DNA of 18,931 nt from a bacterium (GTDB lineage Bacteria > Arandabacterota > Arandabacteria > Arandabacterales > JALGWA01): contig JASFEA010000058.1 of NCBI GenBank assembly GCA_050125095.1, forward strand, positions 1 through 18,931. Direction: 5' to 3'. This document shows positions 1 to 18,931 of the stretch, piece after piece; the stretch's first letter is position 1; every line of letters starts with the position of its first letter. Both the position numbers and the translations under genes were made by a program. The notes under the pieces are model-generated. The model had not been told where the DNA came from. It did not search any database and saw only the letters and a program-made list of their open reading frames with translations.

Positions 1-1235
1 GCGGCCTCTTTAAGAAGTACTGGCCCGCGGATGTGCATCTCATAGGAAAGGATATCACGCGCTTTCACTGCATAATGTGGCCTTCGATGCTCATGAGCGC
101 GGGGATTGAGCTGCCGAAGACCATCATCGGGCACGGCTTCATAAGCTTCAAGGGCGAGCGCATGAGCAAGACACTCGGCAATATAGTCGAGCCTCTGGAC
201 GCCGCCAGGAATTACGGGCCGGACTCGCTGCGCTACTATCTGGCGCGCGAGGTCGTGTTCGGAAAGGACGGCGACTTCTCCTGGGAGCAGTTCATACAGC
301 GCTATAACTCGGAGCTTGCAAATGACCTCGGCAATCTCCTCAGCCGGACGTCGGGCATGATCAATCAATACTTCGGCGGGAAGGTGCCGCCGGGAAGCTC
401 CTGGCAGAATGAGGCTGCGAAGCGCCTGAGGCAGGAGTCCGTGGCTGCGGAGGCGCTGTATTTCGCCGCGATGGACAAGTACGAGATTCACAATGGCATT
501 TCGGAAGTATTCAAGATAATCCGCGCCGGTAACAGGTATATAGAAGAGCGCGCGCCGTGGTCGCTTATGAAGCAGGACGGCGGCAGTGACGAAGCCGGCA
601 GTGTGCTGTTTGAAGTCAGCGAGCTCCTGAGAAGGATTGCACTGCTCCTGTATCCCTTTATTCCCGCGAAGGCCCAGGCCATCTGGAGCGCCCTCGGGAT
701 AGAGGAGCGGATGACGGGCGCCGGGTTCGAGAACGGCCTCAAGTGGCGCGATTCATGGCAGGGACTTTCCGAAGCCCTGCAGGCCGGCGAGCCCCTGTTC
801 CCCAGGATCGAAGAAAAGAAAGAGGGCGCGGGAGAGACGAAGCAGAAATCGAAGGCGAAGAAGGCCGGTAAGGCCGAAGACAAGGATGAGAAAATGCCGG
901 ACGCAAACGAAAGCCTCGTAAGTTTCGACGACTTCAAGAAACTCGACTTGAGGGTGGCGCATATCAAGAGCGCGAGCATGGTGCCTGAGACATCGAAGCT
1001 AATGAAGATATTCATCGACATCGGTGGGGAAGAGCGCCAGATCGTCGCCGGAATCGCGGAGCACTATGCGCCGGAGGATCTGACGGGCAAGAATATTGTC
1101 GTGATAGCCAACCTCGAGCCCGCGAAGATCCGGGGCGTGGAGTCGCGCGGCATGCTGCTGGCCGCGACAGACGGGGATAAAGTAATACTGCTTACGCCTG
1201 ATAAGGACGCCGCTCCGGGCTCCAGAATCTCCTGA
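1..1235 (+). CDS. metG: Methionine--tRNA ligase, 5'-truncated by the window edge, with a C-terminal tRNA-binding (Trbp111/EMAP-like OB-fold) domain
   Basis: The frame is open from position 3 (GLFKKYWPADVHLIGKDITRFH). It carries a KMSKS-like RMSKTLGN, LRYYLARE, NSELANDLGNLLSR, the anticodon-domain NRYIEERAPW, a Lys-rich linker and C-terminal FDDFKKLDLRVA...NLEPAKIRGVESRGMLLAA. Confidence 0.97.
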   Translation, partial: GLFKKYWPADVHLIGKDITRFHCIMWPSMLMSAGIELPKTIIGHGFISFKGERMSKTLGNIVEPLDAARNYGPDSLRYYLAREVVFGKDGDFSWEQFIQRYNSELANDLGNLLSRTSGMINQYFGGKVPPGSSWQNEAAKRLRQESVAAEALYFAAMDKYEIHNGISEVFKIIRAGNRYIEERAPWSLMKQDGGSDEAGSVLFEVSELLRRIALLLYPFIPAKAQAIWSALGIEERMTGAGFENGLKWRDSWQGLSEALQAGEPLFPRIEEKKEGAGETKQKSKAKKAGKAEDKDEKMPDANESLVSFDDFKKLDLRVAHIKSASMVPETSKLMKIFIDIGGEERQIVAGIAEHYAPEDLTGKNIVVIANLEPAKIRGVESRGMLLAATDGDKVILLTPDKDAAPGSRIS

Positions 1236-1264
1236 GCCGTCCGCGTGACCGCGGAGGAATCGTC

Positions 1265-2023
1265 TTGATAGACTCTCATTCCCATCTCACCGCCAGGAAA
1301 TACAGAAGGGACCTCGAAGCCGTGCTGTCACGCGCGCGCGAGGCGGGCGTCGTCGCCATGATTACCGTGGGTTTTGACGTCGACTCGAGCGCCGAAGGCG
1401 TTCATCTCGCAGGGAAGCATGCGGACGTCTTCGCGGCGGCCGGCGTCCACCCGCATGACGCCGACACGGTTGACGACTTTATCCTGACATACCTGGAGGA
1501 GATGGCCGCGGACCCCAATGTGGTCGCGATTGGAGAGATCGGGCTGGATTACTACCGCGACCTGTCGCCGCGACGCGTCCAGGAAGAGGTATTCGTGAAG
1601 CAGCTGGCGCTGGCGCGCAAGGTTGACCTTCCCGTCATCATCCATGACAGGGACGCTCACAGGCGGGTGATGGAGATCTTAAAGAGCGAGGGAGCGTCGA
1701 ATGGAGTGATGCACTGCTTCTCCGGCGATATGGGCCTGGCCAAGCAGGTGCTCGACCTGGGATTCTATATCTCCTTTGCCGGTCCGATTACGTACAACGG
1801 CGGAAAAGCCGGCGAGATCATAAGCAAGATGCCGCCGGATAGGCTGCTTGTGGAGACCGACTGCCCGTATCTCGCCCCGGTCCCGTTCCGGGGGAAGCGA
1901 AACGAACCCGCGTATGTGAAGTATGTCCTCGAAAGGGCCGCGCAGGCAAGGGGCAAGGCAGCCGGCGAAGTGGAAGCGCTCACCGACGAGAACGCCAGAA
2001 GGCTGTTTAACCTTCCTTCTTAA
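1265..2023 (+). CDS. tatD: TatD family metal-dependent hydrolase/DNase
   Basis: TTG start with GGAGGA RBS. Motifs DSHSHL, GVHPHDA, AIGEIGLDYY, IIHDRDAH, VMHCFSG, LLVETDCPYLAP and RGKRNEP. Position directly after metG is typical. Confidence 0.95.
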   Translation: MIDSHSHLTARKYRRDLEAVLSRAREAGVVAMITVGFDVDSSAEGVHLAGKHADVFAAAGVHPHDADTVDDFILTYLEEMAADPNVVAIGEIGLDYYRDLSPRRVQEEVFVKQLALARKVDLPVIIHDRDAHRRVMEILKSEGASNGVMHCFSGDMGLAKQVLDLGFYISFAGPITYNGGKAGEIISKMPPDRLLVETDCPYLAPVPFRGKRNEPAYVKYVLERAAQARGKAAGEVEALTDENARRLFNLPS

Positions 2024-2768
2024 ACACCGATACCAAGAGGTACCCTGGAAGGAAATTCCAGGGATAGAATATATAGCCCAAGAGCTCCACGAGGCCGAGC
2101 CAGGCCACCCTTAATATGGGGACTCTCGCGAAGTAATATTTCAGGAAGTGCAGCTCCGCAATGAACCCCATGCGGTATTCCTTAACAAGCCGCCCGGGGA
2201 CTTTGGCCTCGAGGCCCCTGAGCGTGGAGATGGGCATCTCGTAGCCGGGCTGCCACAGGCCGAGGCGGTCGGCGTATGCCTTGCCGGCCTTGTATATTCG
2301 CGCGTCGGCTGAAGGGACCATTATTATGACCTTGCCGTCGGGCTTGGTGACGCGCAGCATTTCGCTTACCGCTCTGGCCTGCTCGGCCTCATCGAAGTGC
2401 TCGATCACGCCGCCGTTCCAGGTTACGTCGTAAGTGTCGTCCTCCATGGGCATATCGAGTATGGAGGCGTTGTAGGTCTCGGGATGGTATCCCTCGAACA
2501 TGAAGCAGGCCTTGGAGAGCGTGAGAGCGGGTTCGGATATATCGAGCAGGCTGACTTCCGCCCCGCGCTTGGCCAGGCCGAGCGAGACCAGGCCGTGGCC
2601 CGAGCCCGGCTCCAGCACCTTCTTGCCCCGGGCGTCGGGAAGCTCGCGCTTTAATATGGCCGACACGGTCCTGTAGATAATGTCCTTGCCGGCGACAGCC
2701 GGGATCTTGCTCCGCCGGCGCGTGTCCTTCCTCTGCCAGATCTCGTCCCAGCGCTCTTTCTGTTCCAT
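2007..2768 (-). CDS. Class I SAM-dependent methyltransferase (substrate unknown)
   Basis: Motif I VLEPGSGHG, acidic LLDIS, DDTYDVTWNGGVIEHF and EMLRVTKPDGKVII. Overlaps the tatD 3' end convergently by 17 bp. Confidence 0.9.
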   Translation of the reverse strand: MEQKERWDEIWQRKDTRRRSKIPAVAGKDIIYRTVSAILKRELPDARGKKVLEPGSGHGLVSLGLAKRGAEVSLLDISEPALTLSKACFMFEGYHPETYNASILDMPMEDDTYDVTWNGGVIEHFDEAEQARAVSEMLRVTKPDGKVIIMVPSADARIYKAGKAYADRLGLWQPGYEMPISTLRGLEAKVPGRLVKEYRMGFIAELHFLKYYFARVPILRVAWLGLVELLGYIFYPWNFLPGYLLVSVFKKEG

Positions 2769-2842
2769 ATTCCTAAACTACCACCCCGTATTTCGGTGGC
2801 ACAACACCAAATTGGCATGTTGGGCCGGGTTGTGTTGAGCTG

Positions 2843-2866
2843 TTGTGCATTTTGAGACCTGACCCC
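2843..2866 (+). repeat. 24-bp dispersed repeat TTGTGCATTTTGAGACCTGACCCC (copy 1)
   Basis: Identical to 7566-7589, read directly from the sequence. Confidence 0.9.
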
Positions 2867-2918
2867 TGGTTTGCCTTGGTTTTCCGTGGCACAAAGGGGA
2901 ACATTAGAGGTGCTTTTA

Positions 2919-2947
2919 TTGAAATCCGCCGCCAAATGTGTTAGAAT
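2919..2947 (+). promoter_or_regulatory. Putative sigma70 promoter for the C25 peptidase gene
   Basis: TTGAAA (2919-2924), 17-bp spacer, TAGAAT (2942-2947), with an extended -10 TG at 2939-2940. Confidence 0.6.
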
Positions 2948-3081
2948 GGGAATGATCAGGATTAGCAGCCAGAGAACATCTATTGGTAGATCAAATATGG
3001 GCAATTGTATTCGGTATAGATACGTACTTCGGCGCGGGCGAGTGCACCGCGCCTTCGCCTTTTAGTGGGAGGAGGAAGACC

Positions 3082-6000
3082 ATGAAGCAGCGGTATATTC
3101 TGATTTTGTTGCTGGTGGCGGGCGTCGGCGGCCTGGTCACCGGCAGCGCGGATGCGGCCGCGGGGGCTCACATTTATAATGTCCCCGCCCCGGAGATGAG
3201 AGAGACCGGGGAACATGTCTATTACAGGATAGAGGGGTTCGGGTCCAGCACCAATCCCTATTACCCGGTGCTTCCCACCAAGACGGTTCACTATGAGGTG
3301 CCGTTCGCGGCCGAGAACATCGACGTAATGGTGTCCCCGGGAGGCGCGCAGTCGCTCGGCACCTTCGACAATTACCTCATGCGCCAGCCACCCCTTCTAC
3401 TCGGGGACCCCACCTATAAGCCGCCCGCTAAGCCCGAGCAGCTTCCGGACGTGACGCCGGCCGAGTTCTATCGCTATGACGGCGTGCAGGTCATGAGGGG
3501 GCACAAGCTCATAAGCGTGACCCTGTATCCCCTGAGATACGACTTTGCCAGCGGCGAGATCACTTATGTGTCCTCATACAGCATTCAGGTTTCCTATTCC
3601 ATGGCCGTGAGCGACAGGGAGTCGGTAGAGATGGCGATGGGCGAGCGCTCACGCGCTTTCGAGCCGCTTGCCAGGGGCATAATAGAGAATTACGGCGAGT
3701 TCGACGAGACCCTCTCGGCGGGCGGGCCCGCAGAGCCCCTCTACGATCTCAATAATCCGCAGTACGCGATTATCACCACTTCGACCTTCGAGAGCGCGGC
3801 GCAGGACCTCGCGGACTGGAAGACCAGGAAGGGCGTCCCCACGGAGGTCTACCTGGTTTCCTGGATCGAGTCCAACTACACGGGCTACGATACCCAGGAG
3901 AAGATCAGGAATTTCCTCCGGCTCAACAACTCCACACCGCGCTTCGACTATGTGCTGCTTCTCGGTGATACCAATACTATCCCCGCGAGATACTGCTGGT
4001 CACAGGACGGCGACGATGTGCCGGCGGACTACTATTTCTCGGACGTAGTCGACGGTTCGATCGGATCCAGCTATGACTGGGATACAGACAACGACCATGT
4101 GTGGGGAGAATTCAGCGATACCATTACCTGGCTTCCGGATACGTATGTGGGCCGCGTGGCGAGCAGAAACGCCACCGAAGTCCAGGACTATGTTGATGCC
4201 ATAATCGAATACGAGACCGATCCGCCCGTGAATTCATGGCCCACGAAGGCGGTTTTCGGCTCGGCATTCGCCAATTACCCCGAGGCCGGATACGATCACA
4301 CCGACATGGCGGCGGTGGCCGAGCATGTAAGGACGGACTTTCTCAATCCGGCCGGAGTGACTTATGACAGGCTCTACGAGGCGGACGGTATATACCCCAC
4401 GTCGTATACCTACGATTACGCTCTTACGGCCACCAACTTCGAGACAAGGGTCGGTCTGGGCTGCGGTTTTGCGTTTCCGAGCGGCCACGGCAATCCGTCC
4501 GGCAACTACCGCCTCATATGGTCATGGGATGACGGAGACGGCTACTACGACGACGGCGAGGGTTCATGGGCCGACCTCTGCACACAGAGCTACAATCCCT
4601 CAACGGGCGAGGAGAAACCCTATGTGCTGGTCGGCGCCTGTCAGGCCGGGTGGTTTGACCGCACAGGTGCGTGCCTGGGCGACTACGTGATCGCCAACTG
4701 GGGTATCGGATGTGTAGCCTCCGCGAGGAACTCATATTACTGCGTGGGCTGGGACGACCCCGACTGGCCGTGGAACCAGGGCCAGGAATACCGGTGGTGG
4801 GAGGAGATCTTCTCCAACGGCAAGATCCATATGGGCCAGATACACGGCGACAACAAATACAACTATGCCAGCGATTTCAACACGCTTTACGACGGCGACT
4901 ACGGGCCGGACAACGACTACGCGTCGCGCAAGAACATGTTCTCGTCCAACCTGTTCGGCGACCCGGAGCTTCCGGTATGGACGGACACCCCCACGGCGCT
5001 GGCGGCGAGCCATGACGCCACGCTGCCGGTCGGCCCGTCTTCGTTTACGGTGACGGTGACATCGGGCGGCAGCCCTCTTTCGGGCGCCACGGTCTGCCTG
5101 TGGAAGGGCACGGAGGTCTATCTTGTCGACACGACCGACGGGTCGGGAGAGGTGACGTTCAGTCCTTCGCCGGCGACCACCGGCACCATGTACGTAACCG
5201 CGTCAAAGCACAATTACATCCCGGACGAGAGCTCCGCGACGGTGGAGGAAGGCGGAGACACCGAGGACCCGGTAGTTACGGTGACATCGCCTGACGGTGG
5301 GGAGACCTGGGGCGTCGGCTCGGCTCATGACATCACCTGGGCCGCCACCGACAATGTCGGTGTGACCTCCATAGATATCCTGCTTTCCACCGACGGTGGT
5401 TCTACTTTCCCGACGACCATAGCCACGGGCGAGGCGAATGACGGAACTTATCCATGGACGGTGCCGGCTGAGATTACGACTCAGGCGCGGGTCAAGGTCA
5501 TCGCCTATGACGCTGCGGCCAACAGCGGCGAGGATGTCAGCGATGCCGACTTCGAGATCAGCGACATGACCCCTCCTTCGGTGACGGTCACCGACCCGAA
5601 CGGCGGCGAGGTCTGGGGCATAGGCACGGTTCACAACATAACCTGGAGTGCCACGGACAATATCGGCGTGACCTCGGTAGACCTCTATCTCTCCACCGAC
5701 GGCGGCTCTACTTTCCCGACGACCATAGCAACGGGCGAAGCCAATGACGGCACGTATCCATGGACGGTGCCCTCGAGCCCCACGACTCAGGCGCGGGTCA
5801 AGGTGGTGGCTCATGACGCCGTCGGCAATCCGGGCGAAGATATCAGCGATAACAACTTCGAGATCCATGACGGCATAGACCCGTCGGTTACGGTGACTTC
5901 GCCCAACGGCGGGGAGGTCTGGGATATCGGTACGGTTCATTCGATTACGTGGACGGCGACGGATAACATCGGCGTGACTTCGATTGACATCCGGCTCTCG

Positions 6001-7398
6001 ACCGACGGCGGCGCCACCTTCCCGACTGTCATCGCCACGGGCGAGGCCAGTGACGGCTCATATCCGTGGACGGTGCCGTCGAGTCCCACGACGCAGGCGC
6101 GGGTTAAGGTACTCGCGCACGACGCCGCGGGGAATTCGGGCGAAGACATGAGCGATGCCAACTTCACCATACGCGACGGCACGGACCCGTCTGTCACGGT
6201 GCTAGACCCCAATGGCGGTGAGGCATGGGAGGTCGGCTCGGCTCATGATATCGAGTGGAACGCAACGGACAATATCGGCGTGACTTCGATCGACATCCTG
6301 CTGTCCACCGACGGCGGCGCGACGTTCCCGACGACGGTAGCGACGGGCGAGGTAAACGACGGCACTTATCCCTGGACCGTACCCGACGAGGTGACGACAC
6401 AGGCGCGTATCAAGGTCGTAGCCTATGACGCCGGCGGGAATTCGGGAGAGGATATAAGCGACGCCGACTTAGAGATCGTGGACACCAGCGACCCGGTCGT
6501 CACCGTGACGTCTCCCAACGGCGGCGAGGTCTGGGACATCGGGTCGATCCGCAGCATCACCTGGACGGCCACCGACAATGTCGGCGTGACCTCAATCGAC
6601 ATCCGGCTTTCCACCGACGGCGGCGTTACCTATCCTACGGTTGTCGCCACGGGCGAGGACAATGACGGCGTCTATCCCTGGAATGTGCCGGCTGTGCCGA
6701 CGACGCAGGGACGCGTTAAAGTGATCGCGCATGACGGCGAGGGCAACACGGGTGAGGACGTGAGCAATGCCAACTTCACCATCCGCGACGATACGAGCCC
6801 GTCCGTTACGGTGATCGAGCCGAACGGCGGCGAGATATGGGACATCGGAACGATCCACGACATAGAGTGGAACGCGACGGACGACGTCGGGGTCGCGCAT
6901 GTCATGATCCTCCTTTCCTCCGACGGCGGCCTGACGTATCCGGATACGCTGGCGACGGGAGAGGCAAATGACGGCGTCTATTCATGGGATGTGACGCAGG
7001 CCGCGACCACGGCGGCGCGCATCAAGGTCATCGCCGATGACGCAGGCAATAACAGCGGCGAGGACATAAGCGACGCCGATTTCGAGATTTATGACCCGCT
7101 GGCCGGCACGGATATAACGGCGGACATTCCGGCAAGCGCGGTCATAACCGGAAACTCCCCCAATCCGTTCAGCGGGGCCACGGCGATCAGTTTCGGAATA
7201 CCTCGCGACGGCAGAGTGCGGTTGGCGATGTACGACGTGAGCGGCAGGGAGGTTGATGTGCTGGTCGACCAGGCTTTCCCGGCCGGTTACCATTCGGTCA
7301 CCTGGCAGGATGGCGGCGCGACGGGTACGGGACTCTATTTCATAAGGCTGAGGTTTGATTCTGAAGAGGTGACACATAAGGTTGTGATTTCCAGGTAG
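3082..7398 (+). CDS. Secreted C25 (gingipain-like) cysteine peptidase: signal peptide, propeptide, catalytic domain, Ig-like domain, six tandem Ig-like repeats, C-terminal FlgD-Ig/T9SS-type sorting domain
   Basis: ATG 3082 follows a GGAGGAGG RBS and starts a signal peptide (MKQRYILILLLVAG...). C25 motifs LADWKTRKG, YVLLLGD, PADYYFSD, YVGRV, catalytic His in SGHG and Cys in GACQAG, LFGDPELPVW. The C-terminus NSPNPFSGATAISF..MYDVSGREV..GYHSVTW..GLYFIRL..THKVVISR fits a sorting domain. Confidence 0.9.
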   Translation: MKQRYILILLLVAGVGGLVTGSADAAAGAHIYNVPAPEMRETGEHVYYRIEGFGSSTNPYYPVLPTKTVHYEVPFAAENIDVMVSPGGAQSLGTFDNYLMRQPPLLLGDPTYKPPAKPEQLPDVTPAEFYRYDGVQVMRGHKLISVTLYPLRYDFASGEITYVSSYSIQVSYSMAVSDRESVEMAMGERSRAFEPLARGIIENYGEFDETLSAGGPAEPLYDLNNPQYAIITTSTFESAAQDLADWKTRKGVPTEVYLVSWIESNYTGYDTQEKIRNFLRLNNSTPRFDYVLLLGDTNTIPARYCWSQDGDDVPADYYFSDVVDGSIGSSYDWDTDNDHVWGEFSDTITWLPDTYVGRVASRNATEVQDYVDAIIEYETDPPVNSWPTKAVFGSAFANYPEAGYDHTDMAAVAEHVRTDFLNPAGVTYDRLYEADGIYPTSYTYDYALTATNFETRVGLGCGFAFPSGHGNPSGNYRLIWSWDDGDGYYDDGEGSWADLCTQSYNPSTGEEKPYVLVGACQAGWFDRTGACLGDYVIANWGIGCVASARNSYYCVGWDDPDWPWNQGQEYRWWEEIFSNGKIHMGQIHGDNKYNYASDFNTLYDGDYGPDNDYASRKNMFSSNLFGDPELPVWTDTPTALAASHDATLPVGPSSFTVTVTSGGSPLSGATVCLWKGTEVYLVDTTDGSGEVTFSPSPATTGTMYVTASKHNYIPDESSATVEEGGDTEDPVVTVTSPDGGETWGVGSAHDITWAATDNVGVTSIDILLSTDGGSTFPTTIATGEANDGTYPWTVPAEITTQARVKVIAYDAAANSGEDVSDADFEISDMTPPSVTVTDPNGGEVWGIGTVHNITWSATDNIGVTSVDLYLSTDGGSTFPTTIATGEANDGTYPWTVPSSPTTQARVKVVAHDAVGNPGEDISDNNFEIHDGIDPSVTVTSPNGGEVWDIGTVHSITWTATDNIGVTSIDIRLSTDGGATFPTVIATGEASDGSYPWTVPSSPTTQARVKVLAHDAAGNSGEDMSDANFTIRDGTDPSVTVLDPNGGEAWEVGSAHDIEWNATDNIGVTSIDILLSTDGGATFPTTVATGEVNDGTYPWTVPDEVTTQARIKVVAYDAGGNSGEDISDADLEIVDTSDPVVTVTSPNGGEVWDIGSIRSITWTATDNVGVTSIDIRLSTDGGVTYPTVVATGEDNDGVYPWNVPAVPTTQGRVKVIAHDGEGNTGEDVSNANFTIRDDTSPSVTVIEPNGGEIWDIGTIHDIEWNATDDVGVAHVMILLSSDGGLTYPDTLATGEANDGVYSWDVTQAATTAARIKVIADDAGNNSGEDISDADFEIYDPLAGTDITADIPASAVITGNSPNPFSGATAISFGIPRDGRVRLAMYDVSGREVDVLVDQAFPAGYHSVTWQDGGATGTGLYFIRLRFDSEEVTHKVVISR
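5257..7092 (+). repeat. Six tandem 306-bp (102-aa) intragenic repeats encoding Ig-like/beta-sandwich domains (PxVTVxxPNGGExW...STDGG...WTVP...SDxxFxI)
   Basis: Units start at 5257, 5563, 5869, 6175, 6481 and 6787, an exact 306-bp period. Copies are diverged at many synonymous sites. Confidence 0.93.
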
Positions 7399-7424
7399 TA
7401 AGGGCAGGAGGCCCGAAGCAGTTG

Positions 7425-7460
7425 ACGGGCCCCGGCAGGTTGTGCCGGGGCCTGTTTTTG
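7425..7460 (+). terminator. Rho-independent terminator after the C25 gene
   Basis: ACGGGCCCCGGCA-GGTTG-TGCCGGGGCCTGT hairpin followed by a T-rich tract, about 27 nt after the stop codon. Confidence 0.8.
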
Positions 7461-7565
7461 TAGTTCTTGTTTCCCACGGGTCCTATCTCTGGTGCGCGTG
7501 GCCCGTCTCCGGTACCCGAGGACTGCCTCTGTGCCTCCTGAGAGCCGGTGCCTGCTGCGATACGA

Positions 7566-7630
7566 TTGTGCATTTTGAGACCTGACCCCATCGCGATGTG
7601 CATTCTAAGACCTGACCCCAACCTGACCCC
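7566..7630 (+). repeat. Cluster of GACCTGACCCC-type repeats: full copy 7566-7589, variant 7597-7619, partial 7621-7630
   Basis: TTGTGCATTTTGAGACCTGACCCC, TGTGCATTCTAAGACCTGACCCC and ACCTGACCCC occur in tandem in the same orientation. Confidence 0.88.
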
Positions 7631-7636
7631 AATTGC

Positions 7637-7666
7637 TTGACCGGGCGGCGGGCTTTCTCATAGAAT
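7637..7666 (+). promoter_or_regulatory. Putative sigma70 promoter for the 7689 gene
   Basis: TTGACC, 18-bp spacer, TAGAAT, followed by an AGGAGG RBS and ATG 7689. Confidence 0.55.
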
Positions 7667-7688
7667 CTCAAGACAAAGGAGGTGTGCG

Positions 7689-8057
7689 ATGGAAATGATG
7701 CAGCAGCCGGACAGCCCGGAGGAATCCCTGAAGCGCGCTTGCAGGATCGCGGCGGACAGCGCGGGATGGATGAAGCTCCTCGGAGTTCTCTCAATCATAC
7801 AGGGCGTATTCGCCGTGTTCACCATATGGGGCATTCTCATCGCGTGGCTGCCCATCTGGCTGGGCGTGATTCTGTTCAGGGCCGCCAACGAGGCCGAGAT
7901 GTCCGCGGCCGGCCTTACGAACCATCTCGAGTCCTATCTCAAGCGGCTCAACAAGTACTTCCTCATCCAGGGTATACTGGCCCTGCTCATGATTGTGGTC
8001 GGACTGGTCATGGCGTTCGTGTTCGGAGGGCTCTTCCTGGCCGGGATCCTGGACTAG
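7689..8057 (+). CDS. Small membrane protein, DUF5362-like
   Basis: Strong RBS and hydrophobic segments. GWMKLLGVLSIIQG...IWGILIAWLPIWLGVILF...LNKYFLIQGIL resembles the DUF5362 family (recognised from memory). Confidence 0.75.
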   Translation: MEMMQQPDSPEESLKRACRIAADSAGWMKLLGVLSIIQGVFAVFTIWGILIAWLPIWLGVILFRAANEAEMSAAGLTNHLESYLKRLNKYFLIQGILALLMIVVGLVMAFVFGGLFLAGILD

Positions 8058-8060
8058 GGA

Positions 8061-9122
8061 TCAGATTCCCGGAAGCGTGTCGGCGTTAAGGGTTATGCCG
8101 CGGTCGGTGTAGCGCTCGCCGCATATGCGGTATGCGGCAAGATAGAAGTGGTGCTTTCCTATCGAGAAGCGGACTACATTGGGCTTTATGAGCCGCGGCC
8201 TCCTTATCTTCCTCTTTCCCGTGGCCAGCGCCATGATGAGCGAAGCCTTGGGGTGGAATTGCCTGTCCTTAAGCTGGGACACCCATGGAGGCATGGTGGT
8301 CTCGTCCGCCTCGCTGAACCTCCAGCCCTTATCTTTTACCAGTTGCTTCTCGATATCGTAAGGGTGGGTATGGAAGTCCGCCACGATGTCGGCGCCGAGC
8401 ATCAGGTAATCCATGACGGCCATCTGGATCTCCACGCTGCGGAGATCGTAATCCACCCGGTCCACGAATCCCTCCGCCCTGACCTGTGTTCGCACTCCCC
8501 TCAAGTGTACATAATGGGAGGTGTGCTTGCCGTGCCCCCGGCGCCTCTCTTTGCTCGAGCGCGTCGAGCCCAGGCAGATGCCGTATACTTCGGTGAAAGG
8601 GGTGCCCTTTCCCTTTGGTACCGAATAACCCTCGAGGGCGAGAAGCAGCATGTCGCCTATGGCCCGGTCTTCCAACCTTATGGTCATGTCCTCATGCCGT
8701 TCGTCTACCTCGAAACGCCACGGCGTCTTGCTGTCGGCCACGAGGTCACGGTACTCGCTGAGATGCATGTCCAGCTCGTTCCATAACGCCTCGAGGCACT
8801 TGATCTCGCGTTTGTGGACCCTGTGGCGCGTGGAAACCGTTCCCTTGCTGGCGCCGTAAATGCTTTTCTCATACCATGCCCGGGGGATCTTGTACCTGTC
8901 GAGGGCGACGCGCTTCTCGATCCTGACGAGCAGGTTGTAAAGGTTGCCCCGGGGCACGGATTTGCGGTCGGCGTGCCCCGTGAAGAGGGTGAATGCAAGG
9001 GCGCGTTTGATATCGAACCTGATCTTGCTGCACCGGCGGTTTCCGTGGCAGCGCCTTATGTAGGAATCCAGCGCCTCGTTGAATTCATGTATGTATTTGC
9101 AGTAGCGAGTTAACCTTGGCAT
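8061..9122 (-). CDS. Hypothetical protein with a basic N-terminal region and a C-terminal JAB/MPN (JAMM-motif) metalloenzyme-like domain
   Basis: 353-aa ORF filling the gap, with a GGGAG/GGGGG RBS-like upstream sequence. It carries EVYGICLG ... IVADFHTHP ... FSEAD, matching JAMM E-x(n)-HxH-x(n)-SxxD with a longer HxH-to-S spacer. Confidence 0.72.
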   Translation of the reverse strand: MPRLTRYCKYIHEFNEALDSYIRRCHGNRRCSKIRFDIKRALAFTLFTGHADRKSVPRGNLYNLLVRIEKRVALDRYKIPRAWYEKSIYGASKGTVSTRHRVHKREIKCLEALWNELDMHLSEYRDLVADSKTPWRFEVDERHEDMTIRLEDRAIGDMLLLALEGYSVPKGKGTPFTEVYGICLGSTRSSKERRRGHGKHTSHYVHLRGVRTQVRAEGFVDRVDYDLRSVEIQMAVMDYLMLGADIVADFHTHPYDIEKQLVKDKGWRFSEADETTMPPWVSQLKDRQFHPKASLIMALATGKRKIRRPRLIKPNVVRFSIGKHHFYLAAYRICGERYTDRGITLNADTLPGI

Positions 9123-9344
9123 AAGCCCCCAAAACTCCCTTCCAAAACATTGTATTTATCGGCAGGAGGGACGTCAAGGTGGAGCTCTCAGGCGTCGCCG
9201 GAGGTCGCATGTCGCATACTCGGTGCAATTGGCGCATTATACGAATATTAGGGTGGTCCGGGTTGATCCAGCGATGCCCCCAGGAGCGCCGGAATACAAG
9301 CCCCGGGAGAGCACTATGCAGGCGCTTTCACACCCCCAATCCGC

Positions 9345-9373
9345 TTGACATCCCTAAATTACTGTGTTATACT
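9345..9373 (+). promoter_or_regulatory. Near-consensus sigma70 promoter
   Basis: TTGACA (9345-9350), 17-bp spacer, TATACT (9368-9373), with an extended -10 TG. Predicted start about 9380. Confidence 0.85.
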
Positions 9374-9379
9374 ACACGT

Positions 9380-9518
9380 GGTCAGAAAAACCGAAACGAG
9401 GTGATGTCAGCGACAGCTTGCTAAGAGGTTAGGACTCAATAGAGTCCAGTTCACGATCTAAAACTGAAGGTCTTGAAATGAACCTCTGGCAGGCAGAGTG
9501 CGCTGGCGTTTTTCTTCC
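9380..9518 (+). ncRNA. Candidate structured RNA (sRNA or rsmA-operon leader), family not recognised
   Basis: Begins at the predicted TSS. Nested stems: 9384-9389/9510-9515, 9404-9412/9501-9509 and 9416-9430/9481-9494. Two apical hairpins at 9432-9447 and 9450-9477. Several G-U pairs; ends in TTTTTCTT. Confidence 0.6.
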
Positions 9519-9558
9519 TATCCTGGAATCTCCGCATTGTCTCCTGCCGGCCCTGCTT

Positions 9559-10407
9559 ATGGGCGCGACCTTGAGCCAGCTCGCAATCCTTAAGAAACAC
9601 GGCCTGCGGCTCAAGAAGAGCCTTGGGCAGCACATCCTGGCGGACGCCAATATCGCGCGCAAAATAGTGGACGCCCTCGACCTTGGACCCGATGAGGGCG
9701 TCGTGGAGATCGGTGCGGGCCTGGGGGCGCTTACCACCGAGCTTTCCAGCCGCGCGGGGCGCGTCATCGCCATCGAGATAGACGGCCGGCTGGCCTCCGC
9801 TCTCCGCGAGGAGACCAACGGCAACGTGGACATCCTGGAGGCCAATTTCCTTGCGCTCGACTTCGGTAAGCTCCTGGCGAAATATCCCGATATTAAGACA
9901 TGGAAGGTAGTGGGCAATCTTCCCTACTACATCACGACGAACATACTGCTTCATCTCATAGACGCGAGGGAGCATTTCAAGACGGCCGTGATAACCGTGC
10001 AGGACGAATTCGCGAAGCGTATCGTGGCCGGACCCGGCACGAAGGACTACTCTTCGCTTTCGATACTGATCAGATACAGATTTGAGCCGGAAATCATGTT
10101 CCAAGTCAAACAGACAAGTTTTTTCCCACGTCCCGACGTGCGGTCTAGCGTCGTACGTCTAAGCGTGCTCGAACGACCTGGGGTTGATGTGAGAGAAGAG
10201 GGGCTTTTCTTTCAGACTATAAGAGCGGCGTTCGGGCAGAGGCGGAAGACTCTGAGAAGGAGCCTCAGGCAGATACCAGGGCTAACGCCGGAAACGATAG
10301 AAGTCGTTAGTCGCATGTCGGGCGTGGGATCAGATAGAAGACCGGAAGACCTTTCGATAGAAGAATTTGCCAGCCTGGCTAACGCGGTGAAGGATGTGGT
10401 TGGGTGA
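9559..10407 (+). CDS. rsmA: 16S rRNA (adenine-1518/1519-N6)-dimethyltransferase KsgA/RsmA
   Basis: KKSLGQHIL, VVEIGAGLGALT, AIEID, VVGNLPYYIT, FFPRPDVRSSVV, AFGQRRKTLR and RRPEDLSIEEF. Start placed at ATG 9559 (TTG 9571 also possible) rather than 9478, which lies inside the structured RNA. Confidence 0.96.
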   Translation: MGATLSQLAILKKHGLRLKKSLGQHILADANIARKIVDALDLGPDEGVVEIGAGLGALTTELSSRAGRVIAIEIDGRLASALREETNGNVDILEANFLALDFGKLLAKYPDIKTWKVVGNLPYYITTNILLHLIDAREHFKTAVITVQDEFAKRIVAGPGTKDYSSLSILIRYRFEPEIMFQVKQTSFFPRPDVRSSVVRLSVLERPGVDVREEGLFFQTIRAAFGQRRKTLRRSLRQIPGLTPETIEVVSRMSGVGSDRRPEDLSIEEFASLANAVKDVVG

Positions 10408-12446
10408 TGGCGCGGCTTATCGCGTTACAATTCCTCATTATCCTTCTGGGGGCCGGACTGTTGTCGGCCTGCCTGGCGCAGGACGCCGACGGAGAGCCAG
10501 CCGACTCTGCAGGGGCGGCGGACTCCGCGGCGGTGGTGGATGGCTTCGAGGAAGACGATGAGAGCCCGGACGATGAGCGCTCCGACCTCGAGACGGAGCC
10601 TCCCGACTTCGAGGCGGCCCCCCCGGCGGGCCGCCCGGGATCTCTGCCCGTCTCCTATGAACACTGGTACGACACAACGCATCCGTCTGTGGAGTTCTCG
10701 TTCTCAAAGGAGAAAGACGTCGGCAACTGGGACGCCAGGATCGCACTAAACCAGCAGTTTGGAGCCAAGTTCACGGCGCGCCTCAATGCGTCGATTCGCA
10801 ACCATGAGAACACCACCCTGAATCGCGCCGACGCGAGCGACGGAACGAGTGCGTCCCTGTCGTACCAGCTGAATCCCGACGTGAGCTTCTCGCTCAACTA
10901 CAACTCAACCGTGCTCGCCAACTGGTACAATCTCAAGGGCGGGGCCCCCGATGACAGAAAGAAGCGGGGGAGTTTCACGGTCGCAGCCGACATGTCAAAG
11001 GCCCTGACGAGCGGCCTCGGCCTGAGAGTCCACTTCGGCGGCGGCGCCACGCAGAACTCGTACACCAACCAGAGGAACTCCGGCAACCAGGGCGACCTCG
11101 GCGCCTCAATGACGTTTAATCCCCTCGGATCGAGCCTCCGCGCGTCGGCTGACTACACGAGTAAGCAGAGCTTCCTGAACTCCGAGCTGGCCGACTCGAC
11201 CGGGGCTCTAACGCTTGAGACCAAGGACAAGACCGTCTCACAGAACCTCTCCTTCAACGTGGGCTTCGACCTGTTTCCCGGCATGCGCGTCGGGACCAAT
11301 TTCCTCGCGAATGACGAGCAGAAGCAGCGCCCCGAGCAGCTTACCAACGAGCAGGAAACGGAACGGAATAAGAGGCGCGGCGTGTCGGTAAATACCAATT
11401 ACAGGTTTTCTGACAGGTTCACATGGGAGGCCGCTGTCAGCCTGAGCAGGTCGAAGAGACGCTTCCTTGTCAGGTACGACAGGAACAGCGACGTCAACAA
11501 CGCCGCGATAAACGGCAGCATGAAGATCATCCCGTGGAGCGGTGCGACTCTGAGCATGGGCGGGAAGTGGAGCGACGCCCGCTCGGAATATATTACGGCC
11601 GATACGGGCAACAGCATACAGAAATCCCTCAGTCTCAAGTACGCCCAGAAACTCGGGCCCAAGGCGGATGTCAGCTTCAGCGCCCTGTCGGACCTCTCCG
11701 TCACCGCCTATGACGACAAGGTGGCGAATTTCAAGGACAGGGATTTGCTGACCAACCGCTACAGGCTCGATTTCGGCTATAAACTGCGCCCGCGCATCAG
11801 TCTTTCCCTCGGCGGCGAGTTCTCCGACGAGACCAACGTTTACACGCAGTCCAAACAGTCGGCCAGTAACAGGAACGCGGAGCGGTACAGGGTAACCGGA
11901 GCCTATGACATCAAGACATGGAAAAGCGTCAGCATCAATCAGAGATACGAAATCAGCCAGGTCTTCACGGATTACCATTACGACGACACGCGCAACACGC
12001 TGGTAAGGAACTCGAATATAAATACCAGCGTGGACTTCAAGATCGTCAGCAGCCTCGGCCTCAACCTCCGCCATAATTACAAGTACCAGGACCAGGGCAG
12101 TTACAGGAGAGAGGGCGGGCAGCGTCTTTACGGGAGAGCGACCGAGAGCGAGTCGCACCTGCTCAGCATCGCCGTAAACTACAAGATGGGCAAGCACCTC
12201 AATTTCAGGATCCGGCAGGGATTCTTCACGGATACGCGCTGGAAGTACCAGGATGACGGCTCAAAAGAGCTTGAATACGTTGTGCAGAATACCGACATAA
12301 GTGGTAGGGTGGGCTTCAATTACAAGATCGGCGACACTTCAGAGCTTGCCTTCCACGTTGAGCACAACAGGAAGGAAGGCGACCGCGTAAACGCGGCTTT
12401 CAGGAATTACTGGAATGCGGAAATCCGAGCAAAGCACATCTTCTAG
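10407..12446 (+). CDS. Large outer-membrane beta-barrel protein of unknown function
   Basis: ATG overlaps the rsmA stop (TGATG). Signal peptide, acidic disordered linker, then about 590 aa of alternating amphipathic strands ending in WNAEIRAKHIF (terminal Phe, BAM beta-signal-like). Confidence 0.8.
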   Translation: MARLIALQFLIILLGAGLLSACLAQDADGEPADSAGAADSAAVVDGFEEDDESPDDERSDLETEPPDFEAAPPAGRPGSLPVSYEHWYDTTHPSVEFSFSKEKDVGNWDARIALNQQFGAKFTARLNASIRNHENTTLNRADASDGTSASLSYQLNPDVSFSLNYNSTVLANWYNLKGGAPDDRKKRGSFTVAADMSKALTSGLGLRVHFGGGATQNSYTNQRNSGNQGDLGASMTFNPLGSSLRASADYTSKQSFLNSELADSTGALTLETKDKTVSQNLSFNVGFDLFPGMRVGTNFLANDEQKQRPEQLTNEQETERNKRRGVSVNTNYRFSDRFTWEAAVSLSRSKRRFLVRYDRNSDVNNAAINGSMKIIPWSGATLSMGGKWSDARSEYITADTGNSIQKSLSLKYAQKLGPKADVSFSALSDLSVTAYDDKVANFKDRDLLTNRYRLDFGYKLRPRISLSLGGEFSDETNVYTQSKQSASNRNAERYRVTGAYDIKTWKSVSINQRYEISQVFTDYHYDDTRNTLVRNSNINTSVDFKIVSSLGLNLRHNYKYQDQGSYRREGGQRLYGRATESESHLLSIAVNYKMGKHLNFRIRQGFFTDTRWKYQDDGSKELEYVVQNTDISGRVGFNYKIGDTSELAFHVEHNRKEGDRVNAAFRNYWNAEIRAKHIF

Positions 12447-13044
12447 GCCCGCGGCCAGGGCGGCCCTGATTCTGATGGGATGCCTGGGGCTGGCCGTGGC
12501 GACGTCCTGTTTTTCCACCAGGGACGCGGCCGCTCCCACAACCGGCAGCGGCGACGTGCCCCTCAACCCGCTCTCGGCCTCGGATGTGCTGTATAACATG
12601 GAAGTCGCAATCAAGCAGAAGGACCCGGTCTATTACGAGGAGCTATTCTCTGAGGCATTCCGGTTCAGTCCATCCTCATCTGATTCGGCGGAAGTCGAGA
12701 AGGACTTCCCCGGGGCCTTCTCAAACTGGGACAAGGCGGTAGAGACGGGAGTGATGACGTATATACTCGATCCCGTGCGCAGCGGCATTGCGCGCCTAAA
12801 TCTCCTGGAGGAAATTCTGGACTTCACGGACACGACTTATGAATATCAGGTGGATTACGACCTGATTCTGGAGCATTTGGACGAGGAGGGCACACCGACT
12901 TATATGGGTTACTACGGCCAGGCGCGGCTCTTCCTGAGGAAGCTGCCGGATGGCTACTGGTATATAGAGAGATGGTCCGACTTCAACGAGCCCCCGGAAG
13001 TTTCGTGGGGCCGCCTCAAAGGCGAAACCAGAGGAAGAATGTAA
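12415..13044 (+). CDS. Putative lipoprotein, NTF2/SnoaL-like fold
   Basis: Hydrophobic segment with lipobox-like VATSC. Pattern VLYNMEVAIKQKDPVYYEELFSEAFRF ... WDKAVE ... WYIERWSD. Overlaps the barrel gene 3' end; exact start uncertain. Confidence 0.7.
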   Translation: MRKSEQSTSSRPAARAALILMGCLGLAVATSCFSTRDAAAPTTGSGDVPLNPLSASDVLYNMEVAIKQKDPVYYEELFSEAFRFSPSSSDSAEVEKDFPGAFSNWDKAVETGVMTYILDPVRSGIARLNLLEEILDFTDTTYEYQVDYDLILEHLDEEGTPTYMGYYGQARLFLRKLPDGYWYIERWSDFNEPPEVSWGRLKGETRGRM

Positions 13045-13058
13045 GGGAGGGTAGCGGT

Positions 13059-13625
13059 ATGAGACGATGGGTGCGGGTGCTTCTAATGATCTCTTTTTCG
13101 CTTTACATGGTGGGCTGCTCGGTAAGCAGCGACGACGGCCCGCCGGTGGACCCCGAATTCGACCGGACGACACCGGAAAACCTCATCAAGTACTTCGCGG
13201 ATGCATATGAGAAGGAGGACATTGATAAATACGAGGAGTCTCTTCACGACCAGTTCCTGTTCGAGTTCCTTCCCGACGACGCCGACTCTGCGGGGCTGCC
13301 GCCGGACACGCCCTGGTGGGGAAAAGTGTCGGAGGTGACCGCCGCCGGGAAGCTATTCGACGCAGCGACCATAACCAAGATCGAGATGGATCTTCCAATT
13401 GACGTGGGCCCATGGGATACGGAAGACGGGCTGGGTTTCCGGCTGGATCCCCTGATCAAAGTCACGGAGGAGAAGCCGGATTATACCGAGCCCAAGGTCT
13501 ACCAGGTTGAGGACAGCTATCTGTACGTAGAGACCGTCAGGGACCCGTATGACGAGGACCTGTGGGTGTTCAAGGAGATCACTGAGACGAAGAAGGAAGG
13601 CTTTCTCGCCAGCGCAGGAAAGTGA
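13059..13625 (+). CDS. Putative lipoprotein, NTF2/SnoaL-like fold, paralogue of the upstream gene
   Basis: GGGAGG RBS and ATG 13059. MRRWVRVLLMISFSLYMVGC lipoprotein signal. TPENLIKYFADAYEKEDIDKYEESLHDQFLFEF ... WGKVSE ... WVFKEITE. Confidence 0.75.
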   Translation: MRRWVRVLLMISFSLYMVGCSVSSDDGPPVDPEFDRTTPENLIKYFADAYEKEDIDKYEESLHDQFLFEFLPDDADSAGLPPDTPWWGKVSEVTAAGKLFDAATITKIEMDLPIDVGPWDTEDGLGFRLDPLIKVTEEKPDYTEPKVYQVEDSYLYVETVRDPYDEDLWVFKEITETKKEGFLASAGK

Positions 13626-14046
13626 GCCAAGGATTGGGGTAGCCAAGCTTACAGCCGCCATTGCCGTGCTTGTGGCGTTGGCGGCTCTCGTTTACTTCTC
13701 GCGTGACGCCATAGAACGCGTCATAGCGCCGGAGCGGCCCGATGTCGCCGCCATAGCCGCGGCCGTGGACAGCGCCTATGCCCGGATACGGCCGGTGAGC
13801 ATCGACTCCAGAAGCGTAGACATGGACGGCAGGCCGGTCCGCTGCGACTATGTAAGGCTCAGCCGCAGCCGCTCATTGCTGAGGGCCAACCTGGAGCTGA
13901 CCCGCGCCGTAGAAAAGGCTGGAGGAGGCGTCCTTTATGGTATAGAGTCATACGACGAGCAGAAGCGCAAGCAGTTCCTGACCCTGGGCATATCGAGCGA
14001 TGACAGCCTGGTATGCGAAGTCAAGCTCGAGAGGGGGATTCGGTAG
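13549..14046 (+). CDS. Hypothetical membrane-anchored protein (start uncertain)
   Basis: The ORF fills the gap to pdxJ. A single hydrophobic helix (LTAAIAVLVALAALVYF) is followed by an alpha/beta domain. Confidence 0.6.
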   Translation: MTRTCGCSRRSLRRRRKAFSPAQESEPRIGVAKLTAAIAVLVALAALVYFSRDAIERVIAPERPDVAAIAAAVDSAYARIRPVSIDSRSVDMDGRPVRCDYVRLSRSRSLLRANLELTRAVEKAGGGVLYGIESYDEQKRKQFLTLGISSDDSLVCEVKLERGIR

Positions 14047-14062
14047 GCGGAGGTAGGCTTGA

Positions 14063-14776
14063 ATGGCTAGACTGGCAATCAATGTTGACCATGTCGCGAC
14101 CGTAAGGCAGGCGCGCGGCATAACCTTTCCGGACCCGGTCGAGGCCGCGGTGCTGTGCGAGCATGCCGGAGCGGACGGCATCGTGGTGCACCTCAGAGAG
14201 GACAGGCGGCATATACAGGACCGGGACGTCAGGCTCCTCCGGGAAATTGTGAAGACCAAGCTCAATCTTGAGATGGCCGCCACCCCGGAGATAATAGCCA
14301 TAGCCCAGGAAGTGCGCCCCGACATCGTGACGCTCGTGCCCGAGAAGCGGGAGGAGCTCACCACGGAGGGCGGGCTGGACGTCAAGGGCAACCTCCAGGC
14401 CTTCGAGCGCGCCATAACCGAGCTCCGCGACGCCGGTATCCGCGTGAGCTGCTTTGTGGACCCGGATATCTCCCAGATCAAGGCCTCAATCGACTCGGGC
14501 GCCGACATAGTAGAGATACACACGGGCGCTTACGCCGAAGCCGCGGACGAGGAGGCGGCCGGGATCGAGCTTGAGAAGATCGCCAAGGTGGCCGGATTCG
14601 CGTCAAAGGGGGGCTTGAGGGTAAGCGCGGGGCACGGCCTCAACTACTGGAATACCAGGCCGGTAGCCGGGATCGACGAGGTAGAGGAGCTCAGCATCGG
14701 GCATGCCATTATCGCGAGGGCCATCATGGTGGGCCTGACCCAGGCCGTCCAGGAGATGATATTGCTCGCCGAGTAG
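14063..14776 (+). CDS. pdxJ: Pyridoxine 5'-phosphate synthase
   Basis: [71 protein letters not shown] and ELSIGHAII. Confidence 0.98.
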
Positions 14777-14864
14777 GCCGGAGGCCGCACTCCGGCGGGC
14801 CCCGAGGGGCGATTCGACCGGGCCCGGGGGCCGATTCGGCCGCCGGACCGCCCGGATTTACCTG

Positions 14865-14893
14865 TTGACACAGCCTATGGGGCACCTTAAACT
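14865..14893 (+). promoter_or_regulatory. Putative sigma70 promoter for secDF
   Basis: TTGACA (14865-14870), 17-bp spacer, TAAACT (14888-14893). Confidence 0.75.
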
Positions 14894-14983
14894 ATCTTCT
14901 CGGTTATTCCTTGAAGATGAGCCGCATGCGGCTCTTATTGCTAGCTGCATATCCGAAACGAACTTAAAAAGAAGGGTCTCCGC

Positions 14984-16651
14984 ATGGGCAGTGTGAAGTG
15001 GCGTGTAATTCTGATCGCTATAGTCGTGATAGTCGCCCTGTACTATCTCTACCCCACCCTGAAGATTGTGTCCCTCTCCCCCGAGGAGAAGGCCGACATG
15101 CCGGCCGAGGAGTTCGCCCAGCTTAAGAACAGGGCCATTCACCTGGGCCTGGACCTTCAGGGTGGAATGCACGTCGTCCTCGAAATCGACAAGACCGCAA
15201 TCCCCGACGACGACCTCGAGAACACCATGAATAAGGCTGAAACGGTCATCCGCAACCGTATAGACAAGTTCGGCGTGTCCGAGCCCATAATCCAGAAGCA
15301 GGGCAACGACCGCCTGGTGGTGCAGCTCGCCGGCGTGCAGGACGAGGAGCGGGCCAAGGAGCTGCTGGGCCGCATGGCCCTCCTGGAGTTCAGGCTTCTC
15401 AAGGAGGGCGACGAGTTCAGGCAGATTATCGCCACCGTGGACGAGTCGCTTCACGTCGATATCAGGGAAATGACGGCCGATCTTGCGGCAGAGGAGTTCG
15501 AGCGCGAGCTCGAAGAGGCGGCCATGGACTCGGATACGACCGGGCTCCGCGACGAGCTGGAGGAAGAGCTGGCCAGGGGCCGGTCCTTGAGATCCATGAT
15601 AAACTTCATCCCCCTCGGGAGCGGGGAAGCGGTGCATGAGAACGCCATGGTCGAAGGCAAGTACATTCCGACCGTAAAGCGCATATTGGAACTCGCCGAC
15701 GAGCGCGGCCTTATACCCGTAGATGTAGAGGTACTCTGGGACTATGAGGTCGAGCAGGGCAAGGAAGACACCTTCCAGTACATCTACCTGGCCGAGCGCA
15801 AGCCTCAGCTCACCGGCAAGCACATCAAGCGCGCCTCCGTGGGATTCGGGCTCGACCCCGACTACCCCAACATGCCCGGCGTGCGCATGGAGATGAACCG
15901 GGTGGGGCGCTCGCTTTTCGCCAAGACCACGGGCGAGAATATCGGCCGCAGGCTGGCCATCGTCCTGGACGACAACGTACACTCGGCTCCCAATATCAAG
16001 GAGAAGATCCGGAGCGCCACGGCGTCCATCACGGGCAGTTTCGACGGCGATACCGCCAAGGCCCTCGCGGTCGTGATCGAGGCCGGCGCGCTGCCGGCTC
16101 CACTCATATTTGCGGAGGAGCGTTCGGTCGGGCCCTCGCTGGGACGCGACTCCATATCCGCGGGCGTCAGAGCCGCCATAATCGGCCTCATCGCCGTAGC
16201 CATATTCATGGTGATTTACTACCAGCTCTCGGGAATGCTGGCCATACTGGCGCTTGTCCTCAACCTCATCATAGTCCTGGCTGCGCTGGGCGGGCTGCGC
16301 GGCACGCTGACGCTGCCGGGCATCGCGGGTATCATCCTCACCATCGGCATGGCGGTTGACGCCAACGTGCTCATATTCGAGCGAATCCGCGAGGAGCTCG
16401 GCCTCGGCAAGACCGTGAGACGGGCCGTAAAGGACGGATACTCGAGAGCCTTCTACACGATTCTCGACGCCAACATAACCACGCTGATCGCCGCTGGCGT
16501 TCTGTACCAGTTCGGCACCGGCCCCATAAGGGGATTCGCGGTAACGCTTTCCATCGGTATTCTCGCGAGTATGTTCACGGCGATCATCGTGACCAGAACC
16601 GTATTCGACGGCATAACAAGCGTAAGAAGAATTGACAAGCTGAGCATTTAG
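14984..16651 (+). CDS. secD: Protein translocase subunit SecD
   Basis: LGLDLQGGMHVVL, IRNRIDKFGVSEP, LAIVLD, AGALPAP, VGPSLG, LTLPGIAGIILTIGMAVDANVLIFERIREE, DANITT and GPIRGFAVTL. Confidence 0.98.
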   Translation: MGSVKWRVILIAIVVIVALYYLYPTLKIVSLSPEEKADMPAEEFAQLKNRAIHLGLDLQGGMHVVLEIDKTAIPDDDLENTMNKAETVIRNRIDKFGVSEPIIQKQGNDRLVVQLAGVQDEERAKELLGRMALLEFRLLKEGDEFRQIIATVDESLHVDIREMTADLAAEEFERELEEAAMDSDTTGLRDELEEELARGRSLRSMINFIPLGSGEAVHENAMVEGKYIPTVKRILELADERGLIPVDVEVLWDYEVEQGKEDTFQYIYLAERKPQLTGKHIKRASVGFGLDPDYPNMPGVRMEMNRVGRSLFAKTTGENIGRRLAIVLDDNVHSAPNIKEKIRSATASITGSFDGDTAKALAVVIEAGALPAPLIFAEERSVGPSLGRDSISAGVRAAIIGLIAVAIFMVIYYQLSGMLAILALVLNLIIVLAALGGLRGTLTLPGIAGIILTIGMAVDANVLIFERIREELGLGKTVRRAVKDGYSRAFYTILDANITTLIAAGVLYQFGTGPIRGFAVTLSIGILASMFTAIIVTRTVFDGITSVRRIDKLSI

Positions 16652-16662
16652 CGAGGTCGACA

Positions 16663-17559
16663 ATGAGATTTTTCACGAAACCGGATCATGATTTCATCGG
16701 GTGGCGGAAGAGAGCCTTCCTCTTCTCGGCGGTGCTCATCGGGGCGGGCCTCATATCTCTCGCCATACACGGGGGCCCCGAACTCAGCATCGATTTCAGG
16801 GGCGGCGTTCTCGTACAGGTCAAGTTCGACCGCCAGGTTACCACGGAGGACGTCCGCTCGTCCCTGGACAAGATCGGTTACGGCGACGTCGAAATACAGA
16901 GGTTCGCCTCGGGCGACGAGTTCATAATCCGCGGCCCCTACGAACCCGATGAGGACGTCTCCGGCGACATGATAGCGGCTATCAGGCGGGACATGGCCGG
17001 CGCCGACGTCGACGTCAGGCGCGTCGAGCTCGTAGGGCCCAAGATCGGCTCGGAGCTGGCCAAGCGTGCCGCGCTCGCCGTCGGCATCGCGCTTCTCGCT
17101 ATCCTCATATACATAGCGTGGCGTTTCGAGTTCAGGTTCGCCGTGGCTGCGGTTGTTACGCTTCTCCACGACGTTCTCGTGACGCTGGGTCTCTTTTCGC
17201 TCACGGGCAGGGAGATCTCGCTGGCGGTAATAGCCGCCTTCCTGACGATCGTGGGCTATTCCCTTAACGACACCATCGTCGTATTCGACAGGATAAGGGA
17301 GGATCTCCGGAAGTATCACAGGAAGCGCTATGAAGAAGTCGTAAATGCCAGCATCAACGAGACACTGAGCAGGACGGTCATCACATCGCTCACTACGCTC
17401 GTCGTCATCCTCTTCCTCTTCTTCATGGGCGGCGAGGTCCTGAGGGACTTCTCATTCGCGCTCCTCATCGGCGTGCTGGTGGGTACGTACTCGTCCATAT
17501 TCGTGGCCAGCCCTATTCTGGTGGAGTGGAACAGGAAATCGCCCGCGAAGCGCCGCTAG
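16663..17559 (+). CDS. secF: Protein translocase subunit SecF
   Basis: IDFRGG, VGPKIGSEL, YIAWRFE, LLHDV, GYSLNDTIVVFDRIRE, SINETLSRTVITSLTT and GTYSSIFVASP. Confidence 0.98.
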   Translation: MRFFTKPDHDFIGWRKRAFLFSAVLIGAGLISLAIHGGPELSIDFRGGVLVQVKFDRQVTTEDVRSSLDKIGYGDVEIQRFASGDEFIIRGPYEPDEDVSGDMIAAIRRDMAGADVDVRRVELVGPKIGSELAKRAALAVGIALLAILIYIAWRFEFRFAVAAVVTLLHDVLVTLGLFSLTGREISLAVIAAFLTIVGYSLNDTIVVFDRIREDLRKYHRKRYEEVVNASINETLSRTVITSLTTLVVILFLFFMGGEVLRDFSFALLIGVLVGTYSSIFVASPILVEWNRKSPAKRR

Positions 17560-17606
17560 ACCGTACCTGCGGACTGTACATGAAAGGCGACACGGTTATC
17601 CATTTC

Positions 17607-17637
17607 TGGACAGCAATCCGGCTGTGTGTATTATAAT
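17607..17637 (+). promoter_or_regulatory. Possible promoter upstream of the 17733 gene
   Basis: TGGACA at 17607-17612 and TATTATAAT at 17629-17637. The spacer is 16 or 19 bp depending on the -10 chosen. Confidence 0.4.
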
Positions 17638-17732
17638 CATATTGTGAGACCCCATTTTACAGGGTCTTGGGAGGAGAGAACGGGGATGGGCGGCTGGCAC
17701 GGCACTTGCTCTAAAGAGGAGGTAGCCTGATC

Positions 17733-18305
17733 ATGAGATGGGTACTTAAAGCCAGCGCGGTCTCCCTTCTCAGTGTGGTGGTGATGATGACGGGTCTGTG
17801 TGGGGGTGAGGAGAACCGCCGGGGAGTTACCGAAGAGAGCCCCGAACCAGTTAGTGACGCGGGGGCCGGAACCAAAACTCGCGAAGAGCTCACGCTCGAA
17901 TCGCAAAAGGCAAAGGGTTCTCAGGAGGTAACGCGTGAGGCGCTCGAAGTGCTGGGTGCGATCGAAGAGGGGTGGCGGAGAAGCAGCGCCAGGCCGTTTG
18001 GCACACACCTCGGCAAGGGAAAGGTGAGGATTGACCTTGGGGAGGGCGGACCGCGCGGCGGGCTTTTTACCAGGAGCCAGGCTTACTACCTGCTCAGCGA
18101 TTATCTGGAAGATTTCCGAACGGTCGAACTCAAAGTCGAAAAGACATCCACCGAGACGAAGTCGGGTTCCCGGCCGTACATTCTCTTTGAGAGAGCCTAC
18201 CGCACACAGGATGGCGCAGAGATGAAGCAGGTCGTTTTCGTATCACTGAGCCGCGAAGACGACGCCTATGTCATCTCCGAGTTGAGGGCCATCCCTTCCA
18301 AATAG
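17733..18305 (+). CDS. Exported protein, DUF4783-like
   Basis: GAGGAGG RBS and signal peptide. GLFTRSQAYYLLSDYL and the C-terminal VFVSLSREDDAYVISELR resemble DUF4783 (recognised from memory). Confidence 0.65.
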   Translation: MRWVLKASAVSLLSVVVMMTGLCGGEENRRGVTEESPEPVSDAGAGTKTREELTLESQKAKGSQEVTREALEVLGAIEEGWRRSSARPFGTHLGKGKVRIDLGEGGPRGGLFTRSQAYYLLSDYLEDFRTVELKVEKTSTETKSGSRPYILFERAYRTQDGAEMKQVVFVSLSREDDAYVISELRAIPSK

Positions 18306-18338
18306 GTCTTCGCTCTCCCTGTGCAGGCAGGGGTGGCC

Positions 18339-18931
18339 GTGTCGCGAAGACGGCTCGTACTGATTCTTGAAATTCTGCTGTTTGCGGCTGCGCTTCTGGA
18401 CGTAAGCACCGGCTGGGCGTATTTGTCGGCCTGGGCGGCAGCCGCGCTTCTCGCGGCCAGCGTCGCCGGCCTGGTCCTGGGCCGCGGCTGGAAGCGCTCT
18501 ATCTGGTTTGCGCTTCTGGCAGTCGCCTTCGTAATCCACTTCTCCTATTCCGAGTACATACGCTTCGAGGCGAGGAACTGGGAAGGGGTGCGCGCCGAGA
18601 AGGCGAAGAGGGCGCTCAACCGGTCGCTGGCGGTTATAGACGACATATCGGGCGAGGTGTCGGACCTGGCACGTCACGCGGCCCTCGAGGGGCCGGTGGT
18701 ACGGGCTCTCGAGGAGAGGGATTACCGCCGGGTCTTCGCGGAGCTCGAGTCCATGCTGTCTTCGGGTGGAAGCGCCGGCCGTTCCTCCGGCCTTGTCCTG
18801 ACCGACCCCAGGGGCACTGTAGTCGCCTGGGGCGGGCGGCTCCCGGGCAAGCTGCCTGCGATGGAGGGGATGCCGGATGCGGGTCACCTCAAGTTCTTCG
18901 AGAGCACGACGGGCTACTGGCTGGAAGCCGG
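18339..18931 (+). CDS. N-terminus of a multi-pass membrane protein, probably a sensor histidine kinase (3'-truncated; absent from the ORF track)
   Basis: GTG start, open to the window end. MSRRRLVLILEILLFAAALL... has three hydrophobic segments, a long helix, then a Cache/PAS-like GLVLTDPRGTVVAWGG. The kinase domain is not visible. Confidence 0.6.
   Translation, partial: MSRRRLVLILEILLFAAALLDVSTGWAYLSAWAAAALLAASVAGLVLGRGWKRSIWFALLAVAFVIHFSYSEYIRFEARNWEGVRAEKAKRALNRSLAVIDDISGEVSDLARHAALEGPVVRALEERDYRRVFAELESMLSSGGSAGRSSGLVLTDPRGTVVAWGGRLPGKLPAMEGMPDAGHLKFFESTTGYWLEA

Follow-up and report, generated by a model that had tools for sequence, protein, structure and literature searches.

Introduction

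RsmA (KsgA) is among the few rRNA-modifying enzymes common to all life and forms a late checkpoint in the assembly of the small ribosomal subunit; to our knowledge, little has been established on how cells set its level. Leader peptides control the Erm methyltransferases, paralogues of RsmA: in attenuators of the ermC kind, the Shine–Dalgarno (SD) or start region of the methyltransferase mRNA is hidden in a helix, and a short reading frame further upstream runs across the strand that hides it. In E. coli, ksgA lies inside an operon, and we know of no conserved folded leader described for it. The E. coli gene is reported to control its own translation (van Gemen et al. 1989, J Bacteriol).

Two other kinds of leader offer points of comparison. 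Leaders of ribosomal-protein genes, e.g. rpsF (PMC3895269), are covarying cis-acting folds at the ribosome-binding region and are expected to link expression of the gene to how ribosome assembly proceeds. The STAB-SD of Bacillus thuringiensis cry3A is outlined in PMC4113751 as a 5' mRNA stabiliser that is thought to hold a 30S subunit.

Here we analyze a folded RNA at the rsmA gene of an uncultured bacterium, located in an 18,931-nucleotide stretch of DNA referred to as the window. Like the erm attenuators, the element sits in the leader of an rRNA adenine dimethyltransferase mRNA, where a helix would hide the start region and a possible mini-ORF upstream shares the strand that does so, but the enzyme, though of the same protein family, is the housekeeping RsmA (TIGR00755) rather than a resistance enzyme. 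As for E. coli ksgA, control is proposed at the level of translation initiation; unlike that operon gene, rsmA here is preceded by a promoter of its own and by a folded UTR of 98 nt. The element resembles the ribosomal-protein leaders in being a covarying cis fold at the ribosome-binding region of a translation gene, and would likewise be expected to link expression of that gene to ribosome assembly. It differs from the catalogued leaders in having no sequence or covariance-model relation to them and in preceding a gene for an rRNA methyltransferase, not for a ribosomal protein. We consider it probable that the element is a new cis-regulatory leader, acting as a translational operator or attenuator, which forms the translation-initiation region of the rsmA mRNA.

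Results

A near-consensus promoter and a stable fold at rsmA

The features discussed below, all on the + strand, are the following.

9345–9373, +: sigma-70-type promoter (−35 TTGACA at 9345–9350, 17-nt spacer, TG at 9365–9366, −10 TATACT at 9368–9373)
9380 (± 2 nt), +: putative transcription start, 7 nt past the −10 hexamer, placed by promoter geometry only
9393–9406, +: 5' SD-like element GAAACG-AGGUGAUG, in which AGGUGAU (9399–9405) is complementary to the 3' tail of 16S rRNA
9404–9412, +: P1 5' strand, AUGUCAGCG, paired with 9501–9509 in the minimum-energy fold
9404–9424, +: possible mini-ORF, AUG UCA GCG ACA GCU UGC UAA, beginning at the AUG of the 5' element
9416–9430, +: P2 5' strand, GCUUGCU-A-AGAGGUU, which includes the third SD-like word UAAGAGG
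9432–9447, +: P3 hairpin, GGACUC-AAUA-GAGUCC, at the three-way junction in the minimum-energy fold
9450–9477, +: P4 hairpin of the minimum-energy fold, which varies between lineages and carries the rsmA SD
9478–10407, +: rsmA (ksgA) frame, 309 aa, with its start ATG (9478–9480) at the three-way junction
9481–9494, +: P2 3' strand, AACCUCUGGCAGGC, equal to rsmA codons 2–6
9501–9509, +: P1 3' strand, CGCUGGCGU, equal to rsmA codons 8–11
9509–9516, +: U-rich tract UUUUUCUU, directly 3' of P1, in rsmA codons 11–13 (Val-Phe-Leu)

The promoter, which a first-pass annotation of the window had recognized as TTGACA-17-TATACT, matches the consensus at 11 of 12 positions and carries the TG of an extended −10; the region holds 2 promoter-like sites compared with 0.3 ± 0.6 in shuffled sequences. 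Its architecture is the same in all 25 homologues with enough upstream sequence, the −35 hexamer being TTGACA in 24 and TTGACT in one, the −10 hexamer TATACT in 24 and TATAAT in one, and the 17-nt spacer and the TG being present throughout. Promoters of this strict type, of which the genome contains 16, also drive 6S RNA. The geometry suggests that transcription starts near 9380.

From that position on, the RNA is predicted to fold far more stably than its composition would require. The + strand of 9380–9518 reaches −55.8 kcal/mol, compared with −35.3 ± 3.5 kcal/mol for 200 shuffles (z = −5.85, none of the 200 as good), in keeping with the end-to-end fold of ~140 nt proposed earlier, and the − strand yields a z of only −2.44. 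P1, P2, the GGACUC/GAGUCC hairpin and the hairpin at 9450–9477 all appear in the minimum-energy fold. Three further pairings of the first-pass annotation fared less well. The outer AGAAAA/UUUUCU pairing and the ACC..GGU side hairpin lie outside the minimum-energy fold as they were drawn and are not conserved beyond the genus, the stretch assigned to the side hairpin being instead a conserved purine-rich SD-like element; the alternative pairing CAGUU/AACUG, put forward as a pseudoknot or switch, is not kept, by the alignment, in the three remaining sequences from the genus. P1 closes a branched domain of 90 nt, and the ACCUCU within the P2 3' strand resembles the anti-SD sequence.

The rsmA start lies inside the fold

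The element had been placed between two genes, but the rsmA frame begins at ATG 9478, within the fold, which takes in the start codon, the SD and the first ~13 codons. The product, the 16S rRNA A1518/A1519 dimethyltransferase, matches the TIGR00755 equivalog with 246.4 bits over aa 44–303 (cut-off 171), and the genome has no other full-length RrnaAD gene. The upstream gene has no Pfam or NCBIfam match, and its label 'JAB' could not be confirmed; the flanking genes are kept in six of the six loci compared. Among the homologues, the start codon is ATG in 22 of 26 and GTG in the other four, and no second conserved start was found besides the position of 9478. The element is on the same strand as rsmA and joined to it in frame in 26 of the 26 homologues with a readable start, the N-terminal extension measuring 87–99 nt with every length a multiple of 3. 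Substitutions after the fold fall on codon positions 1, 2 and 3 in the ratio 143/69/219, and because third-position changes are in excess, this stretch evolves as coding sequence.

The rsmA SD, AAGGUC at 9467–9472, is situated inside P4, 5 nt ahead of the start codon, and its core word AAGG is nearly invariant in relatives, 5–8 nt upstream of the start. In the predicted structures, codons 2–5 are almost entirely paired, with an unpaired probability of 0.02 in the window and of 0.00–0.17 in all 25 homologues folded. For the SD, the predicted unpaired probability is 0.07–0.17 in the genus of the window and 0.27–0.99 in other lineages, and the AUG itself is mostly unpaired. By prediction only, the ribosome-binding region is thus occluded by structure.

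Distribution and covariation

A covariance model of the element matches 12 of the 16 species genomes of one order in a small uncultured phylum, and one further, diverged copy was spotted by eye (G004); none was found in the 135 other genomes searched. Each of these genomes gave a single match, apart from G013, in which two near-identical contigs matched, and across the 16 genomes of the order the model found the element only at rsmA. A pattern-scan match on a Mesorhizobium chromosome (L027) fails the covariance model and was taken as chance.

Pairing was evaluated in two alignments, a model-fitted one with 27 distinct sequences and an independent MAFFT alignment with 25. In the former, 89.1% of cells are paired and 12 pairs show double changes, compared with 7.6 ± 1.5 in shuffles (0 of 500 as high) and 3–5 in slid controls; in the latter, the corresponding values are 85.2% and 13 pairs, compared with 8.2 ± 1.6 (0 of 500) and 4–7. 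Both sides change in 5 of 7 pairs of P1 in the model-fitted alignment, or in 7 of 10 in the MAFFT alignment, and in 4 of 6 pairs of P3, where 92–96% of cells are paired and the loop sequence is not conserved. P2 is paired in 96.7% of cells in 25 sequences, with double changes from C-G to U-A at two pairs. In the relatives, P1, P2 and P3 are accordingly supported by compensatory changes, with little covariation in P2 and in the three SD-like words because these are nearly invariant. Part of the conservation of the P1 and P2 3' strands, which are also coding, may act on the protein. For inner P2, RNAalifold on the MAFFT alignment favors SD:ACCU over UAGAGG:CCUCUA. Another pairing, between the 5' AGGUGAU and a GUCACA word between P2 and P1, would be possible in one family, is absent in the genus of the window, and was dismissed as a general feature. 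Strand asymmetry and covariation together argue for selection at the RNA level, as had been surmised from the G-U pairs of the single sequence.

Comparison with catalogued RNA families and with 16S rRNA

No Rfam family matched the element at gathering thresholds across the whole window, and a search of both strands of 9250–9620 against the 4227 families of Rfam 15, the SAM and SAM/SAH classes among them, returned zero matches at E ≤ 10, so that the earlier statement that the element fits no catalogued family holds. The 6S and SRP RNAs of the genome are located elsewhere: 6S RNA (RF00013) at C69:11353-11538 with 75.5 bits, and the small SRP RNA (RF00169) at C29:4526-4625 with 79.2 bits, neither family matching at the element. 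The element resembles 6S RNA in its size class, its strict consensus promoter and its long irregular hairpin; it differs in having a three-way junction, no central bubble and a start codon. In the literature, no ksgA RNA motif was found in surveys of candidate RNAs, although their supplementary tables, outside the search, might list one.

A metabolite riboswitch, e.g. for SAM or SAH as the cofactor and product of RsmA, would account for a three-way junction whose closing helices overlap the ribosome-binding region, and RsmA, as a member of family PF00398, uses SAM. We regard it as very improbable: the zero matches at E ≤ 10 extend to every riboswitch family in Rfam, conservation falls on the helices and the SD-like words whereas P4, the P3 loop and the strands of the junction are variable, and the element was found upstream of just one type of gene and within just one order.

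An autogenous operator, in which RsmA would bind the folded leader, itself perhaps a mimic of the rRNA that the enzyme modifies, and would repress translation of its own mRNA, is a somewhat better candidate, which we nevertheless rate as rather unlikely. The helices are conserved in sequence besides pairing, as in protein-binding operators, the gene is the sole rsmA of the genome, and E. coli ksgA is the reported precedent. Against this, the sequence conservation of P2 can be explained by coding and pairing together, and the P3 loop is neither conserved nor the GGAA loop of helix 45. The best local alignment of the leader with the organism's own 16S rRNA scores 20, compared with 19.3 ± 2.1 in shuffles (125 of 300 as high), and that with the 3' 200 nt of 16S rRNA scores 13, compared with 15.8 (292 of 300 as high); because this similarity does not exceed that of shuffles, mimicry of the RsmA substrate is without support. 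Complementarity between leader and 16S rRNA reaches 23, compared with 18.7 ± 2.2 (17 of 300), and was judged to be chance because some nucleotides of the best-scoring stretch differ among relatives.

An SD-like element close to the 5' end

AGGUGAUG is situated 12–18 nt from the putative 5' end, and AGGTGATG is present in all 27 distinct aligned homologues, the element lying 14–25 nt past the −10 hexamer. The predicted duplex with the organism's own 16S tail amounts to −16.6 kcal/mol here and −15.7 to −20.7 kcal/mol across 25 homologues, in each of which it is more stable than the duplex of the real SD. When 150,000 random windows are compared for this genome, the duplex ranks within the strongest 0.4%; among the 481 genomic AGGTGAT sites, the element ranks only 110th. 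In the predicted folds, the element is partly paired, with unpaired probabilities of 0.01–0.68, and masking it together with the following 19 nt raises the mean unpaired probability of codons 2–5 from 0.04 to 0.39.

Its position near the 5' end, its complementarity to 16S rRNA and the fact that it is not the start site of rsmA are what a standby or STAB-SD sequence would show; the STAB-SD described in PMC4113751 likewise lies near the 5' end of a long leader, is complementary to 16S rRNA and does not start the downstream gene. The 5' element differs from the STAB-SD in being embedded in, and partly paired with, a larger fold, in being followed directly by an AUG, in coming from a different phylum, and in that it may open a fold instead of blocking a 5' exonuclease.

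The AUG that ends the 5' element opens the mini-ORF at 9404–9424, which raises the prospect of control of the erm type, whereby ribosomes translating the mini-ORF, or stalled on it, would melt P1 and P2 and make the start of rsmA accessible. The SD-like word and the AUG are invariant in 27 of 27 sequences while their pairing partners vary, an in-frame stop follows after five sense codons in 23 of 27, the mini-ORF coincides exactly with the 5' strands of P1 and P2, and the masking that increases the accessibility of codons 2–5 covers this very stretch; leader-peptide control of the Erm paralogues of RsmA fits as well. We nevertheless think this reading unlikely. The AUG follows the AGG core by only 2 nt, too short a spacing for normal initiation, and codons 2–4 vary freely. 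The mini-ORF has 6 codons in 23 of the 27 sequences, 3 codons in two, 1 codon (AUG-UAG) in one and 15 in one, and the diverged leader of G004 has AGG where the AUG would be. In contrast to the erm leaders, there is thus neither a functional SD–start spacing nor a conserved peptide or length, and one lineage lacks the mini-ORF; as a conserved peptide it was rejected, and its translation is doubtful. RsmA moreover confers sensitivity, not resistance, to kasugamycin, according to what PMC8091054 states, and for this reason induction of rsmA by the drug makes little sense.

Terminator-like hairpins and transcript evidence

The first-pass annotation had read the U-tract as a discrete 3' end. No terminator-like site was scored on the + strand in the window, at 9500–9520, and there was none in the 4 sequences of its genus or in the 9 of another subgroup. 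In 12 of 25 homologues, a terminator-like hairpin followed by a T-run occurs at ORF nt 36–70, within the first 23 codons, in the form of three unrelated stems: CCACCC/GGGTGG in 9 sequences, AAGCCC/GGGCTT in L030 and an 11-bp stem in L022, the twelfth case being a weak match in L033 with 3 G-C pairs. Since these hairpins come after the fold, a short terminated leader RNA may exist in those 12 relatives as a product of attenuation. Where the stem is CCACCC/GGGTGG, its CAC and GUG codons show no synonymous change, and the loop codon varies. In the window itself, UUUUUCUU may act as a weak terminator.

Contigs from an RNA library (one metatranscriptome run, X5, in which DNA may be present) cover 9479–9658 and 9739–9889. 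The first of these, at a depth of about 5, crosses the proposed 3' end at 9516, which is weak evidence because the library may contain DNA, and contigs cannot show transcript ends. Positions 9380–9478 have no cover, an absence that proves nothing.

These data bear on whether transcription attenuation is the main mode of control, i.e. whether the fold, or a hairpin with its U-tract, ends most transcripts within the first ~25 codons to yield an abundant leader RNA of ~135–170 nt, with a ribosome at the rsmA AUG melting the terminator and presumably permitting read-through. We see this as a possibility well short of an even chance, and as one compatible with translational control, since both can hold. 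The three unrelated stems in nearly half of the homologues, the absence of synonymous change in their CAC and GUG codons, the location of UUUUUCUU directly 3' of P1, and a strict 6S-type promoter, seemingly stronger than an enzyme of low abundance would call for, would all be accommodated. They have to be set against the missing + strand terminator in the window, its genus and the second subgroup, against U-tracts that double as Phe and Leu codons of a translated stretch, against the size of the domain closed by P1, atypical for a terminator hairpin, and against the contig that spans 9516.

The first-pass annotation had left open whether the element is an sRNA or a cis-regulatory or attenuator leader of rsmA. 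The second part of that proposal is the one that stands. A free-standing, trans-acting sRNA with its own promoter and 3' end, abutting rsmA by chance, appears very unlikely, because the only conserved start of rsmA and its SD lie within the fold, the in-frame fusion recurs in 26 of 26 homologues, the element was never found away from rsmA, the sequence past the fold is coding, and no terminator is scored in the window. The strong, conserved promoter, the compact and stable fold, the terminator-like hairpins 3' of the fold in 12 of 25 relatives and the lack of a match to any catalogued family are what such an sRNA would have in its favor.

Discussion

The element is probably best understood as the folded translation-initiation region of the rsmA mRNA, and most likely the fold controls the amount of RsmA made. 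In the mechanism we propose, the near-consensus promoter would fire at about 9380, and the first ~135 nt of the transcript would fold into the closing helix P1, the long P2, and a three-way junction with P3 and the variable P4. The start codon at 9478 would then be located at the junction, with codons 2–6 held in P2, codons 8–11 in P1 and, in this genus, the SD in P4. A 30S subunit could not seat the mRNA in its channel before P1 and P2 open, and because of this requirement the fold is expected to hold rsmA translation down.

AGGUGAUG most likely binds the 30S subunit as a standby or 5'-stabilizer site, and a subunit docked on it would lie over the 5' strands of both P1 and P2, which would favor opening. 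In about half of the relatives, the terminator hairpin in codons 12–23 would turn failed initiation into premature termination. As to what the leader responds to, we would rank the supply of free 30S subunits first and RsmA protein second.

A more specific version holds that the leader senses the small-subunit pool, such that RsmA synthesis tracks the supply or maturation of 30S subunits; we offer it as a speculation with a small chance of being correct. According to this model, the three invariant SD-like words AGGUGAU (at the 5' end), UAGAGG (in P2) and AAGGU (the real SD) would compete for the single ACCUCU in codons 2–3, and the 3' tail of 16S rRNA, which adjoins the helix-45 adenines methylated by RsmA, would compete for the same SD-like words. 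A 30S subunit bound to the 5' word would force P1 and P2 apart and, in some lineages, would also bring about read-through of the terminator inside the ORF.

The leader provides a concrete, testable case of RsmA control at the RNA level and represents a family of RNA missing from the catalogues, in a phylum that is uncultured, its reach being limited by its restriction to one order. In these bacteria, the first 13 codons of rsmA double as protein code and regulatory helix. If the model of a leader that senses the small-subunit pool were true, the element would constitute a direct RNA-level feedback from the 3' end of the rRNA to the enzyme that modifies it.

Predicted fold and promoter of the rsmA leader

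The first-pass annotation had described the sequence of 9345-9518 correctly. The promoter, TTGACA-17-TATACT, is strong and conserved among homologues. It agrees with the consensus at 11 of 12 positions and includes an extended -10 TG; the 1-kb region contains two promoter-like sites compared with 0.3 ± 0.6 in shuffles. The forward strand of 9380-9518 folds at -55.8 kcal/mol versus -35.3 ± 3.5 kcal/mol for 200 dinucleotide shuffles (z -5.85, 0/200 as good), whereas z is -2.44 for the reverse strand, where 4/200 shuffles do as well. This places the signal at the RNA level, on the forward strand. All structures of the leader are predictions. The minimum-energy fold contains the following helices, as first described:

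9404-9412 / 9501-9509, +, closing helix P1
9416-9430 / 9481-9494, +, long helix P2
9432-9447, +, helix P3, carried by the three-way junction
9450-9477, +, helix P4, carried by the three-way junction

The outermost AGAAAA/UUUUCU helix, a small side hairpin and a CAGUU/AACUG switch, which had also been proposed, were either absent from the fold or lacked conservation.

Distribution and relation to known RNAs

Among 40 relatives, blastn detected the element in 5. R1, a covariance model of the leader built from six sequences, matched 12/16 species genomes of the order Arandabacterales, corresponding to 12/18 genomes that the collection contains for the entire phylum, and to 12/151 relatives. It had no match in the two genomes of the sister family within the same class, where rsmA is present and the leader absent, or in 133 searched genomes of other phyla. 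An exact-pattern scan of the species-genome collection returned 13 loci, 12 of them real and one, in Mesorhizobium, taken as chance; the scan also returned 17 metagenome contigs. Genomes and contigs together give 35 model matches, comprising 27 distinct sequences.

Four genomes of the order had no R1 match. A contig end cuts rsmA in G014, rsmA was not found in G008 with the query used, and G015 (57% complete) was left out of the follow-up. The fourth, G004, has a diverged copy that the model missed and that is recognisable by eye:

L063:2393-2512, -, diverged leader of G004

This copy keeps the promoter, P2 and the start region, and its P3 sequence is wholly different (ACCAAACU/AGUUUGGU). Another genome, G013, a MAG with 6% contamination, contains a near-identical leader and rsmA start twice, on two short contigs (C315:157-286 and C154:111-240; loci L017 and L021), probably reflecting two strains in one bin and not a duplication.

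At gathering score, Rfam 15 gave no match for the leader when run against the whole window, and 9250-9620 remained without a match even at E<=10. The leader thus does not belong to any catalogued family tested. Identity with 6S or SRP RNA was rejected, as no covariance-model match was obtained and the genome has its own copies elsewhere (6S, C69:11353-11538, 75.5 bits; SRP, C29:4526-4625, 79.2 bits). The literature searched, which did not extend to supplementary tables of large candidate-RNA surveys that may bear on this point, yielded no account of a folded rsmA/ksgA leader.

Genomic context

The neighbouring features are:

8061-9122, -, divergent upstream gene, 353 aa
9177-9149, -, promoter-like site for the upstream gene
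10404-12446, +, 680-aa gene overlapping the rsmA stop
14063-14776, same strand as rsmA, pdxJ
14984-16651, same strand as rsmA, secD
16663-17559, same strand as rsmA, secF

Neither the 353-aa nor the 680-aa product matched a Pfam or NCBIfam family at E<=0.001, leaving the earlier label 'JAB' for the upstream gene unconfirmed; this gene is conserved at 45-70% identity in 6/6 loci compared. The genome has 16 strict-consensus promoters. One, of the same type as that of rsmA, lies at C69:11265-11294, with the 6S gene about 60 nt downstream. Contig C5 carries five strict-type promoters, TTGACA...TCTGATATACT, in tandem on the forward strand (~14972-23600), spaced ~2.1 kb apart (14972-23557). A leader of ~100 nt comes after four of these five and after a promoter at C111:8170; each such leader ends in a common ..GCGTGGGGC(A/T).. 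word plus an GAAAGGAGG-type Shine-Dalgarno (SD) sequence. This arrangement resembles a repeated gene family that is highly expressed and shares a conserved leader.

The rsmA start codon lies within the fold

The element had been placed between genes. The fold itself is real, and the main correction is that rsmA starts within it. The downstream gene encodes RsmA/KsgA (TIGR00755, 246.4 bits, cut-off 171; PF00398, 1.4e-53), the sole full-length family member in the genome. Its ORF begins at ATG 9478, at the three-way junction, so that 9380-9477 is a 98-nt 5' UTR and 9478-9516 constitutes codons 1-13, which in the structural model also form the 3' strands of P2 and P1. The start codon is ATG in 22/26 and GTG in 4/26 distinct homologues, as well as GTG in G004, and is in frame with the methyltransferase in every case. 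An AAGG(U) word lies 5-8 nt upstream, and the homologues compared have no other conserved start codon before the conserved KKSLGQH motif.

RsmA of this order has an N-terminal extension of ~30 residues (9478-9573 in the window, MNLWQAECAGVFLPILESPHCLLPALLMGATL), which is hydrophobic, proline-rich and evolves as coding sequence; the ksgA model match starts past it, at aa 44. Sequence comparison indicates that these extra residues are translated: the extension lengths (87, 93, 96 and 99 nt) are each a multiple of three, and substitutions behind the fold at codon positions 1/2/3 number 143/69/219 in 33 pairwise comparisons, the pairs not being independent. In predicted ensembles, codons 2-5 have an unpaired probability of 0.00-0.17 in 25/25 folded sequences, the SD of 0.07-0.17 in the window's genus and 0.27-0.99 elsewhere, and the AUG is mostly unpaired.

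Covariation supports the structure

Two alignments were analyzed, one model-fitted with 27 distinct rows and an independent MAFFT alignment of 25 sequences with a hand-written structure.

Pairing and covariation of the leader (model-fitted; MAFFT)
Cells paired: 89.1%; 85.2%
Pairs changed on both sides: 12; 13
Both-side changes in column shuffles: 7.6 ± 1.5, 0/500 reach 12; 8.2 ± 1.6, 0/500 reach 13
Both-side changes, partners slid by 1-3 columns: 3-5; 4-7

The covariation proposed earlier as a check was found in both alignments, with double changes above shuffles and slid controls. Because the homologues, MAGs and metagenome contigs of one order, are mutually related, the shuffle control overstates significance and the slid controls are the fairer comparison. 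In the MAFFT alignment, pairing in P2 reaches 96.7%, and two of its positions show double changes from C-G to U-A; P3 is 92% paired, with both-side changes in 4/6 pairs; RNAalifold finds outer P2 and P3 unaided. P1 is paired at 67.5%, because one subgroup pairs in a shifted register, as read from the folds. These comparisons argue that the leader structure is under selection. P1 and P2 both have coding 3' strands, however, and selection on the protein may account for some of the conservation of these strands. Overall, the structure of the rsmA leader is well supported and its distribution narrow.

SD-like words in the leader

The 5' part of the transcript contains GAAAG-NN-AGGUGAUG, with AGGTGATG present in 27/27 distinct sequences. 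This 5' element begins 14-25 nt past the -10 hexamer, about 7-18 nt from the inferred start. The genome's own 16S rRNA ends in GGAUCACCUCCUUUCU, and the predicted duplex with the element reaches -16.6 kcal/mol in the window and -15.7 to -20.7 kcal/mol across relatives. The duplex predicted for the real SD (-4.4 to -16.9 kcal/mol) is weaker in 25/25. When 150,000 random windows of the genome are compared, the energy of the 5' element falls in the top 0.4%, but it ranks only 110th of 481 AGGTGAT sites; the word is strongly SD-like without being exceptional.

The AUG of the 5' element is invariant and its P1 partners are variable. It opens a 6-codon frame ending at the invariant UAG/UAA of P2 in 23/27 sequences; the remaining frames have 1, 3, 3 and 15 codons, and inner codons vary. 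In G004 the word reads GGGGGUGAGG and the AUG is absent. This makes a conserved peptide unlikely. P2 contains a third SD-like word, UAGAGG, whose partner ACCUCU, supplied by codons 2-3 of rsmA, resembles an anti-SD; an RNAalifold alternative pairs the real SD with ACCU of these same codons. As all these words are invariant, covariation cannot decide between the pairings.

Transcript end

A discrete 3' end had been suggested at the U-tract; no terminator scored in the window or in its genus (0/4), where P1 is followed just by UUUUUCUU. A hairpin with a T-run at ORF nt 36-70 scored as a terminator in 12/25 homologues; the lineages differ in stem sequence, of which there are three, unrelated to one another. 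Within the largest group, synonymous changes are absent from the stem codons and the loop codon is variable. The hairpins are located within rsmA codons 1-23, for instance:

L034:1646-1668, terminator-like hairpin
L036:4490-4508, terminator-like hairpin

One RNA-library run yielded contigs at 9479-9658 and 9739-9889. The former spans the proposed 3' end by >31 nt on either side, a hint of read-through that is weak because RNA libraries can contain DNA.

Proposed mechanism

We propose that the fold blocks 30S accommodation and would keep rsmA translation low. The 5' word may hold a 30S subunit, acting either as standby site or as stabiliser of the STAB-SD type, elements described in PMC4113751; the leader carries a word similar to STAB-SD. 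A 30S subunit at this word would mask the 5' strands of P1 and P2, thereby favoring opening. When the 5' element and the 19 nt following it were forced single-stranded, as under a bound 30S, the mean computed accessibility of codons 2-5 rose from 0.04 to 0.39, which is consistent with this idea, not decisive. In lineages with a terminator, initiation failure would lead to termination. The leader resembles folded translational operators of ribosome-related genes, and RBS-sequestering leaders in general, in its kind of working, and its anatomy is reminiscent of what is reported of erm leaders. Mimicry of the RsmA substrate is unsupported by sequence. As effector, we rank the supply of free 30S subunits first and RsmA protein, for which there is reportedly an E. 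coli precedent, second; a leader-ORF mechanism and a metabolite rank lowest.
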